From NCBI GenBank assembly GCA_014905635.1, contig JABVCE010000003.1, forward strand, positions 62,001 to 126,000: 64,000 nt of DNA, read 5' to 3'. The notes below the pieces were generated by a model. That model searched no databases, was not told the origin of the DNA, and saw nothing but the letters and a program-made list of their open reading frames with translations. Made by a program: the position numbers and the translations under genes. Source of the stretch: Scenedesmus sp. PABB004 (taxonomy: Eukaryota). Below are positions 1 to 64,000 of the stretch, piece after piece (positions within the stretch are counted from its first letter, which is position 1; each line of letters opens with the position of its first letter).

Positions 1-547
1 GGGACCAGGAGGTGGTGGAGGCGGCCATGGAGGCGGGGGACATCATCACTGCGATGCAGCAGGAGCAGGAGCAGCAGGCGGGCGGGAGCGGCGGCGCCGC
101 GGCCGCTGCAGCGCCTGCCAGCAGCCCTGGCGGCGTCGCGGACGCGGAGGCGCAGCTCGGCATGCGGCCGGAGGAGCTCATGCAGCGCCTGATGGCGCGC
201 CCCGACCTGCTGGCCAAGGTCCAGGACCCCAAGGTGCGCGCCGCGCGCTGCGCTGCGCGGCGCGCGCCGGCCGGCGCCGTGCGCGTGCGCGGCACGCGCC
301 GAGCTCCCCCCGCCGCCGCCGCGCGCGTGCGCAGGTGCAGCAGGCGCTGCAGGAGGTGTCGGCCAGCCCCTGGAAGATCGTCAAGTATCTCTTCAACAAG
401 GACGTGATGGCCGCCATCAAGGCGCGGGCGGGCGGCGCGCGCGCGCGGGCGGGGGAGCGGGCCGGGCCGTGCGCTGAGGCGCCGCCCGTGTGCGCGTGCC
501 GCCCGCCCGCAGGAGATGAAGGACATGCTGCAGCAGCCGCCGGCTAA
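1..547 (+). CDS. 3' end of an STI1/Hop-domain protein similar to the Tic40 C-terminal domain (5' part outside window; 2 introns visible)
   Basis: Spliced translation LGMRPEELMQRLMARPDLLAKVQDPK|VQQALQEVSASPWKIVKYLFNKDVMAAIK|EMKDMLQQPPG* aligns by eye with the STI1 domain of the Tic40 gene at 35058-37369. Introns ~234-334 (GT-AG) and ~422-512 (GC-AG). Confidence 0.7.
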   Translation, partial: GPGGGGGGHGGGGHHHCDAAGAGAAGGRERRRRGRCSACQQPWRRRGRGGAARHAAGGAHAAPDGAPRPAGQGPGPQGARRALRCAARAGRRRARARHAPSSPRRRRARAQVQQALQEVSASPWKIVKYLFNKDVMAAIKARAGGARARAGERAGPCAEAPPVCACRPPAGDEGHAAAAAG

Positions 548-1026
548 GTAGTCGCGGCGGCGGGGGGGCGCGGGGGCGCGCCGCATGTCGCTGCGGTTTG
601 CTGCTGGCGGTCGGCGCGCGTCGCGAGCAACCGCTCCATGCCGTGTTGCCTCGGGCCGCGCCAGGCCCACACCAAAACCCAGGCGATCACTTGTTCAGTG
701 ACGCCGCCGCGGCGCGGGGCCAGGTCATCCTGCAGTGACGGGCGCGGGCCGGCCCCGGGCTCAGCGCTTGGCCGCAGCGCCGCCGCGTGGGGGGCCGGCG
801 CGGCCGCCGCTGCAGGGCCAGCCGCCAGCACGCGCCGCTGCCTCGGCAGCTTGTACAGCACGCGGCGCGCCGCCCGGCTGGCGCCGCCGCCGGCCCGGGC
901 GGGGCGAGGCCCAGGCGGCGCCGCGCGGGGCAGTCCGATGAAATCGCATCCATCCTCTACAGGGGGCCGGCTGCTGCCGACGCGGTGCGGCGTGCCCGTC
1001 GCAGCCGCGCGACCCGGCGACACGTC

Positions 1027-2774
<1,748 letters not shown>

Positions 2775-3130
2775 GGCGCCCTGGCTGGCCGCGGCGCGCT
2801 GCCTCAGGCGCTGCGCATGAACGGGGGCACACGGGGGGCGGGCTGCACGGCCGCGGCGGGCGCGGCGCGGGCGGCGCGGCTGTTTGGAGGGAGTTCGCGA
2901 GCGTGGCGCGCACGCGCGGCGGCAGGGCGGCCCGGGGCGGCGGAGAGGGCCAGTGGTCGCGGGCGGCGGGGGAGTGGCGGCACGGCGCCGGCGCGGCACG
3001 GCGGAGGCCACGACGTCCGTGTCGCGCGCCGCGAACCGCAGCAGCGTCACGCCGCCCCCGGCGCGCGTCGGCGGCTGCCAGCTGCCAGCCTTAACCCAGC
3101 CGGGGATTCTTGTGTGTTGCAGGGGCGGTG

Positions 3131-3645
3131 CCACGACCAGCGAGCGTGGCGCTGCCCGCGCGCGTCGCCCGGGCGTGTTCGGTGGCGTCCCCCGCGTCGC
3201 AGCGCGGGCGCTGGTCGCGCACGAGCGCGCTCGCCCGGCGGCAGGGAACCCCAGCCTGTTATTATTCCGCGATGCCGCTGCCTTTTTCGGGCGAGTTGGC
3301 CGCCCCGCGCACCGCCACCGCCCCCGCGCGCTGGCGCACGCCCGCCCGGGCCGCCGCCGCCCGCGCCGCGCGGGTGTCATGGCGGCGTGGCGCCTCGGCC
3401 CTGGCGCGCGGCGCGCCTGTCGGCGTGGGCAGGCCCAGGGGCAGGGGCGCACGGCGCCCTGACTGCGACGCCGCCTGCGTCGCGCGCGCTCCACGGCTGA
3501 GCGCGAGCGTCCGCGCGCCGCCACTGGCAACGCCTGGCGCCGAGCGGGGCGCGTGGGCGCCTGGCCCGGCTGTGTGCACCACTGCACAGCGGGCCGGCGG
3601 TGCGGCTTACCACGGCTCAGCCGCGCCCAGCTCCGCCTGCGACAC
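3131..3645. repeat. Left arm of long inverted repeat (partner 10065-10630)
   Basis: 3191-3444 is the reverse complement of 10308-10561 with 3 mismatches in 254 bp. The flanks align with indels out to about 3131 and 3645. Confidence 0.95.
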
Positions 3646-6163
3646 CAGCGACGGGCCGCCGGCGTGCACCGCTGGCGCCCCTGGCTGCTGGTGGCTGCTG
3701 CTGCTGCTTTGGCTGCTGCTGCTGCTGCTGCTGCAGCGGCGGCGGCGGCGGCGGCTGCGGAAGCTGCGGCTGTTGCGGCTGCGGCGGCTGCGGCTGTTGC
3801 GGCTGCGGCTGCGACTTGGCTGCAGTGACTGGCCGCGCCTGGAGCGAGCCTGGTGGCGCGGCGCGTGCCGCGTAGCCGGCCCGCGTGCCAGCTGCTGCGG
3901 GTGGTGCAGGGCCGCGCGCGACGGCGCGCGGGGCTGGCTTGGCCGCCGGGGGCACCGGCGCGGCTGCACCGACGCCGGCGACGAGCGGCTGTGGCTCCAG
4001 CTGTGCCGGCTGCTGCGGCACCTGCGCTGGCTGCTGCGGCTCCTGCGCTGGCTGCTGCGGCATCTGAGCTGGCTGCTGCGGCTGCACCACCACTGGCGCT
4101 CGAGGGAGCGCCTCGCGACCTGCAGCAGCAGCCGTGGACGCCCCTGCGCGCAAGCTGGCCGCCGCCGCCGTCGCCGCCGAGTGCACGAGTGGGCTTGACT
4201 GCTTGCTGCGCGCCGCCGCTGCGACCTGCTGCATCGCCACGTCCGCCGCCGCCAGGTTGCCTGAGACCGAGTGGATGAACCTGCGGCGCGCGCGCCGGAC
4301 GTCAGGCACAGGCGTGCAGGCCCGCACCGCGCTGGCTAGGCCGCACTCGCTCACATGCGCAGCTCTGTCAGTTCCCGCTGCAGGTGCGGTGGGATGTCGC
4401 AACCTGTGCTGCCGCCGCTGCGAGGCTGCGGCGCCGGCAGCAGGCAAGGCTCGTCGCCGGCGGCCTGGCCGGCGCTGGCTGCCGCGGCGGCTGCGGCCGC
4501 GGTGCTGGCGGCGCTGCAGCACTGCTGCAAGCGCTGCACCTCAGCCGCGCCCGCGTCCGCCTCACGGCGCAGCCGCAGGAGCGCTGCGTCGCACTGCTTG
4601 GCGAGGCTGGCGGCCTCCGCGCGCGCGCGCCTCGCTTCCGACCGCTGCTCCTCTGACTGCGCGCTGGCCGAGGCCGCGGCGGCCTCCAGCACCTGCGCGG
4701 CCGTGGCGGGCTTGGTGGCCTGCCGCGCGGAGCCGCCGCTCGTGCAGGACAGCCGTCCCACCTGGTTCATGGCGCGCGCCACCGCCGCGTCACGCAGGGC
4801 GCCATCCAGCTCGCCCCGCAGCGCCGCCGCGGCGCACGCGTGCTCCGCCTTGAGCCGCTCCCCCGCGAGCTGAGCCTCCTGCAGCTGTCGCCGCAGCGCG
4901 GCCAGCTCCGCGCGCTGGCCCTCCAGCGCCGCGCCCGCCGTGCGCTGCGCGTCCGCCGCCACGTCCTGCGCGCGCTGGGCCTCCCGCAGCTGCAGGCCCA
5001 GCATGCCCAGCTCCCGCTGCAGGTCCGCGCCCTCTGCCTCGCGCGTGGCCAGCTTCTCTTGCAGGGCCTGCAGCTCCGCTGCGGCGGCGCCCTGCGCCGC
5101 CTCGGTCTGCGCCGCGCGGTCGTCGGCCATGCGCTTCATCACGGCCTGCCACTCTTGCAGGCGCGTCGCCTCCGCCTGGCTCTGCTGCAGCGCGCCTGCC
5201 AGTGTGGCGACTGCGGCGCGGCCGGGCGACGCGCGCCGTTGCCGCGGCCGCGGGCACCGCCGTGGCCACGGCTGGGCGTGCACTTGCATCGCGGGCGCGC
5301 GCCCGGCCCCCACCTTGCGGGCGCAGCTCGGCCACCGCCGCCTCGGCCGCCTGCTTCTCGCCCCGCACGGCGGCCAGCTCGTGCTGCAGCTGGCGCACCT
5401 GTGCCGTGGCCGCGGCCTCGGCCTGGTGCAGGCGCGCCTGCGCCGCGTCCAGCTGCGCCGCAAGCGCCGCGCCGCGCTCGCGGTGCTCGCGCAGCGCCTC
5501 GCCCGTGTGGGCCAGCTCTGCCTCGCGCACGCCCGCGGCCTCGCGCAGCGCCGACGCCTGGTCGCGCAGCCCCGCCAGCTCGGCGTCCAGGAAGTCGGCC
5601 TGCGCGCGCGCGCGCTCCGCCGCGTCTGCCAGCTCCGCGCGCGTGCGCTCGAGCTCCCACGCCTCGCGCTTGGCGGCCTCCGCCGCCGCCGCCGCCGCCG
5701 CCGCCTCGCGCGCCGCGCGGTCGCGCGCCGCATGCGCGCGCCCGAGCTCAGCCTCCAGCGCCTGCTTGGCCGCGGCCGCGGCTGCGGCGCGCGGCGGCGC
5801 GTCGCTGACCCGGGTGCGGCGGGCGACAGAGCCGGGCGCGCGCGCGCGGCGCCGCGCACGCGACACGCGACACCGCGCACCCGCGAGCCGCGCGGCCGTC
5901 GCCGCGAGCTGCCCCTCGAGCCGCTCCTTGTCCGCCGCGAGCGCGTCGCGCGCCGCGTCGCCGTCGGCGCCCTGCTTGACGGCGCCCTCGACCGCGGCCT
6001 CGAGGTCGGCGAGTGCCGCGCCGAGGCCCGGCCACGCCTCCGCTGACGCGTCGAGGATCGACAGCACCGTCAACTGCTCCCGCACCGCGGCCAGCGCCGC
6101 CTGCAGCGCCGCGCGGCGCTGCGCGGCGCAGAAGAAGCGCTCCGGCTGGCGCAGCAGCGCCAT
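3617..6163 (-). CDS. Long coiled-coil protein of unknown function with Q/P-rich C-terminus (multi-exon)
   Basis: Exons in coding-like frames ([11 protein letters not shown]..., [20 protein letters not shown]..., [15 protein letters not shown]..., LQRELTELR) with heptad-like A/E/L/Q/R composition, joined by GT-AG introns. Ends ...VAGGAGRG* at 3617. Confidence 0.7.
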
Positions 6164-6595
6164 GCCAGGGCCGCCTGAAGCAGTCCCCGTGGCGGGCAGC
6201 GCCGGCGCCGGCCGTCGTCTGCGGGGCCTGCCACACGCGCTCGGCGGCCCGCACGACCGGACACATGCGCGGTCAACGCCGGCGCCGGCCGTCCGGCGGC
6301 GCACGGTGAGGCACGTGCCGTCTGTGTCGGGCCCCCACAGCGGCGCCCGGCGCACCGGCGCACCGGCGCGCGAGCGTGCGGCGGCTCAACGGTCGCGCAG
6401 CCGCCGCTCCGGACGCATGCCGCCGCCCCACGCTCGCACCGCAATCGAATCGAGAGCGTGGCCGGCACGACACAAGCACGAGCAGGCAGAGGCAGCGCCC
6501 TTGCGCGGCGGCCGGCGCTCGTGCACGAGCGGCGGCGCGCGGGCGGCGGCAGCATCGCCGTGCCGTTGGCGATCATTGGTGCCAAAGGCCGGGCT

Positions 6596-9500
6596 ATGCT
6601 TGGGCGAAGCGTGGCGCGGCTGCGGCTGCTGCAACAGGCGGCTCCGGCAGCAGCAGCGGCGGCCGCACCGGCCGTGGAGCGCCTGGCGCAGGTGGGGCGC
6701 GCGTTGGGGCGGCCGGGCGACGCTCCATGCGACGGCCGGCCATGCGCCGGCCGCCCAACCCGCCGGCCCGCCGCCGCAGGCGCTGCACACCGCGGCCGGC
6801 GGCGGCGGCGACCCGCCGCCCGCTGCGGGGCCGCTCCGCCAGCCGGCCGGGCCCGGCGGGCCGCATGAGCAGCAGGTGGAGCTCCAGCAGCAGCTGGAGC
6901 GGCCACACCAGCCGCCGCAGCAGCCGGGGCGCGTGGCGCCGCGGCAGCACTACCACGCCGCGGCCGCCGCACCGCAGCGCGCGCGCCCCACGCTGCAGCA
7001 GCCGGCGGCGCACTGGCAGCAGCAGCAGGCGCAGCACCAGCAGCCAGAGCGGCAGCCGCCAAGCCCAGCCGCCGAGCGTCTCAGCAGCAGCAGCAGCGGC
7101 GCCGGCGGCGGCGCCGGCGACGCGGGAGGCGCCGGCGTGGCCGGCGGCAGTCCGCTGGCCGGCCCGCCCGGCGCACCCGGCGCCGCGCAAGCGGCGGCGG
7201 ACGCGGCGGACGTGTTTGAGCTGACCAGCTTCCAGCAGCAGTACGCGCAGACGCTGGAGCAGCTGCGCCTGGGCTACACCAAGAACCTCTCGCAGCTGGC
7301 AGAGGTGTTCGACCCGGCGGCGCTGCTGGCAGGTGCGTGCGCGCGCGCCTGCGCGGCCCCGCAGCGGCGGCAGCTGCCGCCTCAGCAGCAGCAGCGCCAG
7401 CGGCGGCAGCCCACGCGAGCAGCAGTCGCGCCGCGCCACTCACGAGCACCCGCCCCCGTCGCCTGCCCCCGCCGCCCAGCGCCCGACAAGGGCGGCGCGC
7501 TGCTGGAGGCGCTGCTGTTTGGCGCGGCCAAGCTGGGCGACCTGCAGCTGCTGCGCCAGCTGCTGCGCTGCCTGGCGGCGGCGGGGCTGCCGCTCAGCGC
7601 GACGGGCCACTGCGCAGTGCTGCACGGCCTCGCGGCGGCGGGGCGCAGCGCAGAGGCGCTGCAGTGGCTGCAGCAGCAGGTGCCGCCGGCGCAGCTCGGG
7701 GGGCAGGTGCTGCGCGCGCTGGTGCAGCCGCTGCTGGCGCGGGGTGACGTGGCGGCGGCGGAGCAGGCCCTCGCGTGGGCGGGCGACGGCGCGCTGGCGG
7801 GCGAGGGCGGCGGCCAGGCGCTGGCCTGCCTGCGGCTGCAGGCCGCCGGCGCCAAGGCCAGCCTGTCGGCGGTGCAGGCAGAGTGGGCTCGCATCCAGCG
7901 CGAGCGGCAGCAGCAGCAGCCGCTGGGCGTGCACGTGTGGGCGAGCTATGCGAGCGCGCTGGCGCGCGCGGGGCGGCGCGACCCCGAGTCCGTGGCGCAG
8001 CTGATGGCGGGCGCCATGGAGCAGCTGGCGCACACCTACCACGCCACGGCCTGGGAGCGCTGGGCGGCCAAGGTGGCGGCACGCCAGCAGCAGCAGCAGC
8101 AGCCGCAGCAGCAGCAGCAGCAGCAGCCGCAGCAGCAGCAGCAGCGACCGCCCAGCGCCGACGGCGGCGAGCCCTGGTGGCAGCCCGCGCGGGCGCGTGC
8201 CGCTGCGGCGTGGGCGCGCGCGTGCGAGCAGCTGGGGTCGGGGCAGGCGGTGCCGTGGTCGGCGCTCGACCCCGCCGCGGTGCTGCCCCAGGAGGTGGCC
8301 ATGGCGCTGCAGCGCGAGGAGCGCGAGCTCATGCGCCGCGCCGCCGACGCCGCGCTGCACGTGGCGGCGAGCGTGCAGGACGGCGCCGCCCTGGACACGC
8401 TGCTCAAGCGCGGCTCGCTGCTCAAGGTCTGGCCCCAGGCCTGGGGCTTTGACGCGCTCTTCAGCGCCGCCCTGCAGGGCACGCCCGAGCAGCTGGAGGT
8501 GGGGCCGGCTGCCCGGCGGGCAGCCGGCTGCCGGCTGGCGGCGCGCCGCCGCTCGCCGCCCACCGCGCCGCGCGCCCCCTCCCTCCCCGCCCACAGGAGC
8601 TGCTCGCCGAGGCGATGGGCTGGGGCGTCGCGCCGACGCTGTCGCACTTTGAGCACCTGGGCGAGGCGTACGCGCTGCACCGCGACGCGGCGGGCGCCGA
8701 GGCGACGCTCCAGCGCGCCGCGGCGGCGGGGCACGTGCCGCTGCTGCGCACCTTCAACCGCCTGCTGCACGGCGTCGCGCTCAGCGGCGACCTCGACGCG
8801 GCAGCGCGCGTGTACACGCGCCTGCGGCTGCAGGGCTTGGCGCCGGACCAGCAGACCATGCGCAGCCTGTTCAAATGCGTCCGGCTCTACGCGAGCCGCG
8901 TGCGCATCACCACCGCGCGCGCCATGGCGCAGGCCAAGCCCGGCGACAGGTGCGCCGGTGGTGGTGGCCCCGACTGCGCCCGCGGGCGGCCGGGCGGGCG
9001 GGCGGCGGCACCCGCCGCCGCGCCGCCGCGCCGCCGCGCCGCCGCGCAGTGCCGCAGCGCCACTCGCCGCGCCGCCGCGCCGCCGCCGCTGACCCCCCCC
9101 CCCCTCGGCCCGCCCCGCCCCGCGCCGTCCGCGCCGCGCAGCGAGGCCATCGCGGCGCTGCTGTCGCGCCGCGCGGGCCTGTTTGCGCGCGCCTACACCC
9201 AGCTCGCGGCGTGGCAGGGCGAGCTCGTGGCGGTGGGGCTGAAGCACAGCCCCGCGAGCCTGCACCAGCTCCTCGCGGCGCTCGAGCGCCTCGGCGCGGT
9301 GCACGACTGCATGCAGCTCGCGGCGCTGCACGAGGAGCTGCGCCCCGGCAGCTTCGAGGCGCACCGCTTTGCGCTGCAGGCCGCGAGCCGGCAGCGCACG
9401 CCGCGCGGCGCGGGCGAGGCCGCGTCGCTCGCGGCGCGCGTGGCGGCGGGCCCGGGCGGCCTGCGGCGCCACGACTACGCGGGGCTGATCGCGTCCAGCT

Positions 9501-10093
9501 TCTGGCTCAGCGGCGACCACCAGCAGCTGCTCGACACCGTGCGCGCGATGCGCGCGGCGGGGCACGAGCCCGACGAGGGCGTGCTGCTGCAGCTGCTCCA
9601 CGTCTACGCCGCCGCGGGCATGTGGGGCGAGGCGCTCGCGCTGCTCGACGACGTCGCCGCGGGCCGCGTCGGCGTGGGCGCGGGCGGCCTGCTCGGCGCC
9701 GACGGCGCCGGCGCCGCCGGCGGCGGGCCGCAGCGCGCGCGCCGCGGCCGCGGCGCCGCCGCGGCGGGCGACGGCGCCGCGGCCGCGGCGGCCGCGCACG
9801 TGCGGCAGGACCCGCTGTGGCACATCGTGCTGCGCAAGCTGTGGCAGACGCGCGCGTCGGACGCGCTGCTCAACGACTTTCTCGGCCGCATGCCGCGCGA
9901 CACGCTGCAGCGCTTCACGCTCCTCTACGGCCTGCGCCCCGCGCGCGGCGGCGGCTACACCATGCAGCCGCTGGAGGACTGGGAGCTGCCGCCGAGCGCC
10001 GGCGAGCCGGGCGCCGCAGGCGAGGCCGCGCAGGGCGAGGCCGAGGGTCGCGGCGCGCCAGCGACGGCCGCAGGCGGGGCTGGGCGCGGCTGA
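6596..10093 (+). CDS. Pentatricopeptide-repeat (PPR)-like organellar RNA-binding protein (multi-exon)
   Basis: Transit-peptide-like start MLGRSVARLRLLQQ. PPR-like units RTFNRLLHGVALSGDLDAAARVYTRLRLQGLAPD, HDYAGLIASSFWLSGDHQQLLDTVRAMRAAGHEPD, VLLQLLHVYAAAGMWGEALALL. Ends ...AGGAGRG*. Confidence 0.8.
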
Positions 10094-10630
10094 GCCGTGT
10101 GGTGGTAAGGCGCACCCACGCCGCCACCCCGCTGTGCAGTGCTCTAGGCAGCCGGGCCGGGCGCCCACGCGCTTCCCCGGGCTGCGGGCTCGGGGGTCAC
10201 CGCGGCGGCGCCCGCTCACCCCGCTCACCGCGCGAATCGCGCGCTCAGCCGTGGACCGCGCGCGCGCGCGACGCCGGCGGCGTCGCAGCCCAGGGCGCCC
10301 TGCCCCGCTGCCCCTGGGCCTGCCCACGCCGACAGGCGCGCCGCGCGCCAGGGCCGAGGCGCCGCGCCGCCACGACACCCGCGCGGCGCGGGCGGCGGCG
10401 GCCCGGGCGGGCGTGCGCCAGCGCGCGGGGGCGGTGGCGGTGCGCGGGGCGGCCAACTCGCCCGAAAAAGGCAGCGGCATCGCAGAATAATAACAGGCTG
10501 GGGTTCCCTGCCGCCGGGCGAGCGCGCTCGTGCGCGACCAGCGCCCGCGCTGCGACGCGGGGGCCGCCACCGAACACGGCCCCGGGCGACGCCGGCCGCC
10601 GCGCGCGGGCAGCCACGCTCTCTGGCCGCG
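10065..10630. repeat. Right arm of long inverted repeat (partner 3131-3645)
   Basis: Reverse complement of 3131-3645. Core 10308-10561 includes GGCCAACTCGCCCGAAAAAGGCAGCGGCATCGCAGAATAATAACAGGCTGGGGTTCCCTG. Confidence 0.95.
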
Positions 10631-10749
10631 CGGCGCCCAGGCGCGCGCTCGAATCGTCCGCCCCGCGCCCCCGCGCCGTCTCGTTGGCGCCCTTGGCCGC
10701 CCGGTCGGTATGCGGGCGGCGCTGACCGCTGGCGCGCGCAACTCGCTCG

Positions 10750-12737
10750 ATGGAGCAGCATAGGGCGCTGGAGCCGGCGCTAGCGAGCGAGCACGACCCC
10801 GCGGACCTCACCTGGATTGAGTTCTGGCACGAGAGCGAGTTCAAGCTGGAGAGCGCCCTCCCGCACGCCCCAGGGGCGCCTGGGGGGATGGACCACGCCC
10901 TGCAAGCCCCGGAGCACGCCTTCTTCGCCGGCCACGCGCCCGGACACCCGCCGCACCACGGCGCCCACCCCAGCGGGGCGCTTGGCCCGGGCGCCGACGC
11001 CTTCGCGCTAGGGCTGCTGTCAGTCATCGATCACCACCACTCCGGCCCCTACACCGTGAGGCGCCGCCGCGCGCCGCGCCGCGCCGCGCGCGACGATCAC
11101 GCGGCCGATGAGAGGCGCGCGACGCCCCACCGGCCGCGCCCGCGCAGGCGCAGGACGTGTCCTTCCTGAGCAGCAGCACGGGGCAGGCGGGGCACATGCA
11201 GTCGTACTCCTTCTCCGACCAGCAGCACATGGGCGGCATGCACCCCGCCCCCATGATCTACCCCTCCGCCGCCTACCAGATGCCGGGCGCCAAGTCCGGC
11301 AGCCTCGCGGACGGTGAGCTGCGCGCAGGCGCGCGCGGCCGCTGCCGCGCGCGCGCGCGCCGCGCAGCTCACGCCGCGCCGGCTCGCCGCCCGCGCCGCA
11401 GTGCCCACGGGCAAGACGCGGCTGCGCTGGACGCCGGAGCTGCACAGCAGCTTTGTGGCGGCGGTGAACCAGCTGGGCGGGCCGGAGAAGGCGACGCCAA
11501 AGGGCATCCTCAAGCTCATGGACATGCCGCAGCTGACCATCTTCCACATCAAGAGCCACCTGCAGAAGTACCGCCTCAACATCCGCCTGCCCGGCGACGG
11601 CGGCACCGCGTCCGGCAGCACCGGCGCGCCGCAGCAGCCCGCGGGCGCGAGCAGCGGCTCGCTCGGCCCGGAGCCCGCGCCCACGGCCGGGACGGCCGGC
11701 GCGGACAGCGCCGCAGCGCCCGCGCCTGCGAGCGAGCCGGGGGCAGCTGCAGCGGCCGCAGCCGCGGCGGCTGCGGCGGCTGCGACGGCTGCAGCGCCGG
11801 CAGCCAGCGGCGGCGCCACAACGGCGGGCGGCTGCTCGTCGGCGACCGCCATCGCGCTGCAGCACGGCGGCAGCACACCGCTGGCGCTGGCGCCGTCGCC
11901 GCAGGAGCAGCTGCTGCAGCAGCAGCAGCAGCAGCAGCAGCAGCTACCGCCGCAGCCGGCGAGCGAAGCGCCCCCGCCGGAGGGCGAGGACGACGACGGC
12001 GTGCAGCAGATGCGGCACGCGACGCGGCGCGACCTGGAGCGCGCGCTATTGCAGCAGATGGAGCTGCAGAAGAAGCTGCACGAGCAGCTCGAGGTGCGCG
12101 CGCAATGCGCGCGCGCGCGCGCGCGCGCATGTGTGTGTGGGGTGAGGGGGCGGGGGGGGGGGGGGGCTGCACCAGCAGCGTGGCCAGCCGCGGCGCGCCC
12201 CCGTGCGCCGCCTGGGCCCGCGCGCGCGCGCGGCTCACGCCCTCCCGCGTGCCCGCCCCGCCCCGCCCCGCCGCGCAGACGCAGCGCCAGCTGCAGCGCA
12301 GCCTGGAGGTCCACCAGCGCTACATCCACAGCCTCATGGAGCAGGAGGGCCTGGCCCACAAGATCCCGGAGCTGTCCGCCGCGCTCGGCGGGGCCACGGC
12401 GGGCAGCTTTGTCAGCGAGGCCGTGCCCGCGCAGCCGCTCACGTCTGGCGTGCAGCAGCTGCAGCAGCAGCAGCAGCAGCTGCTGCCGGGTGGCGACAGC
12501 GGCGGGCAGCTGCAGCAGACGCAGCTGGCGGAGCCGCAGCAGCAGCTGGGGCAGCCGCCAGGCCGGCCGCCGGCGCCCGATGCCGGCGCGACGGCGGGCC
12601 TGCCGAGCGGCGGCGGCTGTGACGTGGATGTGGACCTGCTGATCTCGGACCCGGACGCCGCTGGCGAGGAGGCCGACGCCGACCCACCCAAGGCGCCGCC
12701 GGGCAAGCGCCAGCGCATGCAGGCGCCCGGCGCCTAG
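10750..12737 (+). CDS. GARP/G2-like MYB-CC transcription factor (PHR1/PSR1-like)
   Basis: [55 protein letters not shown] (SHLQKY MYB), plus coiled-coil [33 protein letters not shown] (LHEQLE motif). Confidence 0.93.
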
Positions 12738-13146
12738 GCGCTGTGCCAGCGGGGGAGGGGGGGGGGGGTGCGACGGCGGCAGGGCGCAGCTGCTCCCGCC
12801 ACGTCCGCACAAGGCCAGGGGTTGGGGGTGTGCGCCACCGGCATCGGCGCATCGGCGTCGGCGCGCAGCGCTCGCCGCGTCGAATTCTTTCACGCTCGCC
12901 TGCTCATGCGTGCTTAGACAGGTGACGTTGATACCTTCAAAGTCACGGCACTTGCGACGTTGTCGCGGCTTAAATGGGTAAACTGCACTCGAACGACGCA
13001 GCGGTTGCAGCGGTTCACTCAGCAGCGGCGCGCCGCGTTTCTCCGCCACAGCCCCGGCACCTCGTGAGCCGTCAGTCTTCACGCCGCGTGCCAGCCAGCC
13101 CACCCCGCAGCCAGCGCGCCCGGGCAGCCAGCGCGCCCGGGCAGCT

Positions 13147-14946
13147 ATGTTGGCCGCCGGCGCTGGCGCAGCGCTGCCGCCGGCGCGGCCGGGCCGCGCG
13201 CAGGTGTTCGTCTACAGGTGCGTGGCCTGGCCGTGCCCGCGGCCCCCCACGACCGCGCGTGCGCGCGCTGGGCGCTGTGCAACAGCGGCAACAGCGCTGG
13301 CGGTTGCGCGGCGCGCCGCCGCGAGCGCTGCTGCGCACCGCAGCGAGCGCCCGGCGCCCTCGCGTCCCGCCGCTTGCCGCAGGGGCGAGGGCGCGGGCTG
13401 GCGGAGCGTGCGCAGCGCGCAGGACGCGCTCAGCCGCCTGCTGCCGCCCTCGTACCAGGCGCGGCGCCCAGGCGCCGCGCAGCGCCGCGCCAGCAGCGCC
13501 CGCCGGCGCAAGCCTGACCCGCCGCCGCCGCCCGCCGCCGCCCTTCAGGTCGGCACGCTGGGCGCCGCTGAGCTGCTCGCGGGCGGCTGGGCGTCGCGCG
13601 CGGCGCTGCTGGTGATGCCTGGCGGCGCGGACCTGCCGTACTGCCGGCACCTCAACGGCCGCGGCAACGCCATCATCAAGGGTGCGCCCCGCACCGCCGC
13701 GCACCGCCGCGCCGCGCGCCGGCCGGCGCCCCCGCGACGCGCGCCGGCCGCCGCACGCGCGCCCGGCGGCGCAGAGTATGTGTCGCGCGGCGGCTCCTAC
13801 CTCGGCCTGTGCGCGGGCGCGTACTATGCAGCGAGTGCGTGTGCGGCGCGCGCCGCGGCCGGGTGCGGCCCCTACAAACAAACCTGGCGCTGCGCGCGCG
13901 CGCCCGCCGCCGCCGCCGCCGCGGCAGGCCGAGTCGAGTTTGAGCCCGCCGGCGCGCTCGCGGTGGTGGGGCGGCGGGAGCTGGGCTTCTTTGCTGGGAT
14001 CGCACGGGGCGCCGCGGTCGGGGGCTTTGATTACCAGACCGAGGCGGGCGCGGCGGCCGCGCCGCTGCGCTTTGCGGTCCCGCCCGCGCTCGCGGCGGGC
14101 CTGCCGGAGCAGCGGCTGGGCCCCGCGAGCGCGCGGTGGGTGTGCGTGCGCGACTACTGCAACGGCGGGCCCTTCTTCCTCGCGCCCGGCGGCGGGCTCG
14201 ACCTGGGCGGCCTGCCGGGCGTGACGGTGCTGGCGCGCTACAAGGACCTGGGCGACCGCCCCGCGGAGCTGGCGCGGCAGGCGGAGCAGCACGCGCAGCG
14301 GGAGCAGGAGCGGGAGCAGCAGCAGCCGGGGCAGCAGGAGCAGCAGCAGGCGCCGCGACACGCGGAACGGCGTCGGGCCAGCAGCAGGCCAGTGCCGCCG
14401 GGCGAGGCGCTGGAGCCGGCGGCAGCGGTGCGCTGCGAGGTCGGCGCCGGCGTGGCAGTGCTGTGCGGCAGCCACCCAGAGCTGGAGCCGGGCTGGTTGG
14501 ACGCCTGCGGCCGCGCGCGCGAGGGACCGCGCGCGGAGGCGGCGACGGGTGCAGCAGCGGCTGACGCGGGGCCCAGCGAAGGCGAGCGCGCCCTCGCCAG
14601 CGAGCAGCGGCCGAGCAGCGACAGCGCTTGGCGCGCGGGCGCGGTCGCCATTGCCGGCGTGCCTGTGGTGGCGGCAGCGGGGCTGGCGGCTGGCGCGGAG
14701 GCGGCTGCGCGGCAGCAAAGCAGGTCAGCGCCGCTGCGTGCGAGCGGGGGCAGCGGCGGCGGCGAGGGCGGCGGCGAGGGCGGCGGCGAGAGCGAGGGCG
14801 AGCCTGCGCAGAGCATCAGCGCATGCCCTGACGCTGCGCTGGCGGCGCACGCGGAGGCGCTGCGGCGCGCGCTGGCGGCAAACCAGGCGGAGCGCGACCT
14901 GTTTCTGTCGTGTCTGCTGTTCGAGGTGCTGCGGCGGCCGGGCTGA
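13147..14946 (+). CDS. Stand-alone biotin-protein-ligase N-terminal (BPL_N; class I glutamine amidotransferase-like) domain protein
   Basis: VFVY...LLVMPGGADLPYCRHLNGRGNAIIK|EYVSRGGSYLGLCAGAYYA...RVEFE...RELGFFAG...YCNGGPFF...VLARY...AAAVRCEVGAGVAVLCGSHPE. No BPL catalytic domain before the stop. Start codon uncertain. Confidence 0.82.
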   Translation: MLAAGAGAALPPARPGRAQVFVYRCVAWPCPRPPTTARARAGRCATAATALAVARRAAASAAAHRSERPAPSRPAACRRGEGAGWRSVRSAQDALSRLLPPSYQARRPGAAQRRASSARRRKPDPPPPPAAALQVGTLGAAELLAGGWASRAALLVMPGGADLPYCRHLNGRGNAIIKGAPRTAAHRRAARRPAPPRRAPAAARAPGGAEYVSRGGSYLGLCAGAYYAASACAARAAAGCGPYKQTWRCARAPAAAAAAAGRVEFEPAGALAVVGRRELGFFAGIARGAAVGGFDYQTEAGAAAAPLRFAVPPALAAGLPEQRLGPASARWVCVRDYCNGGPFFLAPGGGLDLGGLPGVTVLARYKDLGDRPAELARQAEQHAQREQEREQQQPGQQEQQQAPRHAERRRASSRPVPPGEALEPAAAVRCEVGAGVAVLCGSHPELEPGWLDACGRAREGPRAEAATGAAAADAGPSEGERALASEQRPSSDSAWRAGAVAIAGVPVVAAAGLAAGAEAAARQQSRSAPLRASGGSGGGEGGGEGGGESEGEPAQSISACPDAALAAHAEALRRALAANQAERDLFLSCLLFEVLRRPG

Positions 14947-15407
14947 GCACCGAGGCAACGGCGGCGCCGACGTGCGAGCGAGCGACGCCAACCAACGTTT
15001 ACACGCGGGGGCGAGCGCTTGAAGGTCAAGTTCGCAGCATCAGCAAAAGCCGCACCAGATCTTGATGCATTTGCACCCTCTCGCGATCCGTGCAGACCCG
15101 CGCTCGGTCATCAACACGCAGACACACGCCACACCCGAGGCGGAGCGCTCGCGTGAAGCGCCGCTCGTCTGCGAGCGGCTGCACGCCCCCGACCACGCGC
15201 GCGCATGCAGCCGCGGCCCTGATCCAGCCCAGAGCGGGGCACGCGCCGCCGCCGACAGCGATCTCAGCGGCGGGGCAATTCGAGGGCGCGGCCAATGCAG
15301 CTCTCGGACCCCACAGCACTCGAGCACTCGCGCCAGCAGCTGCTGGAGCGCGTCCAGGCTCCTTCCCCGCTCTCTCGGCGCGCGCAGGGACCGCGGCAGC
15401 GCCCGAC

Positions 15408-17830
15408 TCACGATGCCGCCGGCACGGCGGCGCGCGCGCACGCGTCGTCGCGCGCGCCGCGCGCCTGCACGCTGGGAACGACCTCCACGCTGTCCAGGAC
15501 CTCGCCGTCCTCGCTGCCCACAAACTCGGCCAGCAGGCTGTCGCCGCCGGCGCGCGCGGTGAGGCGGAGGAAGCCCCACTGCTGCACGCTCGCCGCGAGC
15601 CACGCCTCCTGGCCGCGCTCCACGTCGCTGAGCTTGCGGCCGGCGCTGCCGACGACAAAGTGCACGATGCCGTGCCCCGAGCCGCCGCCCCCGCGCCCCC
15701 GCGCGTCGCCGCGCGCGCGCCCGTACTCGTCATACTCGTCGCCGCTGTCGGCCGTGCACTCCTCGCCCGCGACGGCGCAGGTGCGGTAGTAGGAGTGCAC
15801 ATGCCCCGAGATGGTCAGGTCGACCGCGGCGGCGGTCAGCAGCGGCTCGAGGCTTGCGCGCAGGTGGTCGGCCACGTCGCGGTTGGACTTGTGCGGGTAC
15901 ACCACGTACAGCGGGCGGTGCAGGCCCACCACCACCCACGGCGTCGCGCACCTGCGCACCGCGCGCGCGGCGCGCTCGGCGCCGCGCGCAGCGCCGCCGC
16001 CGCCCCCGCCGCCGCGGCCCGCGCGGGCGCCCAGCGCGCGGGCGCCGCGGCGGGGCATTGCCGCGCCGCACCTGTCCACCGCGGCGAGCTCGGCCTCGAG
16101 CCAGCCGTACTGCACGCTGCCGGGCTCGAGCGAGTGCTCCGTGCTCAGCACCACAAAGCGCGCGGGGCCTTGTGCAAAGGAGTACCAGAACGGCGCGTTG
16201 GCGCGCGGCCCGCCCGGCACGCGGGGCGCCGGGTTGGGCATGTGGAAGCGCCGCGCGAGCATCGCGCCGCACTCGCCGTGCGAGTCGTCGCCAAAGTTGC
16301 CCCAGGGCTTGGGCTGGTACGGCCGCGACGCCCCGCTGGGGTCGATCGACGCGCCGGGCGGCGGGCGGCTGTAGCCGTACTCGTGGCTGCGCGGGGCGCG
16401 CGTCGGCGCGCGTCGGCGCGTGTCGGCGTGCGGCGCAGCGGGCGCGCGGCACACGGCGGCGGCACGCGGCTCACTTGCCGACCGCGACCATCCAGGGCAG
16501 GCGCGCGGCGAGGGGGCTGACGTCATCCATGAAGCTGTCCCACAGCTCCGGCGCGCCGTTGGCGTAGGCGATATCGCCGAGGTGCAGCACCAGCGACGGA
16601 GGCGACGCGGGCCCGCTCAGCTCCTGCTTCAGCCGCAGCAGCGTCGCCGACGCGCTGCGCGCGGCACGGCGCCGGCGGCGGCGGGGGGCGGGGGGCGCTC
16701 CACATGAGCGGGGCGGCCGCCACCGCGCCGCTGGGACGCGCGAGCGCGAGCGAGAGCCGCGCGCGGGGCGCGTGCGCACCCTGGCGACTTTGCTTCCACG
16801 TGGCGCGCGTCGCCCATGTCCCCAAACGCGACGAACCGCAGCCCCGCGAGCCGCGACGGCGGTGCGCCCGAGGTGAAGCGCAGCGGCGCCTCGCTGCCGG
16901 CGACCTGGTAGAGGTAGTCGGTGCTGCCGACCTGTGGGGCAGCGGCGGGGAGGGGGGCCGCGTCGGCGCGGCGCTGCGCGGCGGGTGCGCCGGCGCCGGC
17001 GGGCGCGGGCACGCGCGCGGTCGGGCGGGCGGGGCTCACCAGGTTTGAGAGCTTGACGCGGTGCAGGTTGAGCATGAAGGCGTTGGCCGCGGCGGGGCCG
17101 GAGCACATGTCGCGCTCCTGCGCGGCGCACGCGGCGCGGCGCGGCGCGGGGCGTCGGCGCCGGCGGCGCGCGCTGGCGGGCGCTGCCGGCGCCGGCGGCG
17201 CAGGCCGGCCGCGCCGCGTCGCTCGGCTGCGCACCGAGAGCAGGAACGAGTAGCCGACGGCGTTCATGACGCCCGGGTCGCCCCTGCGCAGCACGCCCGT
17301 GCCGCCGCCGCCTGCGCTTGCCTGCCTGAACATCAGCTCCGACGGGCAGCTGCGGCGGGCGCGGCGGGCGCCTTGATGCCACGCCGCGCGCGCGCGGCGC
17401 AGCCTGGCGCCGCGCAGCCGACTGCCGCGCGCGCCGCGCTCACTTGGCCGCCGCGGTCTTCCAGCTCACGTGCATCTCGCTGGCGTCGCGCCCAAACGCC
17501 AGGTGGACCTGCGACCCGCGCGTCGGTGGCGGCGGCATCGCGGCCGCCGCCGCGCGCGCCGCCGCGCTCGGGCATATGCCCATCAGTTTGTCGTTCCACC
17601 GCTCGTCGCTGGCCTCGGAGCAGCGTAGCAGCATGCGGCACGCCCTGGGCACGCCCGCGCCGCACCTGGGTGGGCGTGCAGCCCGGCGCGAGCTGCGCCA
17701 TGCTTGGCGCACCCTGCCCCCGCTCGGCGGTGCTTAGACTCTCACGCGCGCTGGCCCAGGCGGCATCAGCGCTGCTGCAAGCGACCGCCCAGAGCGCCAG
17801 CACGCCCGCCAGCGCGCCGCCGAGCCGCAT
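15408..17830 (-). CDS. Secreted purple acid phosphatase / calcineurin-like metallophosphoesterase (multi-exon)
   Basis: Signal peptide MRLGGALAGVLALWAVACSSA. PAP N-domain QVHLAFGRDASEMHVSW. Metal-ligand blocks GDMG, GDIAY, GN|HE (split by intron), VGLHRPLY, GHVHSY. Confidence 0.93.
17572..17579. promoter_or_regulatory. Candidate P1BS element (GNATATNC) in intron 1 of the purple acid phosphatase
   Basis: GCATATGC inside a 12-bp perfect palindrome GGGCATATGCCC (17570-17581). I found no other GNATATNC match in the window by eye. Confidence 0.45.
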
Positions 17831-18095
17831 CGCGCCGGGCGCGCGGCGCTCGCGGCGCCTGGCGTCGTGCGAGGGCGGCGGCAGGCGGGCGCGAGGAGGT
17901 TGTGGGCGGCGACGCTGGGAACGGGTGCGTGAGGACGCGTGGAGCCGCGGCGAGGGCTTTAAATGTGACAAACCGGCGCGCCCCGAGCGCCCCGCAGCTC
18001 CTTTCCTGGCCCCATGCCTTGACACCGTCACGCCGCATCCCGGGGGCCGACGCTGCGCCTCTGCCGCTGCTCCCGCGCGGCGCTGGGGGCTCCCC

Positions 18096-20301
18096 ATGCA
18101 AGAGAGCCCGCGCGCGCCGTCGCCGCCGCAGCTGGCAGCAGCGAGCGCCCAGCATCCCGGCCCGGTCGCACGGCCGCCTTGGGCGCTCAAGGTCTCGGAG
18201 GCCTGGCACAGCATGGCGCAGGCGCTGGGCCTGCGCCGCCTCGCCGAGCTGCTGCAGGTGTGCGCGCGCCGCGGCGGCGCGCGCCCGCCCGCCCGCCCCC
18301 CGCGCCGCCCCTCACGCTGCCCGCTCGCCCCTCGCGCCTCCCAGGGCGGCGGCGGCCTCGGCGACGCGCCGGCGTGGCTTCTGGGCGTGTGGTACGGCGT
18401 TCACGACGGCGACGCGGGCGCGGAGCTGCTCACGCCCGACGTGCACGCGGCGCTGCTGCGCGACTTTGGCGCGCGGCTCTGGTTCACCTACCGCCGCGAC
18501 TTCCCACCGCTGCCGGGTGCGCGGCCGCGCGCAGCGCCGCGCGCCGCCGCCGACGTCGACGCCCAACCGCCGTCGCGCGCCGCGCCGCTGTCCCAACCGC
18601 CGCCACCGCCGCCGCGCACGCCCCACAGGCAGCGGCGGCCTGACCAGCGACGTCGGCTGGGGCTGCACGCTGCGCAGCGGGCAGATGCTTATGGCCGAGG
18701 TGCGCGGCGGCCCGGGTCGGGGGGGGGGGGGGGGGCAGGGAGAGGGGCATGGCGCGGCAGCGGCGACGCGCGCCCGCCGCCCCGCCTGCGCGGCGCCCCG
18801 CAGGCGCTGGCGCGCTGCTGGTGGGGCCGCACGCCGGGCGCGCCGGGCGCGCCGGGCGGCGGCGTGCGCGACGAGGTGGCGCTGCTGCGCCTCTTCCTGG
18901 ACGCGCCCGGCCCGCACGCGCCCCTGTCCCTGCACAACCTCTGTGCCGCCGGCGCGCAGCACGGGTGGGCGCGGCGCGCGGCCCGCGCGCGAGGCCCCAC
19001 GGCCGCGCCGCGCTGCGCTGCGCGCGGGCCCCGCCTGCGGCAGCGCAGCCCGCGCCCCGCCGACCGCGCCGCGCCCGCCGCCTGAACCGCGCGCGGCCAG
19101 GGTGGTGCCGGGGCAGTGGCTGGGGCCCTGGGTGCTCTGCAAGGCGCTGGCAGCTGCAGCAGCAGCGGCCACGCAGCGGCACCGCCTTGGGCTGCGGGTG
19201 GACGTGGCCTGCGACCCCGGCGGCGGCGCGCCGGCGCTGCAGCTGAACAGGTGCGCGAGGCGCTGCCGGCGGCGCTGCCTGACGGGCGCTGCAGCGTCTA
19301 AACGCGCCCGTGCTGCCGCACCCGGCAGGCTCAAGAAGCTGCTGGCGCCGTGCGGGCAGCAGCAAGAGCAGCATTCGCAGCCGGGGGAGCAGCAGCTGCA
19401 ACAACCTGAGCTGCAGCAGCAGCCGGAGCAGCCAGAGCGGCCGCAGGAGCAGCAGCAGTTGGGGGAGCAGCCGCAACAGCGAGACGGCCTGCTGCTGCTC
19501 GTGCCGCTCACGCTGGGCGTGGGCCGGGTGAGCGGCGGCCGGGCCGGCGCAGCCCCGTCAGCAGCGCCTGCACGGCATGCCCGGCCGTGCTGCCGCCGGG
19601 CGCGGCCGCCCCGCGAGCGCGACCCCACCCGCCGGCGCGCAGGTCGACGCGCGCTACCTGCCGCAGCTGGGCGCGGTGCTGACCTTCCCGCAGTCGGTGG
19701 GCATCGTGGGCGGCCGCCCCGGCGCGTCGCTCTACTTTGTGGGCGTGCAGGGCAGCGGCGTGATCTACCTCGACCCCCACGAGCCCCAGGAGGCGCGACG
19801 GCGCCAGCGCCGGCGCGCCGCACGCCGCACGCCGCGCCCGGACCCGCCGCGCGCCGCCGGGTTGGGCGGGCCCGCCCACGCCGCGCGCCGTGCGCCCCGC
19901 GCGCAGGTGGCCGCGCTGCCCGCCGACGTCGGCACGTTCCACTGCTGCGCGCCACGGGTGATGCCGCTGGCGGGCATCGACCCCTCGCTCGCGATCGGCT
20001 TCTTCTGCGCCACGCCGGGTGAGACGCGCCCGCCTGACGGGGGCTGGCTGGCCCCGCCCTCGGCTGGCCCCGCCGTTGACTGACCGCCGCCGACCCCGCG
20101 CCCGCGCGCGCAGGCGAGCTGGACGACCTCGCGGGCCGCCTGACCGCGCTCGCGGCCGGCGCGGGCGGTGCGCCGCTCATGACGCTCGAGGACGACGCGG
20201 CCGGCGGCGGCGCCGCGCCCCCGCCCCGCGCGCCCCGGCGCGCCGAGGTGGCAGAGGCGGGTCCGGGCTCGGCGGCGGGCGAGGATTGGGAGCTGCTCTG
20301 A
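18096..20301 (+). CDS. ATG4: Autophagy cysteine protease ATG4 (peptidase C54)
   Basis: RLWFTYRRDF, LTSDVGWGCTLRSGQMLMAE (catalytic Cys), QSVGIVGGRPGASLYFVG, YLDPH (catalytic Asp/His), IDPSLAIGFFC. C-terminal EDWELL*. Confidence 0.95.
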
Positions 20302-20544
20302 TCGGCGGCGCGGGTTTTGACCGCCGTTGTTGAAACGGCACCCGCTCGTCTCGTGCGCGCCGCCCGCCCGCTTCCCCGCTCTGCCCGGGCTTGCCCGCTT
20401 CGATCTGCAGGCCCCGGCGAGCCTGGCGTGGGCCTGGGGCTCGGGGGCGGGCGCGCGCGAACAGGCTCGAGCCAGCCCCAGCGCGCTCCGGACGCCCCGG
20501 GCGGTGGGCTGCGGCGCCGTGGCGCGTCGATCGGCTTGACCACC

Positions 20545-23500
20545 ATGGCCGCGGCGCAGCTGGCGGCGCAGCTGGCGCTTGCGGGCATCGGCGCCGGGAG
20601 CCTGGCGCGGCGCCCTGGCGTGCGGCGCGGCCTGCGTGGCGGGCGTCGGGGCGCCACGGCAGTCGCCCGGGCCCGCGAGCTCGCTGGGGTGCACGCCGCA
20701 GCGGCGCATGCGCCCACAAGGTGCGGAACAAGGTGCTGTCCGGTCTGTAGCGACCGACAGGGGCCTGAGCAGCGCCCCGACGCGGCCATGCGGTGTGCCT
20801 TGGCACCGTGCCGCGCCGACGCGCGCTCGCCGCCGACCGCGCGCCGCCGCCGCAGGTGCCGGGCGGCCAGGACGACGCCCGACGCCAGCGCCGCAGGTGG
20901 GCTGCGGCGGGCGGCGGCGCCGACGCACGGCGGCAACACGGCTGCCGCACGCACGCACACACGCACGGCGCCCAGCGCGGGGCACCACCCGCGGCCGCGC
21001 GGCGCTCACGGCCCGCCGCCCGGCCCGCCACGCGTCGGGCACGCCGCCGCCACCGCGCGCAGGCCGCGGCGGCGCGGGCCTGGGGCCGGGCGTGATGGTG
21101 AACTACCGCAAGGACGACCAGCACATCCTGGCGCTCATCGAGGGCGAGGGCGGCAAGAAGGGCGGCACCTACTGGGTGCTCGACCAGCGGGGGCGGCGCT
21201 TCGCGCTGCCCGCGCGCTCCGTGTCGCTCGTGCTGCCGGGCGGCGGCTTCGTGCCCGCCGACGTGCCCCGCTTCGAGGCGGCCGCCGCGGCGGCGGACCT
21301 CGACATGCTCGCGATCGCGTGGGCGGTCGCGGCGGAGGCGCCGCGGCCGTACGGCCTCGCCGAGCTCGCGGCCCTGCTGTTTGACGCCAGCGACGGCCTC
21401 TCGGTCTACATCACCTTCTGCATGCTCTGCCACGACGCCATCTACTTCAAGCCGGTGCGCCGCAGCGCCAGCGGCGCGGGGGCCCCCCGCGGCCGTGGCA
21501 GGGGCTGGCGGCCAGGCCTCTGGCTGGCCCCGGGGCCGGCGCGCCTGAGCCGGGCGGGCGCTGCGCCGCCGCGCCGCCGCCGCAGGCGCTCAAGGGCGGC
21601 GTGTGGAGCTTCGAGCCGCGCCCGCCGGAGGCGGTCAAGGCGGGCGAGGCGGCGGCGGCGGCCGAGGCGGCGGCGGCGACGGCGGCGGCGGCGTTTGTGG
21701 CCGACCTGGGCGCCGCCACGCGCGCGGCGGCGCAGGCGCGCCCCGCCAGCGTGGGCGCGGCGCAGGCGGCGTGGATCGCGGGGCCCCACGGCAAGCGTAT
21801 CTCGGCGCTGCTGGTGAGCACTGCGGGGCGGCGCTGGCGGGACGGCGGCCGCGGCAGCGCGCGGCGGCGGGCGCCCGCCGCTGAGCCGCTGCCGCCCGCC
21901 GCGCGCGCGCGTGTCGCGCGCAGGCGTTTGGGCTGAGCCCGGTCGGCAGGTGCTCGGCAGCGTCCGAGGCAGTCGCGCGCGAGGCGCTGGGCCTGCTGCG
22001 CCGGCGGCCCGAGCCGGACGTCGCGGTCACGGTGCTGGTCGAGGCGGGGCTGCTGCGGCTGCACGAGCCCGTGCCCATGCACCGCATCGGCCGCAGCCTG
22101 GAGCAGGAGTTTGACCCGTCGCTGGAGGCCGCCGCGCAGGTGGGCGGCGCCGCGCGGGGCCAATGGCGAACGCGCGCCGCAGTTGCAGCGGCAGTCTGCC
22201 GACACGCAGCCGCGCGCGCGCAGGCGCTGCTCGCGAGCCCGCCGCCCGACCCCGACGCGGGCACCCGGCGCGACCTCACGCACCTGCCCGTCTACACGGT
22301 CGACGACGCCGGCACGACCGAGGTGGACGACGGCCTCAGCGTGGAGCGGCGGCCCGACGGCGCGACGCTGCTCTGGGTGCACGTCGCCGACCCGACGCGC
22401 TGGCTCACGCCAGGTGACGCGCCGCGCCCGCCGCCGCCCGGGGGGCTCCCGGCCTCGCCGGCGCGCTGCCGCGCCGCGCCGCGCCGCCTCACCACGCCAC
22501 GCGACCCCCGCCCCAGGGGACGCGCTCGAGTCGGAGGCGCGGGCGCGTTCGAGGACGCTCTACTGGCCTTTTGGCGCCACGCCGATGTTCCCCCGCGCGC
22601 TCGCGGAGGGCCCGTTCAGCCTCGGCGACGGGCGCTGCTGCGCGCTGAGCGTGTGCGCGACGCTCGCGGACGACGGCAGCCTCGGCGAGCTGGTCGCGCT
22701 CACGCCGAGCACCATCACGGTGCGCCCCGCCGGCCGCCTCACGTACGACGAGGCCGACGCGGACCTGGCGCTCGGGCCGGGCATGTGCGCGCACGAGGAC
22801 CTGCAGCTGCTCTACGCCGCGGCGCGCGCGCGGCGCGCGTGGCGCGTGTCGCGCGGCGCCATCGACATCGACCTCCCCGAGGCCAAGGTCGAGGTGCCGC
22901 CGGGCCAGCTCGACGCGCGCACGCCGCGCGTGACCTGCACCAAGCTCTCGCAGGCGCGGCGGGGGGCGGGGCGGCGCGGGGCCGGGCGGCGCGGGCCCGC
23001 GCCGCCGCCGCGCCCGGCGCGCGCGCGACCCGCCCGCGCTGCCCCCCTCTGCGCGCAGTGGGAGAGCGCGGCGCGCATGCTCGTCGCGGAGATGATGATC
23101 CTGGCGGGCGAGGCGGTGGGCAGCTTCGGCGCGGCCGCGGGCCTGCCGCTGCCCTTCCGCGGCCAGCCCGCGCCGCAGCTGCCGCCGCCCGAGGTGCTCG
23201 ACCGCCTGCCGGAGGGCCCTTGCCGCGGCTTTGCGCTGCGGCGCTGCATGACGCGCAGCAGCGTGGAGCCGGCGCCGGTGCGGCACGCGAGCCTCGCGCT
23301 GGACGCGTACGTGCAGGCGACGTCGCCCATCCGCCGCCACGCCGACATAATGGCCCACTTCAACGTCAAGGTGACCCCACACGCGCGCTGACCAGGCGGG
23401 CGGGCGGGCGGGCAGGCGCTGGGGCAGGCGCGGCGTGACGCGGGGCGGGCGCCCTCACGCGCGCCGCTGGCGCGCCGCCGCCGCCCTGCGCACGCCGCAG

Positions 23501-24242
23501 GCGCACCTGCGCGGCGAGGCGCCGCCGTTCTCCGCGGCCGCCATCGTGGCCATCACCGCCGCCGCCGCCGAGGCGGGACGCGAGGCGGGGCGCGCCGAGG
23601 GCGAGGCGGCCAAGGCGTGGGCGGCCGAGTTTTTGCGCCAGCGCCGCGGGCGGGAGTGGGAGGCGACCGTGCTCGGGTGGCTGCGCGAGGAGCAGCAGCT
23701 CGCTGCCATCACGCTCGACGACCTCGGCCTGGAGTCCATTGTCCGGGTGCGACCGCGGCGCGCGGCGCGTGCCCGCGCCCGACGGCGGGGCCCGGCGGCA
23801 AGCGCCTGCTCTGACGCGCGTGCCGCGCTGCGTCTCTCTCTCTCGATGCGTGCGGCAGGTCGAGTTCCCGGTGTCGCCCGGCGAGCGCGTCGCGGTGCGG
23901 CTGGCGGACGTGGACGTCGCGGCGGCGCAGTTCCGCCTGGTCGTCACGGACCGCCTCGGCGGCGGGCCCGACCACGACGCGGCGCTGGCGGAGCTGGACG
24001 TGGAGCTGGGGCTCGAGCCAGACGCGGACAGCGGGGCGGACGCGGCCGGCGGCGACGGCGAAGCGCCCGAGCCGGCGGACGGCGACAGCGCGGTGCGCTG
24101 GCGCCAGGCCGACGACGGCGCGCGCAGCCCTGGCAGTGGCGTCGGCAGCAGCAGCAGCCTCAGCAGCAGCGGGGACGAGCAGCTTGAACCGGCGCTGCCG
24201 TGCGGCAGCGCCGGCAGTGGGGGCAGCAGCGCCGCCGAATAG
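20545..24242 (+). CDS. Ribonuclease II / RNB-domain exoribonuclease, organelle-targeted
   Basis: RRDLTHLPVYTVDDAGTTEVDDGLS, LWVHVADP, LVAEMMILAGE, HASLALDAYVQATSPIRRHADIMAH. N-terminal transit-like sequence. Confidence 0.92.
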
Positions 24243-24292
24243 GCGGGGCAGCGTCAATTTTTGGTCTCTCTGGCGCGGCGAGTGCTGCGTCG

Positions 24293-24297
24293 TGTAA
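24293..24297 (+). promoter_or_regulatory. Chlorophyte-type polyadenylation signal TGTAA (RNase II gene)
   Basis: TGTAA ~50 nt after the stop. Equivalent correctly oriented TGTAA at 14999-15003(-), 37575-37579(-), 42352-42356(-) and 63301-63305(+). Confidence 0.6.
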
Positions 24298-24490
24298 GAG
24301 TCAGCAGCGCCCTGCGCGGGGCGGTCCGCGCGGCGGCGCAAGGCGTCACTGCGGCGGAAGCGCGCGGCCGCGCCCGCCAGCTCGCTGTCTCTCGCCCTCT
24401 TCACCGGCGTGCGCCCACTTGCCTTCGTCGCGCGGCAGCCGGCACCCTCGGCCCGCAGCAGCAGCAGCAGCAGCAGCAGGCGGCGCAGCC

Positions 24491-26909
24491 ATGGCGCCCA
24501 AGAAGAAGGAGGAGGTGCGCGCGTGGCGTCCGCGCACGCGCGGGTCGCGCCCGCGCCGCGCGCCGCGCGCTCGCCGCGGCCGGCGGGCGCGCCATCAGTC
24601 CCGCGCTGCCGCCGGCGCAGGTCAAGGAGCGCCCGCTGCTGGGCCGCTTCCGGTCCAACCTCAAGGTGTGCAGCCCCTGGCGCCCCCGCCGCGCCCAGTG
24701 CGGGCCTCCGCCGTCGGGCAGCGGCGGCGCAGCAGCAGCGCCGGCAACCGCAGCCGGCGCGGCGCCGCTAGGCGGCGGCAGCCCGGGGCGACGGCGCACA
24801 CACCGCGGGCGCCAGCATCAGCACCGGCGCCGGCGCCGGCACGCCGCGCGTGCAGCTGCGGCCGCCGCGCCCGCGCCCGTGCCCGACGTCGCGGCGGCCG
24901 ACCCGCCCCGCGCAGATGGGCATCGTGGGCCTGCCCAACGTCGGCAAGAGCACGCTGTTCAACGTGCTCACCAAGATGGGCATCCCAGCGGAGAACTTTC
25001 CGTTCTGCACCATCGAGCCCAACCAGGCGCGCGTGAACGTGCCGGACGAGCGCTTCAACTGGCTGTGCAGCACCTACAAGCCCAAGAGCAGCGTGCCGGC
25101 CTTCCTGGACATCTGTGACATCGCTGGCCTCGTCAAGTGAGGCGGCGGCGCCGCCACGCCGGTGCAGCGCGCGCCGGCGAGCCGCGCAGCGGGCGGCGAC
25201 GAGCCCGGCAGCGGGCGGCGGCGGGCGCCTGGCAGCGACGAGCCCAGCAGCGGGCGGCGGGCGGCGGGCGGCGGGCGGCGGGCGGCGGGCAGCGGGCGCG
25301 GCAGGGCGCGGCGGCCGCGGCGGCACGCCTGCCGCCGCGTGCCGCTGCCGACCCCGCGGCCTCGCCGCCGGCGGCGCGCAGGGGCGCCGCGCAGGGCGAG
25401 GGCCTGGGCAACGCGTTCCTGTCCCACATCAGCGCCGTGGACGGCATCTACCACGTCTGCCGCGCGTTTGACGACCCCGACGTCACGCACGTCGAGGACC
25501 GCGTCGACCCGACCGCCGACCTGGAGATCATCCACAGCGAGCTGCGGCTCAAGGACATCGAGCGCCTCGGCGGTGCGCCGCGCGCGGCGCGGGGGGGGGG
25601 GGGGGGGGGGGGGGCGCACCGCGGCGCGCGCGGCGCAGCGGGGCGGCCGGGGGGCGCGCAGGACGCCCGCCGCCGACGCTGACGGTGCGGCGCGGCGGGG
25701 GTGCGGCGGGGGCGCAGGCATCCAAGAGGGCTTCAAGAAGCACCGCGGCGCGGTGACCAAGGAAATCAAGGAGGAGCAGGACTGCGCGGACAAGGCGCGC
25801 CCGCGGCGTGCGGCGACGCCCAGCGCGCCGCGCCGCCCACGGCCCCGGCGCCGCCCGCGCGCCCGGCGCCCGGCGCCCGCCGACGCGCGCGCGCCCGCGC
25901 CCGCGCCCGCGCACGCGGCGCAGGTGCTGGCGTGGCTGCAGGGCGGCAGCGACGTGCGGCTGGGCGACTGGAGCGCGCGGGAGATTGAGATCCTCAACAC
26001 GTGGCAGCTGCTGACGGCCAAGCCGGTCGTGTACCTGGTCAACATGAGCGCCAAGGACTATGTGCGCAAGAAGAACAAGCACCTGCCCAAGATCTTTGAG
26101 TGGGTCTCCGCGCACGGCGGCGACCCGATCATCCCCTTCAGCGGCGCGTTCGAGAACGAGGTGCGCGCCGCCGCCGCGCCCGCACCCGCCCCGCCCGCCG
26201 CGCCACGCCCGCCGCGCCGACGCCCGCCCGGCTGCCCGGCTGCCCGCGCACCGCGCAGTACGCGGAGGTGGCGGAGGAGCAGCGCGAGGCGTGGGCCAAG
26301 GACCAGGGCGCGCCGAGCGCGCTGAACAAGATCATCACCACCGGCTTCAAGGCCATCCACCTCATCTACTTCTTCACGGCAGGCCCTGACGAGGTCAAGT
26401 GCTGGCAGATACGCAAGGGCAGCAAGGCGCCGCAGGTGCGGCGCAGGTGGCGGCGCGGCACGGCGTGGCGGGGGGCGTGGCGCGGCCGGCGCGCCTTGCG
26501 CCCGCTGCGCCGCAGACGCTGGCTGCCGCACGCGCGCGCGCGCTCACGCACGCGCCGCGCAGGCGGCGGGCACGATCCACACCGACTTTGAGCGCGGCTT
26601 CATCTGTGCCGAGGTGATGCACTACGACGAGCTGCACGAGCTCGGCAACGAGCACGCGGTCAAGGCGGCGGGCAAGTACCGGCAGGAGGGCAAGAACTAC
26701 ACCGTGCTCGACGGCGACGTCATCTTCTTCAAGTTCAACGTGAGCCAACGCGCCGCGCAGCGCCGCCCGCCCGCCCGCCCGCCCGCCCGCCGCCCGCCCC
26801 GCCGCCCGCCGCCCGCCGCGCCGCGCCGGCCCGCCCCCGAGCCGGCCCGGCCGCGCGCGCGCGGCGCCGCCCCGTGCGCGCGCAGGTGACGTCGTCGGGC
26901 AAGAAGTGA
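24491..26909 (+). CDS. OLA1: Obg-like ATPase YchF/OLA1
   Basis: [116 protein letters not shown]. Confidence 0.96.
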
Positions 26910-27399
26910 GGCGGGCGCGGGCGCGGCGGCGGCAGCTGCAGCCGGGGCGGCTGCTGCTGGGAGCGCGGCAGGCGCGGGGCGTGCTGCGTAACTCTGTCAT
27001 TTGTCGCACCGTGCGCCCCGCCGGCTCCCTCGGCCCCGCGCGCGCGGGCAGCGACTGTCCCAGCCTGCTCGCCGCCCGCGCTCGCTGCCCCGGACGGGTC
27101 GGGCCAGGGGCGGCCGTTACGCTCGCAAGCCGCGCGCCGCGCGCTCATCGAATCGGAGACACATGCCTGTGCAGCTCGCTGCGCTCAGAATACCCGTGCC
27201 CACACCGACAGCAGCTGTGCACGCCGCGCGCGCGTGTTCATTGCGCGGGCCCGCCGGCGCCGGCTGGGGCCGGCCGGCAGGGCGCCCGCCGCGTTGTTAT
27301 TGCTGACCGATCGCTTGACCGCGTGCGAGCCCGCCCTGCAAGCATCCTGCGAGCATCCTGCAAGCGCCAGACAGATTGACGAGATCCCCTCCGCCCCGC

Positions 27400-29855
27400 T
27401 CACGACGACCTGGCCAGGCGCGCGGCCGCGATGCGCGCCATCGTGCGCTCCGCGTTGGTGCCGGCGTAGCGCGTCGGCGCCATGGTGTCGGGGTTGACGA
27501 CGAGGCGGTCGTAGGGGCCGTACGCGGTGGAGCAGATGCACCCCGCGGCGCACGTGTAGGTCGGCGGCAGCGTGAGCGGGGCAAACGCGTCGGTGACGGT
27601 CGGCACCGCGCCGCAGCCGCTGCAGTCGGGCGCGGGCGCGCTGCCGCCGCGGGGGCTGGCGACGACGTAGCCGCTGGGGCACTCAACGCCAAAGATGTAG
27701 AACGCGTTGTCGGACCAGCGGGCACCTGCGGGCGCGGCACGGGGCGGCGCGGCGCAGCGTTGCGGCGCGACCGAGGGCGCGGCCGAGCGGGGCGGCCTCG
27801 CGGCACGCGCAGCGCGCGCGGCCGCCGGTGCTGGCGCGGCCGACGCGCGGCGCCGCCGCAGGGCCCCACCCGTGTCGACCATCTTGGTGTACGACTTTGC
27901 AAACGACTTGAGCCACCCGGCATTGCTGAGCGCGTACTCCACCATCTCTGCCTTCACGCCCGCGGACAGGCTGTCCACGCCCGCGCCCTGGGTGGTCTCG
28001 CCGATGACGCCGTCGGAGCGCGGGAAGTAAAAGGTCGGCGTGGGGTGGGGGCACGCCACCTTGAGCGCCGGGTCGAGCGGCGACTGCTTGGCGCAGCCGT
28101 CGTTGCTCCAGACGACGCCGTTGGTCACGCTCTCGGGCAGCGGCACGTCGCCGGAGCGCGCTGCGCGGGCGGCGCCGCGGGCGGCGGCTCAGGCTCGGGC
28201 GCGGCGGGCAGGCTCGGGCGCGGCGGGCAGGCCGCCCGTTCAGCGGCTGCGGCGGCGCGGGGCGCGCCCCAGGCCGGGGCGCGCGCGAGCGGCCGCACAC
28301 CCGACTTGAGCTCCTGGAAGGCCTGGCGGCGGAAGGGCTCGGACGTGTACATGCAGGCCGCCGCGCGCAGCTCAGCCTTGAACTGCTCGGGCGTCTCCGC
28401 GTCCACGGGCGGCAGCAGCTGGGGCTCGCCCATGCTGATTGTGGGCGCGACGAGCTCCTTGTACCTGCGGCGGCGGCGGCGGCGGCAGCGGCGGCGGCGG
28501 CGCGCCGCGGGCCGCGTCAGCGCAGCGCGCGCGGCGTGCAGCCGCCCGGCGCAGCGCGTCAGCCCCGGTGCACGCGGGGCGCCGCGCTCACCACTCGTTG
28601 TCCATGTTGAACATGTGCTGGTGCGGGCACGGCTTCGCCTTGAGCGCGCTGGGCTTGAGGGTGTTGAGGCTGGCGTGCTTCAGGCCGGGCAGCGGGTCGC
28701 AGAGCTCCACGCGCGTGCCCTTCATCTTCCTGCAAGGGCGCGCGCGCCGCGCCGTGCGCGCGAGGGGTGGGCGGGCGGGCGGGCGGGCGCAGCACGTCGG
28801 CGGCAGCCGCCCGCGGCGCGCGCGCCCAGCGCACTGCAGCCGGCGCGCGCGCGCGCGCGCCACGCACTGGATGCACGCCTTGGCAGCGACCAGCGAGTGG
28901 ATGCCCAGCAGCGCGATGGCGTCGCCGACTTCCAGGCCGCGGTCGGTGAAAAACTTGATGGTGTCGGCGGTCGGCAGGTCGTCGGCGGGCAGCTGGTCGG
29001 CCGGGTTGCAGCCAGTGGCGTCGAGGCGGCCGACGCGCAGCGGGGCCTTGGTGGTGAGGTCGATCGCGCCGAGGGCAAGGGGCATCGTGGCGCCGCAGAC
29101 GGCCAGCGCGTCTGGGGCCGGCGGCAGGGGCGCGGTCAGCGGGCGGGCGCGACGCCCCGCGCACAGCACGCGCCGCGCCGCGCGGGGGTCGGCCGGCGGC
29201 GCGCGGCCGCCGCTCACCGGCGGCGGAGCAGCCGTACTTGGCGGTGATGGTCGACACGAGCGCCGCGGTGCGCTTTGCGAACGAGTACTCGGCCGCGCCG
29301 TTCTCGGTGCGCTCCTGCTCCTCCGGGCAGAGCAGCAGCGAGGCGTCTGCGCGGCGGGCGTGGCGAGGGGCGTGAGGCGGCGAGGGGCGTGAGGCGGCGG
29401 CGCAGCGCGCGCAGCGGCGGCGGGCGAGGGCGCGCGCGCGCCGCCGCCGCAGCCGCCCACCCGCGCCGCCGCAGAGCGTGGGGTCCCAGCGCTCGTCCTG
29501 GGGGCCGTAGCCGAGGACCTCGGGCTGGCAGCCGTCGGAGGTCACGTCGATGCTCATCGCGTCTGCAGGCGGCACGGCGCGGGGCGGTCGGGGCGGTCGG
29601 GAGGGCGCGAGGCGGCGGGCGGGCGCGGGCGCGCGCACGCGCGGGCAGTTGTGAAAGCTCCCACGCACCGTGGAAGGTGGAGCGGAGCACGAAGTTGGCG
29701 ATGCGGCGCTCGGTGCGGGCGGCGGCGAGGCACGCGCTGCGCACGCCGGCCCAGTCGACGCCCCGCGGGTCGTAGACGGGCTCGGCGAGGCAGCCCACGG
29801 CGGCCAGGAGGACGGAGAGCGCGAGGCGCCAGGCGGAGCAGGCGTGGCGCGCCAT
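27400..29855 (-). CDS. Secreted heme peroxidase (non-animal peroxidase-catalase superfamily) with Cys-rich C-terminal extension
   Basis: Signal peptide. Distal motif VLRSTFH|DA, then GADASLLL, ADALAVCG, VGRLDA, LP, proximal motif AIALLGIHSL, FAKSYTKMV. Confidence 0.82.
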
Positions 29856-30686
29856 TGGGACGCGCAGGCGCGTTGCCGTCTGTCGCGGACCTGGTTTGAA
29901 TGCCCCGGGGCTTCAAGAAGACTGGGAGTCCGCACAGATGACAGGGGAGAAAGGTGTGGCGTTGTTGGCGTGGTGTGGGCGGCGGGGAGCCGGTTTGAGC
30001 GCGGGCGCCGGCGGGGGCTGGCGGGGTTCGGGGTCTGGCCGCCGTACTTTGGGCGCGGGTGTTTGACCGCGTTGCTGGCCGGGAGGGTGGCCCCCAGGCC
30101 CATGGGGAGATGGCGGAGACGCGCCGGGCGCTGCTGGGGCGCGCCTGCCGCCGACGCCGTCCGCGCTGCCGCCGCTCGCGCCGCGCGCTCGCTCGGCCGC
30201 ATCGTTTGGCAGGACAGTTGCATCTCGCGCGCGCTCGCGCGGCAGCGACGGCGGCAAGGAATACCGGTCGCGCGCGCGCCGCCGCCGCCGCCCGCGTCCC
30301 GACCGCCAGGGCCTGCAGGCTGGGCGCCGCGGGCGCAAAACAAACCGGCCAATCGCAGTGCTCCCCAACCCCTCGCGGCCGAGCCCCGCGCCAGCCACAG
30401 GCGGGGCGGCGCCGCCCGTTGCGCGGCGGCGCGGCCGGCGCGGCCGGCGCGGCCGGCGCGGCCGCGCCTCGCCGCCCCCCCGCGCGCGCGCGCGACGCAG
30501 CGCCCTTCCCTTGTTCGCGCACATTGTCCCGCTCCGCCGCCACCGCCGCCGCCCAGCCGGAAGAGCCACGAGCGACTCCCAATCCGCGCGCCCCCTGGCG
30601 CCCGTCAGCCACGCTCGTCCAGCCAGCCATGGGGCCCAGCCGCAACCAAACGCCCAGCGGCGCGCAGCGGCCCCGCCGGCAGCGGC

Positions 30687-33600
30687 TCAGGACTGCGTGG
30701 GGGCGCCGGCGGCGGGCGCGAGCGCGTCAGCAGGCCGGCGGCGGCTGCGGCGGCTGCCCCGCCTCCCAGCCCCCCCCGCCACCCAGCCCCCACCCCGCCC
30801 GCGCCCCGCTGGATGTGCGGGCTCACCATGCCCGGCATCCCCGGCACGCGCTGCTGCGCCTGGCTGAGCAGCTGGCGCAGCTGCGCCTGCTGGTCCTGCC
30901 CGCCCATGGGGAAGCCGCCCTGCTGCTGCGGCGACGGCGGCGGCGGCGCGTCGGCGAGGGGGGCATGCGCGCGGCGGGCAGGCGGGCACCGCGAGCGGCA
31001 GGCGGCCGCGCGAGCGCGCGGCTGCGCACCTGCTGGGGCATCCCGGGCCGCGGCGCGCCGGGCATGCCCGCAAAGCCCCCCGCGCCGCCGCCCTGCATGA
31101 ACTGCTGCTGCCCCGGCATGCCGGGCCGGCCGGCGAGGTTGGCCTGCAGCGCCGCCTGGTTCTGCGCGAGCTGCTGCGCGAGCATAAACTGCTGCTGCTG
31201 CTGCTGGCGCATCTGCTGCTGCGCCTGCGCCTGCTGCGCCTGCTGTGCCTGCTGCGCCTGCTGCTGCAGCAGGTACTGGAGGTTGGCCTGCTGCTGCGCC
31301 GGCGGCCGCGCGCCGCCCATGAGCTGCTGCTGCGCCTGCGCCTGCTGGCCAAACGCGGCCACCGCCGCGGCGCGCTGCTGCTGCTGCTGCTGCTGGAGCT
31401 GCTGCATCTGCTGCTGCTGCATCTGGTGCTGTTGCTGCTGCGCGTGCTGCTGCTGTGCAATCGCCTGGGCCTGCTGCATCAGGCCGGCGAGGTTCATCTG
31501 CTGCTGCTGCTGCTGCTGCTGCTGGGCCTGCTGCTGCATGCCCTGCGGCCGCGGCATGCCCGCCTGCGCCTGCTGCTGCTTGGCCTGGCCCAGCAGCACG
31601 GCCAGGGGGTTGGGCTGCATGCCGGGCGCGGAGGTGGGGAAGCCGCCGCTCACGGGCGGCCGCGCGCCCGCCTGGCCGGCGGGGCCGTTGGCGTAGGGCC
31701 GCACGCCGCCGGCGCCGCCCGGCGCGCCCGCGGCGGCCGACGCCAGCAGCTGCGCCAGCGGGTTGGGCGCGCCGGCGCCGCCGCCGGGCAGGCCCTTCAG
31801 CCCCGGCGCGCCGACCTGGCCGCCCGCCGCCGCCGCGGCCGCCATGGCCGCCGAGAGCGCGTTGGGCGCGCCCGGCGGCGCGCCGGGCTGCGCGCCGCCG
31901 CCAAAGCCCGTGCCAGGCGGCACGAGCGGCGCGGGCGCGCCGCCGCTCGACTTGGGCCCGCTGTCCCAGACGCCGAGGCCGGTGCCCCAGATGCCCGCGA
32001 GCGCGGAGGGCACCTTGGCGCCGCCGGCGCCCGCGCCGGCGCCGCCCAGCACCGAGTCAAAGCCGGCGCCGAGCGCGGGCGACAGCCCGCGCGCCTCCGG
32101 GCCCGCGGCGCCGCCGGGCTTTGCCGACGGCCCGCCGTCGCCGGCGTCGTCGAGCCCCAGCTCCAGCAGGCCCGCCAGCTTGGCCAGGTCCTCGTCGCCC
32201 TCGCCGCCCACGCCGCTGCCGCCGCGCTCGAGCCCCGCGCCGCCGCCCGGCGCGCGCAGCCCCGGCGCGCCGGGCGGCGGCGGCGGGGGCGGCGGCGGCG
32301 GCGGCGGCCAAAGCCCATGCCCGGCGGCGGCATCGGCGGCGGCGGGGGCTGGCCGCTGCCGGGGCCGGCGTGCTGCTGCGGGGCGGCCGGCTTCTTGAGG
32401 AAGGCCATGAGCTTCTTGGAGGCCTCGCTGTCCACGCGGCTCTCGCCCGGCGGCGCGCCCATGCCTGCGCGGCGCGGCGCGGGGCAGGCGCGCGGCGGCG
32501 TGGGCGCGCGGCGGGAGCGTGCGGCGCGCCCCGCGCGGCGGCGCTCACCTGGCGGCGGGCCCATGCCCGGCGGCGGGCGCTGCATGCCCGGCGGCGGCGG
32601 CGGCGGCTGGCCCATGTGGTGCTCCAGCTCGGCCATGGTCATGACGCCCTTGCCGCCGCCGCCGGCGCCGGGCTCGTGCGGCAGGCCGGGGCTGCTGCCG
32701 TGCGAGCCGCCCGCTGCGGCGGCCTTGAACTGGTCAAACGTGAGCTTGCGCCCCACGACCGACGGGTCGCCGCCCGACGGCGTGCCGGGCTGCCCGCGGC
32801 CGCCATCGCCGGGGGCGGGCGGGCCGTCGAAGAAGCCGCGCCCGCCGGCGGAGCCCTGGCGGCTGGGCGGCTTGCGCCCGCGCGGGCCGCCCTCGTCGTC
32901 GCTGTCGCTGCGCAGGAAGGCCAGGTCGTCCTCCTCCTTGCCCTGCTGCGAGGGGGCGGGGTGGGAGGAGAGAGGGATGGGGGTTCAGGAGGGCGGTGAG
33001 GGAGCGGGGCGGCCGCGGCGGGCGGCGAGCGCGCCGGTGCGCAACGCACACAGCCGCCGCCGCGCCGCTGCGGCGCCGCCGGGTCGCCGCGGCGGGCGCG
33101 CGGCGCGCACCTTGCTGGCCTGCTGCGCGCGCCACTGCGCCTGCATCTCCTGGCGCTCGCGCTCGATGTCCTTGGCCGTCATCGGCCCCGGCCGCCCCGT
33201 CGGCGCGGGCGGCAGCAGCGTGCGCGACGCGGTCACGCCCTCGCCGGCGGCCTGGCCGTCGCTCATCCACGCCGGGTCGCGCTCCCAGTGGCTGCCGCCG
33301 CCGCCGCCGCCGTAGCCGCCGCCGCCGCCGCCGCCCTCGCGCCGGCCCCACTCGCGGCCGCCGCCGCCGCCGCCGCCGCCGCCGCTGCCGCCGCCGCCCC
33401 ACTTGTCTTCATGGCCCATGCCCGGCGGCGGGCGGCGGGGCATGTCGTCCATGCTGCCCCGCGCGCTGCCCCAGCCCGCGGCGCCGCGCGGCCGCTCCTC
33501 CTCGCCCAGCGCCGGTCGGGCGGGCCCGGCGGCCCCCGGCCGCCCGCCGCGCCGCTCGGCCCCATGCCGCGCCAGCCGCGCTCCTCCGCGGTCGACGGGC

Positions 33601-34723
33601 TGCGCCAGCTGTCGCGCTCGGGCGTGGTGCCGGCGCGGGCGGCGGGCGGCTCGCCCCAGCGCCCGCCGCGGCGCGGCGGCTCCTCGGCGCCCGGGCGCCG
33701 GCCCTGCGCGCGCGCGGCGCACGCGGGCAGCAGGGTGAGCGGAGCGCGACTCGGCGCGGCACGGCGGGCGGGCGGGGCGAGCGCCGCGCCCGCCGCGCAC
33801 CGGCGTGGTGGGCCCGCTCCACCGGTCGCCCGGCGGCGTGGTGCCCTCGCCGCCGGGCGCCAGCTGGAGGTGCGCCGGATGTCCAGCCCCTCCGAGGGGC
33901 GCGGCGGGCCGAGCAGGTCGGCCGCGCGCGGCGGCGGCGGCAGCTCCTCGGGCAGCGAGCCGTCGCCCACCAGGCGGCTGCGGATAGGGCCGCCGAAGCC
34001 GCCGCCTGCGGGCGCGCGGGCGGGGGCGCGTCAGCCGTGCGGGCGCCGCGCGCGCGGCGGGGCGGGCGCGGCGGGGCGGGCGCTGCTGGCGCCGCTGCCG
34101 GCGCTGGCGCCGCCGCCACCGCTGCTGGAGCGATCGCCGCTGGCAGCCACGGGCGCGCGCAGCACCCGCCGCCGCTGCTGCTGCCGCTCCCGGCGCCGCT
34201 GGCGCTGCTCCTGGCGCTGCTCCTGGCGGGGCGCTGCTGCTGCTGCGCCGCGCACCCGGGCGGAGGAAGTCGAGCCGCCCGTAGCTCGGCGCCGCGCCCT
34301 TCTCCTTGCCCCACTCGGGCTTGGGCCCCGAGTCGAAGAACGTCAGCTCCTCCAGCTCCCTGCGCGGGCCGGGGAGCAGCAGCAGCAGCACCGCTCGATG
34401 ATCGCCCCCCCCGCCCGCGCGAGGCCGCCGCGGCGCGGCCCGCGTCGCCGCATTCCGGCGGCCCGCGACCCCGTGCGCACCTCAGGATGTTCATGTCGCA
34501 GCCCGCCGGCACGCGCGTGAGGCCGGGCTGGCGCCCAATCTCCAGCAGCGTCGCCCTGCGCGGCGGGGCGCGCAGGTGAGCCGCCGCCGCTCCAGCGCGG
34601 CGCTGGGCGGCCCCGCCAGCCCCACCAGCGCCGGCGCGCGCGCCCGGCGCGCCGGCGCGCCGGGAGAGGGCCGAGAGGCGCGAGGCCCGGCGCCCACCTC
34701 GAGTACTTGATGCGGGCCGCCAT
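30687..34723 (-). CDS. Large low-complexity (G/P/Q-rich) protein with N-terminal eIF4E-binding-type motif; 4E-T/GIGYF-like; contains apparent 1-nt frameshifts
   Basis: Spliced N-terminus MAARIKYSR|ATLLEIG (YxxxxLL), then PKPEW, ERDPAWM, MTAKDIERERQEMQAQWR, VMTMAELE and a long poly-Q C-terminus. Coding frame appears to switch at ~33860, ~33505 and ~32308. Confidence 0.6.
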
Positions 34724-35057
34724 GGCGCGCTCTGTCGCCCGATCAAAGGCCCCAAGCGCGATCACGCCCGCTCACGAGCGCGACGGCGGCCCCCTGCCGA
34801 CGCGGGCCAGTGCGCGCGCTCTGCCGCCGCTGCCAGGCGCCGAGACGCGCGGCCGCCGATCCCCGAGTGTGCGTGCAGCACGGCCCGCGCTCTGGGAGCG
34901 GCGCGCGCGCCGCAGGAGGGAGAACAAGCTGGGCGTGCAGCTGAAGCGCCGCGCGCGACTCTCTCTCTGCAGCGACGCACGCGGCGTGCGCGCTGCGCCG
35001 CAGCTCCGTCCAGTCTCGCAGCCGCCGACGTCGCCCCCGCGCACGCTCGCGGACGCC

Positions 35058-37369
35058 ATGCAGCAGCGCAGCCTGGCAGCCCCCCAGCGCCGCGCCCCGG
35101 CGGGCGGCGGGGCCGCGCCCCGCCTGCCCGCCCGGCCGGCGCGCGCCTCCACGCTCCGGCGCTCGACGGGCGCCAACGCGGGCCCAGGTGCGGGCGTCGG
35201 GGGGCGCGGGCAGCAGCATGCGCGCCCGCGGCGAGCCCTCACGCCCAATCGCGCGCCGCATTCAGGCGGCGAGCCCGTCGACGTGGCGCCGGTGGCGGTG
35301 CCCACGCCCGAGGCTGTCCAGGCGCTGCCGCCGGGCTACGAGCACTACCAGCAGCAGGCGCGCCGGCGCTGCTGCCGCCGCCGCTGCCGGCGGCGCCGCT
35401 GCCGCCGCGCCGCCGCTCAGCCGCGCCGCGCCGCCGCAGATGGCGCCCCCGCCGCGGCCGGAGTACTACGTCGCGCCGCCGCCGCTCTACCCGGCGCCGC
35501 CGGCGTACGCGGCGCCGCCCGCGGCGGCGGGCTCGGCCATCCCGTGGTGGGTCTGGATGGGCGCCGGCATCCTGGTGGCCAACGTGGCGCGCCTGGTGAG
35601 CGCGCGCGCGCGACTGGGGCGCGGGCCGCGCCGCGCCGCGGCCGCGTGCGCCGCGCGCATGCATGCAGGGGCTGGCGGGGCGCCCGTGCGCGCGCGCTGA
35701 GCCGCGGGCGCCGCCGCCGGCGGGCGTGCGTGTCGCAGGTGCAGGAGGTCATGAAGAAGGGCCCCCAGGCCATGATGGCGGAGATGGTGCGCCGCCGCGG
35801 CGGCGGCCGCCGCCGCCGCCGCCCTCTCCCCCGCGCCAAGCGCTGGCGGCCGCCGCCGCCATTCCCTCCCTCTCTCTCCCTCTGTCCTGTCCTCACGCCC
35901 TGCCCTCCCCGCCTCACGCCCTGCCCCCCCCCCCTGCCACCCCCAAGGCGATGAAGCAGATGATGAAGAGCATGGGCACACCCGGCGCGCCCGGCGCGCC
36001 AAAGTGAGCCCGCGCACGCGGCGGCGCAGAGCGCCGCGCGCCCGCGCGCCTCCCGCGCCCGCGCGTCCTGGGCGACGACCGACCTCCTCTCCCCGCCCTG
36101 CGCCGCGCGCGCGCAGCCCCTTTGCGGCGGCGGCCGCCGCGGGCGGCGCGGGCGGCGCGCCGCCGTTTGGGCCGTACGGCGCGGCCAACCCGTTCAGCCC
36201 CTCGTTCACGCCCCCGCGCCGGTGGACACCACCGCGACCGCGGTGCCGAGCACGCCCGGCGCGGCCGAGGCGCCGCGCGGCGACAAGTTTGCGGCGCGCG
36301 CCGGCAGCGGCGCGAGCAGCAGCGGCGCCGTGCCCGCCGCCGCGGCGGCGGCGGCTGCCACCGCCGCCGCGCCGGCCGCGGCCGAGCCGGCCGCGGCCAA
36401 CGGCGCGAGCAGCAGCAGCGGCGGCGCCGCCGCGCCCGCGGCGAGCAGCAGCGGCGGCGGCGGCATGGACGTGGTGGAGCCGGAGGTGAAGGAGCCGAGC
36501 AGCAGCGGCGGCGACGGCCCCAAGGCGGCGGGCTTCTTCACCGACGTCGGCGGCCCGAGCAGCAGCGGCGGCGCGCCCGGCGGCGGCGCGGGCGGCGGCG
36601 AGGGCCAGGACCCCGCCCAGATGACGGCGATGATGGAGAAGATGCTGCGCGACCCAAACATGCAGAAGGCGCGGCAGCGCGGCGGCGGCGCTGTGGCGGC
36701 GGCGGCGCTGCTGGGCCCGGCTGCTGCCGGCCGCCCTGCAGCGAAGAAGAAATGGCAGCGCAGCGCGCGCTCACCCCCCGCGGCCGCGCCTCGCCCCTTT
36801 CCTCCCATCCCACCCCCTCAGATGCTGTACCCCTACCTGCCTGAGCCGATGCGCAACCCCGACAGCATCGAGTGGATGCTGAACAACCCGGAGGTCCGCA
36901 AGCAGATGGAGGGCGTCTTCGCGCAGTCGGTGCGCCCCACCGCCGCCGCCGCCGCGACGGCCGCCGCCGCGCCTGCCGCCGCCGCGCCCGCCGCCGCCGC
37001 CGCGCGGGCGCGCCCGCCGCCGCCCTGACGGCCGCCGCCGCATGCGTCTTCCCCCCTCGCGCCGTCTCCCCGCAGGGCATGGGCATGTCGCCGGAGATGA
37101 TGTCGATGATGTCGCAGATGGACTTTAGCCAGGAGAAGGTGCAGGCGCAGTTCAGCGAGCTCGGGCTGAAGCCCGAGGACGTCATCCAGAAGGTCCTCGC
37201 CACGCCCGACCTCGCGGCGGGCTTCTCCAACCCCAAGGTCCAGCAGGCGATCTTTGACATCAGCCAGAACCCCATGAACATCACCAAGTACCAGGGCGAC
37301 CCGGAGATCATGAAGGTGCTCGAGAAGGTCACCGAGATCTTCGCGCCGCAGATGCAGGGCCAGAAGTGA
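35058..37369 (+). CDS. TIC40: Chloroplast inner-envelope translocon co-chaperone Tic40
   Basis: Transit peptide, TM IPWWVWMGAGILVANV, MEKMLRDPNMQK|MLYPYLPEPMRNPDSIEWML, STI1 domain FSNPKVQQAIFDISQNPMNITKYQGDPEIMKV. One apparent frameshift at 36211-36215. Confidence 0.9.
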
Positions 37370-37622
37370 CGCGGCGCGCGCGGCGGGGCGTGTGGGCGCT
37401 GACAGCCCAGCGGGGCGGCTGTGTGTGTGTGTGTGTGGGGGGGGGGCTGGCGGCGGCTGCGGGAGGGGAGGGCGGGGGGGGGGGGCAGCCGCGCGGCGCA
37501 CGGGCGCGAGACGAGGGGCGGGGATTGCGTGGCGGCCGAGAGCTCCATGCGACGGCGGTTGTGATGCAACGCCGTTACATGCCCGGCCGAGCGCCCAACT
37601 TGCCCTGCCGCCAGAGGGCACG

Positions 37623-39847
37623 TCAGCTGCCCGCGCCACCGCCAGGCGGCTGCTGCTGCTGCTCGCTGCCGCCGCCGCCCTCCCGCGCCTGCTGCTGCTG
37701 CGCCTGCTGCTGCTGCGCCTGCTGCTGCTGGGCCTGCTGCTGCGCCTGCTGCCCCGCCGCCGCGGCGTGCGCGAGCGCGGCCACGACCGACCCCACGTCC
37801 ATGAGCCGCATCGCCCCGCCCTGGCCCCCGCCCAGCGCGGCGTCGCCGCCGGCCGCGAGCAGCTGGTGCTGGGCGTGCAGGTCCGCGACCGGCATGCCCG
37901 CGAGCAGCTGCTCCATGTCGGCGCTGCCCAGCTCGTTCAGGTCCATGCTCGCCACGCTGCCTGCGCGCGCGTAGGCGGGCGCGGGGCGGGGCGGGGAGGG
38001 GAGTCGTGGGCGGCCGGCGCGGCGAGCGACGGCGCGGCGGCGGGTGCGGGCGCGCCGCCCGCCCCGCCCCGCGCGCACCCACCCAGGGCCTGCTCGAGCT
38101 GCAGCGGGAACGCGGCGCCCCGCCCCCGGGCGCGCCCTGCGTGGCGTCATCGTCGTCGTCGTAGTCCACAAACTCCGCCTCCTCCTCGTCCTCATACTCC
38201 TCACCCTCCTCGTACTCGTCCTGTCGGCGCGGCGCAACGTGCGGCGCGCGCGTGGGCGGCGCGGCGCGCGGCGGCGCGGCGGCGCGCAGGGGGGGGGGGC
38301 GCCGTGGCGCGCGGGCGCGGCCCCGCCGCCCCTGCCCCCGCCGCCCCCGCCGCCCCCGCCGCCCCTGCCGCCCCCGCCGGCGCGGCTCACGTCCTCGCCC
38401 TCATCGGTCTCATACTCGTCCTCGCCCTCGTCCCCGCTCTCCCCCGGCGCACCCTCGGCGCGCCCCGGCGGCCCGCCCGCGCCCGCGCCCGCCGCCGCGG
38501 CACCGGCCGCGCCGCCGGGCGCGAGCGCGGCGCTGAGGCCCTGCCCCAGCAGCTCCGTCATCTGAGCAACCATGGCCTCCACGTCCACCGGCGCGGGCGC
38601 GCCGCCGCCGCCGCCGCCGGCGCCGGCCGCGGGCGCCGCAAAGACCGCCGCGCCGCCGCCGCGCCGCCGCCGGCCGTACAGCGCGCGCAGCTGCGCCTGG
38701 CTCGGCGGGTCCTCCGCGCCGGGCTCGTCCATGTGGGCCAGGATCCACTCGAGCGCGAGCTGCACGTCGCCGCGACCGAGCAGCAGCGCCTTGCGCGACA
38801 GCGCCTCAGTGAACCCCATATCCGTCAGCTGCGCCACGAGCGCCGCCGGCGGCTCCGGCGGCACGATGTCACCCTCCTGCGCGGCGGCGGCGGCGGCGGC
38901 GGCCGCTGGGCGGCCCGGGCGCGGGCGCGCGGGCGCGGGCGCGCGGGCGCGGGCGCGCGGGCGCGGGCGCGCGGCGCGGGCGCGCGGCGCGGGCGCGCGG
39001 CACGGCGCGCGGGCGGGCGGCGCCGCCGCGCCCGCCGCCGGCGCCGCACCTCCTCCTCGTCCTCCTCCTCCGCGTCGCCCGCCGCCGGCCCGCCACCCGC
39101 GCGCGCCGCGTTCAGGCGCAGGCCCTGCACGAGCGGGCCGGTGCCGCCCGTGAGCGCCTGCTCGAGCAGCTGCAGGAGGTCGCCGTCCATCAGCTCCGCC
39201 GGCAGCGCGACCCCGCGCCGCGCCGCGGGGCGTGGCCGCTCCTCGCTGAGCGTGTGCTCCAGCCCGCGCCGCCGCGCCTCGTCGGTGATGGCGCCGCGGA
39301 TGGCCACAGCGTTGGCGGCCTGCGGCCGCGGCGCGGGGAGGCGGGAGATCGTGGGGGCGGGTTGCAGGGAGGGCGCCCTGTGCGCGGCGGCGCGCTGCCG
39401 CAGCTCGCAGGCCCGCCCCGCAGCTCGCAGGCCCGCCCCGCAGCTCGCAGCCCCCCCCCCCCCCCCCGCGCGCGCGCGCGCACCGGCGTCGTCTGCGGCG
39501 CGCGCGGCTGCGTCGGCGGCCGCGCGGCGAGGACGACGAGCTGGTCGCCGCTGGCCACGCCGGCCTGCTTCAGCGCCGCGTCAGCCGGCAGCAGCGCGTG
39601 GCGGAAGATCTGCGCCGCGTGGACGGGCGTGGCGGGCGTGAGCGGCGTGCGCGATCGACGCCGCGGCGGCACGCGCCGCGTGTGGCGGCGGCCGCACCAG
39701 GCGCTGCTGCTCCGGGCGCGGCAGCCCCAGCGTGTCGGCGTGGCGCTCCCAGAGCAGCTGCGCCAGCTGCGCCACGCTCGCCCCCTCATCGACCATGCAC
39801 GCCGCTGAGCCAGACGGGCTGCGGACGGTGAGGGAGAGGAGGCCCAT
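37623..39847 (-). CDS. Ubiquitin-like plus UBA domain protein (UBAC1/KPC2-like architecture)
   Basis: N-terminal UBL (SVAQLAQLL...PEQQRL|IFRHALLPADAALKQAGVASGDQLVVL), UBA (LVAQLTDMGFTEALSRKALLLGRGDVQLALEWILAH), acidic tail. Confidence 0.8.
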
Positions 39848-40274
39848 CGCCGCCGCTGTTGCGGGGCCGGCGCGCGTGCCCGCCCCGCTTCCCGCACGAG
39901 CTCAGCGCGAGCGAGCGCCGCGTCTGACAGAACGGCGTGCACGCGAGCTTGCGGGGGCAGCCGCGGCGGTGCACTCGGCAGGCGCTCGGCGGCGGCGGCC
40001 GGGCGCTGCTGCGGCCGTGGGCGTTGATCGCGGGAAGCGCACGGTGAGCAGCACTCTCGGGCGAGCGCGTTTGTTGCGTTCGCCGCACCGCCGCCGCCGC
40101 CGCTGAACCGCGCGCTCGAACGGGGGCGCACGCCGCACAAAACCGGCGCGCGCGGCGCGCCGCAGACAACCTCCCCGCCTCCCCCGCCCCCGGTCGACCC
40201 TGCCCTGCCCACCGCGGTGCCCGCCGCCGCCCGCGCGACCCCGCACCAGCACGCGCGCGCTGCCCGCGGCCGCC

Positions 40275-42244
40275 ATGGCGCCCCTGCGCGCGCTGGGCCT
40301 GCTCCTGCTGGCAGCGGCGCTCCTCGCGCCCGCGCGCGCGGTCGTCGACTGGCAGTGGCGCGTCGGCCGCGCGACGTGCGGGCCGCGCCGCGCCGCGCCG
40401 CGGCCGCGGCCGGCCGCCGGCCGCCGCCGACCGCCGCCGCCCCGTTCGCAGCAACTACGGCGCGGCAGGCGACCCCTGGAGCATCCACGTGGGTTCGTGC
40501 GGCTACTACTACCTCGACCCGACCGTCAACAAGGGCTGGGACGTCGCCGCGATCACCGACGCGGCGCCCGACTACAAGGGCTCCTGCGGGTGCGCGCCCC
40601 GCCCCGCCCCGCCGCGCGCGCGCGCGGCGGCGGCGGCGGAACGCCCGCGGGCCCGGCCGGCGGGCTGCGCGCGCCGGCGGGGGGCGGTTGCGGCGGGCGC
40701 GCGCGCGCGCGCAAGCTTACCGCCGCCGCCGCTGCGCCGCGCGCCAGGCGCTGCTACGAGATCGCGTGCGCTCCCATGCACCTGACCGACGGCTACGGGC
40801 AGGGCATGGACCGCAACGCCGCGTGCCGCGACCCGGGCGCGAGCGTCACGGTCATGGTCACCGACACCTGTGAGCGCGCGCGCCCGCGCGGCCTGCCACG
40901 CACGCTGCCCGCGCCGCCGCCGCGCCGCCGCCGCGCTGCCGCCGCGCTGCCGCCGCGCTGCCGCCGCGCTGCCGCCGCGCTGCCGCCGCGCTGCCGGCTG
41001 ACGCGCCGCGCGCGTCACGCAGGCCCGTGCGACTACCCCGCCAACTACTACTCCAACAAGCGCTGGTGCGGCCGCTTGGGCGGCAGCCCAAGGCTGCTGC
41101 TTGCTGGCGGCGCCACGCGCCGCGCGCGGCGCGCGCCAGCGGCCGGGCAGCGCCCGTCCACGCGCCGCCGCGCCGCGCTGGCCGCGCGGGGCGCGGCCGC
41201 CTGACGGCGCGGCCGCCCGCCCAGGTGCTGCGGCGACTACATGCACTTTGACCTCAGCTCCTGGGCCTTCGAGAAGGTCCGCTCGCGCGCGCGCGCAACG
41301 CCCGCGCTGCGCCGTGGCTCGCAGCGCCGCCGCGCGCGCGCGCGCCGCGCGCCGCCCGACCACCGCCCGCCCGCCGCCCGCCGCCGGCGCGCGCGCAGCT
41401 CGGCGAGCGCAAGTGGGGCGTGATGGGGGTGCACTACCGCGAGGTCCCCTGCGACCACTGCCCCGACCGCCCCGCGCAGCTGCCGCCCGGCGTCGCGCCC
41501 AGCGCCGCGGTGCAGGACCCGCCGCCCGGCTGGGCGCCGTCGCGGGACAAGCGGCCCTGGGGCAAGATGTGCGACGGCGCGCAGCAGGGCCAGCCGCAGC
41601 AGCAGCAGCAGGGCCAGGGCCAGGGCGCGGGCCAGGGCGCGGGCCAGGGGCAGGGCGGCGGCGACGTGCTTTCCTGGGCCAACTGGAGCTACAGGGCGCG
41701 CGGCGCGTGGACCGAGGCGTCGTCCGGCGGCGCCACCGCGTCGTGCACGACGCTGCAGGGCGGCGGCGCGGCGCGCTACAACCGCGGCGCGGGCGGCGCG
41801 CTGCAGGGCAAGCGGCGGCTCGTGCTCACGGTCAAGCTGGACGGCAGCGGCCAGGTGCCCGACGTCACGCTCGCGCTCGCGTCCACGCGCAAGGTGCGGC
41901 GCGTTTGCTTGCGCCGCACGCGCGCCGCCGCGCCGGGCGCGCGGGCGCGGTGCCCACACGCCGCCCGCGGCCGCCGCCGCCGCCGTCGCCCGCGCGCGCA
42001 GGGGCAGTGCCGCGGCGTCGACCTGCGCAGCCTAGGCGGCCAGCGCTCCGGCGGCTGGGCGGCGCTGTCGGTGCCGCTGAACAACTTTGCGTGGTGGGCC
42101 GGCGGCTGGCAGAGCGACGGCGCGGACTTTGGCGGCTGCGGCGGCGGCGGCGGCATCGGCGGCTGGGACGTGGACGAGGTGCGCCTGCGCAACAAGTGGG
42201 GCGGCGACCAGGCGCTGTGCCTGGCGGACGTGCGGTTTGAGTGA
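40275..42244 (+). CDS. Secreted expansin-like (DPBB/GH45-like) protein with C-terminal Trp-rich, putative carbohydrate-binding domain
   Basis: Signal peptide. GRAT|NYG, GSCGY, GSCG|RCYEIAC, SVTVMVTDTC|PC, W|CCGDYMHFDLSSWAFEK, YREVPC. Q/G linker, then a beta-rich domain (NWSY...WAALSVPLNNF...WDVDEVRLRN). Confidence 0.85.
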
Positions 42245-42549
42245 GGGCGGCCGCGCGCGCGCGCGCGGCGCCACGGGGGGTGACGGCCGGGTTTTTCAGC
42301 CCCCAGGGCTGGCAGGGTGCGTGTTCGTGCGTGGCAAACACACAGGCATGTTTACAGAGTCGTTCTGCAGACCAGGCATCACCTTGCAGGATGCGTGCGT
42401 GCATGCCTCGCGGCGCGCCGTGATTGGCGCCTGCTGCTGCTGATACGACTGCTGCTACTGCTGGGCCCCGGGCACGGGCGTCGCTGTTGGCGGCGCCGCT
42501 CCGCGCGCGGCTCCCAGGCCGCGGGTAAACGGCGACCGCCCGCCGCCGC

Positions 42550-43322
42550 TCACGGCGGCGCCTCGGCGGCTCGCAGGAACGCCGCGAACGCCGACACCGG
42601 GTCGTCCGCGCCCCACACCGCACCCAGCACGCCCGCGCCAGCAAAGCCCAGCTCGCGCAGCTCCGGCAGCCGCGCCGGCGTGACGCCGCCGAGCGCGAGC
42701 ACGGGCATGGGCGCGCGCGCGAGCGCCGCGGCGAGCGCGCCGCGCTCAAAGCCCGCCGCCGCGTAGCCGGCCTTGCTGATGCTGTCAAACACGGGGCTGA
42801 GGAAGGCGTAGTCCAGCGCGCCCCAGTCGGGCCGCGCCACGTCCGCCAGGCTGTGCAGCGACGTGCTCTGGCTGCGCCCCGCCGCGCCGCGGCGCAGCGG
42901 CGGCGCCGGGCGGTCGCGCTCGCGGAAGTGGATGCCCTGCGCGTGGCGCAGCGCGGACGACGGCGAAGACGGCGACGACGCGGCGGCAGGGTGGTGAGCA
43001 CCTTGGCCAGGGCGGCAGCGCCGGGCGCGCGGCGCCGCCGCCGCTGCCCGCCGCCGCTGCCGCTGCCGGCCGTCGCTGCTGCCGCGGGGCCGCGGGCGCG
43101 CCGCGCCTTGAGCCCCAGCTCTTCCGCGAGCGCGTGGTGCGAGTGCAGAACCAGGCGGCAGTGGAACGCGGGCGCCACGGCCTGGACGTACTCCCGCAGC
43201 TCCGCCGCGCTCGCGCCCGGCTTGCGCACGTGCAGCGCCGTGCAGCCGGCGGCGCACAGCGAGTTCACCACCCGCGGCTCCCCGAGGCTGAGCGCGGGGG
43301 GCGTGATCACCACAAGCTGCAT
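42550..43322 (-). CDS. thiE: Thiamine-phosphate synthase (ThiE/TenI family), stand-alone, one intron
   Basis: MQLVVITP...LHVRKP...LVLHSH...K|GIHF...STSLHSL...DYAFLSPVFDSISKAGY...VLALGGVT...GFAGAGVLGAVW. Confidence 0.85.
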
Positions 43323-43540
43323 GGGGCGCGGCGTGGTGTGGGTGCGGCGGCGCGGCGGCGGCGAGAGCAGCGGAGGCGCGTCGTCGTCGCGTCGCTGAGC
43401 CCCGGTTGTTGCACTTCCCGCTGCCGCCGCGCTTCCATGGGCGCCCTGACATCTCCGCACCCCAAAACTCGGCTCTGCGGGGCGCGCCGGGCCGGCTGCG
43501 CGGAGGGAGGTCGGCTTGGCGCGCATAAAAGGTGGCGCAG

Positions 43541-45528
43541 ATGGCCAGCGTCGAGCCCAGCGTCGCGCTGCTGCTGCTGGACGTGGCCAGCGCCAAGTCG
43601 AGCCTCGCCGGCGCGCGCCAGGCGCTCGCGGCGGTAGAGGCGGCGGCGCGCTGCTCGCAGGCGCGGCCGCGTGCGCGCGCGCCGCGCAGCGGGGCAGCGG
43701 GGCGGCGCCGTCGCGCTCACTTCCGCCGCCGCCGCCGCTACAGGGGCATGGCGGCGCCCCGCAGCAGGGGCCCGGCGCCGCGGGCGCCGCGCAGCACCTG
43801 GTCGCGGCGGCGCTGCACGCCGAGAACCTGCAGCTCAAGGCGCTGCTGAAGCGCGAGATCGAGGCGCGGCAGCAGCTCGAGGCGCAGCACGCGGCGCTGC
43901 ACGAGGCGCTGCGGTACGCGCGCGGGCCGCGGTGCCAAACACGTGTGCTGCCCGCGCGCATGCAGGCCGCTGACGCGCGCCGCGCGCCGCCGCGCCTCCT
44001 GCGCCTCAGGCGCACCGGCCTGCAGCACCTGCTCAGCCCAGTCGGCGAGCCGCCGCCCGCCGCGCCCTCACCAGCGGCGGGCGAGGACCCGGTCGCGCAG
44101 AGGCGCGGCAGCAGCCCCTGTGGGCGCGCCACGGCGGCGGCGAGCGGTGCGCAGGGGCGGGCGTCCGCGGCGCCGTCGGCCTACTTCCCGCGACAGAGCT
44201 GGGGGCAGCAGGACACTGAGCCCGCGGAGCACGGCCACGGCAGCGCAGGCGCGCGGGCGGGCAGCGGGAGCAGCACAGACAGCGACGAGGGCAGCGTCGA
44301 CGACGTGCGGGCAGCGGAGGGCGAGGACCTGATACAGCGCGTGCGTGCGCTGTGCGCGCGCGAGGTGGGGCGCCGCGCCTGGCAGCGGCAGCAGCAGGGG
44401 CAGCAGCAGGGGCAGCAGCAGGGGCAGGCGCAGGCGCAGGGGCAGTGGCAGTGGCAGTGGCAGGAGCAGGGGCAGTGGCAGGCGGAGCAGGCGAGCGGGC
44501 GCCGCTGGCCCTGCGTCGGCCAGGGGGGTGCGGGCGCGAGCCTCGGCAGCGGCAGCAGCTCCTCTGCCGCGCCCAGCCGCGATAGCAGCCCGCGGTCCGC
44601 CGCGTCGGGGCACCTGGACAGCGATGACCTCGAGCAGCTGGCGGGCCTCTGCGACGGCCTCCTCGGCCGCCACGAGGCCGGCGGCGCGCACGCCGCGCCT
44701 GAGGCGCAGCTGCCGGGCACGGGCATCGACCAGCTGGCGGCGCAGCTGCAGCGCCTGCAGCAGCAGGTCGCGGCCGCGGGCGCCGAGGCGGCGGAGCTCT
44801 ACGGCGGTGGCGGCGGCGGCGGAGGCGGCGCCGGCGGCGGCCCGGGCGCGCCCGCGCCGTGCGCCACGCCGGCGGCAGCGCGGCGCGGCGGCGGCGGCAG
44901 CCGTTGCGGCGGCGCGGCAGCGGGCGCGTCGGGCGTGGCGGACCTTCAGCAGCAGCTTGCGGCGCGCATGGCGGAGGTGAAGCGGCGCCTGAGCAACATC
45001 TTTGACGGCCTGCAGGAGGCCCAGGCCGGCGGCGCCCAGGCGGCGGCGCGGAGCGGCGCGGGGGACGCCGCGCGCGCGCGCGACCAGCGTGGCGGCCCCG
45101 CCGGCGCGCCGCCGCCCGGGCCGCTCGGCACACGCCCGCGCCAGCAGCACGGTGCGGCGACGGCCGAGGAGGGCGCGGCGTGCGAAGCGCTCCGCGTCAC
45201 TCCAGGCGGCAAGGCATGGGTCGCGTCGCTGCGCGGCGGCGGCGGCGGCGGCGCCGACGGCATCAAGGCGCACCACCGCGGCCCGCCGCCGCGCGGGCCG
45301 CGGCACCGCACGCCGACGCCGTGCCCGCGCGGCGGCGAGGCGCGCGGGAGCGAGAGCAGCGGCAGCTGGTGCACAGTCGACGAGGGCGCGTCCGCGGACG
45401 CCGCGGACGACGACGACGGCCCGGCGCCGCCGCGCCAGCGCACGCCGCGCGGCAGCGCGGCCGGCCGCGTGCTGGCCGCGGTCGCGACGTGCACCTCGCC
45501 GCCGCTGCGGACGCGGTGCGCGTCGTGA
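43541..45528 (+). CDS. Hypothetical protein with short coiled-coil segments
   Basis: MASVEPSVALLLLDVASAKSSL..., LHAENLQLKALLKREIEARQQLEAQHAALHEALR, LQQQLAARMAEVKRRLSNIF. Coding-like frame with plausible introns. No recognisable family. Confidence 0.55.
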
Positions 45529-45777
45529 GGGCGCTTTGCGTGCTGCGCGCCGCCGCGCGGCGGCGCAGGTCTCAGGTTCCCTGGGCAACCGTCAGTTGAA
45601 TCGCGCGCGGCGAGCTCCCCCGTGCCGCCCGCCGGAGCTGCTCACTCCACGGCCTCTCCGCGTCAGGCAGGCCGCAGGCCGGCACGCGCGCCGCGCTCGG
45701 CAGCGGCGGCGCGCGCCGGCAGCAGCGCCCGGCCGCCAGCTGCTGCCGCGGCAGCCAATTGCGCGCGCGTAACGGCG

Positions 45778-48152
45778 ATGCCGTGCTCCAGGGCGGTCCC
45801 GCGGGCGCCCGGCACTGGCGCCGCTGGCAGGGTGCGACGATTCTATCTGCCAGAGCTGCGCTCTGGGGCCGCTGCGCGCTCGCGGGGCGCGCGGTGTGCA
45901 CGCAGGACAGCCAGTGGTGGGCGGTGGACGCTGCCGCGGGACGGCCCGTGCGGCGGCCAGCGAGAGCGGGCGGGATGCTGCCCTGGCTCCAACCCGCGCC
46001 CACACGTGCCCGCGGCCGCGCCCGCAGGTTGCGCCGCGTGCCCTGGTGGTGGTGCCGCAGCGCCGGCGCCTCGTGGCCGCGCCGCGCGCCGCCGCGGCGC
46101 CGCCGCCACACGACGCCGAGCCGCGCGCCAGCGGCGAGCGCGGCGGCGAGCGCCGCTCGGCCGCGCCGCGCCTGCCGCCCCGGCCGTCCAAGCAGGCGCG
46201 CGAGGGCGCGACGCCGACGGGCGGGCGCGGCACCGGCGCCGTGCCGCCCGCGGAGCCGGCGTGCGGCGGTGCGGGGACGGGCGCGGGCGGGCGCGGCGCC
46301 GGCGCCCCGCCGCCCCTGGACCCGGCGGCGGCGCAGGAGCGCGCCCTCGCGGGGCTGCTGATCTACACCGGCATCGTGGGCAGCGCCGCGGTGGGCGCGT
46401 CGCTGCTCGCGCCCGAGCTCGACCTGTGGGCGGGCTGGCGCTGGGCGGGCGCCGACGTCGCGGTGGCGCTGCGGCTCATGCTGCCGGTGTACGCTATGAA
46501 TCTCCTCATCCTCTGGCCCAACTACTCCTCCTGGCAGCTGCCCCCGGCCCGCGGCGGCGGCGGCGGGGCAGCAGAGCAGCCCCCGGCGGCGGCGAGCGGC
46601 GGCGACGGCCCCGCAGCGCGGCCGCCGGCGCCCGGCGCGACGCGGTGGCTGGGCGGCGCGCTGCGGGGCCGCGGCGCGCGGGTGAAGGACGCGCTCCTGC
46701 TGGCGCAGGGTCACTACCTCGCCCTCAACGCCGGCGTGGTCCTGCCGCTGCCGGCCCAGGGCGCGGTCATCGTCGCGGAGGTGCTCGCCGCGGAGCTCGC
46801 CTACCGCTCCGTCGCGCTGCAGCTCGGCGGCGCCTGGCTGAGCGACCGCCTGGTGGAGCTGGGCGCGGAGGACGCGGTCGAGCGCGCGCTGCTGACCCTC
46901 GGCGCCGGGGGCGCGGGCCTGCCCGTGCTGCCCACGCAGCAGCTCGGCGGCCAGCTCGCGGCGGTCGTGCTGCTCGCGGCGGTGTCCTCGGCGGCGGTCG
47001 GGCGGCGCGCGTGGCGGATGTCGCGGCGGTCAGGCAGCATGCTGGGCCGGGCGAGGGCGCGCAGCCAGGGCCTCGTGGAGCGCGCGGGCGCGCAGCAGGC
47101 ACAACAGGGGGGTGAGGGTCCGCAGCACCAGACACAGCGGGGAGAGCAGGAGCAGGCACAGGCGCAGGAGCAGGATCAGGAGCAGCGAGGGCAGCCAGCG
47201 GCCGCTGCGAGCAGCTCGGCTGCCGGCGCGCCCGGCAGCTCGGTGGACAGCGTGCAGGCGGCGCCGCAGGTGGCGGGCGGGTGCGAGGAGCTGGACGGGA
47301 GCAGCAGCCTGGGCGCTGCGCCAGTGCAGCCGCCGGCGCCGCGCGGCGCCGCGGATTTCGCGGTCGCGGCGGCAGGCGGGCAGCCGTGGGCGCGCCGGCT
47401 GCCGAGCACGCTCAGCGCGCTGGCGCTGAGCCAGGTCATCCAAGGCGTCCGCGACGTCAGCCAGATGACTGCGCTGGTGCGCCGCCGGCGAGGGCCGTGC
47501 CACGTGCACGGGAGCGCGCGCGCGGCGCCGCCGCCGCCGCCCTGTCACCGCGCCAGCCCACGCCGCCGCCGCCCTGTCGCTCCGCGCGCGGCGCGCGCCG
47601 CAGGGGCTCGCCTTTGTCCTCACCGGCAACCTGGCGGCGCCCGTTGCTGCGGCGCTGGTCAACCAGGTCCTGCTCTCGGCGCTGCAGGCCCGCGGCGTCG
47701 AGCGCGCCCGCAAGGTGCGCGCGCGCGCGCGTGCGGTGGCGGCGCGGGGCGGGGCGTGCCAGCGGCCGCGCGTGGGCCGCGCCGCGCGCTCGTGCACTCA
47801 TGCGGCAACGCCCGCCGCCGCCTGGCCGACGCAGCGGAGCGCCGCGATCGCAAAGCAGCTGGCCGGCCTCGCGCGCCAGCTGCGCGACGCGCAGCGGAAG
47901 CAGCAGGAAGAGCAGCAGCCCCTGGCGGCTGCGGGCGGCGATGGCGCCGTCGGCGGCGTCGCGCTCGGCGGCGTCGCCCCTGCTGCTGCTGCGCCGGCGG
48001 AGGCGACCGGCGAGGCGGAGCGCGCGGCGGCGGCGCCCACGGCCGAGCCGCCCAGGGACGTGCCCGCCGCGCCGCTCGGGCGCATGGATGCCACGCGCGA
48101 GCGCCTCGACGCGCTGCTGGGGCAGGCGGCCGAGCACGCCGCGGGCAAGTAG
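45778..48152 (+). CDS. Putative plastid membrane protein, degenerate CPBP/CAAX-protease (Abi)-like
   Basis: Several hydrophobic segments. AEVLAAELAYRSVAL resembles EExxFRG, and LAFVLTGNLAAPVAAALVNQ resembles the TGNLxxPxxxHxxxN motif. Start uncertain. Confidence 0.55.
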
Positions 48153-48767
48153 CAGCAGGCAGAGAGAGACAGACAGGGAGAGACAGACAGGGAGCTCCAT
48201 GTGACGCAGAGAGAGGCAGAGTGAGCCAGGCACACACGTAGTAAGAGGCTGCTCGTCCGGCCGCGCCGCGGACGCGCGCGCTCGCCGCCGGTGCGGCGGG
48301 CCGCGCGCTTTGCCGCCGCCGCCGCTGCGCTTCCAGAACAGCCAGCCGCTGCTCTCAAATAACCAGCCCCGCGATCGCGGCGCACATCGGGCTCCTCGGG
48401 AGCAGGGCCCCACGCAGCAGCCCGAGCGACGGCCCTGCGCTGAGCCGCGCGCGCCGCTCCTCCCGATCGAGGGCGTCGCCCCGTCGCGCGCACCGCAGCG
48501 GACGCCGACGCCGCAGCCAGGCCTGCGGCGCGCCTGCAGGCGCACGCCCGCATCAGCAGCACCGGCCGACGCGCAGCTGGGCGCTGCCCGGGCCCTGCCG
48601 AAGATCCCTCCCCCACCGCCGCCTGGTGCCCGGCAGCTGACGCCCGTGGGTCGTGCGGCCGCCCGCGGCGCGGCGGGGGCGGCGAGCGGCGGAGCAGCAG
48701 CACGCTCTCTTCGCTCGCGGGAGGCGTCGCGCGCGGGGCCGTGCGCCCGTCCTCGGCGCGGCGCGCC

Positions 48768-51160
48768 ATGGACGGCTACTACCGCGGCAGCAGCTACCGC
48801 GGCGGCTGGCGCGGCGGCCGCAGCAGCGGCGGCAGCGGCGGGCGCTACGACGACCGCGGCTACGACGGCGGCGGCCGCGGCGGCGGCTACTACGACGACC
48901 GCGGCGGCGGCGGCGGCCGCGGCAGCGGGCGCTACAACGAGCAGTATGACCGCGGCGGCCGCGGCGGCGGGCGCTACGACGACCGCGGCTACGACGGCGG
49001 CGGCGGCGGCCGCGGCGGTGGCTACTACGATGACCGTGGCGGCGGCGGCGGCCGCGGCGGCGGCTACTACGACGACCGCGGCGGCCGCAGCAGCGGGCGG
49101 CACAGCTGGGGCCGTGAGTGGCGCGCGGGCTGAGGGGCGCGCCACGGCGGCAGACGCGCGCCGGGCGGGCGGCGCGCGGCGCGCATCCATGCGGGGCGCA
49201 TGCACATGCGCCCCGCAGCAAGCGCCGGCCGCCGGCGAGCGCTGAGCGGCCCTGCCTGCGCCGCCGTGCTGCAGGGCGGGGATACAGCAGCGGGCGCGGG
49301 CCGCCGCCGCCGCAGCGGCGGCGAGACACGCTGCCGGACGACGTGGCCCTGGTGGCGGAGCTCAAAAAGCACGAGCGGGTGCGCCCGCGCAGGGGGCGCT
49401 GCCGGCAGGGCGCGCGCGCGGCGCCCCGGCGCCCCTGCAGCGGCTTCTTGGCGTGGCGGGCTGGCGCGGTTTGGGGGGGGTGGCAGCCAAGCCGGGCGGG
49501 CGCTCGCCTGACCGCGCGCCGCCCCGCGCTGCCGCCCTGCCTGCTGGCGCAGCAAGTGAGCTGCATCTTCTACGACCCGGGCACCGCCCAGATCTACTCC
49601 GGCAGCAGCGACGGCATCGTGTGCGCCTGGAGCTGCGAGTCGGGGCAGGTGCGCGCCCCCGCCGGCGCCGGCACCCGCCGGCCGCGCACGGCGCGGCGGC
49701 GGCGCGCACCCACACGGCCCGCCGCCCGCCCGCCCGCCCGCCCGCCCGCCCGCCCGCCCGCCCGCCCGCCGCCCGCCCGCCCGCCCGCCCGCCCGCCCGC
49801 CCGCCCGCCCGCCCGCACACACCATGCCCGCGCGAGCAGCTGGTGAGCAGCGAGGTCGTCGCGCCGTTTGGCGTGGACAGCATCCGCGTGGAGGGGCCGT
49901 TTATGTTTGTGGGCATGTCCAAGGCCGAGGAGGGGATCATCAAGGTCTGGAACCTCACCACCGGCGCGACCCACCTGCTCACGGGGCACAAGGGCCAGGT
50001 GTACGCCCTCGCCGTCGCGGGCAACAACCTGCTGTCGAGCGGCCAGGACTGCTCCATCCGCGTGTGGCAGCTCAACGAGGCGGCGGGCATCTTCATGTCG
50101 GTGGTGCGTGCAATGTCCCACACAGCGCGCACAGCGCACAGCACGCGCGTCCTAAACCCTGGGCAGGGGCGGGGGCAGCGTCCTTGCGTGGGTCCGGCGG
50201 GTGTGGGACACGCCTGCGCCTGCGCCCGGCGCACGAGCCCCGTGCCGCGGCCGCGGCCGCCGCTGCGGCGCAGGCCATCCTCAACGCGACGAGCGGCGAC
50301 GGGCACAAGCACGGCGTGCACAGCCTCGCGGCGCTGGGGCAGTTTATGTTCTCCGGCGACCGCGGCGGCGTGATCAAGGTCTGGGACATGGCCGCGGGCG
50401 CGTGCGTGCAGACGGTGCCGCGCGCGCACGACAACGCCGTCACCGCGATCATGGGCTGGGGCGAGGTGCGCGCCGCGCGCCGCGCCGCGGGGTGCGCATC
50501 CGGGCGCGAAGCGCTGCCGCGCGCCGCCGCACGCTGGCCGCGTCGGCCCGCCCCGCGGCGGCCCGCCCACGCCCACGCCCTTGCCTGCCCCGCGCGCCCT
50601 TGCCTGTTCGTGCACGCCCGCCCCCTCAGAACTACCTGCTGACCGCGAGCATGGACGGCAGCATCAAGGTCTGGTCCCCCAGCGCCGGCTTCCCCGCGGA
50701 GGTCATCAGCCCCACGCCAGAGTTCAAGTACCCGGAGGACGAGCCCCCGCAGGGCGGCAGCTCGCGCAGCTACCGGCGCCCGGTGCGTGCGCCGCGCGCG
50801 CGGGCTCGGGCCTGGACGGCGCGCCGCGGCGGCGCCCGCGCCCGCCTCCGCGCCTCGACTCTTGGCTGACCCTGGCCGGCGCGCCTGCGCCCCCGCTCGC
50901 GCCGCGCCGTGCGTCAGGAGGGGTCGCCCATCATCACCATGGTCTGCTCCCCCGACGCGGCGGGCAAGAGCGTGCTCGCGGTGTCGAGCGCGCGCGAGCG
51001 GTCGGTCAAGCTGCTCGAGCTGCCCGCCTTCACCGAGCGCGGCGTGCTGCCCGACGTGCTCGAGTGCCGCGCGCTCGCTGCGCTGCCGGAGCACATGCTC
51101 GTCGGCGACAAGGGCGGCACGATCAAGATCTTCAAGTGGAAGCCCGCCGCGCCGATGTGA
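48768..51160 (+). CDS. WD40-repeat protein with N-terminal RGG/Tyr-rich low-complexity region
   Basis: MDGYYRGSSYRGGWRGG...(YDDRG)n. WD40 repeats IYSGSSDGIVCAW, GHKGQVYALAVAGNNLLSSGQDCSIRVW, MFSGDRGGVIKVWD, LLTASMDGSIKVW. Confidence 0.88.
48830..49090 (+). repeat. Coding tandem repeat (GGRYDDRGYDGGG / GRGGGYYDDRGG units)
   Basis: Near-identical copies of GGCTACTACGACGACCGCGGCGGC and GGGCGCTACGACGACCGCGGCTACGACGGC. Confidence 0.85.
49718..49815. repeat. (CCCG)n microsatellite in an intron
   Basis: Over 20 near-perfect CCCG units. A similar tract lies at ~26761-26820. Confidence 0.9.
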
Positions 51161-51459
51161 CGCGCGCGCGCGCTGCAGGCGCAGCGCCGCGCCGCGCGGC
51201 ACGCGGCGGCGGCGGCGGGGAGCCACACGTGCGAGCTGCTGGGCGAGAGGGGGGGCGGGCAGGGGGGGGGGGGTGGGGCAGTTGAGCGGGATGCGAGAGG
51301 GGCGGCCGGGCCGGACTGCGCACAGCGGCGCAGGCTGTGGGCGGTGTGTCGCGTGAGAGCGTTTGGGCAACGAGCGCACGTGAACAGGCCTTGCCAAGCA
51401 CTCCTTCCCAAGCAGCCCCCGTTCCACCCCACCCCAGTTGCTTCAGTCACGCGCGCCGA

Positions 51460-53135
51460 TCACGCCGCCGCCGCCGCGACGCGCGCGCCGCTCGGCGGCG
51501 GGCCCTGCCGCGGCGCAAAGCCCGGCAGCGCGTAGTTGATGCGCCGCGCGAGCTGCCCGCTGATGTTGAGGCTCGCCGCCGTCCAGCTCGGGGGCGAGGC
51601 GCCGAGGAAGTTGCCGACGTCGACGTTGGAGAAGCGCCCGGCGTCAAAGATGAGCACCACCGCGCCGGGCGTGGGCCCCACGTTGCGCAGGTAGTGCCCG
51701 CTGCCGCGCGGCGCAAAGCCGAGGTCGCCCGGCCGCAGCACGCCGCTCGCCGACGCGCCCACGGCGGTGAAGACGCCCACCTGGCGCACGCGCGGCGGCG
51801 CGCGGGCGGCGTGCAACGACGCCGCGGCAGCCACACGGCGGCGCGGCGGCCCGCGGCGCTGCGGGGGCGCTGCGGGGTCGCACCTCGAACGTGCCGTTGA
51901 GCACGTACTGCCACTCGTTGATGCCGAGGTGCCAGTGCAGCTGGCGCATGCCGCCCGCCGCGATGCGGACGAGCGCGCCAGACATGTCGGACGACACGGG
52001 GAAGCGCGTGACGTCAACCATGTTGACCGTGCTCCCGTCGGCGTTGACCACCTGCGCCGGGCGGCGGCGGTCGCGGCGGCGGTCGGCAGCCGCCCCGCGC
52101 GCGGGGGCGCGGGGCGCGGAGATGCGCAGGGAGGGGCGGTGCGCGCGCGCGGCGGCGCGCGGCGCACCTCGGGCGTGTTTTGGAGCAGCGGGAAGCGGTG
52201 GATGAGCTGCGGCCACTGCCGCTGCGGCAGCGCGGGCGCCTCGCGCAGCAGCTCGCCGAGGTCGCCCAGGCCGATGAAGTTTGCCGCCTTGCCAGGGTTG
52301 GCGTCCAGCACCTGCTGCGCCGACGCGGCGCTGAGGCCGAGGCCCTGCCGGGGCACGCGCGCGCGCGGGCGGGGGCGGCGGCGCCGGGTGAGCGTGAGTG
52401 TGCGGGCGCGCGCGGGCGGGCACAGCGCGGGCGGGCGCGGTGCGCGCGGGCGCGGTGCGCGCGGCACGCGCAGCGCCGGCCACCTGCGCGAGCGCGTCGA
52501 CGGGCACGGTCGCGAGCCAGGCGGACGCGCCGAACGCCTCGAGCTCGTTGAGGGTGGGGCTGTTGTACGCGGTCACGTACGTGCAGCCGCGGCGCCCCGC
52601 GCCCAGCACCGCGTGCGGGACGTTGCGCGGAAAGTACCAGACGTCGCCAAACGTGAAGTTCCAGGCGTCGCTCGCGTGCGTCACGCCCTCGTCGGTCGCG
52701 ACCGCCCTGGCGCGGCGCGGCGCGGGGCGGCGGGTGGGGCGCGGCGCGCGCGGGCCCGGCGGCGCGCGCGGCGCGGCGCGGCGCACATGCAGGTGCCGTC
52801 CAGCACCATCGCCCACTCCGCGGCGTCGTGCCAGTGCAGCTCGCGCAGGCCGCCGGGCTTGAGCTCGAAGACCGCGCCCGCCATCGTCGTCGCGGTCAGC
52901 GTGGCCGCCGTGCTCGCCTTGAAGCGGCCGCCCGCAAACTCCTGCCAGGGGACCTGGCTGAAGCGCTCGATGAACTGCGCGGCGCGCGCCGCGGGCGGCG
53001 TCGCGACGCCGCCGCGGCAGCGCGGCGGCGCAGCGGCGAATGGCGCGCCGCACGCCGCACCTCGTCGCCCGCCACGGCCGCGATCGCTGAGGCAGCCACG
53101 ATCAGCACCAGGTGCAGGCCGGCCCGGCGCGCCAT
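51460..53135 (-). CDS. oxdC: Secreted oxalate decarboxylase-like bicupin
   Basis: Signal peptide MARRAGLHLVLIVAASAIAAVA. Two Mn-binding cupin motifs: PGGLRELHWHDAAEWAMVLDG...GDVWYFPRNVPH and GGMRQLHWHLGINEWQYVLNG...GDLGFAPRGSGHYLRN. Confidence 0.9.
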
Positions 53136-53419
53136 CGTGGGCAGCAGGGCGCCGACGCGGGCGGCAGCGGCAGCGACCAAAGGAAGAGTGGCGGCAGCGA
53201 TCAGCGGCGCAGCGGCAGGTTCTGAGCTGTGCGAGCCGCGGGAGGGACTGGGAACGAGATGTGGGGAGCAGGGGCGCCAGGCGCGAGCTTCGCGGCCGGG
53301 CAGGCAGGCGGGCGCGGCGGTTGCGGTTCCACAACTGAGCCGTCGCGCCTGCAGGCGCGGGAGGTGGCGCCGCTTATCGAGACGTTTGCCCACCACCGCA
53401 TCAGCGCCAGCAGCGGCGG

Positions 53420-53457
<38 letters not shown>

Positions 53458-53648
53458 GCGGCGGCGGGAGCGCACCCCTCCCTGCGCTGCCGCCCGCCCG
53501 CTCGCTGGCCTGGTTTCTCCTGACCCGCACAGGCCGTGCCGCCGAGCGGCCGGCTCAGCGCCCGCGAGCGCGACCGCGCCGCGAGCGATGGCGCAGCAGC
53601 GGCGGCGCCGGTGGCCGCGCGCGCGGGCGTAGCGGGCGGCGCGCCGCC

Positions 53649-56105
53649 ATGCTGCGGGCGGCGGCGGCGGCGGCCCTGCGGCACGCCGCAGGCGCAGCCG
53701 CCCTGGGCCGCGCGGCGCCGGCCGGCGGGGGAGCGCAGGTGCGTCTGCGCGCACGCTGCCGCCGCCGCTGGCGGGCGTGGCGGGCGCGGCGGGCCGCCGA
53801 CGCGCGCCGCCGGCGCGCGCCCGCCGCCCGCCCGCAGGCGTGCTCGAGCCCGCGGCGGCGCGCAGCAGCAGCTGGCGCCTGCGGCAGCAACTCGCGCCGG
53901 TGACGACGCGGCCGCTGCGGCGCGGGCCGGCGGCCCCGCCGCACCACCACCACGGCGCGGCCGGCGGCGGCGACGCCGCGGCGTCGCCCGGGGCCGACGC
54001 GCGCGCGGCCGCGCTGCGCACCGCGCTGGAGGGCGCGGGGCTGAGCTTCTCGGCGATGGTCGCCGCGCTGCGCTACAGCGAGCGCCACCCGCTGCGCGCC
54101 GAGGCGACGTCGCGCGCCGTGACCGCGCTGCAGGCCCACTTTGGTCGCGCGACGGCGAGCGACATGGTGACGCTCGCGCCGAGCCTGCTCGCGCGCTCGC
54201 CGGAGCGCATGATCGCCCACTTTGAGGGCCTCACCGCGGTGCTGGGCGCGGGGCGGGCCTTCGCGCTCGAGGTGCTGCGCCGCGCGCCCGACCTGCTGCA
54301 GCACAAGCCCGAGCTCGTGGGCGCCAAGCTCGAGGCGCTGCAGGCCATGTTTGCGGTGCGCCGTGGCGCCCGCCCGCGCGCACGCGCGGCCGCGGCGCCG
54401 CGCAGGCGCCGGCGCCGGCGCGGCGGTGCGCGGCCGACGCCGGCGTCGGCGCGCCCCCGCGCCGCCGCAGGTGCCGCGCGGCGCGGTGCTGCGGCTGGTG
54501 CGCAAGGCGCCGATGCTGCTCAAGTGCCAGACGGCCAAGCTGCGCCCCCACCTCGACTTCCTCGCCGCCGCGGGCGGCCTCGACGCGGCGCGCTGCTTCC
54601 GCGTCTACCTCAGCTGGCCAGTGCTCGCGACGACGACGCTGGAGCTGGTCAAGCAGCGGTGCGCGCGGCGCGGCGGCGGCGGCGCGCGCGCCCGCGCCGG
54701 CCCGCCCGGCGCCGCGCCGGGCGCCGCGCCTGCGGCTGGCCGCGCGCGCCCCACGCGCCGCGCGCCGTCGCCGGCGGCGCCGCAGCTACCTGGGCCTGCA
54801 GGCGCTGCTGGGCGCAAGCCCCGACGAGATGCGGCGCATCGTGCGCGTGTGGCCAAACATGCTCGGCCGCGACCCGCTGCAGCTGGAGGCCAACATCGCA
54901 ACGCTCGCCGAGCGCGTGGGCGTGAGCAAGGTGCGCCGCCGCCCCTGCGGCCCGCGCGCCGCCGCCGGCGGCTGCGCTCGACGCGCCCGCCCGCCCGCCT
55001 GCCTGCCGCGCCGCGCGCCGCGCCGCCGCGGCTGTGCAGGAGGCCATGGTCGGCATGGTCCGCCGCGAGCCGGGTCTGCTGAGCTGGAGCACCTCCACGC
55101 TCGTGCACCGCGTCGTGGGCGTGAGCCAGGTGCTCAAGCTGCCGCCGGAGCTCAGCCTCACGCTGCTCACGTACCACCGCCCGCTGCTGTCCAACGTCGA
55201 CACGCTGCCGCGCAAGCTGGAGGTGCTGCAGCGCGTGCTCGGCCTCCCGGGTGCGCCGCCGCCGCCGCCGCCGCCGCCGTCGCCGCCGCCGGCACGCAGC
55301 GGGCCACCGCTGCCGCAGCGCGCCCGCCTGACGCCGCGCGACGCCGCGCGACGCCGCCGTGGCGCGGGCGCAGAGGCGGAGCTCTACCCCCTCGTCCACC
55401 GCCACCTAACTATGCTGCGCTTCCCGGTCGCCGCGGTGGAGGGCAAGCTGGCGTGCGTGGCCGCGCTGTCGCGCCTGCACGCGCCCTGGGCGGCAGAGTG
55501 GGCCGCCGCAAACGTGCCGACGCGCGTGCGCGCCATCCAGGCGGGCTGGTCGTGCCACTGGCGGCTCGTGTTCCTGCTGCAGAGCGGGCAGCAGGGCAGC
55601 TGCCTGCTGGGCACCGCGCTGCGCCTCAACCACGCGCGCTTCGCCCAGCTCTACCCAGGGTTCAAGCCCTGGCTCAACCGGTAAACCCCACGGGGCGGGG
55701 CGCGCCGGCCCCGCGTGCGAGCGCGTGCCCGCGCGCCGCTGGCCGACCTTGCGCCGCCGCCCACCCTCCCGCGCACCGCGCCGCGCAGGTACAACGAGGC
55801 GGTGACGGCGCAGGACGTCCCCGTGCTCGCGTCCGTCGCTGCGGCGGCGGCGGCGGCGGCGGCCCCGCCCAGCGGCGGGCGGGGCCGCGGCCGCAGCCGC
55901 GGCGCGGCGGGTGCGGAGCTGCTGCAGCCGCTGGAGGGGCCCGCCATCTTCACGCCCGTGCTGCTCGACGCGAGCCTGGGCAAGGCGCTGCACAGCGGCA
56001 GCCTCTACGTGCGGCACAAGGCCGCCGCGCTGTCAAACCAGGCCGGCGCGGCCGGGGTGTCCGGACCCGAGCAGCTGGGAGCGGACGGCGCAGGCGGCAG
56101 CGGAG

Positions 56106-56147
<42 letters not shown>

Positions 56148-57082
56148 GCAGCAGCAGAGGCAGTGGCAGAGGAGGCGCCGACAGTGGCGCAGGCGCCGCC
56201 GCTGCCGCCCCCGCGCTGGCGGAGCTGCCGTCACCAGCCAGGCGGCTGGCGGCGTGGCTCGGCATCGACGAGCCCGCCGCGGCGCAGCTGCTGGCACAGC
56301 CCCGCATGGCGCGCCTGTCTTGGGCGGCGTGGTCGGGCCGGCTGGCGGCCGCCACGGGCCTGCTGGAGGCGCTGGGGCACTGCCCGCCACGCGAGCCGCT
56401 CGATGCGCCAGCCGGCAGCAGTGGCGCCGCCGTCGCCGCCGCCGCGCTGCCGGAGCTCGCGCCGCAGCCGAGCAGCCCTCTGCTGCTGAGGGGCGGCCGG
56501 GCGTTCGCCAGCCAGCGGCGGCACACGCTCAACCGCAGCCAGCGGGCGGGCGAGCCCGCGCCGCCGCCGGCGCCGGGCGAGCGCGCGCTGGGCCCGGCGC
56601 AGCAGGCGCTGGAGGCCGCGCTGGCGAGCCGGCAGTCGCAGGCGGTCGCGGGCGTGGCGGTCGCGTGCGAGCTGGCGCCCTTTGCGCCCGCGCTGTGCCC
56701 GCCGCCGCAGCCGCGGCCGCCGCCGGCGGTCGTGGAGCTCGTGCGCGCGGCGCCGCACGTGTTTGTGCGCGCGAGCTTCGAGGCCAACGCGCGCGCGCTC
56801 GCCGCGCTCGCGGGCGCGAGCGCGCACCTGCGGCGCGAGCTCGCCGCGCTGGCGCCGCGCGAGCTCGCCGCGCTGCTCGGCTGCCCCAGCCCCCGGCTGC
56901 GCTTCCTGCAGTACCTGGTGCACACGGGCCAGCCCCCGCCGTGGGCGGTGGGCCTGCGGCAGCTGCTGCTCAGCACCAAGTGGTACGGCCGCCTCGGCGC
57001 GCTGCCGGGCGGGCAGCGCCAGCAGTTTGCCGCCGCGTACCCGGGCTTTGCCGACTGGGAGGCCGCGATGGCCCGCCTCTGA
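53649..57082 (+). CDS. mTERF-repeat organellar nucleic-acid-binding protein
   Basis: Mitochondrial-type presequence MLRAAAAAALRH. Repeats VLRRAPDLLQHKPELVGAKLEAL, LVRKAPMLLKCQTAKLRPHLDFL, IVRVWPNMLGRDPLQLEANIATL, MVRREPGLLSWSTSTL. Confidence 0.78.
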
Positions 57083-57304
57083 CCGCCTCTGGCCGGCGCG
57101 GTGCGAGCGCGCGGCCGCGGCGCGACGGCGGCCGCGCGGCGCGCGGCGCAGCCTCGGACCCTCCTCGGTAACCACTCGTTACCCTGCCGCAAAAACGCGC
57201 TTGAATGTACAACCGCAGCCGCCGCCGCCGGCGCGCGCGGCCGGCGGGGAGGGCGTGTCGCAGCCCTCCGCCCGCGCGGCGCGCGCGCGCGCGCGCCCGC
57301 CGGG

Positions 57305-58276
57305 TCACAGCCCGTGGTGCCAGGGCTTGCCCTTGCGCTGCGGGCCGCCGTCAGCGCCCTTGCGCTGCGGCATGGGCAGGCCGCGCAGGCGCGCGTAGAC
57401 CTGGCGCGTGGAGAGCATCTCGACGACCAGCACGCGCCCCGTCTTGCTGCTGCCGCGCAGGAGCGTGAGGTTGTTGTGCCGCAGCGAGAGGCACTTGGCC
57501 ATGAGCACCATGACCTCAGCGTTGGCGCCCTCGTGCGACGCGCTGCCCGTGATGGCCACGCGCACCGCGTCGGCGCTGATCTTGCCGACCGCGCTGTGCG
57601 GCTGCCGGTCCTCCAGCTCCAGCGTGACCTCGACGTTGCCGCTCTCGCCGACGCGGATGCACGGCGGCACCGGGATCTTGTCGCCAGCGCCTGCGGCGGC
57701 GGCGGCGGCGGTGCGCGTGGGCCGGCGGCGGCGGCGAGGGCGGCGCGCGGGCGGCGCGGCAGCAGCGCGTTGCCGGGCGCGGCGGCGGCGGCCGCGCGCG
57801 CCTGCTTCGCGGTCGTAGCTCGTGACCGCGCGGTCCATGATGTAGACCAGGCCGTCGCGCGCGTCGCACGTGTAGGCCACGGGCAGGCTGCCTACGTTGA
57901 GGCGGCGCTGCCGCTCGACGCGGCCGTCGCTGCGGCGGAGCAGCTTGGTGCCGCCGTCGGTCGTGAGCAGCTGCAGCGCGTGCTCGCCCGTGTCCAGGAT
58001 GCGCGCGTTGTCGGTGCGCCGCCGCGGCAGCGTGTCGATGTCCACATCTGCGGCGGCACGGCGCGGGCGCGGGCGCGTGGGCGTCGCGCGCCGGCGGCGC
58101 CGCCGCCGCTGCTCGGCCGCCGCCGCCGCTGCTCCGCGCCGCGCCGCCGCGCGGCGCCGCGCACCTGTCGTGAAGGCGTGCTTGCCCGAGTACTTGCAGT
58201 AGTACACGAACAGGTGCGCGCCCTCGGTGCGCGGGGCGTCGTTGCTGGTGTAGATGAGGGTCGTGCGCTTCGGCAT
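57305..58276 (-). CDS. STEEP1/CXorf56-like domain fused to DUF167 (UPF0235/YggU-like), plant At5g63440-type
   Basis: MPKRTTLIYTSNDA...LFVYYCKYSGKHAFTT|DVDIDTLPRRRTDNARILD...KLLRRSDGRVERQ. C-domain PVPPCI...ISADAVRVAI...GANAEV...LTLLRGSSKTGRVLVVE. Confidence 0.85.
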   Translation of the reverse strand: MPKRTTLIYTSNDAPRTEGAHLFVYYCKYSGKHAFTTGARRRAAARRGAAAAAAEQRRRRRRRATPTRPRPRRAAADVDIDTLPRRRTDNARILDTGEHALQLLTTDGGTKLLRRSDGRVERQRRLNVGSLPVAYTCDARDGLVYIMDRAVTSYDREAGARGRRRRARQRAAAAPPARRPRRRRRPTRTAAAAAAGAGDKIPVPPCIRVGESGNVEVTLELEDRQPHSAVGKISADAVRVAITGSASHEGANAEVMVLMAKCLSLRHNNLTLLRGSSKTGRVLVVEMLSTRQVYARLRGLPMPQRKGADGGPQRKGKPWHHGL

Positions 58277-58873
58277 CGCGCCGTCGGCGGCGCCGCCGCG
58301 CGGCGGCGCTGCGGCTGCGGCTGCGGCCCCGGGACCGGCGAGCGGCGGGTCCTGGACGGCGCCGGAGGGGCGGGGCGGCGCGGTATCGGGCGCCTGGCGG
58401 CGGGGGCGGGCGGTGCTGCTGCAGCAGCAGCAGTCGCGGCGCGCGTGAGGCAGGTGCGGCTGGGCGGGCTCGTGGGTGGTCGGGTCGGGTCTGGCGCTAC
58501 TCGGAGCTCGCGTGGGCGGGCTGCATGCGCCCTTCGCGGCATGACACAGAGCGCCCGCTGAGCGTCCTACCACGCTTTTGCGGCCCCCACACGCCCGCGC
58601 GCTCCGTCTCCCGCAGTTCCCTGAGTGAGAGCGCACGCCCCGGCCAGCGAAACACACACGCGTGCGCGGCAGGCGTCGCAGCGCCGATCATCAGCGCCGG
58701 CCGCGCGCCCCCACAGCCCTGCGTGCTTGCGCGGTCAATCCCACCCCGCTGCCAGCGTGGCCCGTGCTCTAGAACTGCCAGCTGCGGCAGCGGCGGCGGC
58801 GGCGGCGGCAGCGCGCAGCGGCGGCGGCGGCAGCAGCGCGGCGCGGCGCGGCGCAGCGGCGGCCCGCGGCGCG

Positions 58874-59979
58874 ATGGCGTACCCGCAGCAGCAGCAGCCG
58901 GCGCAGGCGGTGGAGCACGGGCGCGAGCCCTGCCCCGACCGCATCCTGGACGACATCGGCGGCGCGTTTGGCATGGGCGCCGTCGGCGGCGGGCTGTGGC
59001 ACACGTACCGCGGGCTCAAGAACTCACCCAAGGGCTACAAGCTGCTCGGCACGCTCGACGTGCGGCGCGGCGCGCGGCGGGGCGCGGTGGGGCGGGGTGC
59101 CGCGCGCGCGCACCGGGCGCGCTGACCATCGGTCGCCGCCGCGCCGCGCGTGCGTGCAGACCATTCGGCGCGAGTCGCCGCGCGTGGGCGGCAACTTTGC
59201 CAACTGGGGCCTCATGTTCTCCGTCTTTGACTGCACCTGCCTCTACGTCAGGAAAAAGGCGCGCCGCGCAGCGCGCCGACTGCCGCTTGCACCCCCCCCC
59301 CCACCCTCACCCACCCTCACCCACCCTCGCCCACCCTCACCCACACCCTCACCCACCCTCACCCACACCCTCACCCTCACCCTCACCCACACCCTCACCA
59401 CACCACAGGAGGACCCCTTCAACGCCATCATGGCCGGCGCGCTCACCGGCGGCTTCCTGCAGCTGCGCTCGGGGCTGCGGCCCGCGTTCCGCTCCGCCGT
59501 GTTTGGCGGCGTGCTGCTGGTGCGCGCGCCGCGGCGCGCCGCCGCCGCGGCGCCGCCGCCCGCGCAGCGAGCGCGCCGCCGTCGGCGCCACCGCTCAGCG
59601 CCCGCCGCCGCCGCCGCCGCCACCGCCGCAGGCCATCATCGAGGGCCTCGGCATCACCCTGAGCAAGATGGCCTCGCCGCCGCCCCCCAGCATGCCCTTC
59701 CCGCAGCCGGGCATGCCCGGCGGGCCGCCGCTGGGCGCGGAGGGCCTGCCGGGCCTGCCGCCGCCGCCGCTGCCGCTCGGCGGCGACGCGGCCGGCGCGG
59801 CCGCCGCGCCGGGCGCCGCGGGCGGCGAGGGCGGCGGCGGCTGGTGGTCGTGGCTGACCGGCGGCGAGGAGCAGGCGGCGCCCGCAACCACCAAGGTGCA
59901 GACCTTTCACGACGAGGGCTTCGTCCCGCCGCCGATGCCGGCGGAGAGCTCGTTCGGCGGCGGCGGCGGCGCCAAGTAG
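58874..59979 (+). CDS. TIM17: Mitochondrial inner-membrane translocase subunit Tim17
   Basis: EHGREPCPDRILDDIGGAFGMGAVGG, PRVGGNFANWGLMFSVFDC, RKK|EDPFNAIMAGALTGGFLQLRSG, GGVLL|AIIEGLGI. Confidence 0.96.
59292..59403. repeat. Intronic (CCACCCTCAC)/(CACCCT)n tandem repeat
   Basis: About 110 bp of C/A-rich repeats filling most of Tim17 intron 2. Confidence 0.9.
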
Positions 59980-60445
59980 CCGGCGGCGGCGACGAAGCGG
60001 GCACGGCGCAGACGGGGGCGGGTCCGCCGCGGCCGCGGCGGCGCACTTGCAGGGCGGGGCGCGGCCTGCGCGCCGCGTGGGCGCGCGGGCCTCGCCCGTC
60101 ATCTGCGGTGCGGCCGTGGATGACGACGAATAAACGACAGCGGCGGGGCGGGGCGCGCGTGCACGCGCGCGCGGCAGGATGAGTGAGCGGTCTGGTGGAC
60201 TGTGCGGAATGAGCGCGGCGCCGGCCTGCCTGCGACAGGGCGAGCAACAGACAACTGGCGGCGAGCGCGCGCGCTTCGGGGCACTGCGGAAAACCTCCGC
60301 GGGCGCTCCGCAAACGCACTGATGCGTGCCATGCTACGATCATCCGTCGCGCCGCGCGCCTCACGCGTCGATCTGCGTGCCCGCCCGCGCGGCCCGTCAG
60401 CCAGCCAGCGTGGCCCTCCTGAACCATCTCGCCGCCACCGCTCGC

Positions 60446-62943
60446 ATGCAGCTGCGCGCGCGCGTGGGGTCGGCTGGCGCGGCGAGTTCGCACCCGGGGA
60501 CGTCCATGAGCTCGGCGCCGCGGCTGGCGCGATTCATGCAGCGCCGCTGCGCTGGCGCCGCTGCTGTCGGAGCCGCGGCGCTGAGCAGGCCGCCGCGCCT
60601 GCTGCCGCCCGCCGGGAGGCCCCTGACGATCGCGCGGGCTCAGGCCGACGGCGGCGCCGAGCCTGAAGGCGGGGTGCGGGCCCGCGCGACGCGCTGCGCT
60701 GCCGGCAGCCAGCGCGCGACGTGCTCGCAGCACGCGCGCCGAGCCCGCGCCGCGCCGCACGCAGGCGCCGCTGGGCAGCAGGCTCGGCGCCATCGCTGCG
60801 GCGGCGGCCGTGTTTCTCGGCGGCTACGGCGCGGGGCTGGCCTCGTCCGACCTGGTCGCCGACGTGAGGACGGCGGAGGCGCACCGCGTGGAGCTCGCGG
60901 CGGCGGCGCCGCGCGCGCCCGTGCGGCCGGTGTCGCTGGCGCTGCCGGACCAGGTGCGCGGCGCGGCGGCGCGTGCGCACACGTGCCGCGCGGCGGCGGC
61001 GGCGGCGGCGGCGGCGGCCGACCGCGCGCGCCGCGCGCCCGCGCGGGCCCCGCAGGCGGCGAGCGAGCAGGTGTCGGCGGCGGCGCAGGCGGGGCTGTCC
61101 CCGGACGAGCTGGCCACGATCCGCGTCTTCCAGGCCAACACGCCGAGCGTGGTCAACATCACCAACATCCGCGCGATGCAGGCGCGGCGCACGCGCGCGG
61201 CGCCCCGCGCTGCCTGCGTTGCCCCCCCCCCCTTCCCCGCCTCACGTCCCCGCCTCACGCACACGCCCGCGGCACCGCGTCTTTGTCGCGCGCGCAGAGC
61301 TACTACACCATGGACATCGAAAAGATCCCCGCTGGCACGGGCAGCGGCTTCGTGTGGGACAAGCAGGGTGCGGCGGGCCGGCGCGCGCCCACGCGCCGCC
61401 CCGCGCCCCACGCGCCGCGCCGCGCCGCGCCATGCCGCGGCCGGCGACCCACGCCGCCCGGCCCGGCCGCCGCGCCGCCGCCGCTGCCTCCCGTCAGGGC
61501 ACGTGATCACCAACTTCCACGTGAGCCCACGTGGGAGGGGCGGGGGCGCTCCGCGCGCGCGCCCCGCTTCTGCAGCCCGCGCGGCGGCGCCCACGCCCGC
61601 GCCCCGCGACTGCGCGCGACTGCGCCGCGGCGCCGCGCCGCCGCCGCGCCCTGGCAGGTGATCAAGGGCGCGAACGAGGTCAAGGTCACGCTGCTGGACC
61701 AGTCGAGCTACGACGCGCGCGTGGTGGGCGCCGACGCGGACAAGGACATCGCGGTGCTGCAGCTCACCGGCATGCCGCCCGAGCGGCTCGCCGCGCTGCA
61801 GCCCGTCACGGTCGGGGCGTCGTCGGGGCTGCAGGTCGGGCAGAAGGTGTACGCGATCGGTGCGCGCGCGCCGCCGCGCCCCGCGCCGCCCGCGCGCCCG
61901 GGCCGACGCGAGGGGCGGCGGCCCCCGACACCGCGCCGCGCGCTGCGCCGCGTGCAGGCAATCCCTTTGGCCTGGACCACACGCTGACGCAGGGCATCAT
62001 CAGCGGCCTGGGGCGGGAGCTGAACACGGGGCTGTTCCCCATCAAAAACGTCATCCAGACCGACGCCGCGATCAACCCGGGCAACTCCGGCGGCGTGCTG
62101 CTCGACAGCAAGGGGCGCCTCATCGGCATCAACACCGCCATCGCAGACCCAACGGGTGCGTGTGTGCATGTGTGTGCGCGCGCGCGCGGGCGGGGGCGTG
62201 CTGGCTGACCCTGGGCGCGCCCGCGGCGGCGGCGGCTCCAGGCGGGCCGAGCTGCCACGCCGCCGCCGCGCCGCCCGCGCGCGCGCGCGCAGGCAAGGGC
62301 GCGAGCAGCGGCGTGGGGTTTGCGATCCCCATCGACGCGGTGCGCGGCCTGGTGGGCCAGATCCTGCGGTACGGCCGCGTCATGCGGCCCAGCCTCGGCG
62401 TCGTCATCGCGCCGCCCGCGGCGCTGCAGCGCGTCGGCGAGCGCGGCGTGCTGGTGCTCGACGTGAGCCGCGGCGGCGCGGCGGCGGCGCACGGGGGCGG
62501 GCGGGGGCGGGAGCGCGCCGCCGCGCCGCCGCGCCGGCGCCCACGCCCGCCCGCACCGCACGGCGGCGCCCGCGCGCGCGCCGCGCAGGTGCAGCCCGGC
62601 TCGCCGGCGGCGCGCGCGGGGCTGCGCCCGACCAGCCGCGCGCCCGGCGGCGACCTGGTGCTGGGCGACATCATCACCGCCATCGACGGCAAGCCGGTGC
62701 GGCGCCGCCGGCGCGGCGGCGGCGGCGCGCGCGCGCGCGCGGGGCGCTGCGGGCCGGCCGCCGGGCGCGCGGCCGCGGCTCACGCGCCGCGCCGCGCAGG
62801 TCGGCGGCGTGGCGGAGCTGCTGGAGCAGCTGGACGCGAAGCGCGTCGGGGACAAGGTGGTGGTCGAGGTCACGCGGGGCCGGGCGCACCTCAGCTTCAC
62901 GGTCACGCTGGCGGACCGCGTGCTCGGCAGCGGCGCCGAGTGA
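60446..62943 (+). CDS. DEG1: Deg/HtrA serine protease with PDZ domain, DEG1-like (thylakoid lumen)
   Basis: [39 protein letters not shown] (His), DKDIAVL (Asp), [14 protein letters not shown] (Ser), [13 protein letters not shown]...[12 protein letters not shown]. Start uncertain. Confidence 0.92.
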
Positions 62944-63317
62944 CGCGGCGCCGGCGCAGGGCGTGCGAGGGGCGGGGCGCGCCGCCGCGCGCAGCGCCCC
63001 TGCTGCCTGCCTGTCATCATGCCACCTTGCCATCACGCCATCATGCGAGCGAGAGCGAGTGCGTCCGCCGCCGCGGCGGGGGGGGGGGGGGGGGGGGGGG
63101 GCGTGTTCAGTAGCGGCGGCTGCCCGGCCGGCTGGAGTTGCCGGCTGCGCGGGGCAGCCGGTGTGTGCGTGTGAGAATGCGCGGCGGCGCCGCGCGTTTG
63201 GCGGCCGCGCAGCGGCAGTTTTGGGCATCATCGCGGGGCGGCGTGCGCGGCGGGGCCGGCAGCAATAAGCAGCGCGGGCCCCAGCGCCTGCAGGCGCGCC
63301 TGTAACCTCGCCAGGGC

Positions 63318-63328
63318 AAAAGGCAAAA
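63318..63328 (-). terminator. RNA polymerase III terminator (two T4 runs) of the permuted tRNA
   Basis: TTTTGCCTTTT, 9 nt downstream of the 5' half on the minus strand. Confidence 0.7.
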
Positions 63329-63336
63329 GCACCAGG

Positions 63337-63337
<1 letters not shown>

Positions 63338-63367
<30 letters not shown>

Positions 63368-63488
63368 TCACCGCCAACCACCGGGGTGGTGTGCGTATAG
63401 TCTGATTGCACAGACAGATTCAATGAGCTCACACGGTAGAATCACGCGGTGAGCAGGATTTGAACCTGCGCGGGAACTCCCAATTGAT
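63338..63488 (-). tRNA. tRNA-Ser(AGA): Circularly permuted tRNA-Ser(AGA): 3' half (63488-63445) upstream of 5' half (63374-63338), 70-nt spacer
   Basis: 5' half GCGGTGA TG GCC GAGCGGTTAA GGC G ATTGA CT AGA A. 3' half A TCAAT TGGGAGTTCCCGC GCAGG TTCAAAT CCTGC TCACCGC G. Acceptor (GCGGTGA/TCACCGC), anticodon (ATTGA/TCAAT), D and T stems pair perfectly. Long variable arm and G73 fit Ser. Confidence 0.93.
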
Positions 63489-63530
63489 CGCATGCCGGTG
63501 CATGGGTGCGTCCGAAATCATCGACTTAAA

Positions 63531-63537
63531 TTATATA
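63531..63537 (-). promoter_or_regulatory. TATA box upstream of the permuted tRNA gene
   Basis: TATATAA (minus strand GCGTATATAATTTAAG), ~43 nt upstream of the 3' half. It is one of very few AT-rich tracts in the window. Confidence 0.65.
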
Positions 63538-63827
63538 CGCTTGATGTCTAATGTTTTTGGAGCCGTTTTTCTCCCCGACCGCGGCGATTTCGGCCCGGGA
63601 AAAACGCCCAGTCACATCAGGGTCCATCGATCTTTCACCTCAGCCCGGGCGAAAAACGAACTCAAACAAAAAAGCGCACACGTCAGACCCACCCCTCCAC
63701 CCGCGCGTGCGCGCGGCCGGCCGGCCCGCGCGCGCCAGGCGCGCCCGCCCACGTGCCTCCAGCACCACCCGGCTGCTGCCGCCGGTGGACAGCGCGCCGG
63801 GGCTGCAGCTGCGCACCCTCAGCGGCA

Positions 63828-64000
63828 TCACTCGGGCGCCGTCCCCGGCTCTCCGGCGCCGCGCCGCGCGCCGCCGAGACCCGCCGGCCGCTGCCGCTTG
63901 GCCGTGGACAGCACCGCCTCCAGCGACATGTGCGCAAACGCTGCCTGCTGCGCCGCGCTGCGCTGCGCCGCCATGGCGGCTGCAGAGACGATGGATGCCG
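63828..64000 (-). CDS. Possible 3' end of a gene entering from the right edge
   Basis: Open frame ASIVSAAAMAAQRSAAQQAAFAHMSLEAVLSTAKRQRP...TAPE* with coding-like codons. No family recognised. Confidence 0.3.
   Translation of the reverse strand, partial: ASIVSAAAMAAQRSAAQQAAFAHMSLEAVLSTAKRQRPAGLGGARRGAGEPGTAPE

Follow-up and report, generated by a model that had tools for sequence, protein, structure and literature searches.

We suggest, with a probability of roughly 0.6, that the inverted duplication described here goes back to a 6.4-kb inversion which duplicated the unit at a breakpoint and survived by virtue of intact junctions, and that the two copies drifted before gene conversion acted on their core. 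The locus lies in a 64,000-nt stretch of green-algal nuclear DNA with a base composition of 79% G+C (the window). It is most likely explained by known processes and probably does not represent a working genetic switch. Its features are as follows:

1027..2774, minus strand: MAP kinase (MAPK) gene with a TEY motif, beyond the left arm and pointing away from it (Pkinase matches on two exons, and sequence)
3134..3641, no strand: left arm of the inverted duplication (blastn and pairwise alignment)
3191..3444, no strand: putatively homogenised core, left copy, with 3 mismatches and 0 indels (alignment and permutation test)
3247..3287, no strand: AT-rich patch with a T5 run, likely a 3'-end or promoter signal (base composition scan)
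3445..3616, minus strand: decayed inner flank, presumably the proximal 3' UTR of the coiled-coil gene (alignment)
3617..6163, minus strand: single-copy chlorophyte coiled-coil gene of the family of Chromochloris Cz02g26130, ending in AGGAGRG and a stop if 4354-4281 is spliced, otherwise at the stop at 4351 (homologue searches)
6596..10093, plus strand: PPR gene, orthologue of Tetradesmus obliquus P0001, ending in AGGAGRG and a stop (domain and homologue matches)
10069..10628, no strand: right arm of the inverted duplication (blastn and pairwise alignment)
10308..10561, no strand: putatively homogenised core, right copy (alignment)
10750..12737, plus strand: PSR1-type MYB-CC transcription factor gene, beyond the right arm and pointing away from it (Myb and Myb_CC_LHEQLE matches, chlorophyte PSR1-type homologues)

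The two arms form the longest inverted pair within the window (blastn: 83.8% over 562 alignment columns, E 4e-175) and lie 6.4 kb apart. Their divergence is patchy. The 254-bp core differs only at 3268, 3379 and 3388, while its flanks carry 24 substitutions in 250 aligned bases and every one of the 17 indel events, giving 27 substitutions over the whole arm; the longest exact stretch common to both arms is 110 bp. A 256-column stretch holds at most 3 of the 44 events, and such clustering was matched in 0 of 100000 permutations, in a test that corrects for picking the best stretch. The inverted copies, the 254-bp core with three mismatches and the indel-decayed flanks had all been described in an earlier, sequence-only reading of this DNA, and each was borne out. 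Read outward, an arm consists of the last seven codons of the inner gene, its stop, G-rich 3' UTR-like DNA, the AT-rich patch and the upstream DNA of the outer gene. The arms thus contain only seven codons of gene sequence rather than duplicated genes, and the duplicated piece appears to be one whole tail-to-head intergenic unit, with the roles of its non-coding parts being putative.

Both inner reading frames finish with the same peptide, AGGAGRG, with TGA at 3617-3619 and at 10091-10093. In the 25 coding bases that they share there is one substitution, silent in the AGGAGRG frame, although a single site proves little. For the PPR gene the stop is credible, because the tail past the last conserved motif (35 residues, the last 7 from the repeat) is close in length to that of the T. 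obliquus orthologue (27 residues), with which the protein aligns at 51-60%; this alignment assigns the DNA to the Sphaeropleales. For the coiled-coil gene the ending is less sure. Without splicing its frame stops at 4351-4353, and AGGAGRG requires the removal of a predicted 74-nt intron (4354-4281). At the motif where the gene described here has this in-frame stop, the Chromochloris protein comes to its end, whereas other homologues extend beyond it. As the donor and acceptor of the predicted intron are normal and match in phase, and as homologues continue past the motif, splicing seems the likelier alternative. The claim of the sequence-only reading that both genes end in the same peptide therefore stands for the PPR gene, and for the coiled-coil gene only if this intron is spliced. 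The coiled-coil family is conserved among chlorophytes (41 homologue matches); the second exon used as a homologue query gave no matches, and a search of the ESM Atlas returned generic coiled coils only.

Both outer genes point away from the arms, as the sequence-only reading had proposed for a symmetric layout, but their start codons lie at unequal distances outside them (359 bp for the MAPK, 121 bp for the MYB-CC gene). The latter shares with its chlorophyte homologues an N-terminal motif and the KYRLNIRLP end of the MYB domain, and one of these homologues carries the name PSR1 in its source. In green algae, PSR1 controls phosphate starvation and the storage of lipids. Our literature search found no paper on the linkage of PSR1 and a MAPK in Scenedesmus.

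The arm DNA is otherwise single-copy, and is present twice, inverted, on both sides of the segment. Searched against the 40-Mb genome, the arm gave 13 matches, of which two were full; the other 11 began at query positions 168-195, i.e. in one sub-stretch of the arm, and were GC-rich low-complexity look-alikes. The distinctive 91 bp of the arm had two genome matches, these counts being lower bounds. A dispersed repeat or MITE was thereby ruled out, and the many scattered copies that the sequence-only reading had named as evidence against itself did not appear in the genome search. The same reading had noticed neither a transposase nor a target-site duplication. This holds true, as no transposase was found in the 10 frames scanned, which cover the four genes and the next gene, and no direct repeat is common to the outer edges of the arms.

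The gene order was compared with that of Chromochloris. The first lead to Cz02g26120 as the Chromochloris PSR1 came from a preprint (bioRxiv 10.1101/2025.09.29.679311), and this gene is listed as the PSR1 orthologue in supplement file 3 of PMC11258321. Cz02g26130 was identified by homologue search as the counterpart of the coiled-coil gene. By these listings the two have consecutive identifiers. In the present DNA they are separated by the PPR gene, as would be expected from an inverted cassette. The adjacency occurs in one of the three genomes with both identifiers, Chromochloris being the sole informative outgroup; in the more distant [Myrmecia] bisecta and Chlamydomonas sp. UWO 241 the coiled-coil and MYB-CC locus tags are apart. 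On the other side of PSR1, the next Chromochloris identifiers in the PMC7161124 supplement belong to HIS6 and a B9 gene. Here their counterparts share the contig with the locus, at a distance of about 470 kb, and the chromosome has therefore been reshuffled internally. Further Chromochloris identifiers are Cz02g26150, a queuosine-salvage gene found here on another contig, and Cz02g18140, the group-C MAPK; for Cz02g26140, no annotation was found in the Chromochloris supplement files searched, those of PMC11258321 and PMC7161124 among them. The T. obliquus accessions for the PPR gene and PSR1 come from different assemblies. For the Scenedesmaceae, 16 chromosome-level genomes are reported in PMC13315243.

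Metagenomes were also scanned. With PSR1 as the query, 80 of 447 loci were kept, and none of the 80 had MAPK, coiled-coil, PPR, BPL or core matches or resembled a close relative; with the PPR gene, 0 of 304 candidates were confirmed. A low-share run (0.05 of words) revealed a near relative, in pieces with 1-27 differing letters, and among the 8 of 578 pieces shown, none lay over the core or bridged an arm. One contig of this relative matches from 10637, beside the outer edge of the right arm, with its first 18 letters unmatched. The pattern might point weakly to the PSR1 side as the place of the new junction, but an indel would explain it equally well. On the other hand, the 121-bp gap in front of PSR1 and the tail length of the PPR protein suggest that the coiled-coil/PSR1 junction could be the original one.

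Based on these observations, we propose that a 6.4-kb segment with the PPR and coiled-coil genes was inverted and that the DNA at one breakpoint was duplicated, either by staggered breaks or by template switching. The duplicated 510-560 bp would correspond to the whole tail-to-head intergenic unit, so that each junction would have come with a stop codon and a 3' end for one gene and upstream DNA for the next. In this reading the unit supplied all of these, which would account for the survival of the rearrangement and for its symmetric look. With so little space between genes, a few hundred bases, an inversion would be survivable only if each junction retained a promoter as well as a stop and a 3' end, and the symmetry of the layout may accordingly be a matter of survivorship, the look of a survivable inversion in a compact genome. 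After the duplication the copies would have drifted to about 10% divergence, with indels, before ectopic gene conversion between the arms reset some 250-290 bp in their middle. The near-identical, sharp-edged core is best read as the result of such later conversion, and selection may add to its conservation. A staggered-break inversion scar had been offered as the alternative in the sequence-only reading; it is now the favoured explanation, given the two copies, the lack of a target-site duplication and the difference from the Chromochloris order, and homogenisation by conversion is likewise favoured by the clustering of identity. Counting against the inversion, one junction would also have had to lose DNA by deletion, whichever way the copying went. 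The cassette could on rare occasions re-invert through the core, which would be functionally silent. For green algae, our literature search retrieved no report of micro-inversions in nuclear DNA that carry inverted repeats.

The locus is one of a recurring class of inverted pairs, unevenly spread along the contig. An all-against-all comparison of its first 856 kb (at least 120 bp, 80%) gave 98 repeat rows, of which 12 were inverted and formed nine pairs, every one with a spacer below 8 kb. Three of these, in the repeat-rich first 21 kb, were set aside, leaving six local pairs: the one described here and those at contig positions 125, 143, 194, 365 and 637 kb. The three other pairs that were checked had full-length matches at their own two arms only. 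In two of the five other pairs both arms contain tRNA genes; in another, a tRNA lies about 200 bp beyond the pair, and the duplication takes in no more than the 5' part of a gene. Towards the contig's end, the final 110 kb contain one short inverted pair, 24 kb apart.

A separate observation concerns a circularly permuted tRNA-Ser(AGA) gene at 63338-63488, near the edge of the window, whose rejoined halves fold as tRNA-Ser(AGA); the pattern used matched exactly at its two copies and nowhere else. Permuted tRNAs are described in passages of PMC3978253 and PMC13578239 from Cyanidioschyzon, prasinophytes, a nucleomorph and an archaeon, and in a passage of PMC12633428 from Auxenochlorella. In the portions of the literature searched, no report from Chlorophyceae was found, and this gene may be more surprising than the inverted repeat.

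The core was also inspected for signals. The patch at 3247-3287 and its copy are the only places between 2700 and 11000 with at least 12 A/T in 20 nt; AT patches of a similar kind also occur at the unduplicated junction behind PSR1. The sequence-only reading had pointed to a GGTAA signal shared by the two inner genes. The motif is indeed present at both gene ends, but its role as a signal is unsupported: in 856 kb it was seen 65 times against 59 expected, and for want of enrichment it was rejected as a poly(A) signal, whereas TGTAA is enriched (99 against 65). It could possibly form part of a GTAAG splice donor, and the inner flank at 3445-3616 possibly contains a 3' UTR intron with a GTAAG start; GGTAAG itself occurs 14 times in 856 kb, with no enrichment over GGTAAC. 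Scans of the core revealed no known RNA family and no tRNA: the eight Rfam matches at E up to 5 neither reached the cut-off nor lay in the core, no tRNA gene was found there, and the T-loop motif was seen on neither strand. Nor does the core fold better than shuffled sequences (z 0.19 and -1.35).

One alternative dispenses with an inversion. One intergenic unit might have overwritten the other junction by template repair, with no change of gene order at this locus and with the PPR gene inserted in this lineage or moved away in Chromochloris. Such an ectopic copy predicts the same sequence anatomy, and local duplications in both orientations are common on the contig; we nevertheless regard it as unlikely, as the adjacency of PSR1 and the coiled-coil gene in Chromochloris would need a separate event. 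Very unlikely, in our opinion, is an assembly artefact, i.e. real copies with the cassette placed in the wrong orientation by the assembly, or with the core homogenised in polishing. Turning the cassette round would bring back the Chromochloris adjacency, but the contig is 1.84 Mb long and ends in telomere repeats, the arms share no exact stretch beyond 110 bp, and the many flank indels are not of a kind that assemblers invent.

The remaining alternatives attribute a function to the core or to the flipping itself. That the core is a module under selection (a promoter shared by the MAPK and PSR1, an element common to the 3' UTRs, or a non-coding RNA gene that escaped recognition) seems doubtful to us, and slightly more so than the ectopic copy. 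It holds the T5 run and the only AT-rich patch of 8.3 kb, a fact which also counts against pure conversion, the PSR1 start codon is just 121 bp past the arm, and tRNA genes occupy other pairs of the contig. On the other hand, the RNA scans and folding offered no support, similar AT patches are found outside the duplication, the MAPK has 359 bp of upstream DNA of its own, and the absence of indels over 254 bp, low-complexity GC runs included, would be unusual for promoter selection. A regulated switch, in which frequent inversion of the cassette alters expression, is extremely improbable. The inverted cores are 99% identical, and the sequence-only reading was right that flipping is geometrically harmless, as no gene would be broken, but no coding sequence or promoter would change: a crossover in the core should keep the outer flanks with the outer genes and the inner flanks with the inner genes, leaving the output as it was. 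No recombinase was found in the 10 frames scanned, and for the yeast flip/flop region, whose repeats are 4 kb long, PMC9731477 records no flip over about 53,800 mitoses and 950 meioses. A more speculative proposal, which we also hold to be improbable, is a miniature intergenic flip/flop region at a master phosphate-starvation regulator, where ongoing conversion between the 250-bp cores would re-create both orientations among strains; it would belong to a genome-wide, conversion-maintained class, several members of which would have been seeded at RNA polymerase III genes, and its core would hide an undescribed small RNA or a shared regulatory module.

If our preferred reading of an inversion followed by conversion is correct, the locus illustrates how a compact algal genome might be reshuffled without killing genes, as a duplicated intergenic unit equips each neighbour. 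One of two unrelated proteins would probably have gained a new C-terminus, and either the MAPK or PSR1 would have gained new upstream DNA. An orientation polymorphism or a promoter swap at PSR1, if true, would be of note given what this gene controls. Repeats of this class may allow ectopic conversion in algae to be tested cheaply by PCR.

Several known systems resemble the locus in part. TIR transposons and MITEs also have long inverted ends, but they are dispersed in multiple copies and flanked by a target-site duplication, whereas here there are two copies, no such duplication, and ordinary single-copy host genes inside. Site-specific invertible elements, such as fim, hin and the shufflon, likewise comprise an invertible segment between inverted repeats; unlike them, the locus shows no recombinase, no short recombination sites and no promoter or gene end that would change its partner.

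Inverted duplications of single-copy DNA are described in passages of PMC3355041 as a mark of staggered-break inversions. In the Drosophila inversions 2h and 2q presented there, both ends of the segment carry inverted copies of non-repetitive DNA, without a transposon or target-site duplication, and gene ends can be duplicated, all of which is similar to the present case. Here, by contrast, the segment spans 6.4 kb and carries two genes, the duplicate measures 0.5 kb and appears partly re-homogenised, and the comparison is made with an ancestral order that is only partly known. The flip/flop region of Saccharomyces chromosome XIV, as portrayed in a part of PMC9731477, spans 24 kb between homogenised 4-kb arms made of two sporulation gene pairs; both orientations are documented, and it re-inverts over evolutionary time while being stable in the laboratory. 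It shares with our locus an inverted repeat around single-copy genes, putative maintenance by conversion and re-inversion that is possible in principle. The arms described here differ in being intergenic, with a near-identical part of 254 bp and one known orientation, and such a short core should re-invert more rarely than the 4-kb arms of yeast.

A circularly permuted tRNA-Ser(AGA) gene, with its junction at 37/38, is located on the minus strand at window 63338-63537. Its parts are listed below in the order of transcription, followed by its second copy in L103, which, like the other L-numbered stretches, belongs to the same contig outside the window and has its own coordinates.

63537, minus strand: TATA box
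63488-63445, minus strand: 3' half
70-nt, minus strand: spacer between the 3' half and the 5' half
63374-63338, minus strand: 5' half
after the 5' half, minus strand: T runs
L103 about 4196-4403, plus strand: second copy of the gene

Rejoining of the 3' and 5' halves, which are identical in both copies, gives a canonical tRNA. In a Ser(AGA) pattern search the two permuted copies were the only exact ones among the 14 matches listed. The gene had neither an ARAGORN call nor an Rfam match, and no report of a permuted tRNA from Chlorophyceae was found in the literature searched.

The gene sits within a second inverted duplication (window 63045-64000 and L103:1-4723), which, at about 1250 bp, is longer than the one at 3134-10628. 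Its arms, separated by a 3.2-kb spacer, show 9 substitutions and an exact stretch of 743 bp, and its genome copy number is two. Other inverted duplications on the contig were as follows.

L109:8393-8969 and L110:3740-4315: tRNA-His(GTG) gene in both arms
L104:7829-8235 and L105:1881-2287: 5' part of a protein-coding gene
L154:1417-10000: palindromic duplication, 2.8-kb-plus, 96.6%
L126:9473-9622 with L127:2641-2798: short inverted pair, 84%

The left tRNA-His(GTG) copy (L109) carries D-arm changes and scores lower than the right one. The partly duplicated protein-coding gene, judged by eye, looks like a universal stress protein gene, and an intron-bearing tRNA lies beyond the right arm of this duplication, at a distance of about 200 bp. 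At the start of the contig, repeat units of about 172 bp form a tandem array (L096:678-9872), which adjoins retroelement-like frames.

Near the duplication at 3134-10628, the MYB-CC gene PSR1 is directly followed by another gene:

about 13140-14950, plus strand: gene that encodes a biotin-protein-ligase N-terminal domain (BPL_N)

The ARAGORN tRNA-Ala call in a PSR1 intron (window 11078-11153; 84% G+C, without a T-loop motif) is probably false. Intron 1 of the MAP kinase gene appears to have a GC rather than a GT donor (window 2298, minus strand), and further GC-like splice donors seem to be present elsewhere in the genome.

Follow-up and report, generated by a model that had tools for sequence, protein, structure and literature searches.

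Can a stretch of algal DNA in which the 3' half of a tRNA precedes its 5' half be the gene of a working tRNA, and, if so, how would such a gene be transcribed, matured and relied upon by its host? This question is raised by a locus on the minus strand near one end of a 64-kb window, the window being the whole stretch of DNA analyzed here. Judged by its sequence, the feature is a type II (junction 37/38) circularly permuted nuclear tRNA-Ser(AGA) gene of a chlorophycean host. That it is a genuine and active gene is considered probable, and with good confidence, its activity being read from its anatomy.

A reading of the sequence from 63200 to 63700 gives the order of parts on the minus strand, from 63537 down to 63318, as TATA box, leader, tRNA 3' half, spacer, tRNA 5' half, trailer and two T4 runs. 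The TATA box, TATATAA (63531-63537), is a putative upstream promoter for TFIIIB and Pol III and stops 42 nt short of the 3' half. The leader (63489-63507), whose 5' end is placed provisionally about 30 nt downstream of the start of the TATA box, contains a helix strand GCACCGG (63501-63495) followed by CATG (63494-63491) and then by CG (63490-63489), which directly precedes the predicted 3' splice site. The 3' half (63445-63488; 44 nt, positions 38-76) comprises the 3' strand of the anticodon stem, a long variable arm, the T-arm, the 3' acceptor strand and the discriminator G, and its T-arm includes a B box (63466-63456) that matches the consensus exactly. After a 70-nt spacer, or intervening sequence (63375-63444), comes the 5' half (63338-63374; 37 nt, positions 1-37), with the 5' acceptor strand, a D-arm that includes the A box (63367-63357), the 5' strand of the anticodon stem and the loop nucleotides C32 U33 A34 G35 A36 A37. 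Both halves were delimited with ARAGORN on the joined sequence. The trailer (63329-63337) consists of TC and the helix strand CTGGTGC (63335-63329), and directly after it lies a putative Pol III terminator (63318-63328) made up of T4 runs at 63328-63325 and 63321-63318. The tRNA unit as a whole forms an island of 51% GC inside a window of 79% GC, and the TATA box sits within a 40-nt stretch of 28% GC.

When 63374-63338 is joined in silico to 63488-63445, ARAGORN reports a tRNA-Ser(aga) of 81 nt whose variable arm is long. This is the outcome that a preliminary description of the locus had predicted for the join; every coordinate given there for the halves proved correct, and the cloverleaf that it called perfect has 23 of 23 stem pairs in Watson-Crick form with no G-U pair. 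The joined sequence carries U8, A14, G18G19, U33, A37, G53-T54-T55-C56 and A58, ends in a discriminator G and does not encode CCA. G73 and A34 are hallmarks of eukaryotic cytosolic tRNA-Ser(AGA). Comparison with two conventional genes for Ser(AGA) from metagenome loci gives 71/81 and 68/81 identical positions, against 54/81 for a Leu control. The joined halves are thus, in their predicted form, a canonical eukaryote-type cytosolic Ser(AGA) tRNA of class II in which the A- and B-box consensus is present. The 3' half lies upstream of the 5' half on one strand, and joining the two completes the cloverleaf, which is what defines a permuted tRNA gene.

In its native order the gene escapes standard annotation, as had been anticipated. 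ARAGORN calls no gene at the locus, even with introns allowed, and Rfam gives no match there at gathering scores; in E-value mode, Rfam recovers the T-arm alone, at 14.4 bits, with positions 46-63 of the tRNA model on 63470-63453. Across the whole window ARAGORN makes one dubious Ala call, an Ala(cgc) at 11078-11153 (-) that was rejected as spurious, being 84% GC and lacking the TTCRA consensus of the T-loop. Three calls made in intron mode, at 6792-8561 (-), 30858-31677 (+) and 57772-58118 (+), were likewise rejected, with supposed introns of 258-1677 nt. These four other calls in the window look like GC-driven false positives. A second exact match to the B box (55659-55669) was also set aside, since the exon around it looks coding and terminates with a GT donor.

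The most mundane way of producing a T-arm followed by a D-arm is to place two conventional genes side by side, so that the last part of one and the first part of its neighbor are mistaken for a single permuted gene. Such look-alikes do occur. A scan of public metagenome contigs for a T-arm, 29-89 nt and then a D-arm returned 30 loci; for 29 of these ARAGORN places the D-arm within a conventional tRNA, which makes them tandem conventional genes, and the thirtieth (L016) is permuted. The layout is therefore rare, and the test separates it from its common look-alike. At the present locus neither arm is covered by a conventional gene in the window, no 5'-half-like sequence lies upstream and no 3'-half-like sequence lies downstream, and the two pieces have acceptor strands that complement each other exactly across the spacer. 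Two adjacent genes are accordingly a hardly credible account of it.

Controls within the window bear on the same point. The two-arm pattern of T-arm and D-arm matches once in the window, and none of 100 shuffles contains any match. In a generic scan for permuted genes, a fully complementary 5' acceptor strand followed by T8 was required within 400 nt of the 3' acceptor strand; on both strands of the 64-kb window, the sole occurrence of a T-arm and 3' acceptor strand followed by such a partner is this locus. The D-arm has no second copy in the window, its 19-mer being unique at up to three mismatches, and no second T-arm was found in the 64 kb at up to three mismatches. A search of the flanks and the spacer for decayed remnants of the outer halves found none, with alignment scores at the level of shuffled sequence (the observed scores were reached by 143, 53, 164 and 179 of 200 shuffles each). 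The absence of remnants from flanks and spacer indicates that the locus is neither a slice of a tandem array nor a fresh duplication.

The permuted metagenome locus, L016 (1481-1577, +), lies on a contig of 66% GC. Neither of its arms is in a conventional gene, and the join gives an 82-nt Ser(aga) of type II from a 3' half of 45 nt, an intervening sequence of 15 nt and a 5' half of 37 nt. A T4 run is found 5 nt after its 5' half and a T6 run 20 nt before its 3' half, and position 28:42 is a C.T mismatch. Its leader, trailer and spacer show no similarity to those of the window gene, and it may come from a prasinophyte. The acceptor stem of the window gene is present in none of the 30 metagenome loci, and no orthologue was found among them. 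In viral contigs, the T-arm and D-arm pattern gave one locus (L001), again of tandem conventional genes, and a 29-nt stretch of the 5' half had no match. As a separate observation, in each of L001 (1050-1130, -), L013 and L025 a tRNA-Leu(taa) is preceded by a tRNA-like sequence of class II, with D- and T-arm consensus, that ARAGORN leaves uncalled; the setting in all three is a viral or phage-like tRNA cluster.

The signals that surround the two halves are those of one transcription unit. The motif TATAWAW occurs a single time on both strands of the 64-kb window, as the TATATAA upstream of the 3' half, and none of 100 shuffles matches. Between this box and the trailer, leader and spacer included, there is no T4 run, and of the 20 runs of at least four T on the minus strand of the window, two directly follow the trailer. 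At the level of sequence, the locus thus combines an upstream promoter-like element, a terminal T stretch and an intervening sequence free of signals, and the intact layout of a Pol III unit that had been proposed for it appears sound. One detail counts against an active gene, in that T4 would be a short terminator for Pol III. As had also been pointed out, the B box comes ahead of the A box. With the boxes in reversed order, TFIIIC would be unable to bind in the usual way, and TATA- and TFIIIB-driven transcription by Pol III is proposed instead, following an earlier suggestion for permuted genes (PMC3978253). With the lone TATA box in 64 kb directly preceding it, the gene lends itself unusually well to testing Pol III transcription that is TATA-driven and TFIIIC-independent. 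Further upstream, at a distance of 60-140 nt from the TATA box, three T5-T6 runs are clustered at 63600-63673 (-) in a second patch richer in AT (50% GC). This cluster, in which Rfam found no match, could stop read-through from an upstream minus-strand gene before the tRNA promoter.

The same signals weigh on the idea of a split tRNA, in which the halves would be transcribed apart and joined in trans, as in Nanoarchaeum, with no circle formed. Apart from the 70 nt between the halves, nothing specific favors it. The 5' half has no TATA-like motif ahead of it and the 3' half no T4 run behind it, and the complementary stretches lie at the outer ends of the unit, whereas trans-splicing would need them at the inner ends. 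In the passages of the 2014 review drawn on here, split tRNAs are described as known only in archaea (PMC3978253), and for the present locus this origin is highly improbable.

Whether the RNA of a permuted gene could be processed depends on the ends of the precursor. The leader strand GCACCGG and the trailer strand CTGGTGC form 7 bp, one of them G-U, and this helix, already noticed in the preliminary description, is kept by ViennaRNA in minimum-energy folds both when the RNA folds freely and when it is constrained to the cloverleaf. A helix of at least 7 bp in the same register was found at 3.4% of 20,000 random places in the window and in 2.5% of 20,000 shuffles; it is therefore modestly unusual and, alone, weak evidence. 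Inside it, the central helix of CTAG against CATG allows two of four pairs (C32-G63491 and G35-C63494), with U33.U and A34.A unpaired, and is relaxed just as had been described. In the canonical BHB register the 3' bulge would consist of C, G and A38 (3 nt) and the 5' bulge of A36, A37, U and C (4 nt, not 3). The minimum-energy fold from ViennaRNA adopts another inner register without the C32:G(-3) pair. The eukaryotic splicing endonuclease makes use of an anticodon-intron pair, in which position 32 pairs with the third base upstream of the bulged 3' splice site. C32 (63343) is indeed complementary to G 63491, and a CG|A bulge is possible, but ViennaRNA does not choose this pairing; the pair once proposed between C32 and the third-last leader base thus holds as complementarity and is missing from the predicted minimum-energy fold. 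Overall, the junction would be modeled as a relaxed BHB whose outer helix is solid. The permuted cases accepted in the review's treatment of the subject include relaxed and "no H" forms (PMC3978253).

The position of the cut can be approached through the joins themselves. Joins at 36/37, 37/38 and 38/39 each give an 81-nt Ser(aga), so that the junction is ambiguous by sequence. The 37/38 join is the only one to yield A37 A38 (loop CTAGAAA), a feature shared with the conventional Ser(AGA) genes of metagenome loci L019 and L030, while the 36/37 and 38/39 joins give G37 or U38. We infer that the cut falls exactly at 37/38, the canonical site at which the break had originally been placed, although the neighboring joins fold as well.

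An imperfect junction might instead belong to a silent relic, that is, to the permuted leftover of a rearranged or duplicated intron-containing Ser(AGA) gene that is no longer transcribed, with conventional copies doing the work. The two of four pairs in the central BHB helix and the non-canonical predicted inner fold speak for such a remnant. Decay would be expected of it, yet all 23 Watson-Crick pairs and the conserved nucleotides are intact, and the window's lone TATA box, the T4-free interior and the terminal T4 runs have all been kept. Moreover, the absence of outer-half remnants means that the rearrangement was not recent. A relic is thus unlikely, and an active permuted gene remains the preferred reading.

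The surroundings of the unit are orderly. On the plus strand lies a gene for a Deg/HtrA-type serine protease with Trypsin_2 and PDZ domains (60771-63305; Pfam and tblastn), which is context and lies outside the tRNA unit. Its aligned exons extend over 60771-62931 and its stop lies near 62941, and the protease gene (+) and the tRNA unit (-) are arranged tail to tail. Of the five TGTAA motifs in the window, one falls at 63301-63305 (+), some 360 nt past the Deg stop and 13 nt from the tRNA terminator; it is taken here as the poly(A) signal used by green algae, and the Pol II and Pol III units would then have nearly adjoining ends. About 240 nt away from the tRNA unit, 23 consecutive G (63079-63101, +) occupy part of what is presumed to be the 3' UTR of the protease gene, a run that could be real or a feature of assembly or sequencing.

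This run marks sequence that is hard to assemble, and it lends some weight to the possibility of an assembly artefact, in which the halves of a conventional or tandem intron-containing gene would have been misordered. A misjoin would not create the fit that is observed, with a TATA box upstream, a leader complementary to the trailer across 151 nt and a terminator directly after it. Neither arm has another copy in the 64 kb, and the 3' end of the neighboring gene adjoins the terminator in an orderly way. An artefact is therefore very unlikely.

The identity of the host was approached through the composition and the genes of the window. The window is 78.9% GC with no N, every 2-kb bin lying between 75 and 84%, and GC3 is 0.94 in 867 aligned codons; a codon-position GC filter that was tried on the ORFs proved too crude for defining genes. 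Among Sphaeropleales, the 72.4% GC of Mychonastes homosphaera has been given as the maximum (PMC7354681), a value that the window exceeds, and its composition is extreme for a eukaryotic nuclear genome. By Pfam, the window holds eukaryotic genes for a protein kinase, an ATG4-type peptidase C54, a biotin-protein ligase and the Deg-type protease. For the biotin-protein ligase ORF, the best named matches (30-40% identity) come from Raphidocelis, Dunaliella, Volvox and Chlamydomonas. By tblastn, the closest proteins to the Deg protease are those of Scenedesmus sp. and Tetradesmus obliquus; the alignment divides into six exons, and in one of these the identity is 95.5% over 67 aa. Both of the proteins searched have their best named relatives in Chlorophyceae, and the host, to judge from them, is chlorophycean (Sphaeropleales-like), in line with what its DNA had first suggested. 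The best protein matches are 39-54% identical overall, and the alga therefore seems to be unsampled in the protein database.

How a tRNA would be obtained from such a gene can be outlined by analogy with Cyanidioschyzon and the prasinophytes, from which we infer every step of the maturation. Pol III would be recruited through the upstream TATA box and would start some 18-20 nt before the 3' half, at about 63507, reading through the 3' half, the 70-nt spacer, the 5' half and the trailer and stopping at the T4 runs to leave a transcript of about 183 nt. In this transcript the cloverleaf would form across the spacer, and the 7-bp helix of leader and trailer would present a relaxed BHB-like structure at the anticodon loop. 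The tRNA splicing endonuclease would then make two cuts, one following A37 and one preceding A38, and these two nucleotides would be joined by tRNA ligase, producing a circle of 151 nt. Excision of the 70-nt spacer by RNase P and tRNase Z, with CCA added afterwards, would give the mature tRNA of 81 nt plus CCA.

The need for this tRNA can be gauged from codon usage. The Ser codons among the 867 aligned codons are AGC (24), TCG (11), TCC (4) and AGT (1), with no TCT and no TCA; UCC is thus in use, as four of 40 Ser codons. Eukaryotes read UCC through the inosine at position 34 (I34) of tRNA-Ser(AGA). It is tempting, if speculative, to regard the locus as the sole Ser(AGA) gene of a chlorophycean alga that would depend on maturation through a circular RNA to read UCU and UCC. 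In the same tentative vein, permuted genes may persist in the Chlorophyceae, although Chlamydomonas, the one genome of that class reportedly screened, has none, and may be a general, under-annotated feature across the Chlorophyta, and the recurrence of permuted Ser(AGA) genes in Micromonas, the Bigelowiella nucleomorph, L016 and this alga may perhaps reflect an old shared state as opposed to repeated invention.

Permuted tRNA genes as a kind have reportedly been known since 2007, when Soma and colleagues defined them. Table 1 of a 2014 review lists 34 such genes from C. merolae, four prasinophytes, the nucleomorph of B. natans and the crenarchaeon T. pendens, and the accompanying passages state that Chlamydomonas reinhardtii has none (PMC3978253). 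Further cases are reported from prasinoviruses (PMC3673656) and, since 2025, from Auxenochlorella UTEX 250-A of the Trebouxiophyceae, where the relevant passage relates that they were found because tRNAscan-SE gave an incomplete set (PMC12636532). The preliminary description had named Cyanidioschyzon, prasinophytes, a nucleomorph and Thermofilum, a list that is right as far as it goes and omits Auxenochlorella. The relevant passages of a 2026 review name only O. tauri, C. merolae and B. natans among eukaryotes (PMC13578239), and the part of PlantRNA 2.0 drawn on here annotates permuted genes for C. merolae only. Searches of titles and abstracts in the openly accessible literature found no report of a permuted tRNA gene in Chlorophyceae, which suggests that the gene belongs to a known kind that is seen here for the first time in this class, as far as that literature shows. 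A clean Sphaeropleales-like example widens the range of such genes to a third large class of green algae. Standard annotation does not see permuted genes, so that a genome in which they occur seems to be short of essential tRNAs, and low tRNA counts in such genomes suggest the need for a search that is aware of permutation. For Mychonastes homosphaera, 46 nuclear tRNAs are given in the text of the genome report and 64 in its table, and the supplement holds plastid tRNAs only (PMC7354681).

The closest known relatives in form are the prasinophyte genes of Ostreococcus and Micromonas, and above all the permuted Ser(AGA) of Micromonas pusilla, a type II gene with a 64-bp intervening sequence (PMC3978253, Table 1, citing Maruyama et al., 2010). 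The two share the isoacceptor, the 37/38 junction, which the review's section on green algae gives as the commonest there (PMC3978253), the order of the parts and a place in the nuclear genome of a green alga, and the intervening sequence is long in both (70 nt here). The host here is chlorophycean and the DNA 79% GC, and the likeness to M. pusilla is one of published description. The sharp TATATAA also differs from the "ambiguous AT-rich region" that the same section describes for green algae (PMC3978253).

A further comparison is with the permuted genes of Cyanidioschyzon merolae (Soma et al., 2007, 2013). Proven permuted genes are characterized in the review's account by a TATA-like element no more than 50 bp upstream, a downstream T stretch and a signal-free intervening sequence of 1-74 bp (PMC3978253). 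The present locus agrees with this anatomy in every point, and in the 37/38 junction of green algae as well, and the first two of these, together with the freedom of the intervening sequence from signals, are the points of likeness to C. merolae. The proposed route, from a circle through RNase P and tRNase Z to CCA addition, is also the same. C. merolae is a red alga, in which junctions are described at four positions and some genes have introns in addition; its expression and circles have been demonstrated experimentally, whereas the present gene is known from its sequence. The Auxenochlorella genes share a core chlorophyte host and a GC-rich nuclear genome (PMC12636532) and differ in class, Trebouxiophyceae as opposed to Chlorophyceae, and in the isoacceptor of the example given there, Pro(UGG). 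The nucleomorph of Bigelowiella natans has permuted Ser(AGA) and Ser(CGA) genes, according to the entries of the 2014 review, and a type II Ser(AGA) is therefore held in common (PMC3978253); the intervening sequence there is listed as 5 bp, and the nucleomorph genome is a reduced one.

Ultimately, the permuted gene may be set beside the ordinary nuclear tRNA genes that carry an intron at 37/38. The splice position is the same, as presumably are the endonuclease and the ligase, and the leader and trailer correspond to the two ends of a 37/38 intron. What differs is that the order of the exons is inverted and boxes A and B are reversed, and because of this inversion splicing would circularize the RNA instead of removing a loop from it.
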